Part shown: in pieces, positions 1 to 64,000 of the stretch
Numbering within the stretch: position 1 is the stretch's first letter
Layout: every line of letters starts with the position of its first letter
Assembly (NCBI GenBank): GCA_051747585.1
Contig: JBNJGH010000003.1
Span: forward strand, 13,286-77,285
Origin: Candidatus Rifleibacteriota bacterium
GTDB lineage: Bacteria; Muiribacteriota; Ozemobacteria; Ozemobacterales; Ozemobacteraceae
DNA: 64,000 nt
Reading direction: 5' to 3'
Translations under genes and position numbers: made by a program
Notes under the pieces: generated by a model
Told to the model about the DNA's origin: nothing
Database searches by the model: none
Seen by the model: the letters and a program-made list of their open reading frames with translations, nothing else

Positions 1-662
1 TCGAGATGTATGGTAAAAGCATACCCGCAAGACAAATTGGCGGCGATTTCTTTGATATCATTCCCATGGATGACGGTCGGATACTTGTCGCCCTGGGCGA
101 TGTCTCCGGCAAAGGAATGCCCGCTGCAATCCTGATGGCGGTTTCGCGCATGATTCTTCGTTCGGTAGTTCAAGATACAAGCGACCTGACGACTATTCTG
201 GATAAAGTAAATCAGAAGCTTTCACTAGAACTGGACTCATACCATTTCGTTACTTTACAGATAGTAACTATCGACCCTGAAAGTGGAAATGCAGAAATGA
301 CGTCTGCCGGTCATGGTCCTTTAATGGTAAGACTTAATGGCAAGATAACTTTAATTGAAACCAAAGGCGGGCCGCCACTTGGCATTTCAGGTATTCCGGT
401 TGCTTTTGACACCAGAAAATTTGTAATGCATCCTTCAGATTGCCTGCTTATGTTTACCGATGGCCTTTCAGAGGAACATTCCGAAAACGGCGAAATGTTC
501 GGCAGCCAAAGAATAGAAAAGTTTCTTGCCCAATCCGAAGATCTAAATGCAAGGGAAACAACCGAAAAGTTAATATCTGAAGCCATAAAATGGCGCGGAT
601 CAAGAGAAGCACACGATGATTTGACACTGCTAACCTTAAAATTTAAGGGTAATATAAAATGA
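1..662 (+). CDS. PP2C/SpoIIE-type (RsbU-like) Ser/Thr phosphatase domain, probably 5'-truncated by the window edge
   Basis: Motifs IGGDFFD, LGDVSGKGMPAA, SAGH, FTDGLSE and HDDLTLL. The frame is open to the window start (ORF track 6..662). Confidence 0.9.
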   Translation, partial: EMYGKSIPARQIGGDFFDIIPMDDGRILVALGDVSGKGMPAAILMAVSRMILRSVVQDTSDLTTILDKVNQKLSLELDSYHFVTLQIVTIDPESGNAEMTSAGHGPLMVRLNGKITLIETKGGPPLGISGIPVAFDTRKFVMHPSDCLLMFTDGLSEEHSENGEMFGSQRIEKFLAQSEDLNARETTEKLISEAIKWRGSREAHDDLTLLTLKFKGNIK

Positions 663-2776
663 ATTCACCGCAACAAACTCTTCAATTTTACAACCGACTT
701 GCCGAAAAATCGGCCAATACAAAAGACTTGCATCAGCTGATCGACTCTATTATTGACGAAACAATTCATTTTCTTGATGCCGATTCCGGCTCTATAATGG
801 TGTATGACCAGAACGAAAATTGTCTGCGCCTGTTTGCTTCAAAAAGACACCCTAGAATAAAATCCAACAACAGCTCAGGGGCGGTAGCAAAAATTGGTAT
901 AGATCATGGGATTGCCGGTGAAGTTTTTTCGAGTGGCAAACCTGTAATTGTAAGTGATTTAAGCAAATATGACCAAAAGCTTCGTCTCAACCAAAAAACT
1001 GCCAAAGGCTCTTTTTTATCTTTACCCCTTAAAATCAATAATAAAATCATCGGCGTAATGAATCTAAACCGGCCGCCAAAAAGAAAAGGGTTCTGCGAAC
1101 AAGACTTGAAACTACTTGCATCTGTCGAAACAACCATAGCCGGCTTAATAGAAAAGGAAAAGCTTGTGGCCAGCATAGACGCCAACCGGCGCGAGATCAG
1201 CAGCCTTTATTCACTCAGTCGCATTTTAATTGAATCTACCAATTTCTATGCCGGTCTGGAAACCTTTCTTGAAAAGTTATCGGAATTTCTAAACCTGGAG
1301 CGATCTGCAGTAATAAAAATCCCCGAGAATTACAAAAAGCAAATTAACAGCGAAGCAATTACAAATACTGAAATTGAAATTATTGCCGCAAATAAGCTTG
1401 AAAAAAAGCAACTGACAAAAATGTTTCATTCCGTATCCAGCAGGTTGAAAAATCAGTTAACCATGCCATGGACAAAGGACACTTCAGATTTCGAAAAACC
1501 GCCGTTATCGCTTTCATTCGAAGAAAATGCTGCGACCCGCGAACTTTTCTGCATCCCTCTTATAGTAGAGGGGAATCCATCACACATGCTTCTTGTCAGC
1601 CGACGCTATCTTGAAAATGATATAGAAAAGGCAAAAAAACATTATCGTTTTCTTTATTTAATTGCGCAAAACCTGAGCATGTCGCTGGAAAAAGAAAAAA
1701 TGATTGAGCGCATTCATGAAGATCAAGATATGCTGCTTGCAAACGCAACCAGGAACAGAATTTTTCTGGAAATCAGTAAAGATCTGGCATCAACCCTTGA
1801 CCCATTAGTCATTTTACAAAAAGCATTTAACCAGTTCAGCGCAGTCATATCTTATACATCAATTGCCATTCTTTTGTTTGATGACCTCGATGAGACTTAT
1901 CGCCTGATAACTCAGCCAACTATTTCTATCTCAAAATCTTATCAGGAATCTATTGCAGATAATATTTTCAAACTGTTTCAAGAATTTCCGACTGATCCTG
2001 AACTTACCAGAGAAAATTTTGCCAAACCGGTTATATTCAAGCCACAACAGGTGGGTGGAAAACCAAAGCGCACCTTTGAACAAACCCTGCATCTTCCAAT
2101 AATTATAGGTGATCGAGTTGCCGGGCTAATTCATCTTTCCAGAGCTGAAAACGAGCCATTTACCAATCACGAACTCGACATTACTTCACAATTCACCGGT
2201 ATATTTATTACCAGCATCAAAAATGCGCTTATACATAAGCGCACTGAGATGCTGGCGTTTACCGACCCTTTAACCGGTCTTTTCAATCATCGTTATTTTC
2301 AGGAAACCTTGTCGCATGAATTTACCCGTGCCTCGAGGTATTCAATTCCGTTATCATTGATGGTAATGGATATTGATTTTTTCAAAAAATTTAACGATAC
2401 CTATGGGCATCTCGTAGGCGATAAAGTCTTGCGTCACGTTGCCGGAATATTTAAGAACTCCATACGTGAACAAATCGATACGGTTGCCCGCTATGGTGGC
2501 GAAGAATTTGCGGTTATTCTTCCGGAAACCACACTTGATGGTGCACAACAATTCGCTGAAAGAATTCGCAATACTGTAGAAGAAACTACCCTGATGGAAG
2601 AAGACAAAGAACTTTCGGTAACATTGTCAATTGGGGTAGCATGCACAAGAGTAACTGCGTGTCATAAAACATCTGACCTGGTTGAGGCGGCAGATAATGC
2701 TCTTTACTGGGCTAAAGAACACGGAAGAAATCAGGTAAAAACTTTTGAAGAAAGCACAATCGAAAATGGCAGCTAA
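659..2776 (+). CDS. Multi-GAF sensor diguanylate cyclase
   Basis: Repeated GAF-like segments, then TDPLTGLFN, DIDFFKKFNDTYGH and ARYGGEEF. ATG overlaps the upstream stop. Confidence 0.93.
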   Translation: MNSPQQTLQFYNRLAEKSANTKDLHQLIDSIIDETIHFLDADSGSIMVYDQNENCLRLFASKRHPRIKSNNSSGAVAKIGIDHGIAGEVFSSGKPVIVSDLSKYDQKLRLNQKTAKGSFLSLPLKINNKIIGVMNLNRPPKRKGFCEQDLKLLASVETTIAGLIEKEKLVASIDANRREISSLYSLSRILIESTNFYAGLETFLEKLSEFLNLERSAVIKIPENYKKQINSEAITNTEIEIIAANKLEKKQLTKMFHSVSSRLKNQLTMPWTKDTSDFEKPPLSLSFEENAATRELFCIPLIVEGNPSHMLLVSRRYLENDIEKAKKHYRFLYLIAQNLSMSLEKEKMIERIHEDQDMLLANATRNRIFLEISKDLASTLDPLVILQKAFNQFSAVISYTSIAILLFDDLDETYRLITQPTISISKSYQESIADNIFKLFQEFPTDPELTRENFAKPVIFKPQQVGGKPKRTFEQTLHLPIIIGDRVAGLIHLSRAENEPFTNHELDITSQFTGIFITSIKNALIHKRTEMLAFTDPLTGLFNHRYFQETLSHEFTRASRYSIPLSLMVMDIDFFKKFNDTYGHLVGDKVLRHVAGIFKNSIREQIDTVARYGGEEFAVILPETTLDGAQQFAERIRNTVEETTLMEEDKELSVTLSIGVACTRVTACHKTSDLVEAADNALYWAKEHGRNQVKTFEESTIENGS

Positions 2777-4967
2777 AAAAAATAAATCTAACAATACGAC
2801 CGAGCAAACTTTTAAACGCTTATCGCGACTTTCCGATATTTCAATGGCTCTTTCTTCAGGACTCGAGCTTGACGAGCTGCTTAAAACAATGGGGCGCTCG
2901 GTAAAAGAAGCCCTTGATTCAGACGAAGTTTATTTTCTTCTCCTGATCCGAGATACTTATGAACTGAAGCTCTCGCAGGCAATAGGTATCAGGCGCAAAA
3001 GGCCCAAAAATATTCCATGTCCAGACAGGCGCACTATTATGGTATCAGAAGAAGAGTTCGGCTTTGCCCCCTGCCCCACAAATACGGATAAAGGCAAGCA
3101 AGAAAAAAAACTCAGCCCCGAAGCCAAACTAATGCGCAGTGCATTTTTCAGTCGCCAACGCCTTCTTTTTAGTGGTGAAATGAATGATCCGTTGTTCAAA
3201 GACTCTCCTTTCAAATCTGCGCTAATCATTCCTTTAACTACTAACACCAGATGTGTTGGCCTGATGTCGGTTGCCAACATAAAAAAAAGCCGATCATTTA
3301 CGGTAAATGACCTCGAAGAAGCAACCGTTTTTGCAAATCTGGCTGCCATGGCAATAGAGCACCTTACCCTTGTGGAAGAAAGAGAAAGCAGAATAAGGGA
3401 GATGGAAAAGCTCAACACCCTGGCCAAAAGATTTTCTACGGTGCAAACCCTCGAAGGTCTTATCGGCCTTTCTTTTGAATATCTTTCGCAGCTTATTCCC
3501 CATGACCTTGGCGTAGTTTGCCTTTTTAAAGATGACGAAGAAACCAGATATTTCGTTTCCCGATTACCACTCTCTCCCTCAAGCCTGGATCGACTTTCTA
3601 ATCACATAAACGACATCAGCTCAAAAATCCGGGGCTCAGAGTCAAGGCTTATAAGGTGCCAACAACTGTTTCTTCCAGGTCAGAAAACCCTTACAATGAC
3701 CAGTGTTTTTAGACGCAAGATTCAATCTTTTTTAACGGTTCCCCTGACTGTTCAAGGCAAAAGCATCGGTATAATTAATATTTCGGCGACAAGAGCCAAT
3801 GCCTTTAACCGAGAACACTTAAGAACCTTTACTACTTTATCAAATCTGCTGGCTACAGCTGTCGAAAACGTTAAAATAAGACTATACCTTGAAAGACGCA
3901 TAGATGAAATCTCTGTATTGTTTGAAATTTCTCAGTCTATTACCTCTACACTTGTTCTTGACGAAGTTTTAGACTCTATTGTGAACTTTTCAATGGAAAT
4001 GATGAACGCTCTGAGATGCGAACTTAGACTACTTGACCAAACCGGAAAACTTTTAGAGGTAAGAGCTTCACGAGGCTTGTCAAAATCATTTCTGGCTTCA
4101 ACTGCAATAAAAACCGGTGAAGGAATTATAGGGAACTGTTTCTCTCAAAAGCTCCCTATTTCTGTAGTCGATGCCCGCAAAGACCCGCGAACCAAATACA
4201 TCACAATGATAAAGCGCGAAAAACTTGCAGGTCTGCTTGCCGTACCAATAATACAGAGAGGCCGATCTATCGGGGTCATCACAATTTATACCAGTAAACC
4301 AAGAGACTTTTCACAAGACGAGATTGACCTGCTTTCTACTTTTGCATCTCAGGCAAGTATCGCTATAGAAAATGCTCAGCTCTATGCCAACATGAAAGAA
4401 CAATATTTATCAATGGTTATGGCATTAGCCGCTGCTATAGAAGTAAAAGACTCATACACCCATGGACATAGTACAAATGTAATGGAATATGCGGTTAAAA
4501 TAGCTAAAGAGCTTGATCTACCGGAAGAAGAAATTGAAACAATCAGATACGCAGGTCTTTTACATGATATAGGGAAAATCGGTATTAAAGATGTCATTTT
4601 GACCAAAAGCGGACATCTCACCGAAACAGAAATGAACGAACTGCATCGTCATCCTGAATATGGTGCAAATATCATGGAAAGGGTCGAGCTCTTAAAAGAC
4701 ATAGCACCTCTAACCCTTTACCATCATGAAAGATACGACGGCAAAGGATATCCTCTTGGCCTCGTCGGAGAACAGATCCCTCTGGGCGCACGAATTCTAG
4801 CAGTTGCTGACACCTACGATGCAATGATTGCAGATCGGCCATATAGAAATGCTTTTCCTTTCGATTATGTAAAAAAAGAAATGAAAAAGGTTGCAGGAAC
4901 CCAATTAGACCCTGAAATTGTAAATATATTTTTTGATATTCTTAAACGCGAAGGTAACGATAAATAA
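2766..4967 (+). CDS. Triple-GAF HD-GYP cyclic di-nucleotide phosphodiesterase
   Basis: Three GAF-like repeats ending in AIE(N/H)-type motifs; YTHGHS, LLHDIGKI and HHERYDGKGYP. ATG 2766 preferred over TTG 2745. Confidence 0.92.
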   Translation: MAAKKNKSNNTTEQTFKRLSRLSDISMALSSGLELDELLKTMGRSVKEALDSDEVYFLLLIRDTYELKLSQAIGIRRKRPKNIPCPDRRTIMVSEEEFGFAPCPTNTDKGKQEKKLSPEAKLMRSAFFSRQRLLFSGEMNDPLFKDSPFKSALIIPLTTNTRCVGLMSVANIKKSRSFTVNDLEEATVFANLAAMAIEHLTLVEERESRIREMEKLNTLAKRFSTVQTLEGLIGLSFEYLSQLIPHDLGVVCLFKDDEETRYFVSRLPLSPSSLDRLSNHINDISSKIRGSESRLIRCQQLFLPGQKTLTMTSVFRRKIQSFLTVPLTVQGKSIGIINISATRANAFNREHLRTFTTLSNLLATAVENVKIRLYLERRIDEISVLFEISQSITSTLVLDEVLDSIVNFSMEMMNALRCELRLLDQTGKLLEVRASRGLSKSFLASTAIKTGEGIIGNCFSQKLPISVVDARKDPRTKYITMIKREKLAGLLAVPIIQRGRSIGVITIYTSKPRDFSQDEIDLLSTFASQASIAIENAQLYANMKEQYLSMVMALAAAIEVKDSYTHGHSTNVMEYAVKIAKELDLPEEEIETIRYAGLLHDIGKIGIKDVILTKSGHLTETEMNELHRHPEYGANIMERVELLKDIAPLTLYHHERYDGKGYPLGLVGEQIPLGARILAVADTYDAMIADRPYRNAFPFDYVKKEMKKVAGTQLDPEIVNIFFDILKREGNDK

Positions 4968-4973
4968 CCACAA

Positions 4974-7601
4974 ATGACACCGGACAACTTGGAAATAGTC
5001 GCTTTTTCGCACAATGCTGACCTTGATCAACTTGGAGCGGCACGTTGTATTTTGCTTGCTAATACCAATGCCAGCCTGATGCATCCGGTAAGGCTTAAAC
5101 AAAATGCCTGGGAATTTGCACGCAAACAAAACTGGTTTGAAACCATAAATATTAAAGAAATTGATTTTAAAAAGGTCAACAAAGTCCACCTGATTGGAGT
5201 AAGCCTGCCCAAACACAACCCTGAGCTGTCAAATAAACTGGTAAGACATAATATTGAAACAATCATTTATGCCAACAGGCGATGTAAGTTACCTTTCAAG
5301 TTCTTTACCCTCTCAACCAGAAGTCAAAGCATTACTGCCGGGTTGCTTAACAGGCTTTTAAAAGATAAGAAAGAATTCAATCACGAAGACCTTGATCTTT
5401 TCGCCATGGCAATTTGTGAAAAAACCTGGGCCGGTCTTTCAAGCAGGGTTACGCCCACAGATCTAATTATCCTTGACTTTTTGCGCAAAAAGCGGGTTTC
5501 AAACCGTCGAATTGCCGACAGCATTGTTCTTGGCCTCAGAGAAGGACAAACCCGACTTTATCATGAAATGCTGAGAAACATTCAGGATATTCACCCGGGC
5601 AACTGGCCTGTTACATTGATCTGCGTGAATTCAGCCGGCAAGGTTCAAGATTTGGAGCCAATTGTAGAAAGTATCTGGTCAGAAATTTGTCCTCACATTG
5701 CTGTTATATGTATAACCTCAGGCAAATTTTCCAGGGTCTGGGCCCGAAGCAGCATAAGCGAAGTAGACCTGGCCGAAGTTTTCAAGGATTTCAGGCCCGA
5801 CCTGAAAAGAAACTGGGTAAGTTTTAATTTTTCAGGAACTAACCACAAACTTAATTCTTACGTTTTAAAAGATTATCTTTTTCGCTTCCTGCCCCCGGCA
5901 CTGACAGCCGAAAAAATAATGTCGGTATCGCCTCAATCAATAGACTGTATTGCTTCCGTAAAAAAAGCAATGGATGCCATGCTAAAATTCAATCTAATGT
6001 CCCTGGTAGTGACCAGACAGGGAAAATATGCCGGCATAATCACCCGCCGCGATCTTGACAGAGCAGTTCAAATGGAATTGCTCGATTCACCAATCGAGCC
6101 CTACGTTCCGACTTCAACTCCGGTTGTGGGGCCAACAACACCTGCCAGAGCCCTGAAAAACATAATGGTTAGATTCAATCTTACCCGATTACCTGTCGTT
6201 CAAGAAAATGAGGCCATAGGAATCATTACCACCAGAGAATTGTTACGCGCTTTACCCGACCATTTGCCACTACCTCCTGATTACCTGCCATTGGCAGAAG
6301 TGGCCAAACTCCCTTCTGCAAACAAGATAGAAGAAATAATAAAGAGGGTTTTTTCTCTTAAAGTATTTCATATTTTAAGCAAAATCGGTAAATTTGCCAC
6401 CCGGGATCAAATCAATGCTTTCGCTGTTGGTGGTTTTGTAAGAGACCTGTTAATGGAAAAACAGAACCTTGACATAGATATTGTTGTAATCGGTGACGCA
6501 ATCCCCTTTGCCCGGAGAATGAGCAAAGAATTTAACTGCGATTTCAAAGTTTTCGATCGTTTTCATACCGCCAGAATTTACCTTGAAGATATGAAGATTG
6601 ATTTCAGCTCAGCCAGAATTGAGCACTATCCTGATCCCGGAGCACTGCCCCAGATTGAATTTTCCGGACTTTCAAGCGATCTTTATCGCCGAGATTTCAC
6701 CATTAACTCACTGGCACTAAGTCTTAACTCTGTAACATTTCTTGAATTAAAAGACTTTTTTGGCGGATTTGCCGATCTAGCGCAAAAAAAAATCAGAATT
6801 CTACATTCTTTCAGTTTCATAGAAGATCCTACCCGCCTTTTCAGAGCAATCAGATTCGCAAGGCGTTTTAACTTTAATTTCGAAAAAGATACAAGACGTG
6901 CATTTGACCTGGCGGTTCATCGCGGATGCATGCGTAAGCTTTCGATAAAAAGAATCGGAAGTGAAATTTCGCGTTGCCTTAACGAAGAAAAGCCCTACAA
7001 AATAATAGAAGAATTGTTTAACAATGATTTAATGACAGCTTTGAGTCCTGAACTGAACGATATCTCAATGATTCCGAGTAGATTCAGGCTTGTCAAAGGA
7101 CTGGTCAAAAGATTCAAAGTTATTGAAGAAGAAATTGATGAAGAGGCTATTTTATGGACAGGACTGCTGTGTACCCTTTCTCCACAGAAAGCAGCAAATA
7201 TTCTCGATTCTATCGGAACTCCCCACAGCAGAAGAGTACTGGTGGTAAGTGCTTTAAAAGCCGTCAACCAGGTTCCTGAAAAAATATCAGCTGTAGATAT
7301 TGATAACAACAGCAATCTTTTTAATCTTCTTTCACCATATCCAATAGAAGCTTTGATCGCTTTAATGGCATTTGCTCTTGAAAAAAGAAATTCCAGAAAA
7401 GTCTTGAAATTTATTGGAGAATTAAGAACAATAAAGCCCCTGATTAACGGACATGACTTGATTTCAGCCGGGATCCCACCCGGACCACATATGAGAACTA
7501 TTTTTAAACATATCCTTGAATTAAAGCTTCAGGGAAAGAAACTTAGCAAAAATAAGGAGTTGGAAATTGCCATACAGAAATATAAGATTTTATCGAGCTA
7601 G
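4974..7601 (+). CDS. Class II tRNA nucleotidyltransferase (CCA/A-adding type) with degenerate DHH-like N-terminus and CBS pair
   Basis: VGGFVRDLL, DIDIVV, RRDFTINSLA and EDPTRLFRAIRF; CBS pair (GIITRRDL, GIITTRELL). Confidence 0.88.
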   Translation: MTPDNLEIVAFSHNADLDQLGAARCILLANTNASLMHPVRLKQNAWEFARKQNWFETINIKEIDFKKVNKVHLIGVSLPKHNPELSNKLVRHNIETIIYANRRCKLPFKFFTLSTRSQSITAGLLNRLLKDKKEFNHEDLDLFAMAICEKTWAGLSSRVTPTDLIILDFLRKKRVSNRRIADSIVLGLREGQTRLYHEMLRNIQDIHPGNWPVTLICVNSAGKVQDLEPIVESIWSEICPHIAVICITSGKFSRVWARSSISEVDLAEVFKDFRPDLKRNWVSFNFSGTNHKLNSYVLKDYLFRFLPPALTAEKIMSVSPQSIDCIASVKKAMDAMLKFNLMSLVVTRQGKYAGIITRRDLDRAVQMELLDSPIEPYVPTSTPVVGPTTPARALKNIMVRFNLTRLPVVQENEAIGIITTRELLRALPDHLPLPPDYLPLAEVAKLPSANKIEEIIKRVFSLKVFHILSKIGKFATRDQINAFAVGGFVRDLLMEKQNLDIDIVVIGDAIPFARRMSKEFNCDFKVFDRFHTARIYLEDMKIDFSSARIEHYPDPGALPQIEFSGLSSDLYRRDFTINSLALSLNSVTFLELKDFFGGFADLAQKKIRILHSFSFIEDPTRLFRAIRFARRFNFNFEKDTRRAFDLAVHRGCMRKLSIKRIGSEISRCLNEEKPYKIIEELFNNDLMTALSPELNDISMIPSRFRLVKGLVKRFKVIEEEIDEEAILWTGLLCTLSPQKAANILDSIGTPHSRRVLVVSALKAVNQVPEKISAVDIDNNSNLFNLLSPYPIEALIALMAFALEKRNSRKVLKFIGELRTIKPLINGHDLISAGIPPGPHMRTIFKHILELKLQGKKLSKNKELEIAIQKYKILSS

Positions 7602-7614
7602 ACCGCCTGGAGGA

Positions 7615-8397
7615 ATGCCAAAAGAATCTTTTGACCGCCTTATAATAATTGTCGGTTTGATTCTGTTTTTATTTGCCTTGAGCCTCGCATTTCAAAGCCC
7701 AAAAGACATTCTTTCTTCAGCAATACATTATATTGTGCTTATTCCGGTCATTTTAATTTCTCTGACATTTCATGAACTTGCACATGCTTTAATGGCCGAT
7801 TTTCTTGGCGACCCAACCCCGAGAAGAATGGGAAGAATTACGCTTAACCCATTACGTCACCTCGACATACTGGGAGCAATGATGCTTTTTATTGCCGGCT
7901 TTGGCTGGGCCAAGCCGGTAAGGGTCGATTCGAAAAACTTTAGAGTGCCTGCCAAAGCCATGGCAGCGGTAGCTATAGTAGGGCCGCTTTCCAACTTCAG
8001 CATGGCGGCTATTGGAATGCTTCTGATGAAGGGCCTGGCTGCGCTGATTAATTATGCCGAGCTGGCACCAATAGTTGTAATGCTTGGCCAGAGAACACTC
8101 GAAACTTTTATTGTGATAAATCTCGGCCTTGGCATTTTTAATCTGCTGCCCTTTCCACCCCTTGACGGTTCAAGAATAGTATCATTCGTGCTTCCGGCCA
8201 GGTATAGACTGCAATATCACAGGTTCGAAGAAGTTGCCCCCTTTATACTACTCATTCTATTTGCCCTGGGTGGACTCGGAATGCTCCTTACGCCGCTGAT
8301 AACCAATTCATACAGCTTTTTAAACAACATCACCGGAAACCCGATAAAAGAAATAAGCCTTTATCTTTTTAAATTTACAGGAGGAGTAACCCTGTAA
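7615..8397 (+). CDS. Site-2 protease family (M50) membrane metalloprotease
   Basis: HELAH zinc motif, GDPTP..GR.TLNPL, FNLLPFPPLDGS. Start uncertain (7567 TTG or 7615 ATG). Confidence 0.9.
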   Translation: MPKESFDRLIIIVGLILFLFALSLAFQSPKDILSSAIHYIVLIPVILISLTFHELAHALMADFLGDPTPRRMGRITLNPLRHLDILGAMMLFIAGFGWAKPVRVDSKNFRVPAKAMAAVAIVGPLSNFSMAAIGMLLMKGLAALINYAELAPIVVMLGQRTLETFIVINLGLGIFNLLPFPPLDGSRIVSFVLPARYRLQYHRFEEVAPFILLILFALGGLGMLLTPLITNSYSFLNNITGNPIKEISLYLFKFTGGVTL

Positions 8398-8408
8398 AAA
8401 ACAGTTCA

Positions 8409-8467
8409 TTGAGCGAAACTGACTGGTGGTTTCGACTATCGCTCAACCACCAGTCAGCTTCGCTCAA
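8409..8467. repeat. REP-like nested palindrome between convergent genes; may act as a bidirectional terminator
   Basis: ttgagcgaaactgactggtggtt (8409-8431) pairs with aaccaccagtcagcttcgctcaa (8445-8467) with one mismatch. The core recurs, interrupted, at 45485-45570. Confidence 0.75.
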
Positions 8468-8487
8468 CTACCAGTTAAAAAACCTGG

Positions 8488-9015
8488 TCAGGCTTCTTCT
8501 GCGGTCGGATTCATTGGGTCGCCGCCTGAAGGCCTGGTTGCCAGTTCTTTATCGACCATAAACATGCCACCGGGTGCTGCACCGGTAAGATTGAACATAT
8601 CTATTACTTCCTGCACTGAAGACTCTTCTTCGACCTGCTCAGAAACGAACCAGTTCAGCATGTTAACTGTTGAGTGATCTTTTATGGAAAGAGCCATATC
8701 CATGAGCTCGTTTATACATTTGGTAATGTGAGCTTCGTGTTTAAGCGCTTCTTCAAAAGCCTGCTTTGCAGATTTCCAGGATTTTGGCGGAGCTTTTAAA
8801 GCCTTGAGCTCAACCGCCGCGCCTTTTTCTTCAAGATAATTCATAAAGCGCACTGCATGGCCCATTTCTTCCATTGCCTGATTTCTCATCCAGATCTGCA
8901 TACCGGGCATACCTTTGTCGGCTGCATATTCAGCCATTGCAAGGTAAAGATAAAAAGAATAAAGCTCTTCTTGAATCTGCTTGTTAATTGCATTAACCAT
9001 TTTCTTATCAATCAT
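8488..9015 (-). CDS. ftnA: Non-heme ferritin
   Basis: INKQIQEELYSFYLYLAM, EEMGHA, HEAHIT and WFVSEQVEEE ferroxidase motifs. Confidence 0.93.
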   Translation of the reverse strand: MIDKKMVNAINKQIQEELYSFYLYLAMAEYAADKGMPGMQIWMRNQAMEEMGHAVRFMNYLEEKGAAVELKALKAPPKSWKSAKQAFEEALKHEAHITKCINELMDMALSIKDHSTVNMLNWFVSEQVEEESSVQEVIDMFNLTGAAPGGMFMVDKELATRPSGGDPMNPTAEEA

Positions 9016-9085
9016 TTGCTGCTCCTTTAAATAATATTTCTTCTCAAAGTCTATTTAATAGTACTCGTTACTGCAAATATTTTTT

Positions 9086-9553
9086 TTATAGTCGGTCATC
9101 AAAAGTTTGAAACCTTTTCAATAAATCATTTGTAGGATTTTTCTCGTGATGTCTTAACACCATTCTCACAATTTTTTTTTCAAATCCAAGTTTTTTAAGC
9201 AATTTTGCTCCGGCAATACAATGAGCGGTATTTTTGACCGGAAAAAGCACTTTGGCAACCTTAAAAATAATAGTATGGCGGGTTACGCCTTTTCCTATGT
9301 CGTGTAACAGAGCCAGCTTCAAAAGCGTTTTTTTCTCGAATTGGGAAATGTTTTTATCTTCGAGAATAGCATTATAAACTCTTAAAACATGAGCCTTTTC
9401 TGATCTACGCAAGCGATTAAGATGAAAATGGCAATCCAAAGGCATTGTTTTTACCGCATCATTCCATTGTTTTTTACTATATTTTGGCAACAAAACCTGT
9501 TTAAATTGCCAAATTCTATAAAGAATTCTATTAAACAAATTTGTCCCTGACAT
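9086..9553 (-). CDS. Small HD-domain protein
   Basis: H...ALLHDIGK...H...GA...HH...DD pattern. Confidence 0.75.
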   Translation of the reverse strand: MSGTNLFNRILYRIWQFKQVLLPKYSKKQWNDAVKTMPLDCHFHLNRLRRSEKAHVLRVYNAILEDKNISQFEKKTLLKLALLHDIGKGVTRHTIIFKVAKVLFPVKNTAHCIAGAKLLKKLGFEKKIVRMVLRHHEKNPTNDLLKRFQTFDDRL

Positions 9554-10903
9554 TTATTTTTTCCTGTTGTATCGTTCTGGCCAGAGCTTTTTCAAGCGAT
9601 CTGATACGAACTTTTCTTTACCTGTATTCTTGGGTCGATAAAAAAGCCTGCCGGAAATTTCATCAGGTAGATAAGAATCTTTTACAAAGCCCCCCGGATA
9701 ATCATGAGGGTATTTGTATTCTTTGCCGTAGCCCATATCTTTCATCAAACCTGTCGGCGCATTCCTGATATGAAATGGAACAGAAGGCTCATTACCTTCT
9801 TTGATAGCTCTTTTAAGAACTCCTTCAGCTTTATAAAGAGAGTTGCTTTTTGGCGCCGAAGCTAGATAAACAGCCAGTTGTGCCATAAAAAGATGCCCTT
9901 CGGGTGGGCCAACGTAATCAAAAGCCTGTGCTGCTGACATCGCCAGAGTTAAGGCATAGGGGTCTGCCATTCCCACATCTTCGCTGGCAAACCTGATCAT
10001 ACGCCTGAGAATAAATTTGCAATCCTCTCCCCCTTCTATCATGCGATAAAGCCAGTATAAGCTGGCATCCGGGTCTGAGCCCCTCATCGATTTATGCATT
10101 GCAGAAATAAGGTTGTAGTGCTCTTCCCCGCCTTTGTCATATCTAAGAGACTTTGCCTGAAAACTGTCTTTTACAAGTTCGAGAGTGACTTCAGGCTCGT
10201 ATGGATTATTCTGACGGGCAACTTCATGACAGGTTTCAAGAACATTCAATCCGATCCTGGCATCTCCGGAGGCCATAAGAGCGATTCTTTCCAGGGCTTC
10301 TTCTTGAATTTTCACTTTGGGCTCTTGATTCAGCTGCTCATCTGATTCAAGAGCACGCAGAAGAATATTAATCAAGGCATCCTCGGATACCGGCTTGAGC
10401 GTCAAAACCTGACAACGAGACAATAAGGCCGAAATGACCTCGAAACTTGGATTTTCGGTTGTCGCACCAATAAAAATTACGGTTCCATTTTCAATATGAG
10501 GCAGAAGCGCATCCTGTTGAGCCTTGTTGAATCTATGTATTTCATCGACAAAAAGCAAAGTCTTTCTTCCCGATGAGCGGCGAAGATTGTCTGCTTTTGC
10601 AAACACATTTTTCAGATCTTTTACCCCTGATGTTACTGCAGAAAGTTGAATAAACTCAGAATCAGAGGTTTTAGCCATTACTCTTGCAAGTGTTGTTTTT
10701 CCGCAACCGGGCGGGCCCCAGAATATAATTGAACCGCTCAGGCCTGCCTCGAGTAAAATACGCAGTGGTCTGCCTTCACCAAGGATGTGTTCCTGTCCGA
10801 GAATTTCTTCTATTTTCTCGGGGCGCATTCGGTCAGCTAATGGCTGATATGGCCTGGAAGCCTGCAGGTTGCCTGATTTTTCGAGATTAAAAAGATCGTT
10901 CAT
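9554..10903 (-). CDS. rarA: Replication-associated recombination protein A (RarA/MgsA) AAA+ ATPase
   Basis: PLADRMRP, GPPGCGKTT, DEIHRFNKAQQD, GATTENPSF, SAMHKSMRGSD. Confidence 0.96.
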   Translation of the reverse strand: MNDLFNLEKSGNLQASRPYQPLADRMRPEKIEEILGQEHILGEGRPLRILLEAGLSGSIIFWGPPGCGKTTLARVMAKTSDSEFIQLSAVTSGVKDLKNVFAKADNLRRSSGRKTLLFVDEIHRFNKAQQDALLPHIENGTVIFIGATTENPSFEVISALLSRCQVLTLKPVSEDALINILLRALESDEQLNQEPKVKIQEEALERIALMASGDARIGLNVLETCHEVARQNNPYEPEVTLELVKDSFQAKSLRYDKGGEEHYNLISAMHKSMRGSDPDASLYWLYRMIEGGEDCKFILRRMIRFASEDVGMADPYALTLAMSAAQAFDYVGPPEGHLFMAQLAVYLASAPKSNSLYKAEGVLKRAIKEGNEPSVPFHIRNAPTGLMKDMGYGKEYKYPHDYPGGFVKDSYLPDEISGRLFYRPKNTGKEKFVSDRLKKLWPERYNRKK

Positions 10904-10905
10904 TT

Positions 10906-11460
10906 TCAGGCAATCAGCTGATCTTGAATTTCACTCATTGCCTTTAATGACAAAGCAATGAATTCAGGAAACTCGATCCCGGCTTTTTCGCACTCAAGAA
11001 TATTTTCGCGCGAAACGCTTCGGGCAAAGCCTTTTTCTTTCATTCGTTTTTTTATTGATTTAACCTTTACCGAAGAGATTTTACGATCAGGATAAACCAG
11101 TGCACAAGCCACTATAAGCCCGGTAATACTTTCTGAAGCTGCAAGAGCATGGTCTAAAACCGACTCACGCCTGGCCCCGGTTTCTTCGTTGTGGGCTTTT
11201 ATCGCATGCAGATATTCGTCTTTAAAACCTTCTTTTTCAAGCATTTCTGCAGCCACCGCCGCATGCCTTTTCATATCCGTTCCGACTATATCGAGGTCCA
11301 TATCATGTAGAAGTCCTAGAATTTCCCAATCCTGAGCCGGCTCGCTCAGTTTTTCTGCAACTGCCTTCATAACAGCACCGCTGGCCAGGCAATGTTTTCT
11401 TAAGTTTTCTGTTTTTAAATTTTCGTAAAGTAATTCCAAAGCTTTTTCTTTACTTATCAT
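10906..11460 (-). CDS. HDIG-type HD-domain protein
   Basis: LRKHCL, GLLHDMD, AIKAHN, GLIVACALV, KKRMKEKGFARSVSRE. Confidence 0.85.
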   Translation of the reverse strand: MISKEKALELLYENLKTENLRKHCLASGAVMKAVAEKLSEPAQDWEILGLLHDMDLDIVGTDMKRHAAVAAEMLEKEGFKDEYLHAIKAHNEETGARRESVLDHALAASESITGLIVACALVYPDRKISSVKVKSIKKRMKEKGFARSVSRENILECEKAGIEFPEFIALSLKAMSEIQDQLIA

Positions 11461-11475
11461 GCTGTCTTCCTTTCT

Positions 11476-12300
11476 TTAAAATGAACTGATATCGGCCAGA
11501 TCTTTCTGGGTATTCCTGGCAAGCACTTCAATCACTTTCCAGGTATGGCGTCTGTATGCCATTGCAACCTCGTGGGCAATTTCCTTCAGACCTTTGCGAC
11601 TCATAGGTTGTTTTGGATAAACCATAAGTTTACGGGTAGTTAAAAAAACCGCCTTTTTGATAGGTAGATGTTTGACCGCCCAGTCTTTAAACTCGGCATT
11701 GTCGAGCAAAACCCCGGCAGTAGCCAAATCAAGACCACCAGATTCTTCTTTGATAAATGCAGGCGCTTGCCCATTTCGATGAAAGCAATCCTGGCAGGGC
11801 AACAAACCGTTCAATTTTTTTATATCTTTAATCCATATTCTTTCAGTGCCGGTTCCGCATTCCAATAAAGGATCGTGATAAAATTCCTGATTTTTTCTTA
11901 TCCAGGCGATAGTTGGAGAATCTTCAGGTTTTTCAGATTTTTCTTTTTTTATTTCTGATTCTTTTTTATCTGATAATTTTTTTACAAAACTTGCAGGCAT
12001 AATCTCTGCTTCTTTTTCTTCAGATTTTGTCGAAGAATAAAGACCGGTAAATATTTGCTGTGCTTCAGGGTATTTCTTTTTTTTGAAAGATCGATCAGGA
12101 AAAACGTAACCATCGGCATAACCAACCGGAGTTAATTGGCTGCCGGATGATTCTGAAAGCACATGATCTGCATCAATTAAAATTTCTTTGCCATTTTGGA
12201 TTGCAATAAATGCATCGGGTCTGTTTGCCTGCTGAGAAAATGAAACCGAAACAGATGCAAGAACAACAAAAAGCAAAATATATATAAATTTATTTTTCAC
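11476..12300 (-). CDS. Hypothetical exported protein with a possible Cys/His metal site
   Basis: Signal-peptide-like N-terminus after GTG 12300 (ORF track start 12330); YH...C...PCQDC. Confidence 0.6.
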   Translation of the reverse strand: MKNKFIYILLFVVLASVSVSFSQQANRPDAFIAIQNGKEILIDADHVLSESSGSQLTPVGYADGYVFPDRSFKKKKYPEAQQIFTGLYSSTKSEEKEAEIMPASFVKKLSDKKESEIKKEKSEKPEDSPTIAWIRKNQEFYHDPLLECGTGTERIWIKDIKKLNGLLPCQDCFHRNGQAPAFIKEESGGLDLATAGVLLDNAEFKDWAVKHLPIKKAVFLTTRKLMVYPKQPMSRKGLKEIAHEVAMAYRRHTWKVIEVLARNTQKDLADISSF

Positions 12301-12459
12301 TTGGTTATCACCTTTTTTGATTTTGTACACTCAGTCTAACAAAGAATGAAAAATTTTTCGCGCTGATTTTATTTCTCGAATTCGAGGAGAAAAGCAATAT
12401 CATTATCAGCAAAACAAAAATTGTTTTACAAATAGTTGAATTCAGGTTTTATTTAATCC

Positions 12460-14331
12460 ATGTGCGGAATTAATGGAATTATATTATTTGATCAATGTAA
12501 GCCTTCTAGCGAATTAGCTCATATCGTAGAACTGATGAATGAAAAAATCATTCATCGGGGACCTGACGAAGAAGGTTGCTTTGTTAATAACAGCCTGGGA
12601 CTTGGAATCAGAAGGCTATCGATAATTGATTTAAAAACCGGAAGCCAGCCGATTTTCAATGAAGACCACACCCTGGTAATGGTTTGCAACGGAGAGATTT
12701 ACAATTTTAAAACCCTACGCCAGATTTTGATTAAAAAGGGGCACCTATTCTCTACTCGAACAGATTCCGAAGTAATTATCCATGCATACGAAGAATATGG
12801 CAATGATTTTTTAGACAAGCTGGAGGGAATGTTTGCTTTTGCCCTTTATGATATTAAGCAGAAAAAAGTCATTCTCGCCCGCGACAGATTAGGAGAAAAA
12901 CCCTGTTACTTTTACAAAGATCAGCATAGACTTATTTTTGCCTCAGAACTTCAAAGTTTACTGTCTACGGGTTATATAAAAAAAACAATTAACAAGCATG
13001 CCCTTGCCCAATACCTTCAATTAACCTATATACCTTCGCCATTAACTATTTATGAGGGTGTTTACAAGCTTAAGCCCGCCCATTATCTGGAGATAAACCT
13101 AAATGGAGATATAAAAGAGAATTGTTACTGGCATCTTTCATATAAAAAGACCTTAATGGGCTATGATGATGCATGCCAGACACTGAGGAAGAAAATTCTT
13201 GAGTCCGTTAAAAACTGTATGATCAGCGATGTGCCGGTTGGAGCTTTTTTAAGCGGGGGAATCGATTCGGCTTCGATTGTCAGTTCTATGGCTCAACTTT
13301 CCGACAAGCCCGTAGAAACCTTCACCATTGGTTTTGCCAATAAAAAGTTCGATGAACGAGATAAAGCCAGGCTGGTTGCAAACCTGTATAAAACCAATCA
13401 CCATGAATTTGTTTTGAATTTTAACCAGGCCATAACTATGATAGACAGGCTCATAGAAACTATGGCAGAGCCTTTTGCCGACATATCAACCTTGCCCACC
13501 TATTTTATTTCGCAATTTGCATCTGAACAGGTCAAAGTTGTGCTGACCGGTGATGCCGGAGATGAAATTTTTGGCGGATACAACAAATACTTAATAAATT
13601 ACTTTTCTAAAATTTACTGCAAAATTCCACGATTCCTACGCAAAGGATTCATAGAGCCGATCGTATTTAAAATTAGAGACCGGAATTTTTTAAGCAGAAA
13701 AATAAAAAAAGTTATATCAGCCTCTGAAAAGTCCTATCTAGAACAGAGTATTGATCTAATGACTCTTGGATTTAAGAGAAATGAGCTCGAACTACTTCTA
13801 AATCCACAACACTATCAATCTGACAGTTTAAAATTCATAAAAGAAATCTATAAAGAAGCACCGGCCAACGATTCTTTGAACAAAACCCTTTATACAGATT
13901 TAAAGGTCGTTCTAGAAGGAGATATATTTAATAAAGTCGATAAAATGAGCATGTTAAACTCCCTTGAAACCCGAGTTCCGTTTGCAGCCAGGTCTATTGT
14001 CGAGTTTGCCGCAACACTACCGATTGCCTATAAAATTAAAAATAAAAATCTTAAAATCATTCTAAAAGACAGCATGCGAAATGCATTGCCCCCCCAAATT
14101 TTAAATGCGCCGAAATCAGGATTTGAAATTCCCCTGGGCCATTGGTTTCGAAATGAGTTAAAACCAGAGCTCCTGGCGGTTTTAAACAAAAAAAATATCG
14201 AAAAGCAGGGATTTTTTAACTATTCTTATATAAACCGTATAATACAAGAACACTTGAGTTGCAAAGTCAATCGAAGATATGAGTTATGGGTATTGTATGT
14301 TTTTACAAAGTGGTATTCGAAGCAACAATAA
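12460..14331 (+). CDS. asnB: Asparagine synthase (glutamine-hydrolysing) family amidotransferase, glycan-cluster type
   Basis: N-terminal MCGI, HRGPD, RRLSIID, NGEIYN, LSGGIDS, LETRVPF. Confidence 0.93.
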   Translation: MCGINGIILFDQCKPSSELAHIVELMNEKIIHRGPDEEGCFVNNSLGLGIRRLSIIDLKTGSQPIFNEDHTLVMVCNGEIYNFKTLRQILIKKGHLFSTRTDSEVIIHAYEEYGNDFLDKLEGMFAFALYDIKQKKVILARDRLGEKPCYFYKDQHRLIFASELQSLLSTGYIKKTINKHALAQYLQLTYIPSPLTIYEGVYKLKPAHYLEINLNGDIKENCYWHLSYKKTLMGYDDACQTLRKKILESVKNCMISDVPVGAFLSGGIDSASIVSSMAQLSDKPVETFTIGFANKKFDERDKARLVANLYKTNHHEFVLNFNQAITMIDRLIETMAEPFADISTLPTYFISQFASEQVKVVLTGDAGDEIFGGYNKYLINYFSKIYCKIPRFLRKGFIEPIVFKIRDRNFLSRKIKKVISASEKSYLEQSIDLMTLGFKRNELELLLNPQHYQSDSLKFIKEIYKEAPANDSLNKTLYTDLKVVLEGDIFNKVDKMSMLNSLETRVPFAARSIVEFAATLPIAYKIKNKNLKIILKDSMRNALPPQILNAPKSGFEIPLGHWFRNELKPELLAVLNKKNIEKQGFFNYSYINRIIQEHLSCKVNRRYELWVLYVFTKWYSKQQ

Positions 14332-14493
14332 TTTGTTTACCAACCAAAATTTATAAATTAATAATTTAAAACGTGTTAATCTATTTGCCTGCTTAAAACT
14401 TGCTTTCTTGTATTATAAAAGGCGATATGCTATAAATATTTTCGTCGAGCCTTATTCAAGAACCATCCCCAAACTCACCTAAGACTATACCCG

Positions 14494-15618
14494 ATGAAAA
14501 CCCGAAAACGAATTGCATTCTCAGCTTCTTCCAAAGCTTTTTTGCGGTCCCGCAAGCACTTAATAAGCAAGCTGGCCAAAATGGGCCACGAAGTCTTTTG
14601 TATAGTACCCATAGAAGAAGGCGAGAACTGTAAAAACGAATTCGGCGCGGAATTTCATTGTTTACCCCTGCAAAAAACGGGATTTAATCCTTTCAGTGAC
14701 CTGAAATTTCTATTGGGCCTTATAAAGCTTTTTCGCCGCCTGAAAATCGACATGACAATTGCTTTTACCATAAAACCTGTCATTTATTGTTCAATTGCGG
14801 CCAAAATTTCTCGAGTCCCCTTTGTAAGCTCAGTTATTACCGGACTGGGCTACGCTTTTGTTAACAATTCTTTTCACCAGAAATTTGCCGGGTTTATAGC
14901 CTCAAAACTATATAAGATAGCTCTTGCCTGTAATCAAAAAGTCTTTTTTCTCAATCCTGATGACCAGATAGAGTTTTTGAACCTTGGAGCGGTCAAGCCA
15001 GATCAATGTGCAATCATAAATGGCCCGGGAGTTGATCTTGAACACTTTAATTTTTCGCCCTGGGAATCAAACAAAACCAGCTTTGTATTGATTGCTCGAA
15101 TGTTAAAAGAAAAGGGAGTGATGGAATTCGTCGAAGCAGCCCGCAAAATAAAAGAAGTTTATCCTGAAACTGAATTTAACATAGTTGGACCTTCAGATCC
15201 CGGCCCTTCAGCAATAAGTATAAAAAAACTCGAAGACTTTACACGCCGGGGCCTGGTTAAATATCTTGGTTACACCGATGATGTGCGAACTTATTTGCGG
15301 AATTCTGCCGTTTATGTGTTACCTTCTTATTATCGGGAAGGAATTCCAAGAACTAATCTTGAAGCAATGGCAATCGGAAGAGCAATAATTACAACTGATA
15401 CTCCCGGATGCAGAGAAACTGTTCAAAATGGGAAAAATGGTTATCTAATACCTCCACGTAACAGCAGCGCTCTGGCCAAAGCTATGCTAAAATTTATTGA
15501 GAAGCCATCACTCGCGAATACGATGGGAAAAGCAAGCCGAGAATTGGCAGAAAAAAGTTTTGCCGTGAATGAAATAAATCATTCTATGATGTCCGACCTC
15601 AATCTATTAGAAACCTGA
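14494..15618 (+). CDS. Glycosyltransferase family 4
   Basis: TIKPVIY, ITGLG, ARMLKEKGV, LPSYYREGIPRTNLEAMA, TDTPGCRE. Confidence 0.92.
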   Translation: MKTRKRIAFSASSKAFLRSRKHLISKLAKMGHEVFCIVPIEEGENCKNEFGAEFHCLPLQKTGFNPFSDLKFLLGLIKLFRRLKIDMTIAFTIKPVIYCSIAAKISRVPFVSSVITGLGYAFVNNSFHQKFAGFIASKLYKIALACNQKVFFLNPDDQIEFLNLGAVKPDQCAIINGPGVDLEHFNFSPWESNKTSFVLIARMLKEKGVMEFVEAARKIKEVYPETEFNIVGPSDPGPSAISIKKLEDFTRRGLVKYLGYTDDVRTYLRNSAVYVLPSYYREGIPRTNLEAMAIGRAIITTDTPGCRETVQNGKNGYLIPPRNSSALAKAMLKFIEKPSLANTMGKASRELAEKSFAVNEINHSMMSDLNLLET

Positions 15619-15631
15619 CCGGGAGTTTACC

Positions 15632-16525
15632 GTGAATTATTTAAACGAAAAAGAAATAACTTTTGGCCAATTCAAACAAGTTGCCTTACAGCATTACGGG
15701 TGGGCATTAATTTGTATTATCTCATTACTTTTTCTCGAAAGCTTTTTCTTTATTTATCCGCCCCGCGGCTTTGTTGCCGAAGATTTCGTTACTTTGGGCA
15801 GCATAAAAGGGCAACCTCTGTTATCTATTGACAGCCTCTGGCAAAGCAAAATCAGCGACGATATATTTATGCTTGATATTCTAGATGGTTCTGAAATAAA
15901 AAGGTTTAAAAACCGTGTAGAAAAATTGAGATACATAGAAAATAATTTGCGCCCCAATCTTCATTTTACCAGTTTAAACAAAACTATTTTTAAAATAACC
16001 TTTATTCAACCTTCAGCAGAAAAAATCAGGCCGTTTTTGAATGTTTTTACCAAAAAGTTTCTCGATCAAGTTGCCTTAATAAGCCGGGAACAATTGCAAA
16101 ACAGAAGAAGAAACGCCAATTTTTTTTATCGGCAATTGTTGCGACGTAACGCTCTAATTCACAGCTTATTCAAACCTACAACCAAGTTTGAAAAAATAAT
16201 TCCCGATCAGAAAAGTCGAATAGACAACGTATTTCCTCAAGATGAAGATAGCTGGCTTGGCAAAATTGGTCTTATAACAATTAATGAGTTAAATAAATAC
16301 CTTTTTAGAGCTCAAACTATGTTAAAAGATTATACTGACGAACAACAGAAAATATTGTCTTTGTTCCCATTTACTCACAAAAGACTCACCGATCCCGAAA
16401 TGCCTCCCAAGCCTGTACAACCCTTTTTGTTTGTATTTCATATTTTTGTAGTTATAGCGATTTTCCTTATCTATATTGCCGGATTGTTTTATTATTTTCC
16501 CTTTAAAGACGAGGACAAGTCGTAG
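15632..16525 (+). CDS. Membrane protein with Wzz-like topology (two terminal TM helices)
   Basis: Hydrophobic segments at both ends, Pro-rich motif (PEMPPKPVQP) before the C-terminal TM, glycan-cluster context. Confidence 0.5.
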   Translation: MNYLNEKEITFGQFKQVALQHYGWALICIISLLFLESFFFIYPPRGFVAEDFVTLGSIKGQPLLSIDSLWQSKISDDIFMLDILDGSEIKRFKNRVEKLRYIENNLRPNLHFTSLNKTIFKITFIQPSAEKIRPFLNVFTKKFLDQVALISREQLQNRRRNANFFYRQLLRRNALIHSLFKPTTKFEKIIPDQKSRIDNVFPQDEDSWLGKIGLITINELNKYLFRAQTMLKDYTDEQQKILSLFPFTHKRLTDPEMPPKPVQPFLFVFHIFVVIAIFLIYIAGLFYYFPFKDEDKS

Positions 16526-17746
16526 ATGGAAAGAGGCGTTACCGATGACTCTGCATTTCCCTTACCCCTTTCTCTTTACATCATTTTTTTTCCCATAGCT
16601 ATAGGAATCCTTGGACCAAGTTTCATTGTCGCCGACATATTTTTTCTTTTATTTATTTTTGCCTGTCTCATTAAAGCCTTTATTAGGAAACAATTTACCA
16701 TTATTTCTTTAGACGCTATATTTTTAATTTTTCTTGGGTGTACGGCATTCGGCAACAATATTACCGCTCACTTGCCCGCCTATTTGTTTGAAGTAGCTTC
16801 TCTTGTTTACATGTATGCAGGATCTCGATGCATACTAAGCCAGATTGACAGTAGCGAAAAACTAAACCAATTTATTGATCTGATAAGAAAAGTTTTTATT
16901 ATATTTTTGTTATTTTCCGCCATCATAATAATTTTCAGGGCATTAGGTTTTAATCACATAACCGAGTCATTTTTCAAATATGGTAAAAATTACAAAGGCT
17001 TTTTTAATTTTACCAATCAGCTATCCATCTTTTTTGCCTGTTTATGGCCAATTACAATTATTGGCTTCTCTGAAAAGCCGGCTTGGAGATTTTTCTTTTA
17101 CTTTATTTATTTAGTCATTCTCAGCTACACAGGATCTCGCAGCGGCTTCTGGATAGGTCTTGGGCAAACCACTCTAATTGAAATTCTTTTTTGCAACAAA
17201 AAACAGAGCGCATTTTTAGTGGCACGAGCTTTTGGCCTTGCCGCCGTTCTTTTTTTTGTTATAACCATTATGGCAACCATGCCGTCTTTAAACAGGAGTT
17301 TAGGACAAAACAAAGACGCTTCTTTGAGCCTGGATCAACCAAGAATTATAAACTTCCGCAATGCTTTTAACAATTCAAAATCCTGGCTAAGCGGATATGG
17401 TTTAGGCTGTTTTGACCAGGTCTATCGCTTCGAAGTCCACAGCACTCCGTTGTCAATTTTAGTTGAAACAGGAATCTGTGGTTTTCTGTCTTTGTCGCTG
17501 GGAATTATTATTTTTGCTAATGCTTTTTTAAGGGCAAGTCCCGACCGATCCCTACCAAACCTGAAAAAAGCTCTTATCATTTCTTATTTGGGAATTATAG
17601 GAATTGGAACAGTTAATTATTTGTTTCGAAACCGTTCCTGCTGGTTATTATTTGCAATAACCCTTGTATTTATAAAAATCCAAAGTAAAGAAAAAGTTTT
17701 ACTCAAAACATTTGCAAAGACTTCTGGCGAATATAAACATAACTGA
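16526..17746 (+). CDS. O-antigen ligase/polymerase (Wzy_C-like) membrane protein
   Basis: Multi-TM protein; TGSRSG, GYGLG and HSTPLSILVETGICG motifs. Confidence 0.8.
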   Translation: MERGVTDDSAFPLPLSLYIIFFPIAIGILGPSFIVADIFFLLFIFACLIKAFIRKQFTIISLDAIFLIFLGCTAFGNNITAHLPAYLFEVASLVYMYAGSRCILSQIDSSEKLNQFIDLIRKVFIIFLLFSAIIIIFRALGFNHITESFFKYGKNYKGFFNFTNQLSIFFACLWPITIIGFSEKPAWRFFFYFIYLVILSYTGSRSGFWIGLGQTTLIEILFCNKKQSAFLVARAFGLAAVLFFVITIMATMPSLNRSLGQNKDASLSLDQPRIINFRNAFNNSKSWLSGYGLGCFDQVYRFEVHSTPLSILVETGICGFLSLSLGIIIFANAFLRASPDRSLPNLKKALIISYLGIIGIGTVNYLFRNRSCWLLFAITLVFIKIQSKEKVLLKTFAKTSGEYKHN

Positions 17747-18638
17747 CCAGCATTTTTTGAATAAAGCCTTTCCACATAGACCTCAATATTTCATTTCGTT
17801 TTAAAAATCTGGCATATCTTAAAAATCTAAAAGTCTCACTAAGGCTCAGATGCCCAATACTTGCCAATCCTGTTTGAAAAAATTCTTTTGAAAGCGCAGT
17901 TTTATAAAATTTACCACCTTTATATTTTTCAAGAATTTTCATTCTGTTTTCATGCATATATTTGAAATTAAAAACGGTATTGCTGTCGTGTATTCTATAC
18001 TTGGCAACGGGCACAGGCAAAGACCGCAATTTACCTCCCGCATCAGACAATTTAAGCCACATATACCAATCCTCTATTTTAATATTAGAATCATAACCAC
18101 CGACGTTTTGAACAGCATCTCTTCTAAGTAGGGCTGCAGGCCCTGAAGGTATGTATTTTTGCATTATAAGCTCCTCAAAACTATGCCAATGATCCATACC
18201 TTTTTGTATTTTTAATACTTTACCCTCTTCGTCAATCAATTCGTATCCACCGAAAGCTGCAGAAATTCTTGAATCTTTTTCTAATATTGGAAGTAAAATT
18301 TTTATCTTTTCGGGCAAAAGAATATCGTCAGATGCAACAACCATAAAATATTTGCCGTCTGCCCAGGCAAGTCCCTCATTTAAAGTTGGCGTAAGCCCTT
18401 TGTTAGGTCTATTTCTATACTCAAACCTCTTTAAAGAGGCTTGGCAAATATTGAGTATTGGCTTGATACGTTCATTGGTTTTGTCGTTTGAGCCATCATT
18501 AATCAATATAAATTCCAGATTGTTATAATCCAGCCTCAAAACGCTTTTTACAGCTTCAACAACAAATTTTTCATGATTATAAGCCGGCATACAAACAGAA
18601 ATTAAGGGGTTATTTTCAGTTGTTTTTTCTTTTGCCAT
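17703..18638 (-). CDS. Glycosyltransferase family 2
   Basis: ISVCMPAYNHE, INDGSND, ASDD, EDWYMWL. Confidence 0.92.
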   Translation of the reverse strand: MAKEKTTENNPLISVCMPAYNHEKFVVEAVKSVLRLDYNNLEFILINDGSNDKTNERIKPILNICQASLKRFEYRNRPNKGLTPTLNEGLAWADGKYFMVVASDDILLPEKIKILLPILEKDSRISAAFGGYELIDEEGKVLKIQKGMDHWHSFEELIMQKYIPSGPAALLRRDAVQNVGGYDSNIKIEDWYMWLKLSDAGGKLRSLPVPVAKYRIHDSNTVFNFKYMHENRMKILEKYKGGKFYKTALSKEFFQTGLASIGHLSLSETFRFLRYARFLKRNEILRSMWKGFIQKMLVSYVYIRQKSLQMF

Positions 18639-18942
18639 GAGTTTTATTATGTACGTTACCTACTTTTTTAAAAAGTAGCAGCAGAATAGAATTTATAATC
18701 TAGAACAAAAAACATACTTGGGCAAGACATAAAGATTGTAATACCAGACAAAGCTCTATTGTATGGAATCAACTCCTTGAATTTTCGAATATATTGGAAT
18801 AAGCTATAGCTTGATTGAATGTTTTCTACGCTCAAATACTTGCAGATGACTGCTTGAAAAAAAAGACAGTTAAATTAGCTATTCAGCAAATTTTTCACGT
18901 AATTTTCCAGTCTCCAACATCAAATTAAAATTCTGAAAAAAA

Positions 18943-19821
18943 TTGAAATCTGAAAACCATACTAACCAAATAATTACAAAGTTATATAAAAAAATAAATA
19001 AGATTGTGCGGAACAAATTGTTTCCCTCAAGATCACCGTATTTCATGATCATAGGTGCAGAAAAATCCGGCACAAGTTCCTTACATTATTACCTTGACCA
19101 GCACCCACTGCTGGATGGTTCCAATCCCAAAGAGTTACATTATTTTGACCGGGAAAAATATTACAATAAAAACATAATATGGTATGAAAACCATTTTTGT
19201 TCGTTAAGAAAAAAGATTAAACATTTCGAATCTACCCCTAATTATATTTATTATGAATCTATAGCAAGAAATATTAAGGACTTATATCCAGAAATAAAAC
19301 TAATTTTGCTACTTCGTGAACCAATTAAAAGAGCCTATTCAGCCTGGAACATGCATAAAAAATTTTTCGAGTCAAAAAAATCACCAGTAAGCAAATTTTT
19401 ACCAGATGGTTCCAGCAATCCTCTTTATAATTATTTTTATAAAAACAGATCTACTTTTCCTTCTTTTGAAGAGTGCATCCAGCTGGAATTGGATGAGAAG
19501 GTCAAAAACACTAAAGAACCGGCTATTGTGAGACGAGGGCTATATTTTGACCAAATACAAAATTACCTGAAATACTTTTCCAGGGATCAACTTATGATAT
19601 TGGGGATCAAAGATTTAAAAGAGCGTAAAATTGAGACTTTAAATAATTTAATGAAATTTCTTGAGCTTCCCCAGTTTAATTGGAAAAGAATAGATTTAAC
19701 GGAAATAAACAAAAGAACCTATACCCAGGCAATGAAAAGCGATACCAGAAAACGACTTCAAGACTTTTATTCAGAACCCAACAAAAAACTATTTGAAAAT
19801 TTTGGAGAAATTAATTGGTAA
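18943..19821 (+). CDS. PAPS-dependent sulfotransferase
   Basis: 5'-PSB motif IIGAEKSGTSSL, KELHYFD, ESTPNY and 3'-PB motif LREPIKRAYS. Confidence 0.9.
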   Translation: MKSENHTNQIITKLYKKINKIVRNKLFPSRSPYFMIIGAEKSGTSSLHYYLDQHPLLDGSNPKELHYFDREKYYNKNIIWYENHFCSLRKKIKHFESTPNYIYYESIARNIKDLYPEIKLILLLREPIKRAYSAWNMHKKFFESKKSPVSKFLPDGSSNPLYNYFYKNRSTFPSFEECIQLELDEKVKNTKEPAIVRRGLYFDQIQNYLKYFSRDQLMILGIKDLKERKIETLNNLMKFLELPQFNWKRIDLTEINKRTYTQAMKSDTRKRLQDFYSEPNKKLFENFGEINW

Positions 19822-19842
19822 AGAACACTTTATGAATATTTT

Positions 19843-20814
19843 TTAACGAACATAGCCGAATTGTTTCAATTTTTTCTTTGAAAAGCCATAATCCTGCAAA
19901 AATAAATTATCTGCACAAAGTATTTCTGACAAATCGTGCTTTTGCGAGTCGTTGAGATAGCTATGAGCATTATCTTTTGTTACTTTTACATTTTGACACT
20001 TTGCAAGAATTTTTGAGTAAATGGGTTTAAGAAAATGAAAATTCTTTAGAAGATAGCCCAAATGAGTTTTTCTTATTTTTTCAACTCGATAATGAATTTT
20101 TTGACTCAGGGTTATCCCCGGGCTAACCTTACCATAAGAGCAATAAACGCTTTTATTACAGGGCTCACTGTTAAACTGGCTTTGAAGCATTTGCCAATCA
20201 AGTTTCAATAATTCGCCAAGCTTACCAAAATAGGAATTCGAATCGTTTTGCAGATCTTCATATAAAATTACCTCAAGATCCGAGAAATATTTACTAATAT
20301 AATTTATCAGGCGGCGATAGAAAAGAATGTCAAAAGCCTCTTTCTCCGGGTTGCGCAGGACGCCAGCAACAAATTTGTTTAAAGAATTCATATCTTTTTC
20401 ATTATGAAAAATCCAACGGAACATTTCAACATAATAGGCATAAACAAAACTCGTAGGCTCTCTAAGACTTATAAGTATTTTTGTATTATAAGGCTTTAAT
20501 AATTCAGCTAATTTGGGAATCATCTGTTTATGATAAAGATTATGAGAAATTGAAATACATTCTTCACTGATTACATTCATCAGATCTCTGGTTAATTGCT
20601 CTTCAAGTTCATTTCTTATCAGCGAAATGTTTCTGCCATTTTTCAAACTGCTGAGAATCTGGCCAATGGGGTTGTAAAGACCTTCCTGCAAAAAAGCTCC
20701 ATGCCGACCGAGAAAATTGATTTTTCCGTTTGAGTGAAGAGGCATCAATAAATTTGATTGTAAGGAAGTTGTAGCTGTTTTAGGTAATCCAACGTGAAGA
20801 ACAATTTTTTTCAT
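19843..20814 (-). CDS. Sulfotransferase-fold protein
   Basis: LHVGLPKTATTSLQ, ISEE, SLREP and LYEDL motifs. Confidence 0.75.
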   Translation of the reverse strand: MKKIVLHVGLPKTATTSLQSNLLMPLHSNGKINFLGRHGAFLQEGLYNPIGQILSSLKNGRNISLIRNELEEQLTRDLMNVISEECISISHNLYHKQMIPKLAELLKPYNTKILISLREPTSFVYAYYVEMFRWIFHNEKDMNSLNKFVAGVLRNPEKEAFDILFYRRLINYISKYFSDLEVILYEDLQNDSNSYFGKLGELLKLDWQMLQSQFNSEPCNKSVYCSYGKVSPGITLSQKIHYRVEKIRKTHLGYLLKNFHFLKPIYSKILAKCQNVKVTKDNAHSYLNDSQKHDLSEILCADNLFLQDYGFSKKKLKQFGYVR

Positions 20815-20817
20815 CGA

Positions 20818-21915
20818 TCAAAATCCATTAACAAGCTCTATTATTACTTTTGTATCTTCTTCATTCTGTACTGAACTAACAGGCAAACTCAAAACCTGTT
20901 CATGAATAATTTCAGTAATTTTCAACTCAGTAGTTTGCAGGTCCTTTAAAGACTTTTGGCGGTGAGGTGGAATTGGATAATGGATCATTGTCTCGACACC
21001 ATTTTCAAAAAGATATTTTTGCAAATTCTTTCGATCTTTTGCCCTTATAACAAATAAATGCCAGACATGACTATCATCTTGTATGAATTCGGGCAAAATG
21101 ATTGCTGAATTGGAGATGCTTTCACAATACAACCTTGCAATGTTTTTACGCTTATTATTCTCCTGATCAATGTATTTCAACTTTACTCTCAAAAAGGCGG
21201 CCTGAAGTTCATCGAGCCGACTATTAACTCCCAGGTAATTATTGACGTATTTTTTATCACTTCCATAATTTCTCAATGCTTTAATACAGGTTGCCAACTC
21301 TTTGTTATTAGTTATTACAGCGCCCCCATCACCTAAAGCACCCATATTTTTTCCCGGGTAAAAACTGAATCCCGCAGCATCGCCAAAAGAACCGGCTTTT
21401 TTACCGAATTGGATTGCGCCATGTGCCTGAGCAGCATCTTCAATTACTAACAAGTTATGTTTTTTAGCAATTCTTACTATTTTATTCATTTCAGCAACGC
21501 GGCCATAAAGATGAACCGGCATAATAGCTCTTGTCTTTCTGGTAATAAACTTTTCTATTAAAGTTGCATCTATATTGTATGATTTAATATCTGGCTCGAT
21601 TAGAACAGGCTTTAAATTATTTTCAGTTATAGATAGAATGGTCGCAAAATAAGTGTTAGCCGGAACAATTATCTCGTCACCCTCAGTTAATAACCCAAGC
21701 TCTTTGTAAGCTCTCAAAATAAGGGTTAAGGCATCGAGCCCATTAGCAACACCAATACAATATTTTACCTTATTATAAAGCGCAAACTCTTTTTCGAACG
21801 AATCAACCTCAGTTCCCAAGACATACCAACCCGAGTTCAGCACTCGCTCAAATGCCTCACTTAATTCTTGTTTATATTGAAGATTTATTTTTTGTATGTC
21901 GAGAAAGTTGATCAC
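20818..21915 (-). CDS. fdtB: DegT/DnrJ/EryC1/StrS aminotransferase (FdtB/QdtB-like)
   Basis: [48 protein letters not shown]; adjacent to an fdtA-like gene. Confidence 0.85.
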
Positions 21916-21921
21916 AATATA

Positions 21922-22377
21922 TTATCTCAGTTTTTTTACAATTCTGGCGGGCACCCCTGCCACAAGAGCATTCGGGGGAACATTTGTGGTTACAACTGCG
22001 CCGGCGGCTACCATCGCCTTGCTTCCGACAATGATTCCAGGCAATATAGTAGCGTTCGCTCCGATAGAAGCTCCCTTACAAATAACTGTTTCGAGAAAAC
22101 TATCGGGGTATTTTCCTGATTCAGGATATTTGTCATTGGTAAAGGTCACGTTGGGTCCAATAAATACGTTATCTTCGATTTTTATACCATCCCAAACCTG
22201 AACCCCACACTTGATTGTAACATTATCGCCAATAGTTACATCATTTTCAATAAAACAATGAGAGCAGATATTACAATGTTTGCCAATTTCTGCACCTGCC
22301 AGAACAACGCAAAATTGCCAGATATTGGTATCTATACCAATATTCTCAGACTGCACATCACTTAATTTATGAATCAT
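21922..22377 (-). CDS. Hexapeptide-repeat N-acetyltransferase (QdtC/WxcM N-terminal-like)
   Basis: [18 protein letters not shown], left-handed beta-helix repeats, [14 protein letters not shown]. Confidence 0.88.
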
Positions 22378-22766
22378 AATAAAGCCTTGAATTTGCAGTA
22401 ATCTCTAATATAATCTTCTTCAGAAAAATAATTGTCTGCCAGAACCATCAAAACACAATCTGGCGAAAAATCATATAACTCCCGCCATGTCATTTCATCG
22501 ATAAAAAGCCCTCTATCAGGTGAATCAAGGGTAACTTCCGCCTTTTCAAAACCATCGTCAAGACAACATTTGCAACTGCCATTCAAACAAACGACAATCT
22601 GCTTTAGTTTTTTATGGGCATGACAGCCGCGTTTAACACCTACTTTGGTATCGAAAATGTAATAAATTCTTTTGATTTCAAAAGGAATATTTTTCAAACT
22701 TTCTAATGCAACAAGCGAACCTCGATCATCGCCCATTATTTCAAAGTTGAAAATTGCAGGTTTCAT
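22374..22766 (-). CDS. fdtA: dTDP-4-keto-6-deoxyglucose 3,4-ketoisomerase (FdtA/QdtA cupin)
   Basis: [33 protein letters not shown]. Confidence 0.9.
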
Positions 22767-22990
22767 TGATCAGCCAAGTCCTTTAAGCTTAAGTCAGCAT
22801 ACTCACAAAACAGGATAACACAACTTTGAACATCAAGCGCAGTGTTCTAATTCATTTGACTTAGCTCACTACAAGTATTAAATTACAGCCTGTTTAACTT
22901 GCGAATCTTCGATATATACTTTTTGAATGCGGTTACAATGTTATTAAAATTTAAAACCTTTTCTTTTAAAATCTTATTCTGGAGCTATCT

Positions 22991-23752
22991 ATGAGAAAAG
23001 TTTTTGATTTTTTTATCAGCAGTCAGGTTCGGCTCTCTGCAATTTTTGACAAGTTTCTTCCAACAATTATGAGAAGAGATGGTTATTCTGACTACATCTC
23101 AGCCATTATGCCCACAAAGCTTAAAAGGGGCTTAAAAATTGTCGATGTTGGCGGGGGAAAAAAGCCGGTTATATCGTTGGCGCAAAAAGAAGGTCTGGGC
23201 CTCAAAATTACTGGTTTTGACCTGAGCAGCAGGGAATTAAAAAAAGCACCCCAAGGCATCTATGATCATATTTTTACCGGCGATATCTGTAAAACCTGCA
23301 TTAACTTAAATGCTGATCTGGTTATCTGTATAGCAGTTCTCGAGCACGTAAAAGATACAGAAGCTGCCCTTAAAAATATTGCTGCAATGCTTAACCCCGA
23401 GGGAAAAGCTCTTATTTTTGTACCCTGCCGAAATTCTATTTATGCACAGTTAAATTTAATCCTTCCGCAAAATTTGAAAAGAACTCTTCTTTCTTTTTTA
23501 TGCCCCGGAAGTGAAAAATACCAGGGATTTAAAAGCTTCTACGACAGATGCACTCCCGCAAAATTTAAACAAAACGTCCGCAAAGCTTGTCTTAAAGTAA
23601 TTGACGAATATTATTATTTTCAAAGCGACTATTTTTCTTTTTTCCTGCCTTTACATGTTCTATACAGATTGACGACTCTTTTACTTCGTAGATCGCTTGG
23701 CAATGATGCCGCCGAAACTTTTACTCTTTTGCTTCAGCGCTCTGATGACTAA
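22991..23752 (+). CDS. Class I SAM-dependent methyltransferase
   Basis: VDVGGG, GFDLS, AVLEHVKD, LNPEGK. Confidence 0.85.
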   Translation: MRKVFDFFISSQVRLSAIFDKFLPTIMRRDGYSDYISAIMPTKLKRGLKIVDVGGGKKPVISLAQKEGLGLKITGFDLSSRELKKAPQGIYDHIFTGDICKTCINLNADLVICIAVLEHVKDTEAALKNIAAMLNPEGKALIFVPCRNSIYAQLNLILPQNLKRTLLSFLCPGSEKYQGFKSFYDRCTPAKFKQNVRKACLKVIDEYYYFQSDYFSFFLPLHVLYRLTTLLLRRSLGNDAAETFTLLLQRSDD

Positions 23753-24956
23753 GCCAGGGCGGCTGATTAGCATAAAACTCTTTATAAAGCATTGTTATTG
23801 CTATTAAAGTAATAATAGTATGGTTCGCGCACAGGCCGGCAATTTTAAAATTCAATGCCAGAAATATTGCCAGAAATATTCTGATAAATGCAAGTTTAAG
23901 CATAATTTTATTCAGCTTTGCTTCAAGCCCGAGACTGTAAAACAAAGGTATCATAAAGGCATTGGGAATAGCCATCCAGAGTGATAACCATAAAAACAAA
24001 GCTGCAAGTGTAACTTCGTTAAAAGCATAAAATTTTAAATACCATACCAGTGCACCGATTACCATGACCGAAACACAAACAGCTCCGCCAAGCTTGAAAT
24101 GCCTTTTTTTTGCCAGCTCGAGCTCTTGTTTATCTGTTTTGTTAACAGCTTCGTTCATTCCCGGGTATACTGCCTGAGCACTGACATAAGACGGCCAGAT
24201 GCATAATTTAAGTGCAGAATCAAGGGTTCCATAAACGCCCAACAGTTCAGGGCTAAAGAATCTGCCTGCCACCAGCGAATCGATTCTTACATAAATTGAA
24301 TTAGCAACTCCCAGCGCCATAAAAGGCCATGCTGTTTTAAACATTAATCTAAATTCATTATTGGATTTTGCAATCGGATGCGCCTGCGAAGAATCAATAA
24401 CTATTGTTTCTATCCAGACACCAATTGCGAGTGCAGCCAGTGCAACATTGGCATTAAAGGATTGAAGACTCGCACAAATTATTATAAAAAGCATAGCCGA
24501 CAAGAAATGAACTATAGAACCGCGCAGAAGCGAGCTATATTCCTGGCGGGCGTGACGATAGCCCTGATTTCCCAGTAAAACGACCCTGCCGACGCAAAAG
24601 AAGAAAGCAGCCAGCCCTGCGCCTTGCCAGCTCCAGGCAATTTCACCGAACTGGTTAAAAATTATAAAAATCAGACCGCCAAAAAATCCTAAAATTATTC
24701 TGGTGATAATTATTTCAGGAAGTTGGGGATGAGTTCGATTATCTCTGCTGCCAAACAACACAGGAAAAGCTTTTGCCATACCCATATCAGCAATTTGCGA
24801 CACAACAAAAGCTGCATTTGAGATAAAAAAGAATTTGCCCGCTTCTGCTTTTGAACTGAATATTATCAAAGCGAACTGCAAAAGTGGAATTGCCGCCAGA
24901 CTCATGGTTCTGGCAAGAGCGAAAGGTAAAATTTTTCTAAAAATAAATTCGAACAT
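23721..24956 (-). CDS. Wzx-like polysaccharide flippase
   Basis: About 12 TM helices; IADMGM and YVRIDSL...LGVY motifs; closes the glycan cluster. Confidence 0.75.
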   Translation of the reverse strand: MFEFIFRKILPFALARTMSLAAIPLLQFALIIFSSKAEAGKFFFISNAAFVVSQIADMGMAKAFPVLFGSRDNRTHPQLPEIIITRIILGFFGGLIFIIFNQFGEIAWSWQGAGLAAFFFCVGRVVLLGNQGYRHARQEYSSLLRGSIVHFLSAMLFIIICASLQSFNANVALAALAIGVWIETIVIDSSQAHPIAKSNNEFRLMFKTAWPFMALGVANSIYVRIDSLVAGRFFSPELLGVYGTLDSALKLCIWPSYVSAQAVYPGMNEAVNKTDKQELELAKKRHFKLGGAVCVSVMVIGALVWYLKFYAFNEVTLAALFLWLSLWMAIPNAFMIPLFYSLGLEAKLNKIMLKLAFIRIFLAIFLALNFKIAGLCANHTIITLIAITMLYKEFYANQPPWLSHQSAEAKE

Positions 24957-25054
24957 AACTTTTTGTTTTATTGGAATGCTGATAATACTGTTTATTGATT
25001 ATTTTGTCATCAACCCTTTCGCTCAACTGAAGAATACTGAACAAAAAACCAGAT

Positions 25055-25421
25055 ATTCTCGGTCAATTATTATCAGCTGGTTACCAAAATTTTTGGTTTT
25101 ACTTCTTTTTGTCAAATATAGAATTTAAACCACCGAGATCACCGAGGCCACCGAGTGGATTTTTTTATCTTTTTCAGCCGTGGATTGTCCGGGGGACAAT
25201 CAGCCGGCGACTTTTTGTCGCCGGCTTTCCCGGCATAAGCAAGCTCTAAGAAAAACACTGGTGCTTTTCTTAGAGCTTGCTTATGCCGGGAACAAGGCTG
25301 AAAAAGATTCTCTGTGCTGCTCTGTGAACTCTGTGGTTATTTTCTTTGTGGCTTTGAGGCTTAGTGTGAGAAATTTTCTTTTTCTTAAACGAGTTGATGG
25401 TAGCTGACCGAGAATTGCTGA
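25055..25421 (+). repeat. Nested palindromic intergenic element, copy 1 (core cassette 25167-25308)
   Basis: Outer IR attctcggtca/tgaccgagaat; accaccgag/ctctgtggt IR; atctttttcagcc/ggctgaaaaagat IR enclosing three hairpins. Homologous to the copies at 35.6, 40.7 and 42.3 kb. Confidence 0.92.
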
Positions 25422-25457
25422 CAAAAAACTGTTGGTTGTTATTAATCTGTCGGTCTA

Positions 25458-25487
25458 TGGTATAATAAGAAAAAATCTTTTAGGAGG
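25458..25487 (+). promoter_or_regulatory. Putative extended -10 promoter and RBS of the DUF885 gene
   Basis: TGgTATAAT at 25458-25466; AGGAGG at 25482-25487 before ATG 25496. Confidence 0.5.
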
Positions 25488-25495
25488 CAGGCTGA

Positions 25496-27172
25496 ATGCG
25501 CCGCAATGCTGTTTATAAACATAAAGGTTTCACAAAGCTGGCAGATTATTATTACCGTGAAATTTTAAGCAGAAATCCGGTAACCGCCACCTGGCTCGGG
25601 GAGCATTCTTTTGATGGGTTTCTACCGGAAACCGGAGCAGAAGCCATTGAACGCAACAATTCTTTTTTGCGGGAAATGCGAAACGCTTTTCTATCTCTGC
25701 CAGAGGGTGAACTGTCTATCGACGAACGTCTTGATCGAGACATAGCCGTTCATTTTGCTTCGACTCAATTATTTCTAGAAGAAGATCTTCAAAGGTGGAA
25801 AATGGGCCGTGATTTGGCTATGAATATTGGCGATTCTCTCTTTTTACTTTTCACCAGAGACTTTGCCCCTCTCCATGACCGGGCAGAGAAAATGATTTTA
25901 CGCTTGAAGTCTGTTCCTGCCTATCTGATGAGGAGCAAAACCCTTTTTCAAAACGTCCCTGCCCTCTGGGGAGAAATATTCCTGGAATCTATGACTCAGC
26001 TACCAGGATTTATAGAAACAGTTCAACAAAGCATAAGTCCTCGAATTTCTCCCTTGCTGGCAGATGAATTCGAGAAAGCTGCAGCTAGCGCCAAAAAAGC
26101 AATTGCCGAGTTCAAAAACTGGTTTACCCATGCCATAATGCCTAAAGCTGAACATGACTGGGCAATGGGAGAAAATGCTTTTCAAGCCTATCTTGGCATA
26201 ATTAAAACCGGTTTAAACCAGAGTGAAATTCTTGACATTGCCGATAAGACAGCCCAACAAGCAAGAATCGAGCTCGAACTTTTAACTGACGAAATTTTAG
26301 GAAAAAGCACAGGAAGAGCTGCGGGAGCCAGGAAAGAAGCTCTTAAAAGAATCAGACACCATTGTCCTGCAAACTTTGAAGTCGCATTGGCAACCTACCG
26401 AGATGCCATAAAAAAATGCCGTGAGTTTGTAAAAACTTCAAGCTTTGCAACTCTTCCCGAAAATGAAGAGCTTGAAATCATGGAAACCCCTGATTTCATG
26501 TCACATTTAATTCCATTCTCTGCCTATATTGGACCTGAAAGGCATGCAAAAATTCAAAAAGGAATCTACCTTCTCACCCGGGATAAACAGGGATCAAATT
26601 CAAGCAGATATAACTATGCTGAAATTGCAAATGCAGCCTTACACGAAGGATACCCGGGGCATCATCTTCAGTTAACCGGTCAAAATCTTCATCCCGGAAA
26701 AATCAGGATTTTTGCTGAAAGTCTTGAAATGATAGAAGGATGGGCGCACTATTGCGAAGACCAGTTAAAAGACAAAGGCTTTTATAAATCTAAAGAGGAA
26801 GCCTTTACCCACGCTCTTGACCAATTATTTAACGCGGCCCGGCTGAAAATTGACATTAATTTGCAATGCAAAACCTGGAACTTTGACAAAGCCATGCAGT
26901 TTTTAATGGAAGAAGCAGGAATAGACAAAGCCTCTGCTTCTGCAGAGCTCAAAAGGTATTCACAGAGTCCAGGATGTCAGTTAAGCTACATCGTAGGAAA
27001 AGAGCTTTTAAATGACTTAAAACATAGCATGAAGAATAAATTGCAAAACGATTTTTGCGAAAAAGACTTTCACGATTTAATAGTCTATGAAGGCAGTATA
27101 CCAACTTTCATGGCAAGAAAATATTACCCGGAAATTCTTGAGCAAAATCGCAAATCAACCGGCAGGACATGA
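25496..27172 (+). CDS. DUF885 family putative metallopeptidase
   Basis: NPVTATWLG, HEGYPGHHLQ, EGWAHYCE, PGCQLSY..G. Confidence 0.9.
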   Translation: MRRNAVYKHKGFTKLADYYYREILSRNPVTATWLGEHSFDGFLPETGAEAIERNNSFLREMRNAFLSLPEGELSIDERLDRDIAVHFASTQLFLEEDLQRWKMGRDLAMNIGDSLFLLFTRDFAPLHDRAEKMILRLKSVPAYLMRSKTLFQNVPALWGEIFLESMTQLPGFIETVQQSISPRISPLLADEFEKAAASAKKAIAEFKNWFTHAIMPKAEHDWAMGENAFQAYLGIIKTGLNQSEILDIADKTAQQARIELELLTDEILGKSTGRAAGARKEALKRIRHHCPANFEVALATYRDAIKKCREFVKTSSFATLPENEELEIMETPDFMSHLIPFSAYIGPERHAKIQKGIYLLTRDKQGSNSSRYNYAEIANAALHEGYPGHHLQLTGQNLHPGKIRIFAESLEMIEGWAHYCEDQLKDKGFYKSKEEAFTHALDQLFNAARLKIDINLQCKTWNFDKAMQFLMEEAGIDKASASAELKRYSQSPGCQLSYIVGKELLNDLKHSMKNKLQNDFCEKDFHDLIVYEGSIPTFMARKYYPEILEQNRKSTGRT

Positions 27173-27173
27173 A

Positions 27174-27680
27174 ATGACTTTTCAGAAACAGCTTTTTATA
27201 CCCAACAAAAAAGATTATATTACCGGAGAAAAAAGACCTGAAGTTGACTGCATAATCTGTTCCATTATTTCTAAAGCTCCAGAAGTTACCAATCTGTTAA
27301 TCTGGAAAAACAAGCATGTAGCAATTTGTGCAAATCTTTACCCTTACAATGCAGGACATTTACTGTTATTCCCCACACGGCATATAAACGATCCCAGGGA
27401 TTACAACAATACAGAAATTATACAGATGCAGATGCTTTTAAGCAGAACCCTCGAGATTTTAGACAAACTCTATCAACCTGCCGGTTATAACATCGGCTAC
27501 AACGTGGGCGAAGCTTCAGGAGCGAGCATAGCGCACCTTCATCAGCATGTCGTTCCCAGATATCCCAGAGAACTTGGCTTTGTTGATATTACCGCCGGGG
27601 CAAAAATTATAATAGAAGACCCGCAGATAACCCTTGAAAACTTGAAAAATGCTTTTGCCAATTTCTGCTTGGAATCTTAA
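27174..27680 (+). CDS. HIT family nucleotide hydrolase/phosphorylase
   Basis: CIIC, NLYPYNAGHLL, GYNIGYNVG..SGASIAHLHQHVVPR. ATG 27174 follows the DUF885 stop. Confidence 0.92.
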   Translation: MTFQKQLFIPNKKDYITGEKRPEVDCIICSIISKAPEVTNLLIWKNKHVAICANLYPYNAGHLLLFPTRHINDPRDYNNTEIIQMQMLLSRTLEILDKLYQPAGYNIGYNVGEASGASIAHLHQHVVPRYPRELGFVDITAGAKIIIEDPQITLENLKNAFANFCLES

Positions 27681-27741
27681 CTTCAGGCATCAATTTTTTT
27701 ATGTTATAATCCTCAAATAACAATAAACGGGAGAGTTTTAA

Positions 27742-28413
27742 ATGAACAAAAAACTGCTTGCAAGCTTGATTATGGGCTTTTTGTGTTTTGCCGTTACAGG
27801 ATGGACTTCACCGGAAGGTGACCTGCAATTCCTGGGTTTTTCCAATGAAATGATCGATGAAGTCAACAATGTTCTCGATGTCGAAAATAACGAATTTGTT
27901 CAAACTCCAGAGAATGATTCGCAGAAGCCAAAAGAGACAAAAACCGAAGCCGACTATTTACAGGAACAATTGGTAGAGCTTGCTAACAGCCGTGCAATAA
28001 CCGCAGGTAGAAAAGATAAATCAGAACAAATAAGAAACAAAACCATGAAATTCTGGTCAAAAATGCAACCGGCAAACCAAAATAGCCCTGCAACAGATGA
28101 GTTGCGTAGCCAGGTTCTTGCCGGGTTAAGAGAATCGCTAACCCTGGCAGGCTACCGCATTATTCAGCTTGACCTGCTTGACCTACCACCTGAGATGTCT
28201 GAAAATAAATTTAGAGCGGTAGTAAGAGTTACCAAACCTTTAAAAAGCAGAAATTCCTACAGGGAAATTCAAAATAATCTTAAACAAATTAAAGAAGTTT
28301 GTTCAAATGCAGCAACTATTGAAGGTAAAAACTACCTTTCAGAACTAACAACCTTCGTAGCAGAAAATCCTGAAAACAAATATTATTACGAAAAAACCAT
28401 TTTGAGGTATTAA
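27742..28413 (+). CDS. Hypothetical exported protein
   Basis: Signal-peptide-like start, RBS gggag, TGtTATAAT at ~27702-27710. Confidence 0.65.
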   Translation: MNKKLLASLIMGFLCFAVTGWTSPEGDLQFLGFSNEMIDEVNNVLDVENNEFVQTPENDSQKPKETKTEADYLQEQLVELANSRAITAGRKDKSEQIRNKTMKFWSKMQPANQNSPATDELRSQVLAGLRESLTLAGYRIIQLDLLDLPPEMSENKFRAVVRVTKPLKSRNSYREIQNNLKQIKEVCSNAATIEGKNYLSELTTFVAENPENKYYYEKTILRY

Positions 28414-28419
28414 TTACTT

Positions 28420-28833
28420 ATGAGCCTTCTAGCATCGCAACGACAATCAACCCGCCTGATGGTTTATGCGATGGTTTGCACCCTGGTCGTCGCTTTTGGC
28501 AGCATTGGCGCTGTGTTTGCAGCCCATATTGGCCCTCAATATTCACTTATGGGCCTCTTTCTTGGTTCAGCTCTCGGAGCTTTTATTGCTGTTTTCGAAT
28601 CAACAATTATAGGCTGCATGACCGGTATGCTTACCGGTTTGGTAGTTTTTCCTCTTGTTTATTACTTTATTGATTTTGAAACTGCTTACCTCATAATATT
28701 TGTTCTGGCCCTGTTCGGTGCAATAATGGGCGAGCCCCTGGCCTATTTCTGGCGCGAAGCCGAAGAAATCGAAGATGCTGACGACAATATAGAAAGCTTC
28801 AAAGAAAACGACCGGGAGTATTTTGATGAGTGA
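28420..28833 (+). CDS. Hypothetical small Gly-rich membrane protein with acidic tail
   Basis: About 4 hydrophobic segments; operon spacing. Confidence 0.65.
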   Translation: MSLLASQRQSTRLMVYAMVCTLVVAFGSIGAVFAAHIGPQYSLMGLFLGSALGAFIAVFESTIIGCMTGMLTGLVVFPLVYYFIDFETAYLIIFVLALFGAIMGEPLAYFWREAEEIEDADDNIESFKENDREYFDE

Positions 28834-29227
28834 AATTCGCCTTATAATGCTGGAAAATGGCGAGGCTTCATCCGGCCATATTCCCTCATCTTCTATCCCA
28901 TCTATTATGTGGGCAATCTCACAAAAAGCTGACAACTCCGAAACACTTTGGAACCTGTTAGAGGATATGGATCCGGGACTTTTCGAACATTTTTCATGCA
29001 ACAATGATGATTCTCCGCTGCTTGAGGGTTTTGATGACGGCCTTCTGGTAATTAACTGGGATCACAACTGCATAGAATCATTCCAAATTTACCAGCCCCT
29101 CAAATTCTCAGGAGTCGTGATTCCCCACAACGGAAAACACCTTGATATTGAGCATGAAGAAATACCTTACAAAATTGAAAGAAATTGGAACATCATAGAT
29201 CACCACTTTGAAGAGAGCAGGCATTGA
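28823..29227 (+). CDS. Hypothetical acidic protein
   Basis: Overlaps the upstream gene and abuts the downstream one; plausible composition. Start may be 28826. Confidence 0.65.
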   Translation: MMSEIRLIMLENGEASSGHIPSSSIPSIMWAISQKADNSETLWNLLEDMDPGLFEHFSCNNDDSPLLEGFDDGLLVINWDHNCIESFQIYQPLKFSGVVIPHNGKHLDIEHEEIPYKIERNWNIIDHHFEESRH

Positions 29228-29231
29228 AAAA

Positions 29232-31625
29232 ATGATTAATTGTCCCGGCTGTGGCGCCGTAAATAATGAAGACTCAATCAGCTGCATTGCATGCAATCGC
29301 ACCCTGAAAGTAGTTTGCCCGCAATGCTCTTTAAGAAATCCTTTAACAGCTGCAATCTGCAGCCAATGCGGAAGAATTCTCAATGAAAAAAATGATCCGA
29401 GAATTATGCAACAAAAGATCGGGGATCCGGTTAGCGACATGTATGCAGAAGATGATGGCATAACTGCGACTGATGAATTCCCGTTAAATTCCTTTTTAAA
29501 AGTTTTTATCGGCGGATTCGTTTTTGCTCTTCTTTACCTGAGTAAAATTTTAAGTGGATATCCTTTTGCTCTATTGGGCTCCGGACTTCTAAGTGGTATT
29601 CTCGCCCTCTGGGGTTTAATTGAAATTGCTTTCTGGCTGATTGAAGACAATGTAATTAATGAAAATCCGAATAAGGACAAATTACCGGATAATTATCCTA
29701 CAAAAGAAGAAGGCGGTCTTCCCGTCATAGGTGAATCTTTTGAGGAAACAGACAAAGAACTTATTAACAAAAATAAGAGCAGCGAAAAAGCACCTGAACA
29801 ACCATCCTTATCACCAGCAGAAGAAGAGGCTCTTTCTGATGCGGTAAAAGCCGATACCCAAACAGCCTCAGTTAAAGAATCCGAAGAAGATTCAACCAAA
29901 GAATTTTCCCAGGCATCTTCCGAGTCGGATAAGCCCTCCAAACCTCAATACGAAACCCTGGCCGAATTTCTTTCAGATGGTATAGAAAAAGAAATTCAGG
30001 CAGTACAGCGCAAAATAAGACGATCACCGGAAAATTATGCACTTTTGATGCATCTGGCTCAACTTCATGAAGAGCGGGGAGAATTGAACCTTGCTCTCGA
30101 AAAGATGACAGAATGTGTAAGTTTTGAACCTGAAATTGCAGAAATTTATCTGTATTTCGGGGTGCTAAACATGAAAAGCGACCAGATAGAAGAAGCCAGA
30201 GAAGCCTTTTATAAAGCCCTGGACCTCAATCGCTTTATGTCAAAAGCTTTTTATCAACTTGGCATACTTGAACGCGGCTCCGGCGACCTGCAGAAAGCAA
30301 GAAAAAACCTCCAGAAATGTATACAGCTTTCTCCAGACGATGCCTATGCTCATTACCAGCTGGGTATGGTTTACCGGGAAATGGGAGATTCAGGACTTGC
30401 AATGATGGAGCTCAAAAGAGCAACCATACTTCACCCAACTGACTCTTACGGTCACAGTAAACTGGGACAAATTTACCAGCAAAACGGTCAATACGATCTA
30501 TCAATAAGTGAATATTCCCAAGCTTTGAGTCTAAAACCCCACGATCCGTTTGTGCTTGAAAAACTGGCGGAGGTCGTTGCAGCAAAGGGCCTGCCCGCCA
30601 GAGCCGCAGAATTGTTTCAAGAAGCACTGGCAAAGCAGTTTCATCCCAAAATTGAAACAATGATATCTCTGGGCAAAATGCTGAGAAAACTTGAAGAATT
30701 TGAAGATCTCGAGCTCCTTGCAGACGAAATTCTCAGGCTCTCAGAAAACAATTCAGATGGTTTATTTTTAAAGGCATACGCTGTTTTACAACAAAACCGC
30801 GAGCAGGAAGCAATTGAATTATTTGAAAAGCTGAGCGAGTATCCTCATGCAAGCTATGAAGCCTGGCTGGAGCTCGGAAAACTATACCAGAATGAAGGAA
30901 GAGAAGACAAAGCTCTTTCCGCCTTTATAAGAGCTTCGACCAATGCGCCTGACCAGGCCGGAATCTGGAATAATATTGGAATACTGCTCGGCAATCAAAA
31001 AGCTTATGAAGAAGCTTTAAAAGCCTTTAAAAAAGCGGCGAGCTTTGACTATTCAGATCAACAGATAGCAGACAATCTAAAAGCCGTTGAAAAGAAACTC
31101 GAATCCAGTTGCAGTCGAATTATCGAAAGTCGCAAAGCACAGCTGCAAAAAGAGCCTGATGACTTAAATGCATACATAGAAATGGGTCGCGCCTACGAAG
31201 TTTTGCAAAGACCAGATGATGCGCTAATGGCATATCAACGTCTGCTGGCTATCAATCCGGAGCATGTTGACGGTCTTATCTGTTATGCTGAGCTTTTACG
31301 AAAACGTGGTAAGTTAAAAATGGCAATGCGCTGCTATCGCGAAATTCTTAAATTACAGCCTGAAAACGCACGGACTCATTTGTATCTGGTGCAGGCAAAT
31401 CTTAATTTAGGGTTTTTGAATGAAGCCTTGAGGCATGCAGTTACTGCACAAAAACTTAACCAGGATGACCCCAGAACCCATTTTCTTCTGGGCAAAATTT
31501 ATTTTGCCAAAGGCCTTGCCCCCAGAGCTCTTAAAGAATTTACCGTTGTCGCTTCAACAGCTTCTGATCCAGATATGATAAGCTGGGCCGAGTTAATGAG
31601 AAGACGACTTTCAAGGACAGTTTAA
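29232..31625 (+). CDS. Double zinc-ribbon, membrane-anchored TPR protein
   Basis: Four CxxC pairs, two TM helices, acidic linker, many TPR repeats. Confidence 0.85.
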   Translation: MINCPGCGAVNNEDSISCIACNRTLKVVCPQCSLRNPLTAAICSQCGRILNEKNDPRIMQQKIGDPVSDMYAEDDGITATDEFPLNSFLKVFIGGFVFALLYLSKILSGYPFALLGSGLLSGILALWGLIEIAFWLIEDNVINENPNKDKLPDNYPTKEEGGLPVIGESFEETDKELINKNKSSEKAPEQPSLSPAEEEALSDAVKADTQTASVKESEEDSTKEFSQASSESDKPSKPQYETLAEFLSDGIEKEIQAVQRKIRRSPENYALLMHLAQLHEERGELNLALEKMTECVSFEPEIAEIYLYFGVLNMKSDQIEEAREAFYKALDLNRFMSKAFYQLGILERGSGDLQKARKNLQKCIQLSPDDAYAHYQLGMVYREMGDSGLAMMELKRATILHPTDSYGHSKLGQIYQQNGQYDLSISEYSQALSLKPHDPFVLEKLAEVVAAKGLPARAAELFQEALAKQFHPKIETMISLGKMLRKLEEFEDLELLADEILRLSENNSDGLFLKAYAVLQQNREQEAIELFEKLSEYPHASYEAWLELGKLYQNEGREDKALSAFIRASTNAPDQAGIWNNIGILLGNQKAYEEALKAFKKAASFDYSDQQIADNLKAVEKKLESSCSRIIESRKAQLQKEPDDLNAYIEMGRAYEVLQRPDDALMAYQRLLAINPEHVDGLICYAELLRKRGKLKMAMRCYREILKLQPENARTHLYLVQANLNLGFLNEALRHAVTAQKLNQDDPRTHFLLGKIYFAKGLAPRALKEFTVVASTASDPDMISWAELMRRRLSRTV

Positions 31626-31626
31626 T

Positions 31627-32778
31627 GTGAATAGTTCTAAACTTATAACAGCTTTTATTGTTTTTTTATTTTTTTCATCTACTTATTCTGCAAATTGCCA
31701 ATTCAGCAACGAATTAGAGTCAGACGTCTCGGTTAGAGATCTACTCGAAAATTATGAACGTAACCCCAAGGCCGAAACCTATTACTTAATGGCCCTGGCC
31801 GAAACCCAGAAAAACAATATAGAAAAAGCTGAAAAGGCGATAAAAACCGGACTTGCAATCAATCCTCGTTCGGTCAGACTGTTGAATCTGAAAGGGGCAA
31901 TCAAAGCCAGACAAGGGCAACCGGCAGCTGCCAGAAGAATTTTTCTGGGTGTTTTACAGCTCGATCCGGAAAACGAGTATGCCCAAACGTCTTTAAGATC
32001 GGTTGAAAAACAGTTACAGCCACGAAGAAAGCGTTTGCCGCTTTTAGAAAAATCACCGGATAACAAAGTGGACTCTTCTCCTGACAGCCCTCTGAAAAAA
32101 ACTGTAAAAAAACCGAAGGTTGAGAAAAAAATACTACAATCTTCTTACTTCGAAGAAGTTAAAGATAAGCAAAATTGTTATTATGGCATGGCTTCGATTG
32201 ACAGGGCCTATAAAAGATATTTAGATTCGAACCCCACTAATAAAGAATTTTCTTTGAACAAATTAACCGAAGAGGGGTATCTAACTTCAAAACCTATATG
32301 CCCTGATTCAGGGCAATACTCCTACAACGACTCCGATGTCGTATGCAGTGAACATGGCAATAAAACAGAACTCGGTGGTGAAGTAACTTCAGTTTTTAAC
32401 GATTATAACCGCGGTATTAAAGCAAAATTGAGCCATAATTACCTCGATGCCCTTAAAGCTTTTGAACAGGTGGTAGTTCTTTATCCGCGCTGGGCTGAAG
32501 CTCATTACCAGCTTGGAGACACCCTGTTCAGACTGGGAGAAGCCGACGCCGCAATGGTTTCTTTAAGAAAGTGTTTGAAACACAACCCAGATAATCTTGA
32601 CGCGAAACTTCTTCTTGCAAACATTTACTTTAAAGTCGGTCAGAAATCTGCTTCTTTAAAGATTCTCGATGAAATTATAAAAGAAAAGAAAGGTACGGTA
32701 TACGGCCTTTCAGCCAAAAGTATTGCAAGATCAATACGTTCTGGCAGAAACTATTATCAGGTATTTCCTCCCAATTAA
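31627..32778 (+). CDS. Exported TPR protein with central Cys-containing domain
   Basis: Signal peptide; TPRs at both ends; central C...GYL..KPICPDSGQY...VVCSEHG. Confidence 0.75.
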   Translation: MNSSKLITAFIVFLFFSSTYSANCQFSNELESDVSVRDLLENYERNPKAETYYLMALAETQKNNIEKAEKAIKTGLAINPRSVRLLNLKGAIKARQGQPAAARRIFLGVLQLDPENEYAQTSLRSVEKQLQPRRKRLPLLEKSPDNKVDSSPDSPLKKTVKKPKVEKKILQSSYFEEVKDKQNCYYGMASIDRAYKRYLDSNPTNKEFSLNKLTEEGYLTSKPICPDSGQYSYNDSDVVCSEHGNKTELGGEVTSVFNDYNRGIKAKLSHNYLDALKAFEQVVVLYPRWAEAHYQLGDTLFRLGEADAAMVSLRKCLKHNPDNLDAKLLLANIYFKVGQKSASLKILDEIIKEKKGTVYGLSAKSIARSIRSGRNYYQVFPPN

Positions 32779-32789
32779 AGCTGCTTGAA

Positions 32790-33653
32790 ATGAAAAAGAA
32801 ATTAAAAAAATTAGCATTTATATGTCATCCGACTCGATCATCGCTTCCACCGATCATTAAAGAGCTGATTTGCTGGGCTGAGGAAAATGATATCGGAGTA
32901 AGACTCACTCCCCGAATGGCTCAAATAGTTCAACGACCTGAACTTGGACTTCCCCGTCAGGATATGGCTCGCGAAATCGATATGGTTATAGTTCTTGGTG
33001 GAGACGGTTCTATTCTTGAAACCACTAGAGCTTTTGCCGCAGACGGAATTCCGGTAGCAGGTCTCAACCTTGGTCATCTAGGTTTTTTGACGCTGGATGA
33101 ACCAAAAAATGCAATAAGCACCCTTGAAAAATTGCGGGACGGTAAATTTCGTATCGAAAACCGTATGATGTTGCAGGCAGTCGTTTACCGCAACGGCAGA
33201 CAAATGTTTCGGGGAATCGCTTTAAACGATGTCGTAATTCAAAAAGGCACAATGCTGAGAGTTATTAACATTGATGTAGCTATTTCAGGTGCCAAAGTAA
33301 ATACCTATCATGGAGACGGGATCATTTTCGCCACACCGACAGGCTCAACTGCATATTCGTTGTCGGCAGGCGGTCCAATTGTTCCACCCTGGGTTAATGT
33401 TATGGTGATTTGTCCGCTTAATTGCCACACACTAAGTGCCAGACCGGTAATAACTTCGGATCAGGAATACATCAGCGCAAAAATCAGCTGCATTCATTCC
33501 AAGGTAGATCTGGTTCTCGATGGACAGGAAGGCTTCAGACTGCTGGATGAAGATATTATCGAAGTATCGCGAGCACAAGAGTTGGGAAAAATCGTGGTAT
33601 TCAAATCGCGAAATTTCTTTGAAGTACTTAGTAAAAAAATGAACTGGGGTTAA
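32790..33653 (+). CDS. nadK: NAD(+) kinase
   Basis: LGGDGS, NLGHLGFL, LND, DGIIFATPTGSTAYSLSAGGP. Confidence 0.96.
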   Translation: MKKKLKKLAFICHPTRSSLPPIIKELICWAEENDIGVRLTPRMAQIVQRPELGLPRQDMAREIDMVIVLGGDGSILETTRAFAADGIPVAGLNLGHLGFLTLDEPKNAISTLEKLRDGKFRIENRMMLQAVVYRNGRQMFRGIALNDVVIQKGTMLRVINIDVAISGAKVNTYHGDGIIFATPTGSTAYSLSAGGPIVPPWVNVMVICPLNCHTLSARPVITSDQEYISAKISCIHSKVDLVLDGQEGFRLLDEDIIEVSRAQELGKIVVFKSRNFFEVLSKKMNWG

Positions 33654-33662
33654 AAAGAAAAA

Positions 33663-35546
33663 ATGAGATTTAAATTTTTTTCTATTCTGTTACTATTATC
33701 TCTTTTTATTCCGTCCAGCTTATCTGCTCAGGGCGATTTTGATATTAAGGCTATAAGACCCGCAATTAAAGAAAACGGGCATTTTCTGGCTCAGATTAAA
33801 GTCGTCGTTGGAGAAGATCACCTTATTTATCGCGAACAAACGAGTATTACCAGTGAATCAGATAAAATCGAGATCGTATGGCCAGATACCAGAATAAAGC
33901 CTGACCCCTTTACCGGCAAAAAAGTAGAGGTTTTTGACGCAGGCAGTCATATTTTTAAAATACTGGTATTTAGCGAAAATCTTTCTAAAGAAACAATCAA
34001 GCTCAAATTTAGTTACCAGGGCTGCTCAAATAAAACCTGTTTTTTTCCTACCAGTAAGACACTTAACTTTTCAGTTAAAAATGAGCCAACAACAAATCAA
34101 CCGACTGACACCTCAAACAGCCCCTTTCAAATTTCCACACCCGGTCTTATGTCTTTAAATCTTGAGTCCGATAAAGAGCCTGAGGCTGAAACAGAAAAAA
34201 CCAAAAAAAAAACCAGTTTCAAGCACCACAAAAAAATTACAGTAAATAATGCTGCAAAAGTTGAAGAAGAAAGCTTTGATACCGGCTTCGACCAAATGTC
34301 TTCAGTTTTAAAAGAACATGGTATTTTCTGGGTGCTGATTTTATCATTCCTTGGCGGCTTGCTGATAAGTTTAACTCCATGCGTTTACCCTATGATTCCG
34401 ATAACTCTTTCGATTATAGGCAGTCGGAAAGAAAATCAAAGTTTTTATAAAGGCCTCGGACTTTCAGCCATTTATGTCGCCGGCCTCTCGCTAACTTATG
34501 CCCTGCTTGGACTAACCGCTGCCACTTTTGGAGCTCAGATTCGCAGCATACTTCAAGGAACTGCTTTTCAAGCAGCTATTTCAGTGATTTTCTTTTTACT
34601 AGCGCTGTCGATGTTTGATATTTTTATGATTCAGGCTCCAACTTCTTTGCGCAATAAATTAAGTAACATAAAAAAGACCGGGCTTTTCGGAATTTTTATT
34701 ATGGGTCTGGTTTCCGGGCTGATGGCCTCTCCATGTGTTGCTGCACCTCTTGCAGGAATTCTTGCTTTTATTGCAGCTACCGGCAGTCAAACGATGGGCT
34801 TCTTTATGCTTCTGCTGTTTGCCTGGGGTATGAGCATACCCTTGCTTTTAATTGGTGCCTTTTCTGGTTCGTTAAACGCATTACCCAAAGCAGGGGAATG
34901 GATGAACCGGGTCAAAGAATTTTATGGTTTCCTGCTCATGGGTGCTTCGCTTTATTTTGCCAGACCACTTATTGGCGAAACCTGGACAGATCTGGGTGTT
35001 GCGCTTCTTTTGGCAGCATTTGCAGCTTTTCTTGGCCTCTTCAATAAGCTCGAACAAAACTCAACTTTTTTGCAAAAATCATTTAAAGCATTCGGCATAG
35101 TAACAATTGCGGTGGCATCTGCATTTGCAATCAGCGCAACAGCCAGATGGGGCAGCCTGTGTATGCCCGGCCCTGCAAACGAAAGATTGCAACAATCACA
35201 GACTATAAGCTGGAATTACGACCTCGACTCGGCCCTAAAAGAAGCTGCGGGCAAAGACCAATTAATCTTTGTCGACTTCCGGGCCGACTGGTGTACTATT
35301 TGTCGGGAACTCGAAGAGCGGGTTTTCCCCCGCCCTGCGATTGCAAACCTTTTAAATAAAATGGTGGCTGTCAAAATTGATGCAACCACCACCAGCCACG
35401 AAATCAAGCACCTTAACCAGAAATATTCTGTTGTCGGTCTCCCCACTCTTCTTATTCTTGACTCTCAAGGCAACGAAATTAAACGAATGGTCGGAAACAT
35501 CAGCACTCCCGACCTGAAATCAATCCTGGAAAAAGCCCTGAGATAA
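33663..35546 (+). CDS. dsbD: Thiol:disulfide interchange protein DsbD
   Basis: QGCSNKTCF, SLTPCVYPMIP, SPCVAAPL and thioredoxin ADWCTIC. Confidence 0.93.
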   Translation: MRFKFFSILLLLSLFIPSSLSAQGDFDIKAIRPAIKENGHFLAQIKVVVGEDHLIYREQTSITSESDKIEIVWPDTRIKPDPFTGKKVEVFDAGSHIFKILVFSENLSKETIKLKFSYQGCSNKTCFFPTSKTLNFSVKNEPTTNQPTDTSNSPFQISTPGLMSLNLESDKEPEAETEKTKKKTSFKHHKKITVNNAAKVEEESFDTGFDQMSSVLKEHGIFWVLILSFLGGLLISLTPCVYPMIPITLSIIGSRKENQSFYKGLGLSAIYVAGLSLTYALLGLTAATFGAQIRSILQGTAFQAAISVIFFLLALSMFDIFMIQAPTSLRNKLSNIKKTGLFGIFIMGLVSGLMASPCVAAPLAGILAFIAATGSQTMGFFMLLLFAWGMSIPLLLIGAFSGSLNALPKAGEWMNRVKEFYGFLLMGASLYFARPLIGETWTDLGVALLLAAFAAFLGLFNKLEQNSTFLQKSFKAFGIVTIAVASAFAISATARWGSLCMPGPANERLQQSQTISWNYDLDSALKEAAGKDQLIFVDFRADWCTICRELEERVFPRPAIANLLNKMVAVKIDATTTSHEIKHLNQKYSVVGLPTLLILDSQGNEIKRMVGNISTPDLKSILEKALR

Positions 35547-35555
35547 TTAGAACAA

Positions 35556-35880
35556 TCAGCAATTCTCAGTGAACTGTTATTAGCTGGTTTTTAAAATCTT
35601 TGGTTTTATTTCTTTCTGTCAAATATAGAATTTAAACCACCGAGATCACTGAGGCCACCGAGTGGATTGTTTTATCTTTTTCAGCCTTGTTCCCGGCAGC
35701 AGCAAGCCCTCAGAAAAACATGAGTGCTTTTCTGAGGGCTTGCTGCTGCCGGGAAAGCCGGGCGGTGAAACCGCCGGCTGATTGTCCCCAGGACAATCAG
35801 CCGGCTGAAAAAGATGCTCTGTGATTCTCTGAGAGCTCTGTGGTTAATTTCTTTGCGGCTTTGAGGCTTGGTGGTGTGAG
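35556..35880 (+). repeat. Nested palindromic element, copy 2 (core 35674-35815, inverted relative to copy 1)
   Basis: Flanks nearly identical to copy 1 (gtcaaatatagaatttaaaccaccgagatcac...), but hairpin order is reversed. Confidence 0.92.
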
Positions 35881-35893
35881 GAATCTTAAATAA

Positions 35894-36658
35894 TTATAGT
35901 CCTGTTGGCAGGTCTATAAATTCATATTCCAGCGCGAACTTTTCGGCCAGATGTTTGGCCAGAGCTTGAACTCCAAAAACCTCAGTCGCATAATGTCCCG
36001 CCGAAACCATGTTTACTCCTACATCTCGGCAGGCTGCAACCCCCTGGTGAATAATTTCACCGGTTAAAATTAAATCGATTTCGCCGTTATAAACCTGCTC
36101 AGCATTTACAGAGCTCCAGCCACCGCCGGAAGTAATTCCAATATTTTGAACTTTTTCTTTACCAAAATCCAGATTGGTATTGATTGGGCCAATCAATTTT
36201 TCGATTTTATTTTTAAACTCATTTAGTGATACAGGTTGCTTGAGTCTGGCAAGTACACCCACAGGATTTCTGCCTGCTCCAAAAGGGCCTTTTACTTCTG
36301 CTTGAAGTAAGTTGGCCATTTGAGCATTATTACCAAAAATCAAATGCGCATCAAGCGGTAGATGCATGGCAAAAAGATTAAGATCGCCCTTCATAAGCGA
36401 TTTAACCATTCGTTGTTTTATGCGGTTAAGGCTTGTCCATTCTCCGCCTTTCCAGAACAGGCCGTGATGAACAAATGCAAAATCACCGTTTTTTTTGATT
36501 GCCTTATCAAAGAACTCAACAGTTGCATCAACGCCGGCAATTATTTTTTTTATTTCTTCTTTTCCTTCAAATTGCAGGCCATTGTATGAATAATCGGGAA
36601 AATTGTAATCTGCAAAAATTTCATTAATATATTTAATCAGTTCATTTCGATTTACCAT
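35894..36658 (-). CDS. Nif3-like dinuclear metal centre protein (YbgI/DUF34)
   Basis: DYSYNGLQFEG, VHHGLFW, HLPLDAH..FGNN, AGHYATE, DLPTGL. Confidence 0.93.
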   Translation of the reverse strand: MVNRNELIKYINEIFADYNFPDYSYNGLQFEGKEEIKKIIAGVDATVEFFDKAIKKNGDFAFVHHGLFWKGGEWTSLNRIKQRMVKSLMKGDLNLFAMHLPLDAHLIFGNNAQMANLLQAEVKGPFGAGRNPVGVLARLKQPVSLNEFKNKIEKLIGPINTNLDFGKEKVQNIGITSGGGWSSVNAEQVYNGEIDLILTGEIIHQGVAACRDVGVNMVSAGHYATEVFGVQALAKHLAEKFALEYEFIDLPTGL

Positions 36659-37442
36659 TAAAATCTCTCCTGTTCATCTTAAGTGGTATTGTATCAAAAC
36701 AATAATCGATACCCAGCTCATTACACTTTTCTTTAACAAATAATTTCTGCTGACCGGTTTTTGATGCTTCGACTGTCAAAAGCAAACAATCATTATTTAA
36801 TAAAGGCTCAACTTTTTTTAAGCGCTTTTTGCGCTGCCAGGGATGAATATGTTTACCGTTTTTATCATTGAATAAACCGCTGGTAATTACACCATCGATT
36901 TTATTGTTTATTAACGTTTCTTCGACAAAGGTTTCACCTTCAAGCAATATTAGAGGATCACTTTTGTATCTCGCAGCCTGCTCAGTTATTTTTAAAACAA
37001 GCTGCCACATCATTCGTTTATTTAAAGGATTGTTAGAAACGAGTTTAAAATAATCTGCCCGTGCCAGTAAAATACCTTCAAAGCCTTTCAACATATATTC
37101 TCGCACTCTACTGACAAGAATATTTGTGAATGCCTGGGAATAAAAGCGGGCAAATTTAAGATTTTGGGGTGATTTTTTCCGATCTAAGACATAGTTTTTG
37201 GCTCTAATGTCTAAAGGCATAATACGCCAGTCTTCGACCTCACAAACATTCAGCCAGGCTACAGGAGTAAGTCCTTTATTTACGAGCTCCTGTAATTGGG
37301 CACGACTGTAACAGTCAGGATCCAGCACAACTATACCATTTGAGGCCGTAATTTCTTCACCGGTGGCTACAAATTGCCAACCAAAAGCTGATACCGTAGA
37401 AAAAACAAATACAAGCAACAGAGACAGGATATTTTTTTTCAC
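36642..37442 (-). CDS. Exported GH114/endo-alpha-1,4-polygalactosaminidase-like TIM-barrel protein, divergent
   Basis: Signal peptide; VVLDPD, AWLNVCEVEDWR, KGFEGILL. Confidence 0.55.
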   Translation of the reverse strand: MKKNILSLLLVFVFSTVSAFGWQFVATGEEITASNGIVVLDPDCYSRAQLQELVNKGLTPVAWLNVCEVEDWRIMPLDIRAKNYVLDRKKSPQNLKFARFYSQAFTNILVSRVREYMLKGFEGILLARADYFKLVSNNPLNKRMMWQLVLKITEQAARYKSDPLILLEGETFVEETLINNKIDGVITSGLFNDKNGKHIHPWQRKKRLKKVEPLLNNDCLLLTVEASKTGQQKLFVKEKCNELGIDYCFDTIPLKMNRRDFNGKSK

Positions 37443-38857
37443 AATAACGCCTCTGCTTCTTTGATCTTATTTTCTACGAACTGCTTATATTCAGATAAGC
37501 TGCTTGTATCTTCGGCCTCAAACCTTGAAACAAGAATTGGCTGAGTATTTGAGGCTCTTACAAGGCCCCAGCCTTTATCGAACTCAACTCTTATGCCATC
37601 GGTTAAATTTATGTTTCTTATAATCGGTGCAGTTAAACTTTTATTATGGGTTTGAATTAAATTTATAACCTGATCAACTACTTTGAACTTTTTGCTTTCT
37701 TCGCAATCTATTCTTATTTCCGGAGTCACAATAACTTCAGGTAAATCTCTTAAAAAATCGGCAGGGCATTTATCGGGCATTGCCTGAGCCGATATGCGGG
37801 CAATCTCGAGTGATGCGTGAATCGCATCATCGAAGCCGAAGAATTCTTCGGCAAAAAAGATGTGTCCGCTCATTTCGCCTGCCAGCATTGCTTTGGCTTC
37901 TTTCATTTTATTTTTAATCAAAGAATGCCCGGTTTTCCACATAACCGGGTTGCCGCCGGCATTTTCAATTTCGCGATACATTCTGGTCGAACATTTTACC
38001 TCTCCAATAATTGTGGCATGAGGATTTCTTTGCAGAACATCTCTGGCCAGAATAATCATAATTTCATCGCCCCAGAGAATATTGCCTTCGTTATCGACCA
38101 CTCCCAGCCGATCGCTATCGCCATCATAAGAAAAGCCCACATCTGCCCCGACCTCTTTTACTTTGCTTACAAGGTGCTGCAGATTTTTTTCCACTGTCGG
38201 ATCCGGATGATGATTTGGGAAATTGCCATCGGGCTCACAGAATAATTCAATAACTTCACAACCCAGTTTTTTGAAAATTTGCGGTGCAACAAGCCCGGCT
38301 GTGCCATTGCCTGCATCGACAACCACCTTCGGTTTATTTGCTTGTTCTTTGAGGGCTTTCTGTCTATTGATCTGAAAATCTATATAAGCTTCAATAATGT
38401 TATAAGAACTTTGCTTTCCGTTTCCATCAATGAAGCTTTCTTTTTCGAGAATTTCGCGAACTTTTTGAATTTGATCGCCATAAATAGTAGTTTTGTTAAA
38501 ACCAAGTTTGAAGCCGTTGTATTCAGGCGGGTTGTGGCTTCCCGTAATCATGATGGCTCCGTCAATATCGAGCTTGAACATGGAATAATAAACCAGAGGA
38601 GTCGGACACATTCCCAGATCGATAACATCGACTCCTGAGTCGAGAAGCCCTCTGGTAAACCAGTCCTGCAATTGCGGACCGCTAAGACGGGCATCTCGCC
38701 CTATTGCCATGCGTAGCTCGCCGGGCTTGCCTTTTTCATTGGCCACATAAGCTGCAAAAGATCTGGCAAGCTTATATATGAATTCCTCTGAAAAGTCTTT
38801 CTCAACTATTCCTCTTATATCGTATTGTTTAAAAACGCTTTTATTAAAATTTTTCAT
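37439..38857 (-). CDS. Phosphomannomutase/phosphoglucomutase (AlgC-like)
   Basis: FKQYDIRG, ITGSHNP, DGDSDR, GEMSGH, RASNTQP. Confidence 0.95.
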   Translation of the reverse strand: MKNFNKSVFKQYDIRGIVEKDFSEEFIYKLARSFAAYVANEKGKPGELRMAIGRDARLSGPQLQDWFTRGLLDSGVDVIDLGMCPTPLVYYSMFKLDIDGAIMITGSHNPPEYNGFKLGFNKTTIYGDQIQKVREILEKESFIDGNGKQSSYNIIEAYIDFQINRQKALKEQANKPKVVVDAGNGTAGLVAPQIFKKLGCEVIELFCEPDGNFPNHHPDPTVEKNLQHLVSKVKEVGADVGFSYDGDSDRLGVVDNEGNILWGDEIMIILARDVLQRNPHATIIGEVKCSTRMYREIENAGGNPVMWKTGHSLIKNKMKEAKAMLAGEMSGHIFFAEEFFGFDDAIHASLEIARISAQAMPDKCPADFLRDLPEVIVTPEIRIDCEESKKFKVVDQVINLIQTHNKSLTAPIIRNINLTDGIRVEFDKGWGLVRASNTQPILVSRFEAEDTSSLSEYKQFVENKIKEAEALL

Positions 38858-38883
38858 TATCGCCTCAACTCTTTGTATAAAAT

Positions 38884-40578
38884 TTACCAGTTTGTTATTT
38901 TAAAAGTATTAGACAGACTGACCTGTAAGTCTGAACTGGTTGAAGTATAGTCGATACTTATTCGTGAAACGTCGTCAACTGCCTCGCCAAAATAAATTTG
39001 ATCGCTTAAAAGATTGCCAAAGTAAGCCCACTTCATTGAAGATTGCAAAGTTGGATCTATCGGGATCCAACCGCGACGGGGGAAAAACACTTCACACCAG
39101 GCATGACCAATAGAGGTCTCTTGCCCCATTAATTCAGGTTTAACCAGAAAGCCGGTCACCATTCTGGCAGGTTTTTGTTTACGCAAACACAGCGCTGCCA
39201 GCATGCGGGAATATTCGGTACAATCACAGTTGTCAGGATTATTAAAGGCCCATTCAACCGAATAATCCTTAAAATTTTCTTTATATTTCAACCCATCATT
39301 AACGGCAATAGTAGCTGTTTGCACATAATTGCCGCCTCTTCGCTCGATTCTGTCTGCCATAAGCGCAAGCAAAGAATTGTTAACTGCATACTTTTCGCTT
39401 AAATTATTGTAATCGATTGCAGGAACACTTATGCTTTGATCTGCCATATCGGTTGCAAGTAGTGGCCTGGTCTTGATTCTGTAGACAAGCTTGAGAGTGA
39501 AATCAGGCTTTATATATTCTTTTGGTACAGAGAGTCTCAAGTAGCCATTAGATTTTTTTTCAGTAATTCTAGCTCTGCTGTTTGATCCCCCCGATAATAT
39601 TTGAGCCTGCACAAGTTTAGCGCTCTGATGTGACTCAATATCGGGCACAGGCTTTACCAGAAAATCAAGCCTCTCAATATTTGAAGGCCGGGTTACCCTG
39701 ACCTTAATTTTTTCTTCGAGTCTGAAATCCTGGGGTTCAAGGGCAAATAAAATTCTTTCCAGACTTTCTTTATTCAAAAGGTTTGAAAATCTGCGCAAAA
39801 CCTTTTTACATTCATTTGCCAGCCCATCAAGCTGCCCTGCATAAAACCTGGCTCTTATCCAGGCATCATGAGAGTAGCCTTTGTTATCAAGTGGCATTGC
39901 CGCTTCAAAAGCTCTTATCGCAGGGTTATAGTCTTGCCGCTCAAGGTAATGTAAACCAAGCATATAATGAGGGTAGGCATCATTTGTGCTGGTAAAAGCA
40001 GTATTTTTTAGAATATTAAAAGCGCTTTCTTTATAACCGGCATTTTCATAAGCGGTTGCAAGCGCCACAGCAAGCGATACGTTTTCCTGGTCTCTTTCGA
40101 GTGCATAGTTTAAGAATGCAATTGCATCTAATGGGCGTTCCATGTCGTTGAGCAAAATTAATCCAGCTATCTGAGCAGCTTGAGAATTTTCCGGATCAAG
40201 AGCCATAACCTTTCTGGCAAGCTCAACGGCTAAAACGGCCTTGCCTTCTATTTTTCTTGCTGCCAACAATCTGTTGTTCCAGAAGCCCTTCTCTCCAGGC
40301 GCTAGTTTGCATGCCCGGGAAAAATAGGTTTCTGCAGCCTTATAATTTTTATTTCGCAACTCCTCTAGCCCCTGATTGTTGTATTCAACTGCCTGATTAA
40401 AGTCTGACACTTCAGCCTGCCGAAATTTCATATCCGGCAATTTAACCCTGAGAGTGCGATTAAAGCTCAAGAACTGTTTTTCTCTGGGAAAAAAGCGCTC
40501 AATAAGTTTCTGATCAAAAGCATGCAAAAACTGCGGCAATGCCAGGAAAAATAAAAAGAAAACTATTGCCTTTTTCAT
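38884..40578 (-). CDS. Exported TPR + transglutaminase-like domain protein
   Basis: Signal peptide from ATG 40578; TPRs; Cys-His-Asp triad in DCTEY, GHAWCE, IDPT. Confidence 0.85.
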   Translation of the reverse strand: MKKAIVFFLFFLALPQFLHAFDQKLIERFFPREKQFLSFNRTLRVKLPDMKFRQAEVSDFNQAVEYNNQGLEELRNKNYKAAETYFSRACKLAPGEKGFWNNRLLAARKIEGKAVLAVELARKVMALDPENSQAAQIAGLILLNDMERPLDAIAFLNYALERDQENVSLAVALATAYENAGYKESAFNILKNTAFTSTNDAYPHYMLGLHYLERQDYNPAIRAFEAAMPLDNKGYSHDAWIRARFYAGQLDGLANECKKVLRRFSNLLNKESLERILFALEPQDFRLEEKIKVRVTRPSNIERLDFLVKPVPDIESHQSAKLVQAQILSGGSNSRARITEKKSNGYLRLSVPKEYIKPDFTLKLVYRIKTRPLLATDMADQSISVPAIDYNNLSEKYAVNNSLLALMADRIERRGGNYVQTATIAVNDGLKYKENFKDYSVEWAFNNPDNCDCTEYSRMLAALCLRKQKPARMVTGFLVKPELMGQETSIGHAWCEVFFPRRGWIPIDPTLQSSMKWAYFGNLLSDQIYFGEAVDDVSRISIDYTSTSSDLQVSLSNTFKITNW

Positions 40579-40672
40579 CTTATTAATATTATCACCCGCA
40601 TTGCGTGCAAACAACCAATTTTAGATCAGTAATTCCCGGCCAAAGAAAAATCGACTGCTTTTAAGAATGAAA

Positions 40673-41211
40673 ATGCATCACACTAAGCCTCAGAGCCACG
40701 GCGTTCACAAAGAAGAAATAAAATAAAAAAAGTGCATCTCGCAAAGATCGCCAGGTTCGCTAAGTCCGCAACGAAGAAATATTTCAACAAGCTTCAGACT
40801 TTTTCATTACAAATTCTTAGTATATTTTTAACCACAGAGCCCGCAGAGCTGCACAGAGAATCTTTTCAGCCATTGTTCCGTTTGTCAACAAGGGTTCAGA
40901 AAAACACTGGTGTTTTTCTGAACCCTTGCTGACAAACGGAAAGCCGGACGGTGAAACCGCCGGCTGATTGTCCCATGGACAATCAAGGGCAGAAAAAGAA
41001 AAAAACAACTCGGTGACCTCAGTGATCTCTGTGGTTTAAATTCTTTGCGCTCTTTGCGGCTTGGCGAGATGTTTTTTTCAGGATTCGACAACGATGACGG
41101 GCAGGATGCCCTAATGCTGGGGCACCTGAGGATGCAGTGCGCCCCAATGCAACGATTACGATAACCGCTTCGCTGAGCACGAGCACGATTTTTCTTTTGT
41201 GTGAGGCAATT
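40673..41211 (-). repeat. Nested palindromic element, copy 3 (core ~40860-40998); left direct repeat of the Rpn gene
   Basis: Aligns over most of its length with 42342-42907 apart from the inverted core; ends at the Rpn stop codon. Confidence 0.92.
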
Positions 41212-42217
41212 ATTTTTTGCGGGTTTTTTTGGTTTTTCGCTTTGCTTTATATTTGCCGGTTGGTTCTGAGACTTTGTTCTTTTCTGCCAGCTGTTCGATT
41301 TGTTTAATAGAAAGCTCGGTAATTTCACTTATTTCTTCAAAAGACTTGCCCCTGGCAATCATTTTAAGAGCAATTTTCTCGCATCTTAATTGATCACCCT
41401 TTTCTATACCTTCTTCAAGGCCTTCTTTGCGGCCTTCTTTGCGGCCTTCTTTGCGGCCTTCTTCAAGGCCCTCGAATTTGCCGACACCATAAGTTGAGTC
41501 AACCATGCTGGCCTGGTAACTGAGATCGGCAAGGTAAGCTTCGTATTCCTGGCGCTCTTTATCGCTCATTTTTAAAATGTCGAGCTTTTTTTGCGCCTTT
41601 TTTAAGCCCTTAGCCTTGAAATTGTCTTTGATTTTTCCGTTTTTGAGAAAATATATCCATTCATCGAGGGTATTTTTTGCCACATCGTCAAAGTTTTTGA
41701 CCTTGATTACATACATTTCAGGAAAAAGCTGTGAAGGATGGTCTTTTTTGAGGCATTTTCGCTGCAGCGGACTCAGGGTAAGCTCTTCGTTTTTATGAAC
41801 GCCCTTAAAAGTGGTAGTGCCATGATAGATATAATCGCTACCCTTGCCGAGATCGAAATAAACTATGGCTACAGAAATAACCTTAACTATTTCAGAGTAT
41901 TTCTGACCCTCTTTAAAGTGCTCGGTTATGGCTTTGGCAACCCCGAACAAAACCCGCTGCAAAAAGTCTATTTCCCTTTGATATTGAACCTCAATTAAAA
42001 TTATTTCGCCTTTGTGGGTTTTGCATTTTAAATCGAGCCGGCTGAATTTATCATGTGATGTTTCTTTGTTGCTTTCGCTTTCAAGAATCTCGACAATGGT
42101 GATTTTATTGCCAAGCAACTCAGTCAGAAAACCTTCTAAAATATCAAAATTGGCTTTACTGCGTAAAAGCCGTTTCATCGCCCAGTCAAAACTGACAAGT
42201 TTTCGAGTTGAAGCCAT
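41210..42217 (-). CDS. Rpn family recombination-promoting nuclease / PD-(D/E)XK putative transposase
   Basis: SFDWAMKRLL, RLDLKC....IILIEVQ, LDEWIYFLK, GxEE/GRKE repeats, IALKMI..G...EEISEITELS. Confidence 0.92.
   Translation of the reverse strand: MASTRKLVSFDWAMKRLLRSKANFDILEGFLTELLGNKITIVEILESESNKETSHDKFSRLDLKCKTHKGEIILIEVQYQREIDFLQRVLFGVAKAITEHFKEGQKYSEIVKVISVAIVYFDLGKGSDYIYHGTTTFKGVHKNEELTLSPLQRKCLKKDHPSQLFPEMYVIKVKNFDDVAKNTLDEWIYFLKNGKIKDNFKAKGLKKAQKKLDILKMSDKERQEYEAYLADLSYQASMVDSTYGVGKFEGLEEGRKEGRKEGRKEGLEEGIEKGDQLRCEKIALKMIARGKSFEEISEITELSIKQIEQLAEKNKVSEPTGKYKAKRKTKKTRKK
41409..41468 (-). repeat. Intragenic 12-bp tandem repeat (5 units) in the Rpn gene
   Basis: ccttcttcaagg + 3x ccttctttgcgg + ccttcttcaagg, encoding GLEE-GRKE-GRKE-GRKE-GLEE. 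Confidence 0.9.
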
Positions 42218-42250
42218 TGTTTACCTCTGAATGCAGTGTTCTTGACTCTA

Positions 42251-42279
42251 ATTTTACGCTGATGCAATTTAAATAGCAA
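42251..42279 (-). promoter_or_regulatory. Putative sigma70 promoter of the Rpn gene
   Basis: Minus strand TTGCTA-17 nt-TAAAAT; RBS gagg before ATG 42217. Confidence 0.5.
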
Positions 42280-42341
42280 ATTTACCTTAAATTCCCAGCA
42301 ACATGCGTGTTAACTGCTATCAGCTGCTCTCAAGAAAGAAT

Positions 42342-42907
42342 ATGCATCACGCTAAGCCTCAGAGCCACGAGGTTCACAAAGAAGAAATCAAATAAAAAAA
42401 GTGCATCTCGCAAAGATCGCCAGGTTCGCTAAGTCCGCAATAAAGAAATGTTTCAACAAGCTTCGGATTTTTTCATTTCAAATTCATAGTAGATTATAAA
42501 CCACAGAGTCCTCAAAGGTGCACAGAGGATCTTTTTCAGCCTTGGATTGTCCTTTGGACAATCAGCCGGCGGTTTCACCGTCCGGCTTTCCCTTCATTAA
42601 TAACAGGGTAGAAAAGCACCAGTGTTTTTCTACCCTGTTATTAATGAAGGGAACAATGGCTGAAAAAGATTAAGAAATCAGCTCTGTGATCTCGGTGATC
42701 TCTGTGGTTTAAATTCTTAGCGCTCTTTGCGGCTTGGCGAGATGTTTTTTTTCAGGATTCGACAACGATGACGGGCAGGATGCCCTAATGCTGGGGCGCC
42801 TGAGGATGCACTATGCCCCACGATTACGATGACGATTACCGCTTCGCTGAGCACGAGCACGAGCACGAGTTTTCTTTTTGCCTTAGCGGCTTTGGGTGAG
42901 GCAATTA
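42342..42907 (-). repeat. Nested palindromic element, copy 4 (core 42529-42670); right direct repeat of the Rpn gene
   Basis: Same flanks as copy 3 with the core inverted and a different long stem; ends next to the stop of the 42909..45299 gene. Confidence 0.92.
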
Positions 42908-42908
42908 A

Positions 42909-45299
42909 TTAAAGTTCTACTTCGAGTCTTTCGAGGAGAATTGCGAATTCTTCTTTGCCAGGCTTGGAGAAATACATTCTGCGATTTGCATATTTAAAGT
43001 ATGGAAAAAGGCCGAAAGCCTCGGTTCCATCTCGTGATAATACTACCAGCTCAGACTCAGGCAATTCTATGCCTGGTCTTTTATCAGGTTTCAGGGCAAC
43101 GGCAAGAGGCCCGGTCAGATCTGCAAAAGGCACTTTGGTACCTTTAGGCGTCTTCATAACTATTGAATTGTTTAAAATTGATTTAGTACCCCGCAAAATT
43201 TCAGCAAGCCCTTCAACTGCCTGGGGAATAGTTTCGTTCAAAGGCTCGATAGGCTGCTTCAAATACTCGCGTAGTTCGCGCAACATCATTAAAGGGTTAG
43301 TATCAGATGAGTCGGAAAGAATTTTGGACAAAGAAAAGGTAAAAAATACCGGGTTTTCTTTTGACTGCTTCATTGCCAAAGCAAAATTATGCAGACAACG
43401 TAAAGCGGTTGGCCCGATCAAATGACCTTTAAGACAGTCTTTAACGCTTTTTTCAAGCATTGCTGAGGGCGGAGCAAAAAACATACAAGATTGCAAAAAA
43501 CACAAATTAAGATAGGCAATCAGATTATCGCTGACTTTGTTTATAACGTTTAGCAGTTGCTCTTCCGATGCAGGTTTAAAAAGCACCGAGAAAGGCGTTG
43601 AAATAAAAGAAGGAAATCTCGAGATAATAGTTTGAGCCGCAGGAATTGGTTGGATTTTGATTAAATTTTTGCTTTCTCTGGCGGGTCGCTCTTTTGACTT
43701 TGTCTTTTTTTCAGGAGCATCTGTTGGTAATTTTTTGGGCGGCGGTTTGATAGTAGTCGCTTCTTTTTGCTCTTCTTTTTTTTCAACTTCCGCCTCAGCC
43801 TTTTCAGATACTGATTCTTTTATATCGCCCTTTTGATCTTCTAAAGAAGCGTTCTTTACTTCTTTTTCACTGGCTTCTTCTGTTTTTTGGTTTTCGTCTG
43901 TTTTTTGGACTTCAGCAGCTTCTTGCAGAGCTAATTCATTCTGAATTTCAATTTCTTCTGTGCCACTATCATCTATCTGTTGACTGATTTCTTCAAAATC
44001 TACATTCTCTATTTCAACGCTTTCAATCTGGGAACTTTCGTGCTTTTTAGAAGATTGTTCCTCTGCTTCAGATTGAGCGAGTGAATCATCATCAGCCTTA
44101 TTCGCAACAACCGAGTCATCTTCTAGTTTTTTCTCATCGTTTTCTTTTTGTGGTTCTGCCTCTATAATCTCTGCGTTATCATCTATTTCGCTGATTGCAC
44201 TCTGCTCTTTTTCAAATTCAAGATTTTCCTTCAGGGCGTCATCTTTTTCTATAACCAACTCTTCGGTATCTTTCTCGTCTGTCTTATCCTCTGCTTCATC
44301 AGAAAATGTCTCTACCGAATTAGCAAAATCTTGTATTTCTTCGGGGCTGGTCTGAGCAAGTTCTGCTTCAATTTTTTCATTTTCTGCTCGTTTCTTTTCT
44401 TCTTCTTCCATGCGCTTTCGTCTTTTTTCTTCCATTTCCTGTTTGAACGAGACGAACTCCCCGTCTTTTTTTTCGTCAGCCTGGGCCTGGGCCTTATCTT
44501 TAGAGGCATCTGCTTTGCTCTCTATCTTATTTTTTTGAAGTCTTTCTCGCTTTCGCTTACTTACAAAAGGAATGGAATCAAGTTCCTTTAAGGCTTCTCT
44601 TGCTTTTTTTGCAACCAGAGGATGGTTATGATACTGAACCTTGGCAATAACTTTTCTAAGATCATTATTTATTAACAATGGAAGAAAAGGGGCAACATTC
44701 TGCAAAACCCATTCATCCGGAGAACCCAAAGCATAATCCAGAATAATTTTCATCTGTTCCGAAGGCAGAGCTTTAATTACTTTAAAAGCAGTTTCAGAAA
44801 CAAGCTTATCCGCATCAGTTACCAGGTTCAGCACCTGAGCAAAATGGGTAGGTCTGCCACTGTTAACTGCTACCTGGCATGCCATCGCTCTAACTTCCGG
44901 GTCAATGTGGTTTAGGCAGGCATCCATAAAGTCGTGTGCTTTTGTTGGTATTGTTTCTCCCATTGCGCCCATGGTTGCTATCAACATCTGACTACTGCCA
45001 TGGGTTGCCAGGTATTCCCACATTTTCTGATTCATTTCTGTGGTTCCGGACTTTCGCTGTAAATGCTCGAGGATCTGGCGTTCTAAAGACGGGTCTCGCG
45101 GAAAAGCTTCAAGAGTAAGACAGGTCTGGGCAATCAATATGGCGATTTCTTCGTTCTTTTCGTATATCGCGGCTTCTTTGAGGTCGGGAATTAGATTGTG
45201 CCGACGATCAAACAAAATTCGATACACGGCTTCTTTTCTAACATCGGGTTCGGTGCTGTAAAGCCGTGAAATTATTTCTTTTTCCCTGAGATTTCGCAT
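42909..45299 (-). CDS. HEAT-repeat protein with long acidic low-complexity linker
   Basis: PDVRKEAV, DPEVRAMA and PLVAKKAREAL HEAT-like repeats; E/D/K-rich middle; globular C-terminus. Confidence 0.75.
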   Translation of the reverse strand: MRNLREKEIISRLYSTEPDVRKEAVYRILFDRRHNLIPDLKEAAIYEKNEEIAILIAQTCLTLEAFPRDPSLERQILEHLQRKSGTTEMNQKMWEYLATHGSSQMLIATMGAMGETIPTKAHDFMDACLNHIDPEVRAMACQVAVNSGRPTHFAQVLNLVTDADKLVSETAFKVIKALPSEQMKIILDYALGSPDEWVLQNVAPFLPLLINNDLRKVIAKVQYHNHPLVAKKAREALKELDSIPFVSKRKRERLQKNKIESKADASKDKAQAQADEKKDGEFVSFKQEMEEKRRKRMEEEEKKRAENEKIEAELAQTSPEEIQDFANSVETFSDEAEDKTDEKDTEELVIEKDDALKENLEFEKEQSAISEIDDNAEIIEAEPQKENDEKKLEDDSVVANKADDDSLAQSEAEEQSSKKHESSQIESVEIENVDFEEISQQIDDSGTEEIEIQNELALQEAAEVQKTDENQKTEEASEKEVKNASLEDQKGDIKESVSEKAEAEVEKKEEQKEATTIKPPPKKLPTDAPEKKTKSKERPARESKNLIKIQPIPAAQTIISRFPSFISTPFSVLFKPASEEQLLNVINKVSDNLIAYLNLCFLQSCMFFAPPSAMLEKSVKDCLKGHLIGPTALRCLHNFALAMKQSKENPVFFTFSLSKILSDSSDTNPLMMLRELREYLKQPIEPLNETIPQAVEGLAEILRGTKSILNNSIVMKTPKGTKVPFADLTGPLAVALKPDKRPGIELPESELVVLSRDGTEAFGLFPYFKYANRRMYFSKPGKEEFAILLERLEVEL

Positions 45300-45376
45300 A
45301 GTTTTTTATGATTCAATTTTATCTTTATTTGCCGGCTGAAACAACAGGTAAAATCATCGCGATTATCATAAGTTAA

Positions 45377-45570
45377 GAGATTGCTTCGTCGGCTTCGGCC
45401 AGATCAGCCGATCTGACCTACTCTCCTCGCAATGACATATTGCGCGGTCCCTGAGCGAAGTCGAAGGGACCAGGTAACTGTTCTTTGGTGGTTTTGACGG
45501 GCAGGATGCCCTAATACTGGGGCACATGAGGATACAAAGTGCCCCAGTGCGACTAACGCTCAACCACCAA
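45377..45570. repeat. Mosaic of short palindromic REP-like modules
   Basis: gagattgcttcg...cgcaatgac; GTAG-type palindrome 45398-45421; ggtccctgagcgaagtcgaagggacc; gacgggcaggatgccc module shared with 41096 and 42770. Confidence 0.85.
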
Positions 45571-45572
45571 AT

Positions 45573-45607
45573 AAAAAAGCGGCTCGTCTCGAGCCGCTTT
45601 TTTTTTT
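45573..45607. terminator. Intrinsic terminator downstream of the FmdB-like gene (bidirectional form)
   Basis: aaaaaa-gcggctcg-tct-cgagccgc-t10. Confidence 0.85.
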
Positions 45608-45617
45608 AATTTTTATA

Positions 45618-45968
45618 TTATAAAAAGGCTGCGGACGGAACCGTTGTATCGCTTTTAGTTGAAGTAGATGTGTCGCTTTTTGATTCAGATGAAGGTTTAG
45701 CCTCTTTTTTCTCTCCGCTTTTTTCCTTGCCTTTGTCATCTTTTGATTTTGCAGACTCGTTATCTCTCTTTTTCGCTTCAAGATAACCGGAGTCGCGATA
45801 ATCAGTCGAATAAAAACCAGACCCTTTAAAAATAACCGAGCTGGCTGACATCAGCTTCTGACCGACCCCGTTACAATCCGGGCAATGCTGTGGATCTTTA
45901 CAGGACATTGAATGAAAGGCATCAAATACTTTATTGCATTTTTTACATTTATAACTATAGGTAGGCAT
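45618..45968 (-). CDS. FmdB-family zinc-ribbon protein (Ruc/Rv0991c-like)
   Basis: MPTYSYKCKKC...CPDC...IFKGSGFYSTDYR followed by a disordered K/S/E-rich tail; RBS aggagg. Confidence 0.9.
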   Translation of the reverse strand: MPTYSYKCKKCNKVFDAFHSMSCKDPQHCPDCNGVGQKLMSASSVIFKGSGFYSTDYRDSGYLEAKKRDNESAKSKDDKGKEKSGEKKEAKPSSESKSDTSTSTKSDTTVPSAAFL

Positions 45969-45999
45969 TTACCTTTCCTCCTGAATTAGAAAGCAGAGT

Positions 46000-46026
46000 T
46001 TAGCACTCTTATTATCAGAGTGCTAA
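46000..46026. promoter_or_regulatory. CIRCE element (HrcA operator)
   Basis: Perfect TTAGCACTC-N9-GAGTGCTAA, 32 bp upstream of the FmdB-like start. Confidence 0.95.
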
Positions 46027-46027
46027 C

Positions 46028-46056
46028 AATCTATCATAACCCGGCAGCCTGTTCAA
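46028..46056 (-). promoter_or_regulatory. Putative sigma70 promoter adjoining CIRCE
   Basis: Minus strand TTGAAC-17 nt-TAGATT with TGn extension. Confidence 0.55.
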
Positions 46057-47701
46057 GAAAAATATCGCAATCTTTTAACAGTTGCTGGCTTTCATTGCCG
46101 GTATAAACGAAACAAACCAGCTGATTCAATCTATTAAATTCCTTTTTGTATTTATCATCTGACATATCGATTTTTTTTAAACGTTTTGCAGATGTTTCGA
46201 TTTGCATTTTTGTTTTTTCATCAGGTATTGGCAAGGGAATTGACCTGATTTGTGAGACCGTTATATGAAAACTGTGATAATTGCCGCTAAACCATGCATT
46301 AACCAAAAGACTGTTTAAGACAGCTTCCAAATACAATAACGAAATTCTTTTATTTTCTGACAAAATAAATGATAAAGAATTTTTGGGGTAAAAACCTTTT
46401 TCATCAAGTGCGGCCACAATACGTATTTTTAATTTTTCATTACGAATATTCTGGTATAACAGCTTATTCCCCGCAAAAATTTCGGGTTTACCTGCATAGG
46501 CAAGATGTTTACCATAATCTATATATTTGCCATTCCAGTTAATTTTAAATGGAGTTATCTCTTTTCCTTTTAAAACCGGACGAAAATTATCGGCCAATTT
46601 CTGGTCATAAACAAACTTTGAAACCGTTCCCTTTCTTTTCTGGGCTTCTTGGATGCCGACCCCGACCTTGCAAAGGCTTCCTAAAGTTGGAAATTTTTGC
46701 TCCCAAAAAGCAAAGATTTCTTTTAATGCCGCGGGCACTATGCTTTGTCTGAGCCCCTTGCCTTCGACAAGCTCAGCTAACTCAGCCCGGTGGCAATTTT
46801 TCCAAACTCCATCGCTTTTGTAATCACTATGAATTTTAACAATACCGGCTTTTTGGGCAGGTTGTTTTACCAGGTGAGTAACAACGGGCAACACGCCCGG
46901 AGCTTTGGGAAAAAATCTGCCGGGTAATAAAAAAATATTTTTTACCCGGTTGGCGAAAACATGTTTGCGAATTGCCTTGCATTGATGGTTTACCAAATAA
47001 GTATGAGACGTCAAAAATAGCAGATTTCCCTGTTTTTTTAACATTTCAATTGATTTTTCAATAAAAAATGTATAAAGATCTTTTTCGCCCTCTGTCGTTT
47101 TGTAGGTTTTGAGCAGATAGTTTTTAAGCTGCTGGGAAAGATTTACTTTGTAGGGAGGATTCCCAAGAATTAAAGAAAATTTTGTTTTAATTGAAGTAGT
47201 AAGAAAATTTTCACATCGCAAGACAGGCCACCCGGCTTTTGGAAAAGAAGAAAGCAATCGGCCAAGGCATACAAGTAAAGCCTGATTATCTATGTCATAA
47301 CCAAAAAGTCTATTTAAAAATTTTGTTTTATCGTTGTTGGACTTCAGTCTATTTGCAACTGCGAGCAAAAAACTACCATCACCGCAAGCTGGGTCCAGCA
47401 TTTTGCCTTTTAAATCAGGCTCAATTTTATTGAGTATTTGCTCGGCAAAAACATCGGGCGTGTAATACTGACCTGAATTTCTTTTCAGCGTCTTAACCCG
47501 GCTTTCTAAATCGGGAATATCATGTCCTTTGCTCAATTTAAGACTGAAGCTGCTATCTTGCAGATCTTTCGCCCAGGCTAAAATATATTCGGGCGCAGCT
47601 AATTCAAGCAGAATTTCATAAGGAGTTTCAGGAAAAGCAGCAGAAAACCGCTTTTCGATGGTATTTTTGAACCATGCAAATAAACTGGCTTTCTGCTGCA
47701 A
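46034..47701 (-). CDS. N6-adenine DNA methyltransferase, gamma class, with TaqI-like C-terminal specificity domain
   Basis: GQYYTP, LDPACGDGSFL, GNPPY, DLYTFFIE, LEAVLNS..., IRSIPLP. Confidence 0.88.
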   Translation of the reverse strand: MQQKASLFAWFKNTIEKRFSAAFPETPYEILLELAAPEYILAWAKDLQDSSFSLKLSKGHDIPDLESRVKTLKRNSGQYYTPDVFAEQILNKIEPDLKGKMLDPACGDGSFLLAVANRLKSNNDKTKFLNRLFGYDIDNQALLVCLGRLLSSFPKAGWPVLRCENFLTTSIKTKFSLILGNPPYKVNLSQQLKNYLLKTYKTTEGEKDLYTFFIEKSIEMLKKQGNLLFLTSHTYLVNHQCKAIRKHVFANRVKNIFLLPGRFFPKAPGVLPVVTHLVKQPAQKAGIVKIHSDYKSDGVWKNCHRAELAELVEGKGLRQSIVPAALKEIFAFWEQKFPTLGSLCKVGVGIQEAQKRKGTVSKFVYDQKLADNFRPVLKGKEITPFKINWNGKYIDYGKHLAYAGKPEIFAGNKLLYQNIRNEKLKIRIVAALDEKGFYPKNSLSFILSENKRISLLYLEAVLNSLLVNAWFSGNYHSFHITVSQIRSIPLPIPDEKTKMQIETSAKRLKKIDMSDDKYKKEFNRLNQLVCFVYTGNESQQLLKDCDIFLEQAAGL

Positions 47702-47726
47702 TTAATAGCTCCGAATTAAGCGAACT

Positions 47727-48962
47727 TTATACCGATTCGGTTCGGGCCGGGCTTTTTCTTTCCTGCTCTTTTCGTCGATTAATAAACTCGATGAGGAAAG
47801 ATGCGAAAACACCTAAAACTCCGGCGCTGAGGCCCGCAAGAATAACCATTATAGATCTGCGGGGTTTAGATTTGAGTTCTGGTGGAACAGGCTCGTCAAT
47901 AACTTCAAATTGATTTACTTCTTCGGCCTCGGTAATCTTAGCCATTTCATATTGTTCGGTTAAAACTCCGAAAACCTTTTCTTTAACCTTGAGATCACGC
48001 TTTAATCTGACAAATTCAAGTGAAAGGTCGGGTATGTCTACCAGTTTTTCTTCGGTAAGTGCAATCTCTTTTTCGATAGAATTCAAGCGAGCTTCTTCAG
48101 AAACTTTCTGTCCTTCTATTTTTACCAGCTCGGGCACATTTCCTGAGGCTTTAAGCAAACTGTTCTGCATATTAAGCTTGATTTCGGCTTCAACCTTTTC
48201 GGCTTCGAGTTTGGCAAGCTTATCTATAAGAGCGCTGGCCTGCTGCTCCATAGAAAACACTTTATGCTTGCTTTGAAATTTTTTGAGCTCGTTTTCAGCT
48301 GCAACAAGTTCTTTACGAACTTTTTTCAGCTGTCTTTCAATAAAGAGTCTCTTTTCTCTTTGCGGTCCACTTGCAAAGCTGGCCAGAAAATCGAGATAAG
48401 CCGAGGCTATTTCGGCAGAGACCTTTGGATCAAGGGTTTCAACACCTACGGTTATAAGCCCGTCCTTGTCTTTATCTACCGAAACAATGCTGTTCACCTT
48501 TTTAACGGTTTTATCGTAAATTATTTCTTCGGGCGGATTCTCGCCGACAATAGCAGGATGAGTGGCTATACCGAAACGTTTTATGATTCTATCGGTCATA
48601 GTTCGGCTTTTAAGATAAGCCATAAGGTATTCGGCAGAGCCACCGCCGCCTGCGCTACCAAGCATGCCCCCCAGAGGCAGACTGCTTAACAGAGACTGCA
48701 TTTTTCCGCCACCTGAATGAACGAAAATGGTAGCACTGGACTTGAAATGATTAGACAACGTCAAACTGTATAATGCAGTTGCTACTGCAACAAGAAAAGG
48801 AAAAACTATTACAAGTTTCCAGTGCTTTACCAATACTCTGAACAGCTCAAAAAGATCTATTTCGTCTTCTTCGAGCCCCATAAGTATTTCTCGCTTTAAA
48901 AGCTCTTCTTTAACTTCTTTTTTAAGCTGCTCTGCGTTAATTTCCGTATTTTTTTCGTTCAT
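47727..48962 (-). CDS. Wzz/GumC-family polysaccharide chain-length regulator (no kinase domain)
   Basis: DEIDLFELF, TM, coiled coil, VIDEPVPPELKSKPRR, TM. Confidence 0.88.
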   Translation of the reverse strand: MNEKNTEINAEQLKKEVKEELLKREILMGLEEDEIDLFELFRVLVKHWKLVIVFPFLVAVATALYSLTLSNHFKSSATIFVHSGGGKMQSLLSSLPLGGMLGSAGGGGSAEYLMAYLKSRTMTDRIIKRFGIATHPAIVGENPPEEIIYDKTVKKVNSIVSVDKDKDGLITVGVETLDPKVSAEIASAYLDFLASFASGPQREKRLFIERQLKKVRKELVAAENELKKFQSKHKVFSMEQQASALIDKLAKLEAEKVEAEIKLNMQNSLLKASGNVPELVKIEGQKVSEEARLNSIEKEIALTEEKLVDIPDLSLEFVRLKRDLKVKEKVFGVLTEQYEMAKITEAEEVNQFEVIDEPVPPELKSKPRRSIMVILAGLSAGVLGVFASFLIEFINRRKEQERKSPARTESV

Positions 48963-50092
48963 TATTCTTCGATTATTTCTACATTAGCTCTTGGTAATAC
49001 CATTTTTTCGCCGCCCTTGAGGGTCTCAATTTCGACGACGCGAACTTTTGCTTCTGAAGGTATTTTGGTTGGTTTTTCCGGAAGATTTACCACTTTTGCA
49101 ACTTCACCGAAATGTGGTTCACGAATAATACGCACCATGCTGCCAATCTGCATTCCAGTTGATGAAACCTGAGGAGCACTGTCGATAGAGGCCCCTTCGA
49201 TTGGGATCACAACTTCAGGCCGCATAACTCCGGCGCGGATCTGGGTTGCGCCATTAATAGAAGTCTTTTTGCCTTCACAGTTTTTTAGCAGATCAAAGGT
49301 TTTTTGAGCCATATTTATTTGCCCAAACCCTTCTGTTACAACAAGGGTTATGCCTTTTTCTTCGGTTCCGGTAATTGCAACACCAAGATCATAGCCAAGA
49401 AATTCCTTGAGATCATTGGCATCGTAACCGCCAACCACAACCCCGGCTGCTCCAACTTCGACAGCTCTGCTTAAAGCATCTGCCGTTACAAGAGAGCCAC
49501 CAACAATAATTTTGTTTTTATGCTCAATTTTTATGTCTTCTTTGTTAAGAATATCTGAAGGCGATTGGGCGACCATTTCAAGCTCACCAATTGCTTCTGG
49601 ACCGATTCCAAAAATTCCCTGCACGAATGTGGCAACTGTATCGACCTTGACACCTTCATCTTCGTATACATCATCAATGAAGCCATCGACATAAGCATTT
49701 ACTTCGACAGGTATGGGCGGCTCACGCAAGATAGCCTGACCGGTAGCATCAGAAAGACTTTCTATCGTTCCGGTTATGGGAGCCTTAATCTGGGTTTTAA
49801 AGAAACCGAAAAGACCTTGAGTTTCGGCAATAATTTCGTCTTTTGCTATTTCATCGCCCTCTTTTTTTACCAGAAAAAGATTAATTTCTTTTGCCTCACA
49901 ACCCAGCATATTTGCCAGATTCAAAGGGTAAACATTACCGGGCAGATCAGTAGAGGCAACTACATCTTCGGCAGTAACCTTATCACCTTTTTTAACATGC
50001 ACTTTTCCAAGCATTGGCAAACGACGATCTTTTTCTACAAGGGTTTTACCAACAATTTTTAATCCGGGAGTATAAGCACTAGCCATTAGCAA
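48962..50092 (-). CDS. Conserved hypothetical protein coupled to GlmL (barrel-sandwich-like repeats, C-terminal KOW-like motif)
   Basis: AYTPGL, VKKGDKV/KKEGDEI..API.G repeats, TEGFG, GATQIRAGVMRPE, GSMVRIIREPHFG, PRANVE. Confidence 0.7.
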   Translation of the reverse strand: MLMASAYTPGLKIVGKTLVEKDRRLPMLGKVHVKKGDKVTAEDVVASTDLPGNVYPLNLANMLGCEAKEINLFLVKKEGDEIAKDEIIAETQGLFGFFKTQIKAPITGTIESLSDATGQAILREPPIPVEVNAYVDGFIDDVYEDEGVKVDTVATFVQGIFGIGPEAIGELEMVAQSPSDILNKEDIKIEHKNKIIVGGSLVTADALSRAVEVGAAGVVVGGYDANDLKEFLGYDLGVAITGTEEKGITLVVTEGFGQINMAQKTFDLLKNCEGKKTSINGATQIRAGVMRPEVVIPIEGASIDSAPQVSSTGMQIGSMVRIIREPHFGEVAKVVNLPEKPTKIPSEAKVRVVEIETLKGGEKMVLPRANVEIIEE

Positions 50093-50104
50093 CCATCCTT
50101 TCTA

Positions 50105-51910
50105 TCACAGGCCAGGATAGAGATCCATGGCTTTATACCATGATTTCACCAGTTCAACACGTTTCGATTTATCTTTTGGTAAGGTAAAAGGCCTTCCGCG
50201 GGTATCAAAAACAAGTCCGACAACTCCGCCATCTACTTTAGCCTCTATTTCTTTACCATCACCTTCGCCAAGATCAAATCCCCATCTTGGTTTGATAAAC
50301 AAGTCTGCCTTTTCACCGACTTTCAATGGCACAACATTCAGTTCCCCGCCTTTGCAGGTAATATTTTTCTTTTCGCCATCGGGCATGGTAAGAGTAACTT
50401 CCATTACCGCTTCACCCATTTTGACCTTGCCGACCGGTGCAATACAGGTTCCAATATAAATTAAACAGTCTTTTTCGAAAACGCTCATTGCTGCATCTTC
50501 ATGAACTTTAGCCAGAACACCAAGCTGAGGCATCATAAAGATGGAGTCAACAGTCAGCATGGTTATTCCTTCGGGCATGAAAGCATCAATTAACATCATT
50601 GCCGTCTGCTGCCTTCTTGGAGCGTGTGAAAGAACACCGCCTGAACCTATAAGCATATCAAGCTCTTTAAGGTTAACCAGGGTTTCACCCGTCATACTTT
50701 GATCAAAAACATCGCCGATAGTTCTTTCCTGTTGAACACCTTTCAGACCGACAGCTAATGAACGGTGCTGATCGAATGACAATCTTAAAGCTTCACGGGC
50801 GCAGGCTTGCTCAACCATCAATTCCTGCAACAAAGAAGGAATGGTGGTAGGTCTGATCATTTTATTTTTAACGCGGTTACGCAAATCGGCTTCTTCCATA
50901 TCGAAAGGAACCCAGCGCATGATTTTATCAATTCCCGCTTCAGCAAAAACATTACTGATTGAATAACTCATACCATAGTTTGCAGAAACAGACTTGTTGT
51001 AAATTCCGCCAAATACGCTGAAAACATCTGTAGTCGCGCCGCCGATGTCTGCACCAACGACATTGATGCCTTTTCTTTTGGAAATAAGCTGCATAATATC
51101 GCCGACTGCGCCTGGAGTAGGCATAATATCTTCATCGGTTAATTCCATAAGATGCGGATAACCCGGAGCATGACTCATAACATGTTCAAGAAACAGCTGC
51201 TGAATTTTCTGTCGAGTCGGCATCAGGTTTTCTTGTTCAAGAGTAGGTCTGAGGTTATCGGTTATATCAAGCGAGACTTTGTCTGCAAGACGCTCTTTTA
51301 TAAGGTCTGTTGCCTGGTTGTTACCCGCATACAAAACCGGCAGCTGATAACTTACACCTAGTCGTGCTTTCGGGTTTGCTGCAGCTATAATTTCTGCCAG
51401 TTTTGCAACATGAGAGGTTGTTCCGCCATCGATACCGCCGGAGAGCAGAATCATATCAGGTCTTAAATGCCTGATTCGCTGAATTTTCTCATGAGGGAGT
51501 CTACCGTCATTAATTGCCAGAACATCCATAACAATAGCTCCGGCACCAAGAGCAGCTCGAGTTGCCGATTCTCCGGTCATTGTTTTAACAACACCGGAAA
51601 CCATCATCTGAAGGCCGCCACCGGCCGAACTGGTTGAGACGTATAAATCTACGCCTTTATTGTCGTTAAGCGGTTTTATAATTGCCGTTCCATCATCGGT
51701 TAAAATCTGCCTTCCGGCAAGTTCTTGAACTTCAGATACAGCATTGAGCACGCCCTGAGTAACATCTTCAACCGGTGCTTCAACCGTAGTCGGGGCTTCA
51801 CCCCTGACAATGAGTCTGAAAACACCGTCACGCTTTTCGATAAGAATTGCCTTAGTGGTTGTACTACCACAATCCGTAGCCAGGATACTTTGAATATCAC
51901 CTTTGCTCAC
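50105..51910 (-). CDS. Glutamate mutase L (GlmL/MutL)-like ASKHA-fold ATPase
   Basis: TDCGSTTTKA, TSSAGGGL, LSGGIDGG, MPTPGAV, DIGGATTDVFS. GTG 51910 has an RBS (ORF track start 51964). Confidence 0.85.
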   Translation of the reverse strand: MSKGDIQSILATDCGSTTTKAILIEKRDGVFRLIVRGEAPTTVEAPVEDVTQGVLNAVSEVQELAGRQILTDDGTAIIKPLNDNKGVDLYVSTSSAGGGLQMMVSGVVKTMTGESATRAALGAGAIVMDVLAINDGRLPHEKIQRIRHLRPDMILLSGGIDGGTTSHVAKLAEIIAAANPKARLGVSYQLPVLYAGNNQATDLIKERLADKVSLDITDNLRPTLEQENLMPTRQKIQQLFLEHVMSHAPGYPHLMELTDEDIMPTPGAVGDIMQLISKRKGINVVGADIGGATTDVFSVFGGIYNKSVSANYGMSYSISNVFAEAGIDKIMRWVPFDMEEADLRNRVKNKMIRPTTIPSLLQELMVEQACAREALRLSFDQHRSLAVGLKGVQQERTIGDVFDQSMTGETLVNLKELDMLIGSGGVLSHAPRRQQTAMMLIDAFMPEGITMLTVDSIFMMPQLGVLAKVHEDAAMSVFEKDCLIYIGTCIAPVGKVKMGEAVMEVTLTMPDGEKKNITCKGGELNVVPLKVGEKADLFIKPRWGFDLGEGDGKEIEAKVDGGVVGLVFDTRGRPFTLPKDKSKRVELVKSWYKAMDLYPGL

Positions 51911-52241
51911 GTGATTCACCTTCCTTACTGTCCTTTTTAAGCTTTTCCAGGTCTTCGATGGCAACGATAAGCTGTTCTATTCGTTTACGATCTGCGGCAA
52001 TCGCCTGCAGTTTTTCCATCTTGACCGGATCAATAATCGTTTCAAGTATAGGGCCAAACAATATAAGGGTACTATGACCTATGAGCGACAAGGGCTTGCA
52101 CATTTCCAGAGCCATAACCGCAGGAACACTCATTCGACGACGAACTACCCCATCGGCAAGCAAATTGATAAACTCATCAATTTCTTCGTCAGTGAATTTA
52201 GTATTTTCTTCCGGGCTTTCCGGAATTGTCCACATGCCCAT
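51897..52241 (-). CDS. Small conserved hypothetical protein
   Basis: LADGVVRRRMSVPAVMALEMCKPLS; translationally coupled within the operon. Confidence 0.75.
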   Translation of the reverse strand: MGMWTIPESPEENTKFTDEEIDEFINLLADGVVRRRMSVPAVMALEMCKPLSLIGHSTLILFGPILETIIDPVKMEKLQAIAADRKRIEQLIVAIEDLEKLKKDSKEGESREQR

Positions 52242-52252
52242 ATAAATTCGCC

Positions 52253-52915
52253 TTATATTATATGTAACCAGTCAGATAACAGGAACTGAAATCGACCGAT
52301 CAGCAGAGAAATACGACCCATCACAGTCGTTCCGAACGCTGCGCCGAAACTTACCATCAGAAACCAGATACCTACACGGCTTAGATTGCCGTAAACAGGG
52401 CCGCGGTGCTCGGTTGAAAAGAAGAAGTAAAACAAACAGGTTATTGAACCAATTACCAGAACCAGATTTGAGAAACTCTGCATATAATCGCCGGCAACAG
52501 CCAATGGTCTAATTGCTTTTGCGACCTGTGGTATAAGCATCTGCTGAGTTGAATAAACAATTGCCAGCCCGGTAGAAACACCCATAACAAAAGATATGGT
52601 AAAACGACTGACCCAGGAATAAGCTGGACTAAGCTTAAACAACATTAACAAACCCAGAAGCCCGGGAATAATATAAGCCAACTCTGCGGGGTTGGAAGCT
52701 GCTGCTCCTGATGCAAAAAGCGATGGAGCAATCTTTGCCAGCAGATTGGGTTTAATAACCTGATGAAATGAAATCATCGAGAAAAAGTAGCCGGCCGAAA
52801 CACCCACAAATAAGTGTTCAGCCAGGCGATAGAATGGATTATCTTTTACAAGGAAACTGAAACAGCAAAGGGTTATAAAAGCCCCAAGCCAGGTAGAAAT
52901 TGCCAATGTAGTCAT
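52253..52915 (-). CDS. Hypothetical multi-pass membrane protein
   Basis: SFLVKDNPFYRLAEHLFVGVSAGY; FLMVSFGAAFGTTVMGRISLLIGR. Confidence 0.8.
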   Translation of the reverse strand: MTTLAISTWLGAFITLCCFSFLVKDNPFYRLAEHLFVGVSAGYFFSMISFHQVIKPNLLAKIAPSLFASGAAASNPAELAYIIPGLLGLLMLFKLSPAYSWVSRFTISFVMGVSTGLAIVYSTQQMLIPQVAKAIRPLAVAGDYMQSFSNLVLVIGSITCLFYFFFSTEHRGPVYGNLSRVGIWFLMVSFGAAFGTTVMGRISLLIGRFQFLLSDWLHII

Positions 52916-52928
52916 ATCAATAATCTCC

Positions 52929-53828
52929 TTATGCTTTCTTCTTTGCTTTTCTTTGTTCAGCTATGAAAGCAATATTACCAATAATAATGAAAAACATGAT
53001 AATCAAATGTGACATAGACTGAGGTGCCATACCTTCTTTTCCACGTCCCATATATCCGATAAGTTCTTCATATTCGGCAGCTCCAGGTAAACCGCCGGTT
53101 ATGCCTTCAAGCTGGCCGGTCTGCATATAGGTGACAAATCTGGGAATATTTACAGATGTACAGGCAGCCGCCATAGGACGCTTGTGGTCACCGGCAACAT
53201 TAATAAACGCTTCGATCCCGCCGGTTCCGGCAGTGAAGCTCATAATAATGCCTATGTCTTCCATTGAGAACCTGCTACCGTCTTCAGTCTGAAAAATCGG
53301 CATTTTTCTGGTCGGATTGCCTTCCCTGTCTGAGGGATAAGGACCCATAAAGTCATTGGCCAGAGCCTTAACATGAATAATGGCGCCCGGCTTGAAACCT
53401 ACGTTTATATAGTCGGTACCTTTTTTAAGCTTGGGCTTTGCACCAGGTGCAAGTTTACCTTCGGCTTTGAATTTGTCGTAAGTCTTTTCGTAAACTTTAA
53501 CGGCCTGGGCAAGGGCTGCTTCGGCCATTTCACCACCGAGAGGCCAGTTGCCTCCGCAGATAGGTTTGAGATTTTTTCGGAACATATGAATTAAAAGCGC
53601 TGTAGCTGAGGGCGCCAACTCAGGTTCCGAAGCCGGATCATAATCGAACGACAGAAAACATCTTTGCCCTTCGGGAAGCTCGTCGACAAAATTATATAAG
53701 CCTTTGACAGCTTCTCCGGGAAAAACCGGAAAACCCATTTGAAAAATCATCGGCAGGGCAACTCCCAGTGCAACAAAAAGGAACACCCAGCGACGATCTA
53801 TATTTTTTAAATTAATCAAGAAATCCAT
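52929..53828 (-). CDS. Hypothetical protein with terminal TM anchors and a soluble central domain
   Basis: IDRRWVF, FDYDPASEPEL, GQLEGITGGLPGAAEYE, QSMSHLII..IIIGNI; RBS ggagg. Confidence 0.8.
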   Translation of the reverse strand: MDFLINLKNIDRRWVFLFVALGVALPMIFQMGFPVFPGEAVKGLYNFVDELPEGQRCFLSFDYDPASEPELAPSATALLIHMFRKNLKPICGGNWPLGGEMAEAALAQAVKVYEKTYDKFKAEGKLAPGAKPKLKKGTDYINVGFKPGAIIHVKALANDFMGPYPSDREGNPTRKMPIFQTEDGSRFSMEDIGIIMSFTAGTGGIEAFINVAGDHKRPMAAACTSVNIPRFVTYMQTGQLEGITGGLPGAAEYEELIGYMGRGKEGMAPQSMSHLIIMFFIIIGNIAFIAEQRKAKKKA

Positions 53829-53839
53829 GGTATTCCTCC

Positions 53840-54709
53840 TTAGCCTTCACCACCGAGGTGAGAACGCTCAACCCCAAGAATAATCTTCATAGAAGCAGAA
53901 ATAAAACCAAGCATTGCGCCAATCAAGATGGCACTCTGAGCGGCAGAGCTTGGGTAAGCCAGGATCCAGTCTTTTAAAGCTGAAATATTTACATATTTTC
54001 CAATAAATGGAATGTATGAAAACCAATGGGTAACAATATTGCCAACCGGCACATTTCCCAGCATAACGATAAAAGCCGCTCCCATTAACAATACCGCTTC
54101 TTTTGATTTAATACGAAATGCCCTGAAAGAGGCTGATGCAACAAAGAATGCCAGCAATGAGAACATTGTAGCCTGTGCCGCTTTAAAAATACCCTGGAAT
54201 AGAACCTGTTGGGCACAGAAAAACCAGGCCATCACTCCGCCTCTAAGTTTATTGGCAGCAGCGATTTCTTTATTTCCTTCCAGGTCTTCAACGGTGACAA
54301 CCTGGCCACCGTCATCATTTTTCCCAAGTTCGACAACGGTTACATGCTTCGAGGTAACATTGTTATCCGAGAAGAGCCAGTATTTCTCACCGATATTGAT
54401 CGGGTCTTCAAACATTGGCCAGCTGCCTGACATAAAACCAAGAATTGACATGGCAATAAAGCCGATAACCAGGCAAATACTGTAACCATAACCGTCTGAT
54501 TTACGCGCAATTTTTTTCAAGTTAACATTTAAAAGACTTATTGCACCAAGTACCATGGTAAATGACATGATGATCTGAATCCATTTTGGAAAAATCTCTT
54601 CAAGGGCGTTAATAGTCGGAAACGCAGGCCCGCTGAAGAACGCCAGAATCATGACAATGCCGGTACAAAAAGTGATCATAAGTGGTAAAGTTCGTTTAAC
54701 AAATAGCAT
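53840..54709 (-). CDS. Hypothetical multi-pass membrane protein
   Basis: KRTLPLMITF; TMFSLLAFFVASASFRAFR; KIILGVERSHLG. Confidence 0.8.
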   Translation of the reverse strand: MLFVKRTLPLMITFCTGIVMILAFFSGPAFPTINALEEIFPKWIQIIMSFTMVLGAISLLNVNLKKIARKSDGYGYSICLVIGFIAMSILGFMSGSWPMFEDPINIGEKYWLFSDNNVTSKHVTVVELGKNDDGGQVVTVEDLEGNKEIAAANKLRGGVMAWFFCAQQVLFQGIFKAAQATMFSLLAFFVASASFRAFRIKSKEAVLLMGAAFIVMLGNVPVGNIVTHWFSYIPFIGKYVNISALKDWILAYPSSAAQSAILIGAMLGFISASMKIILGVERSHLGGEG

Positions 54710-54718
54710 ATTCTGACC

Positions 54719-55966
54719 TCACTTAAACAGCTTCATATAATTATCTGCAAGTTGATTGATACCATATTCAACACCTATATCAGTCTGAGCAACTGAAATT
54801 AAAACAGTACCAATAATAATGAAAGAGATAATAATTATTTTGCTTACATCCTGACCCTTCAAAGAACCAACTTCTTTTGGATTTCTTGAAAGATAAGCGG
54901 AAGCTGCAAAAAGTTCTTCACCGATCAAAGTGTAGTCACATGCAGCAACAAAGAAAGGAATCTGAGAAGGCTCGGCAGTACCCGCGATCTGAATCGCACC
55001 AACCGAGTTACCGGTTTCTGCCAGAATCAAAGACTCAGCGTAAAATGTTCCCAGATAAAAACATGCAGCCGGTTTATCACGCATCATGATACCACTTACC
55101 CCGGCAACATAACCGAACTGATCATCTGTAAGGTAGTTAATGCGATCAGGTCGGTAAGCATCCGGACGACCTTTTTCAAGGTAGGCCTGCTTTACAATTT
55201 CCTGAGCAACCGACATAACAAAAGATCTTGTCATTGGTGCATAAAGCGGAGTGTCATATTCTGCGGTTTTCTTTGCAACCTGACCGAGAATGGTAACCCC
55301 GGCGATGGTCTGAATGTCATCCATGTCCATGATTCCGGGAATATACAAAACACCACGTCCCATTTCGGTTGCACGACCAACGGCATCTTCAAGAGCAGAC
55401 AAGCCGCTTATTCTTCTGATGAAAAGTTCTTTTCCGCGCTGGGCATGAAATGTAAAGTATGAAACAAATCCCAACAGGAAAATAATGATAATCAAAACAT
55501 TCAGGCGATCAACATCGAGGTATTTATAAAGCCAATGCTTTACAACCGGTGCTTTTTTTTCATCAACTTGTTTCGCGCCGGGAATATTTGTAGCCGGCTG
55601 TTTAACGGTAACACCTTTTGCACTTTTAACCTTTGCAGCAGCAGCAGACGTAGGAGCTACCGCATCAGGGCTGCTTTCATTGCCTTCACTGACCTCAGTG
55701 CCGACACTTCCCGAAACTTCGGCTGTTTGAGCCACTGAAGCATCTTTGCTCTGAGTTTGTTCACTGGTGTTTTCCACACCGGGTAACGATGAATCCATAG
55801 CAGCCTGCGGCGCTCTGGATGTGTTTTCATCTTCAGCTTCTGTAGGCTGAATAGCAGTTACAGGGGCATTTTGCACCTGAGCTGCCAGGGGGATAGACGA
55901 AACCAGACTCAGGATTAATACCATAAAAGGTAGAAACATCCTGGACGGTTGCCAAGTAACGCTCAT
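54719..55966 (-). CDS. DUF6754-like membrane protein with signal peptide and low-complexity extracytoplasmic N-terminus
   Basis: IRRISGLSALEDAVGRATEMG, AESLILAETG, QIPFFVAACDYTLIGEELFAASAYLS. ATG 55966 has ggagg RBS. Family name recalled, not searched. Confidence 0.75.
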   Translation of the reverse strand: MSVTWQPSRMFLPFMVLILSLVSSIPLAAQVQNAPVTAIQPTEAEDENTSRAPQAAMDSSLPGVENTSEQTQSKDASVAQTAEVSGSVGTEVSEGNESSPDAVAPTSAAAAKVKSAKGVTVKQPATNIPGAKQVDEKKAPVVKHWLYKYLDVDRLNVLIIIIFLLGFVSYFTFHAQRGKELFIRRISGLSALEDAVGRATEMGRGVLYIPGIMDMDDIQTIAGVTILGQVAKKTAEYDTPLYAPMTRSFVMSVAQEIVKQAYLEKGRPDAYRPDRINYLTDDQFGYVAGVSGIMMRDKPAACFYLGTFYAESLILAETGNSVGAIQIAGTAEPSQIPFFVAACDYTLIGEELFAASAYLSRNPKEVGSLKGQDVSKIIIISFIIIGTVLISVAQTDIGVEYGINQLADNYMKLFK

Positions 55967-56103
55967 GGAATGACCTCCACAAAGACAAATTGGATTTATA
56001 AGTTTACGATTATAAACGAGCCTAAATAGTAAGTCAACGAAAGTTATGTACATTTTGGGGAGAATTTTTCTCTACACTGCCATCGAAAGCCTGATTTCGA
56101 AGT

Positions 56104-57102
56104 TTAATTTTTATTTAAGCTTTTTTTCCCTAGCCAGCATTTTACTTTATGTCCGGCATGAACTTCAATTTCCGGCGGCTCCTGGTCACAAATTTCGTCA
56201 TAGCTCCTGCATATCTCTTTATAGCAACAACCTCTTTTTGCAACAGGGAAAGATTTTGCTTCAAAGCCTGATTCATTAAGAGCATTCCCCTCTCTTAAAT
56301 AGATGGCCGAATTCAAAAGATCGATAGTATAGGGATGCACCGGGTCGCTGAGCAGACATTCAGATGAGAATTGTTCAACCAGATTTCCCTTGTAGAGCAA
56401 AATAATCCTGTCTGAAATCTGGCGTACTACCGCGACATCGTGAGAAATAAAAATCATGGCAAGATTTCTTTGAGCCTGCAATCCGCTTAACAATTCAAGG
56501 ATTTGTGCCTGAATCGACACATCTAAAGCCGAAACTGCTTCATCAGCAATTATCAGCTCAGGATTAAGTATCATTGCTCTGCAGATGCCAATTCGCTGTC
56601 GCTGCCCCCCGCTAAATTCAGCCGGGTATTTGTCGAGGCAGTTTTTGTCTAAACCAACTTCTTCAAGAGAAGAGATCAATATTTTCTCTGCCTCGGCTGC
56701 AGAGATATTTTTATGAATTTTTAATGGTTCCGAAATGATCTTCCTTACCGTCATTCTCGGGTCTAAAGAACTATATGGGTCCTGAAAAATCATCTGCATT
56801 TTTTGCAAAAGCTGTAATCTATCTGTCTTTTGTTGAAAAGAAGCAAAAATATTTTTACCGCGATACAATACTTCACCGCTATCAGGGGCATAAATACCCA
56901 TTAAGATACGGGCCAGAGTAGATTTTCCCGAGCCGCTTTCGCCAAGTACTCCCAGGGTTTCCCCTTCTTTGAGATCGAAATTCAAAGAATCCAGCGCCTG
57001 CAATTTATTCTTTTCTTTAGCAAATAGTCTTGAAAGCAAACCGGTCTCAAGTTCGAAACTTTTTGACAGATTTTTTACTTCAAGTAGATTGTCCCGGCTC
57101 AT
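56104..57102 (-). CDS. Oligopeptide/dipeptide ABC transporter ATP-binding subunit (OppF/DppF-like)
   Basis: GESGSGKS, FQDPYSSLDPR, FSGGQRQRI, ADEAVSALD, HPYT. Confidence 0.93.
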   Translation of the reverse strand: MSRDNLLEVKNLSKSFELETGLLSRLFAKEKNKLQALDSLNFDLKEGETLGVLGESGSGKSTLARILMGIYAPDSGEVLYRGKNIFASFQQKTDRLQLLQKMQMIFQDPYSSLDPRMTVRKIISEPLKIHKNISAAEAEKILISSLEEVGLDKNCLDKYPAEFSGGQRQRIGICRAMILNPELIIADEAVSALDVSIQAQILELLSGLQAQRNLAMIFISHDVAVVRQISDRIILLYKGNLVEQFSSECLLSDPVHPYTIDLLNSAIYLREGNALNESGFEAKSFPVAKRGCCYKEICRSYDEICDQEPPEIEVHAGHKVKCWLGKKSLNKN

Positions 57103-58076
57103 TGGCTTGCTCCGTTAAGAGGGTAAAAGCAGCTTACCCAGCGCCCTTTTTCAATCTCGAGCGGCCGAGGGCGCTGCTCAACACATTTTTTTTGTTTGTT
57201 TCGACATCGATCAGAATAAACGCAACCAGTTGGTTTATTGTCGGGTTGAGGCAAATTACCCGGAATAGGCACCGGCATTTTTTTTTCTCTGACAAGTCTT
57301 GGCAGAGCAGCAATGAGATCTCTGGTATATGGATGATAAGGCTTGCTCATAAGGTCTTTAACCTTTGCAAATTCCATAAGGTGACCTGCATACAAGATTG
57401 CCAGATCGTCAGCAACAGCTTTTAAAACACCAAGATCATGACTTATAAAAATTAAACCTTTTTTCTGATTATCTATAAAACCTCTTAACTCTTTAAGCAA
57501 TTGCACCTGCAGGCCGGCATCTATTGCAGTAGTCGGTTCGTCGGCAATTATCAGGTCGGGTTCCATCGCTATGCCTATGGCTATCATAGCTCTTTGCCGC
57601 ATACCCCCACTTAACTGATGTGGATAAGAATGTAAAAACTTTTCGGGTTCTTTAAAGCCGGCTGTTTTAAGAGCTTTCATCACTCCATCTTTGACTTTTT
57701 CTTTGTCTGCTTTGGAACAGTGAGTTTCTATAATTTCTGCAACCTGTTGATACAGAGTCATAAGAGGGTTCATTGCTGTCATTGGCTCTTGAAAAATAAA
57801 ACCAATTTGCTTGCCTCTAATTTTTCTAAGTTCTTTTTCGCTGGATTCAAGTAAATTTTTTTCTTTAAAAAAAATACGCCCCGATGCCGCAACTATTGAA
57901 GCTTTCGGCATCAACCCCAGAATACTCATTGCCAGCACAGACTTCCCTGAACCTGACTCTCCGGCAATGCCAAGGCAGGTTCCTTCTTTTAAATGAAGTG
58001 AAACATTCTCCAAAACCGGAAGTTTTTTTTTGTCAGTGCCGGATAAAGTTAATGAATAATCTTCGATTCTAAGCAA
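57099..58076 (-). CDS. Oligopeptide/dipeptide ABC transporter ATP-binding subunit (OppD/DppD-like)
   Basis: GESGSGKS, FQEPMTAMNP, YPHQLSGGMRQR, ADEPTTA, C-terminal Cys cluster. Confidence 0.93.
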   Translation of the reverse strand: MLRIEDYSLTLSGTDKKKLPVLENVSLHLKEGTCLGIAGESGSGKSVLAMSILGLMPKASIVAASGRIFFKEKNLLESSEKELRKIRGKQIGFIFQEPMTAMNPLMTLYQQVAEIIETHCSKADKEKVKDGVMKALKTAGFKEPEKFLHSYPHQLSGGMRQRAMIAIGIAMEPDLIIADEPTTAIDAGLQVQLLKELRGFIDNQKKGLIFISHDLGVLKAVADDLAILYAGHLMEFAKVKDLMSKPYHPYTRDLIAALPRLVREKKMPVPIPGNLPQPDNKPTGCVYSDRCRNKQKKCVEQRPRPLEIEKGRWVSCFYPLNGASQ

Positions 58077-58097
58077 ACTATTTTCCTTGAAAACAAA

Positions 58098-59777
58098 CTA
58101 AAGCTTTGAATCTTCAGGGCCAAACAAAACCTTCCAGTTTAAAACATCTCTCCAGATTGGAGCATCTGCCTGGGCTGCTCCTGACTCTTCGCGCATAAGA
58201 CCAATATCCATTGGATTATACAAAAAAGCTACCGGTCGCAATTCATGAACAAGCGAGCCCAGCTCTGCAATTTTTTTTGCCCTGTTCTCGACTTCGAGCA
58301 TCGAGTCAAGCTCTTCAATTAACTTATCTATTCGTTCATCATTAATCCGGGAAAAATTTAGTTTGTTGGCAAATGTTTTATCCGCCTCTCCGGGGATAGA
58401 ACGAGAATGAAACAAGTAATCAGCATTACCGGCTGCAGGTAAAGTAACACTTATTAAAGCCGTATCATATTTGCCGTTTTTAAGATTGTTGCTAACCAAT
58501 TCTGCCCAGGTGACCGGGGTTAAATTCAATTTAACACCTGCTCTCATACAGCTTTCGGCAAATTTTTCAGCCAAGGCACGCCTTAAAAGATTGTCATCGT
58601 TAAAATGAATATTTAGTTCAAGTTTCTCCCCGTTTTTGTCTCTTATTCCGTCAGAATCAGTATCTTTCCATCCCATATTTTCGAGCAATTCTACTGCCCG
58701 CTTAAATCTGGTCTCATAGCTCTCTATTTTTTCTGAAGAACCTGCATAAGGGCAAGAATAAAGGGCCTTACCGGCAAAGGGAACCTCGCCGGCAATCATA
58801 TTTCGATCAACCAGCAGATCCAGGGCATAACGCATTTCTTTTCTGGCCAACAAAGAATTATTTAAATTGAACATCCAGGTAAGATTGGCCGGATTAGGAT
58901 ACCTTATAAAGAAAATATTATCTAACTTCATTGATTTGAGCTGTTGGGCTAGAATAGACGGTAGGTTTATCCAGTCCAGCTTATTAGCTCTGAATTCACG
59001 AACAAGTTTTTGATAATCAAAAAAGCTTTTTATCAAAATAGCCGGCCTTGTCGCATTGTCATAAAAATGGTCAAAAGGCTTTAACTCTACATAGCTTCCC
59101 CTTTTTCGGCTTTTTATCATATATGGCCCAAGCCCGATGGGCGCAGCTACATAATTCGGCCAGCTGTCAGAGGCTATACCCTCTTTAGCGACCTTTGCTT
59201 TATCAATTTTTTTATTTTTCACAATATGAGACGGAATAATTGGCAAAGTCAGCAATTCAAGCAGTTTTCTTGAATCTTGCTTGAAAACTATTCTGGTGCG
59301 CTGTCCACGACCAAAACTGGAAACTGAATCTACCCCCTTTAAAAGAACTTTAAAGGGACTCTGATTTTCGTTGTCTGCAATTAAATCAAAGGTAAATTTT
59401 AAATCTAAGGGGTCAAAATCAGTGCCGTCATGCCACTTTAAATTTTTCTTCCATACCCCCTCCAGTATAACAGTGTCAGATGCCCCCTCGTAAATAGAGT
59501 AAGTATCGAACAAATAGGGCTCGAAACTGCCATCTTCAAGTTCACGTAAAGGTGAAGCCTGGACAAAACTATTTACCAGCGGAGCATGCTCTGACTCGAG
59601 ATGTGCTAACGGATTCAAATCCATCGGGTCACCATAGATGCCGAGTTTTAACCAGTCGCTGTCAGCAGAGTTCAGAACTTTGCTGATATTTTCCGGCAGC
59701 TTTTCTTCTTGACTGCAACCAGTAAATCCAACTAGAGAAATAATTGTAGCGGCGATTAATAGATATCTGATTTTCAT
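58098..59777 (-). CDS. Family 5 ABC substrate-binding lipoprotein
   Basis: Lipobox FTGC, KWHDG..F...D..FTF, PIGLGPY, GWKDTDSDGIRDKNG. Confidence 0.9.
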   Translation of the reverse strand: MKIRYLLIAATIISLVGFTGCSQEEKLPENISKVLNSADSDWLKLGIYGDPMDLNPLAHLESEHAPLVNSFVQASPLRELEDGSFEPYLFDTYSIYEGASDTVILEGVWKKNLKWHDGTDFDPLDLKFTFDLIADNENQSPFKVLLKGVDSVSSFGRGQRTRIVFKQDSRKLLELLTLPIIPSHIVKNKKIDKAKVAKEGIASDSWPNYVAAPIGLGPYMIKSRKRGSYVELKPFDHFYDNATRPAILIKSFFDYQKLVREFRANKLDWINLPSILAQQLKSMKLDNIFFIRYPNPANLTWMFNLNNSLLARKEMRYALDLLVDRNMIAGEVPFAGKALYSCPYAGSSEKIESYETRFKRAVELLENMGWKDTDSDGIRDKNGEKLELNIHFNDDNLLRRALAEKFAESCMRAGVKLNLTPVTWAELVSNNLKNGKYDTALISVTLPAAGNADYLFHSRSIPGEADKTFANKLNFSRINDERIDKLIEELDSMLEVENRAKKIAELGSLVHELRPVAFLYNPMDIGLMREESGAAQADAPIWRDVLNWKVLFGPEDSKL

Positions 59778-59790
59778 AAAAGTTCCTGTA

Positions 59791-62550
59791 TTATTTTCTA
59801 AATTCTAAGCTGTTATTAAGTTTCAAATCGGGCATTTCTGCGGCAGGGCCGTCATGAATATTCTTTTCTGCCGGCAAATTGTCCAATATTGCCAGTTTAT
59901 CTTTTGCCCAGTTTTTTGTTTCAGTGCCCACTAATTGTCCTTTGGCAAGACTTCTTAGCAATGGTCGAGCTTCCTTCAGTTTCTGTTGCTCCATTAATGA
60001 CCTGGATTTGACGACCTCGGCAGAAGTAATAGAGGCAACCAGAGATTCAGCGTGCTGCTTCATTTGAGTCGGAGAAACCGAAGACAAAGCTACTTTTTCA
60101 AGGTAACGACGCGCCTGGGGAAATTTCTTAAGCCGAACCGAAACCACACCAAGATCACGCAAAAATACATTGTTGTCCGGCTTCAACATAACAGCTTTTT
60201 TAAGCGCTTCTTCTGCTTTTTCATGCAAACCCAAGTTGGATGACGAGATGCCGATAATATTGAGCATTGTCGGATCTCGATGTTTTACACCAGCCGAAAC
60301 CTCTGTAGCGACTTTCAGCGCATCTTCCCATTTCTGCATGGTAGCTTTGATCACAGCCAGAGACGCTTTTGCCTGCAACGAAAAAGCCTCGTAATCTGCT
60401 GCTTTTTCCAGATAGATTTCAGCCTTTTCCAGCATTTCCTGTTTTCGATCAGCAGGGATTGAATACTTGGTAATATCTAACGCGATTTTACCGCCGTACA
60501 TATAATAAATCGAACGTGCTTTTCCGCAGGTTAAATCTAACCCCATTTCTGCCATTTCATAGGCCTTAACCAGATCCTTTGTAAGATGATAATAAATGTG
60601 AAGCTGTCTGAACACAATTGAGTGATAGGTAGATCTTGCATTGTAGTTGATATTTTTAAAGGCCTTTTCGGCATAGCGCATTGCAAGATCTGCTTCTTTT
60701 TCATTTTCGTAAATCAACGACATCTTTAAATAAGGGTCGCCGGGCAAAGGGTCAAGCTCAATGGCGTCTATCAATAGCTGCTTTGCTTTTGCCTGGGCAT
60801 CAGAGCGCTGGTATTTCATATACATATCGGCCTGCCTGACCTTTTCGTCGGCCTGCCAGCTGCGAAGATCATGGTAAGCCGACAAAAGTGAGGCTGAAAG
60901 AGCCAGAAATACAAAAGTGTAAACAACACCCGGCACTACTCTGGCTGTTTTTCTTTTTAGAGGAGACTGAAAAAAATCGGTCTCGGTAAGCACTGGCACA
61001 AGAGCAAGAAACACTACAGCATAAAGGGCAGTTTCAATTCTGTGAAAGGGGAAATCCGGTATTGCAGCCATTAACTGAGCTATCATGGCTGCACCGATAC
61101 CGATCAACAAGATATGATCGCCGTTCATTTCGCCATCGACAGGCTTCCATACCTCTCGATGAATCGCTCTATAAATTGATTTAAAGAATCGGTAAGTAAG
61201 AAAGAACAAAAGAATCAACCCAATTAAGCCCAGCTCTGCAAGAACCTGCAACCAGTCGTTATGAGCCTGCCTGAAGGTGACTGCAGTAAAGGTTTCCTGA
61301 TTGGCATCGGAATAAGTTTCGGCTTGCTGGTATGGAAAGAAATGTTTAAATGAACCAAACCCGCTTCCGACAAGCCATTTTGGAATACTCATTCTAAAAG
61401 ATTGAATCGTGGCATACCATACCCACATTCGCTCGTAAGTATTGCTGGCTGCACGATCAAGGGTAAGCGTACCTTTGATTTTATCCCACATGCTGGTAGT
61501 TTTCAGCTGAGTCAGAGTTATTACCGAAACCCCGAAAAGCATGGCAAAAATTAGAACAACTGCTGTACCAAAAAAGATAGCATTGCGCTTTATGAGCTTT
61601 TTGTTACGATCATTCAACAAAAGCATAACAATCATGTAAATAAAGCCAAATACTATACCGATTAAAGCGGCCCTGCATCTTGTTATGTAAAGAGCAAACA
61701 ACATCCAGCCATAGAGCCCCAACGATAGCATTTTCATAAAGGTGGTTCGATAATAAAAGAAAAATGCCAGCGGAATGAAGGCAGTAAACATGGCAAAGGT
61801 ACCAAGATAGTTTCTGTTACCAAAAGTTGAAACTATAGAGCCCATGCTGTAGGTGTTATTTGCCAGCTGCGGGAAAAGCGGCAAATAGAATCCATTTTTA
61901 TCGATATTTCCTGCAATTACATCGTCTTTTACAAAAGTAATAAGGTTTTGCGCGTCGAATTTAAAATAAAAATTGTAGGTCTCCATTATGCCGAGCGTCG
62001 AGGTTGCCAGGCCGGCAATAACCACAGCCCAGAGTATAAGTTCAACCTGCCATCGACTACGCACAATATTAACTATAAGCGGATACAAAAGTAATATGGC
62101 AAAAGTTCCGCGTAAATCTCTTATAGCTGAAGGTGAATTGTAATTCCATAAAACCGACAAGGCACAAAAGCCAAAGAACAGAGCAATCGGAAAATCAAGC
62201 GAACTACTGGCAAACTTTACTCTGCCGGTAATAAAAACTCTTATACAATAAATACCGCCAAGTAAAACAAGAGCTATTTTAGAGAAAAACTCTTTTGGGG
62301 TTAAAAAGTTCTCTGTTGTCTGGCGACTGTATAAAAATGGTGTTACCAGAACTACAAGCAGAAGACCTATATAAACCAGCCACTCGGTATTGCCCAGGCC
62401 GGCACCCGCTTCATTGCGGTCTTTTCGAAATTTTCGATAAAGACTGTCTTCGAAATGGGAAAAAATAGATTTGCGTTGCTCTAATGGCTCTAAATTTTCT
62501 ATTTCTTGTGAGGTTTCTACACTATTTTTTCTTTTTTTCTTTTTCGCCAT
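59791..62550 (-). CDS. O-antigen ligase-like (Wzy_C) membrane protein with C-terminal TPRs; putative O-oligosaccharyltransferase
   Basis: STFGNRNYLG, TRCRAA, GSGFGSF, QAHNDWLQVLAELGLIG, then TPRs. Confidence 0.85.
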   Translation of the reverse strand: MAKKKKRKNSVETSQEIENLEPLEQRKSIFSHFEDSLYRKFRKDRNEAGAGLGNTEWLVYIGLLLVVLVTPFLYSRQTTENFLTPKEFFSKIALVLLGGIYCIRVFITGRVKFASSSLDFPIALFFGFCALSVLWNYNSPSAIRDLRGTFAILLLYPLIVNIVRSRWQVELILWAVVIAGLATSTLGIMETYNFYFKFDAQNLITFVKDDVIAGNIDKNGFYLPLFPQLANNTYSMGSIVSTFGNRNYLGTFAMFTAFIPLAFFFYYRTTFMKMLSLGLYGWMLFALYITRCRAALIGIVFGFIYMIVMLLLNDRNKKLIKRNAIFFGTAVVLIFAMLFGVSVITLTQLKTTSMWDKIKGTLTLDRAASNTYERMWVWYATIQSFRMSIPKWLVGSGFGSFKHFFPYQQAETYSDANQETFTAVTFRQAHNDWLQVLAELGLIGLILLFFLTYRFFKSIYRAIHREVWKPVDGEMNGDHILLIGIGAAMIAQLMAAIPDFPFHRIETALYAVVFLALVPVLTETDFFQSPLKRKTARVVPGVVYTFVFLALSASLLSAYHDLRSWQADEKVRQADMYMKYQRSDAQAKAKQLLIDAIELDPLPGDPYLKMSLIYENEKEADLAMRYAEKAFKNINYNARSTYHSIVFRQLHIYYHLTKDLVKAYEMAEMGLDLTCGKARSIYYMYGGKIALDITKYSIPADRKQEMLEKAEIYLEKAADYEAFSLQAKASLAVIKATMQKWEDALKVATEVSAGVKHRDPTMLNIIGISSSNLGLHEKAEEALKKAVMLKPDNNVFLRDLGVVSVRLKKFPQARRYLEKVALSSVSPTQMKQHAESLVASITSAEVVKSRSLMEQQKLKEARPLLRSLAKGQLVGTETKNWAKDKLAILDNLPAEKNIHDGPAAEMPDLKLNNSLEFRK

Positions 62551-62553
62551 TAA

Positions 62554-63306
62554 TTATTCCGCCTTGATTATGACTTCAAGCCCCGGGTATTCACCGTCTG
62601 TGCCATTTGCTTTACGACCGGAATAGTCTTCGATGCTGTCATTGTTTCGCGCGATACCAACAGTTGAAGAACCGGGGTAAAATGCGGTATCACTTGCGTT
62701 ATTGTTAAGAACAAGAAGAATTTCGGTAGTCGATGCAACATAGCTGGCTACACCATTTATAACCGTGGTTACAACATCGGGTGAGAACCACAAATCTGCT
62801 CCGGCCGCATCTGATGCATTGGCAAAAGTAAGAGGGGCCATATTTAGTGTTTCGGAACTTATAATACGAGAGAATTCAAGCCTTATAAAATCATCGCCGC
62901 TGATATGGCGATCTTTGTCTCCATCTACCCATACCGCTTTTTGCAAGGCTAAAGGTGGTTTGTAGTAAACGACGATATCGTCTGTATCTTTCTGGTAGTC
63001 AGGCCCATAAGACCAGACTTTACCATGAATGTAATCTACCTGGTAATCTCGGCCCCAAGGGTCGCGGGGTAAGTCCTGCAAATAGCGGCCCAGCAAAATT
63101 CTTAAATCATCTCGGTCAAATGGCCGCTCTTCCATGGTGTCGAATTTAATCAAAGCCTGCTTGATAATATCGAGCTCATGTTTGGCTTTGGTAAGACGAG
63201 TATCTTTTACGTAATCCTGATAGTATGGCATGGCCACACCAACCAGAACAGCGAGAATAGCAACGACAATCAACAGTTCTATAAGAGAAAAAGCACGTTT
63301 ATTCAT
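62554..63306 (-). CDS. Prepilin-type N-terminal methylation protein (GspG/pilin-like) with C-terminal extension
   Basis: MNKRA^FSLIELLIVVAILAVL; LPRDPWGRDY and SYGPD GspG-like motifs. Confidence 0.85.
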   Translation of the reverse strand: MNKRAFSLIELLIVVAILAVLVGVAMPYYQDYVKDTRLTKAKHELDIIKQALIKFDTMEERPFDRDDLRILLGRYLQDLPRDPWGRDYQVDYIHGKVWSYGPDYQKDTDDIVVYYKPPLALQKAVWVDGDKDRHISGDDFIRLEFSRIISSETLNMAPLTFANASDAAGADLWFSPDVVTTVINGVASYVASTTEILLVLNNNASDTAFYPGSSTVGIARNNDSIEDYSGRKANGTDGEYPGLEVIIKAE

Positions 63307-63489
63307 GGTAGGAAATGATAGCACAGCCTTAAGCCCCCCACAAGTTTAAAATCTTGACCAGCTATGGAGCTTAACTAAATTCACCCATAGTGGTCAAGAG
63401 TTTTATCGATTAAAAGTTATGTTTTCTACAGCCTAAGCGTGAAATTTTTCCCCAACGTGCATTTTTTGCACACTCTTCAGTTTGAATTT

Positions 63490-63810
63490 TTGCCTCACAC
63501 CAAGCCGCTGAGGCACAAAGGACACAAAGAATTTCAATTTAATTTGAGCAATTTATGTTTTTGCTATAACCAAATTTGAAAAATGGAAAAGCCTGTGCCA
63601 TAACCCTGGATGCCTGCCTTCGCAGGCATGACGTTTAAATTCGTGCTCGTGCTCGTAATCGTGCTCGTAATCGTAATCGTTGCACTGTCGAATTATTGAA
63701 TCATACAAAAAGTCAGATCAGCCGATCTGACCTACGGGTTGTCGCAATGACCAACGTTTTGGTCATTGAGCGTTAGTCGAAATGACCGTTAAACGTCTAA
63801 CCGGTCCCTT
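63490..63810. repeat. Mosaic of short palindromic REP-like modules
   Basis: ttgcctcacaccaagccgctgagg (reverse match to the end of copy 4); ctggatgcctgccttcgcaggcatgac; cgtgct/cgtaat hexamer run; GTAG palindrome 63712-63735; ggtcattgagcgttagtcgaaatgacc. Confidence 0.85.
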
Positions 63811-63850
63811 CGTCGATTCAATTATTTAAACTTGAAAATTTTATATTTAC

Positions 63851-64000
63851 TTAGCCTTTGGACTTTAAAAGTGCTTCAAGTGCTTCTACATCGGCTAAAT
63901 CTTTTGTTCTTCCGGTGGCTTTTTTATTTTTTATCAGGTGCTGAATTGATGGAACCCGAATCTTGAGTCCTGAAAACTCAAACTCGATTGAATTCACCAG
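63851..64000 (-). CDS. 3' end of a putative nucleotidyltransferase-family (DUF6036/AbiEii-like) gene, not in the ORF track
   Basis: Manual translation: LVNSIEFEFSGLKIRVPSIQHLIKNKKATGRTKDLADVEALEALLKSKG*. The K..GR.KD..D motif is typical of these C-termini. Confidence 0.7.
   Translation of the reverse strand: MVNSIEFEFSGLKIRVPSIQHLIKNKKATGRTKDLADVEALEALLKSKG

Follow-up and report, generated by a model that had tools for sequence, protein, structure and literature searches.

A MITE-type repeat with a four-way-junction core in an uncultured bacterium and the probable arm-to-arm copying of its variable hairpin

The DNA under study, a stretch of 64 kb that was analysed as a whole and is called the window throughout, contains four copies of a palindromic cassette in which a closing repeat encloses three hairpins, A, B and C. 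This cassette constitutes the central four-way junction of a non-coding repeat that is mobile and of the MITE type; it is not a stand-alone RNA or guide element. With a probability that we put at about 0.6, it forms the palindromic core of a MITE whose hairpin C arms stay matched mainly by arm-to-arm templated copying. The most likely mechanism would be template switching, to judge from the sequences of over 100 paralogues of a single mobile element.

Cassette copies in the window

The initial annotation had reported a cassette with a fixed scaffold at four places in the window, and all four copies lie where it had put them: the pattern TTCC-N19-GAAAA-N10-TTTTC-N19-GGAA matches once in each, at hairpin C (Table 1), and these four real matches compare with none in 100 dinucleotide-preserving shuffles. 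On reading the sequence, the four N19 arms are those quoted earlier, positions 8, 11, 12 and 19 are the sole invariant ones, and the single mismatch belongs to copy 3 only, where it occupies position 9. The earlier description also applies to hairpins A and B and to the closing repeat, although this repeat is degenerate in copy 3. The closing repeat measures 13 bp, hairpins A and B are fixed in sequence and hairpin C is long. Folded as single-stranded DNA, copy 1 has an energy of -68.5 kcal/mol (z = -15.9) and shows three hairpins on a closing stem.

The order of the hairpins differs among the window copies, copies 1 and 4 reading A-B-C and copies 2 and 3 reading C-B-A, with the outer arms oriented alike in all four; the right-hand outer MITE arm of copy 2 is truncated. 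Copies 3 and 4 are embedded in longer units of about 600 bp whose flanks are at least 90% identical; between the two units, 13 of the 19 stem positions differ and the cassettes lie in opposite orientation. Both units are intergenic, each being located upstream of a minus-strand gene.

Table 1. Coordinates of the features discussed; positions are those of the window except in the last two rows, which refer to other contigs of the assembly
Feature	Position	Strand	Remarks
Cassette copy 1	25167..25308	+	order A-B-C
Copy 1 closing repeat	25167-25179 / 25296-25308
Copy 1 hairpin A	25183-25201
Copy 1 hairpin B	25202-25226
Copy 1 hairpin C	25227-25292
Copy 1 conserved core, ~213 bp	25127..25339		three CCAC(A/C)GAG-type repeats, cassette, three CTCNGTG-type repeats
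Complete 371-bp composite MITE with copy 1	25050..25420		CAGA/CAGC-type terminal inverted repeat to ...GAATTGCTG
Left 9-bp target-site duplication (ACAAAAAAC)	25041..25049		adjoins copy 1 MITE
Right 9-bp target-site duplication	25421..25429		adjoins copy 1 MITE
Cassette copy 2	35674..35815	-	order C-B-A against the same outer arms; hairpin C 35690-35755
Cassette copy 3	40860..41000	-	order C-B-A; hairpin C 40876-40941, one mismatch; closing repeat degenerate
Longer repeat unit around copy 3	40650..41250		common to the copy 4 unit 42320-42930
Cassette copy 4	42529..42670	+	order A-B-C; hairpin C 42588-42653
RAYT-type Y1 transposase gene	C196:4569-5204 (L011/L062)		5' end cut by contig end
RAYT 62-aa fragment	C279:2717-2902		94% identical to the C196 protein

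A genome-wide family with a conserved core

The genome that was searched is a 4.14-Mb assembly of 330 contigs with a GC content of 40.7%. A structural scan returned 110 candidate hairpins, one of them unrelated, which leaves at least 109 hairpin C loci genome-wide; truncated copies at contig ends come on top of this number. Both closing arms are found at 105 of the 109 loci, the other four comprising three that are cut by contig ends and one with a mutated arm. A search of the genome for arm pairs without a cassette found none and gave three short unrelated matches. The parsed set consists of 101 cassettes whose length, taken between the inner 11 nt of the closing repeat, is 137-141 nt, and only seven of them overlap a long open frame. 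Four records from two tandem C-type loci were set aside; at these loci (C52:1344-1501 and C92:8223-8382) two long hairpins of the C type stand in tandem between the closing repeats and replace hairpins A and B.

A diversity profile of 25 subfamily representatives delimits a core of about 215 bp, made up of the cassette, preceded by three repeats of the CCACAGAG type and followed by three of the CTCNGTGG type. Among these representatives the core is near-invariant except at a few free positions, in the loop of hairpin A, at the junction bases and in the stem of hairpin C. In 19 core-only copies the flanks are mostly TTAA- or TAA-like on both sides, without a clear duplication.

The wider family modifies the description of hairpin C that four copies had suggested. 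The TTCC taken to be fixed is not so genome-wide, where the paired variable part runs over TT, 21 nt and GAAAA and forms a 28-bp stem. The stem length, described as constant, is increased by one extra pair in 6 of 30 aligned representatives. Nor is the stem specific to each copy: it is specific to the subfamily, the 101 parsed cassettes falling into 27 stem clusters with 46, 16, 6, 3, 3, 3, 2, 2 and 2 members and 18 singletons.

Terminal repeats, target duplication and an empty site

Terminal inverted repeats (TIRs), CAGCAATTCTCGGTCA... on one side and ...TGACCGAGAATTGCTG on the other, delimit the cassette-bearing elements, which measure about 371 bp. Both ends are recognised with at most three mismatches in 43 of the 101 cassettes, and neither is detectable in 22. 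When the element is taken from CAGC to GCTG, which gives sizes of mostly 367-372 bp, 9-bp direct repeats adjoin it perfectly in 16 of 63 TIR pairs and with one mismatch in a further nine. An empty site is available at the locus of copy 1, the one locus where both the filled and the empty form are seen. There, a metagenomic DNA contig of 1250 nt from sequencing run X1 joins position 25036 to position 25421 and skips 384 nt, and the five letters between the two sides rebuild the left flank, leaving one copy of the 9-mer. Other cassette variants are met at the ends of contigs from three DNA runs of three studies (X1, X2 and X4); the sequencing runs each cover at most 0.29 of the window stretch.

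The element is also small, non-coding and present in at least 109 copies. That it corresponds to no described element, as suggested earlier, is correct only for its sequence; because of its TIRs, its 9-bp target duplication, its copy number and the empty site it is to be classed as a MITE-type mobile repeat. A 257-bp deletion derivative of the MITE, at C5:57153-57409, retains a perfect 9-bp duplication; its deletion extends from the hairpin C loop into the outer arm and took place at a shared CTTTTCTGAA string.

No autonomous element with the same ends was recognised in the genome, where no TIR pair of more than 600 bp has a duplication; the longer TIR pairs considered as a possible autonomous partner were rejected as chance words inside genes. 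The DDE_Tnp_1 model has two matches in the genome, of which the full-length one (on contig C47) lacks MITE ends, and the DDE_3 and Transposase_mut models have none in this genome. An autonomous partner may be missing from the assembly of 330 contigs.

The genome encodes a single RAYT-type Y1 (HUH) transposase, and the core could in principle be moved by this enzyme as single-stranded DNA, in the manner of a REPIN, with the hairpins as recognition sites. The palindromic architecture, with a variable hairpin constrained in structure only, is indeed REPIN-like. The gene is represented by one Y1_Tnp match on contig C196, accompanied by a 62-aa fragment on C279, and the C196 protein, whose N-terminus is lost at the contig end, scores 71.7 bits against the NCBIfam model REP_Tyr_transpos (cut-off 80). 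However, neither contig carries cassette, arm or TIR motifs; the 3' flank of the gene carries other repeats, and the contig breaks off before the 5' flank. Moreover, RAYT orthologues are present in 20 of 40 relatives and in four of five genomes of the same genus, whereas the cassette covariance model, applied with strict filters to the best 37 candidates per genome, gave no match in any of 86 further genomes from the phylum. Insertion of the composite element duplicates 9 bp of the target, which IS200/IS605-type Y1 transposition is not known to do. Since the repeat neither flanks the RAYT gene nor is inherited together with it, we do not class the element as a REPIN, and mobilisation by this transposase appears quite improbable.

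Pairing and rate of change in hairpin C

The stem of hairpin C is not hypervariable: it changes like unconstrained sequence, but in pairs. Averaged over all pairs of the 25 representatives, the difference amounts to 0.074 over 119 constrained core positions, 0.547 over the hairpin C stem and 0.595 over 29 free core positions, the last figure being biased upward by the choice of these positions for high diversity. Within the 46-copy subfamily, where divergence was measured on 37 copies with full flanks, 2.3% of the stem sites depart from the consensus; for the adjoining scaffold the figures are 3.1% on one side and 2.7% on the other.

Pairing is nearly complete, with mismatches at 36 of 2828 pairs and perfect stems in 72 of the 101 cassettes. 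In an alignment of 30 representatives, 96.5% of the cells are paired as opposed to 83.7% in shuffles, and both-sided changes affect 219 cells as opposed to 54; none of 500 shuffles reached the observed values, and pairing falls to 36-50% when the partner arm is slid along. The young 46-copy subfamily displays 22 paired changes and 6 single ones, the former amounting to 14 distinct position/base events of which 10 are found in one copy only. From a per-site divergence of about 3%, a back-of-envelope estimate puts the expected number of chance double hits at about 0.3.

The mismatches of the 101 copies divide into 16 of the G.T type, 11 of the A.C type and 9 others, without strand bias. An RNA transcribed from one strand is expected to tolerate G.U and not A.C, and the counts of G.T and A.C therefore indicate that pairing operates at the level of DNA, not of RNA. 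The base pairs themselves are skewed when the 101 copies are read in A-B-C orientation, C-G being found 766 times and G-C 231 times, a skew owed in part to the 46-copy subfamily; A-T (560) and T-A (536) are balanced.

Inversions of loop and cassette

Hairpin C and the cassette that contains it have both undergone inversion. In the 46-copy subfamily the 10-nt loop reads ACACGAGTGC in 27 copies and its reverse complement in nine, and three copies carry symmetrised hybrids in which the mismatched closing pair has become G-C. The cassette as a whole lies in one orientation relative to its arms in 62 copies and in the other in 39, and both orientations are represented in five of the nine multi-member subfamilies.

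Orientations so common and so widely distributed would be expected of a programmed invertible switch, in which a site-specific recombinase flips the cassette at the 13-bp closing repeats and thereby regulates its neighbours, but we find this scarcely credible. The second, nested level of inversion, at which the loop of hairpin C is reversed within its stem, points instead to a general process acting on palindromes. In addition, the contigs of four runs, a form of data in which rare variants are dropped, show no inversion joint at copy 1, and the window copies are found in all gene contexts.

Arm-to-arm copying and selection

Arm copying, by template switching or fill-in, was one of the readings proposed in the initial annotation, and it is the one that fits best: changes in the young subfamily are predominantly paired, pairing in the family is strictly Watson-Crick, the stem changes at about the rate of the free positions, and inversions of loop and cassette are common. 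We favour it because paired changes, a perfected stem end and an inverted spacer are the published footprints of template switching. Template switching yields compensatory changes in one step together with loop inversions (PMC8794818) and homogenises arms with inversion of the spacer (PMC8604942), and a single event suffices to perfect an imperfect inverted repeat or to invert its spacer (PMC8794818, PMC8604942, PMC7202029). In the present element, the paired changes, the symmetrised pair that closes the loop and the inversions of loop and cassette resemble template-switch mutation at quasi-palindromes, a process shown in reporters and RNA genes, whereas here it would be deduced from the comparison of paralogous copies, more than 100 in number.

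On this reading, the fixed parts of the core would serve as cis sites for copying or mobilisation, only intact copies leaving descendants, and hairpin C would be needed merely as a 28-bp duplex or spacer. Intramolecular template switching at the quasi-palindrome, or an equivalent hairpin-templated repair, would keep the two arms complementary by either erasing a new mutation or writing the same mutation onto the opposite arm. The same process would invert the loop of hairpin C and, via the closing repeat, the whole cassette, and an exchange of modules between copies would add mosaicism.

The main rival to arm copying is selection on the source copies, according to which the element needs the hairpin in cis for its mobilisation, so that progeny come only from source copies whose stem is intact. 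The paired changes would then be ordinary compensatory substitutions, fixed in the source lineages without any copying between arms. Selection of this kind clearly acts on the scaffold, as seen in the difference between constrained and free positions (0.074 against 0.595). It would also account for the inheritance of stem types within subfamilies and for a stem divergence that tracks the rest of the core (Spearman 0.46-0.49). Compensatory changes in the spacers of REPINs are read in this way, as a constraint on length and hairpin formation, in the REPIN paper (PMC3116915). We nevertheless consider it unlikely that selection suffices. Compensatory evolution by way of a disfavoured intermediate should be far slower than neutral change, and the stem evolves about as fast as the free positions and, in the young subfamily, about as fast as the neighbouring scaffold. 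That 10 of the 14 distinct paired changes are each confined to one copy argues against it as well, and decay after insertion should produce mostly single changes, yet 72 of the 101 stems are perfect. Finally, selection alone leaves the inversions of loop and cassette unexplained.

Point change followed by arm copying does not account for every stem; it fails for the pair C132 and C136 and for window copies 3 and 4. C132 and C136 differ by 3.2% outside the stem and by 62% within it, their arms being near-identical, free positions included. Unrelated stems in near-identical arms imply either an exchange of modules, with the scaffold providing homology, or repeated insertion into the same context.

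A further possibility, which we regard as rather improbable, is that arm matching and flip/flop are built into the copying of the element, the hairpin being re-templated at each event in a folded single-stranded intermediate. Re-templating by fold-back or hairpin-primed synthesis would amount to a rolling-hairpin-like step for a bacterial chromosomal repeat and, if true, would explain together the perfect stems, both kinds of inversion and the exchange of stems between identical arms. The terminal hairpins of parvoviruses consist of a closing stem with small internal hairpins, occur in flip and flop orientations relative to the flanking sequence and, as the ends of a linear genome, are copied by hairpin transfer. 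The cassette shares with them the closing stem and the internal hairpins found in two inverted orientations; unlike them, it lies as a module within a chromosomal repeat and has no linked Rep-like nickase.

The question of a structured RNA or guide

The initial annotation had also envisaged a single-stranded DNA or RNA with a guide- or barcode-like segment. Were the cassette transcribed as a structured non-coding RNA, or as a guide or barcode whose variable hairpin C arm specifies a target or address, the very strong covariation (219 against 54 both-sided cells) and the fixed stem length would find a ready explanation. A 151-nt contig from a metatranscriptome library (run X3) extends over 25266-25382, part of the element, and may derive from this or another locus and from RNA or carried-over DNA. 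Contigs of 151 nt from the same run are identical to the gene downstream of copy 1 (25988-26293); the organism or a near-identical strain is present in the X3 sample.

An RNA is nevertheless very unlikely. G.T mismatches are not favoured over A.C (16 and 11), and the element occurs in both orientations with the cassette flipped within identical arms. A BLAST search of the genome with the 62 distinct 21-nt arms, all hairpins being masked, yielded nothing outside the element that exceeded the level of five shuffled sets; all strong extra arm matches, considered as targets, were rejected as truncated or deleted copies of the element. Neither the scaffold pattern nor three of the four window arms have a match in viral contigs. 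A guide or barcode is hardly compatible with a stem common to 46 copies; without arm targets and with stems shared by so many copies, the guide- or barcode-like segment finds no support. Rfam has no match at gathering score in the whole window and, at E<=1, returns miRNA-precursor models only, on both strands, scoring no more than 48.7 bits where the cut-offs are 77-100. The cassette is neither a guide or barcode nor a dedicated structured RNA.

Comparison with known repeats and significance

The closest known systems, in working terms, are the REPINs, followed by bcr1 and the Chunjie MITE. REPINs of Pseudomonas and enterobacteria are, like the present element, short non-coding palindromic repeats with about 100 or more copies, and here too there is a single RAYT-type gene. 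Their ends are conserved and their middle part is constrained only in length and hairpin formation, with common compensatory changes, as set out in PMC3116915. In contrast to REPINs, the variable hairpin is here one of three on a four-way junction, each arm carries three short repeats, many copies form part of a MITE that is bounded by TIRs and has a 9-bp duplication, and the repeat found on the RAYT contigs is a different one.

The bcr1 repeat of the Bacillus cereus group is a mobile element of about 155 bp with 5-bp direct repeats and a cruciform-like structure showing compensatory changes; it is described as transcribed and its structure is read at the RNA level in the review PMC3184786. 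Compared by these descriptions only, the present element differs from bcr1 in its 9-bp duplication, its three hairpins and its lack of wobble bias. The Chunjie MITE of Geobacter uraniireducens is described in the same review (PMC3184786) as an element of 178-235 bp with TIRs, direct repeats of 9 bp and a predicted fold of great stability, features that, again by description only, recall the MITE studied here. A sequence-free covarying hairpin or a flip-flop core, as found here, is not reported for Chunjie in the passages of PMC3184786 that describe it.

As a genomic parasite of an uncultured bacterium the element is of an ordinary kind, and its value is that of a data set, in which more than 100 paralogous copies combine a sequence-free but paired 28-bp hairpin with a fixed scaffold and nested inversions. 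As such it offers a natural and well-replicated readout of how inverted repeats stay perfect, usable to measure the rates of template switching or arm conversion against that of point mutation, which are otherwise studied in reporters and in slowly evolving RNA genes. It also calls for caution, as the very strong covariation observed here does not indicate a functional RNA.

Occurrence elsewhere and neighbouring repeats

The scaffold pattern has no match in the species-representative genome collection, and BLAST of copy 1 against 40 relatives returned a short arm motif only. The literature searched yielded no description of this particular element. A scan of metagenomes gave three loci, one of which, on contig L060, is a true copy with the full core and yet another stem, in flanks that have no counterpart in this genome; the two others were rejected as chance matches, one of them inside a coding region. 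A motif resembling the outer arm, CTCACAC.AAG.CACAAAG.CACAAAGAAA, has 18 matches, without a cassette, in a distant relative from another family of the same phylum (G030; L002, L007).

Both RAYT loci are flanked by a different repeat family, with motifs of the CGATTACGA...CACGAGCAC and GGGACACCTTA types, which may be the REP of this RAYT itself. A CGATTACGA...GAGCACGAGCACGA-type repeat of the RAYT surroundings is also located directly to the right of window copies 3 and 4 (about 41090-41210 and 42790-42900), and strings like it flank several further cassette copies on contigs C14, C175 and C207.
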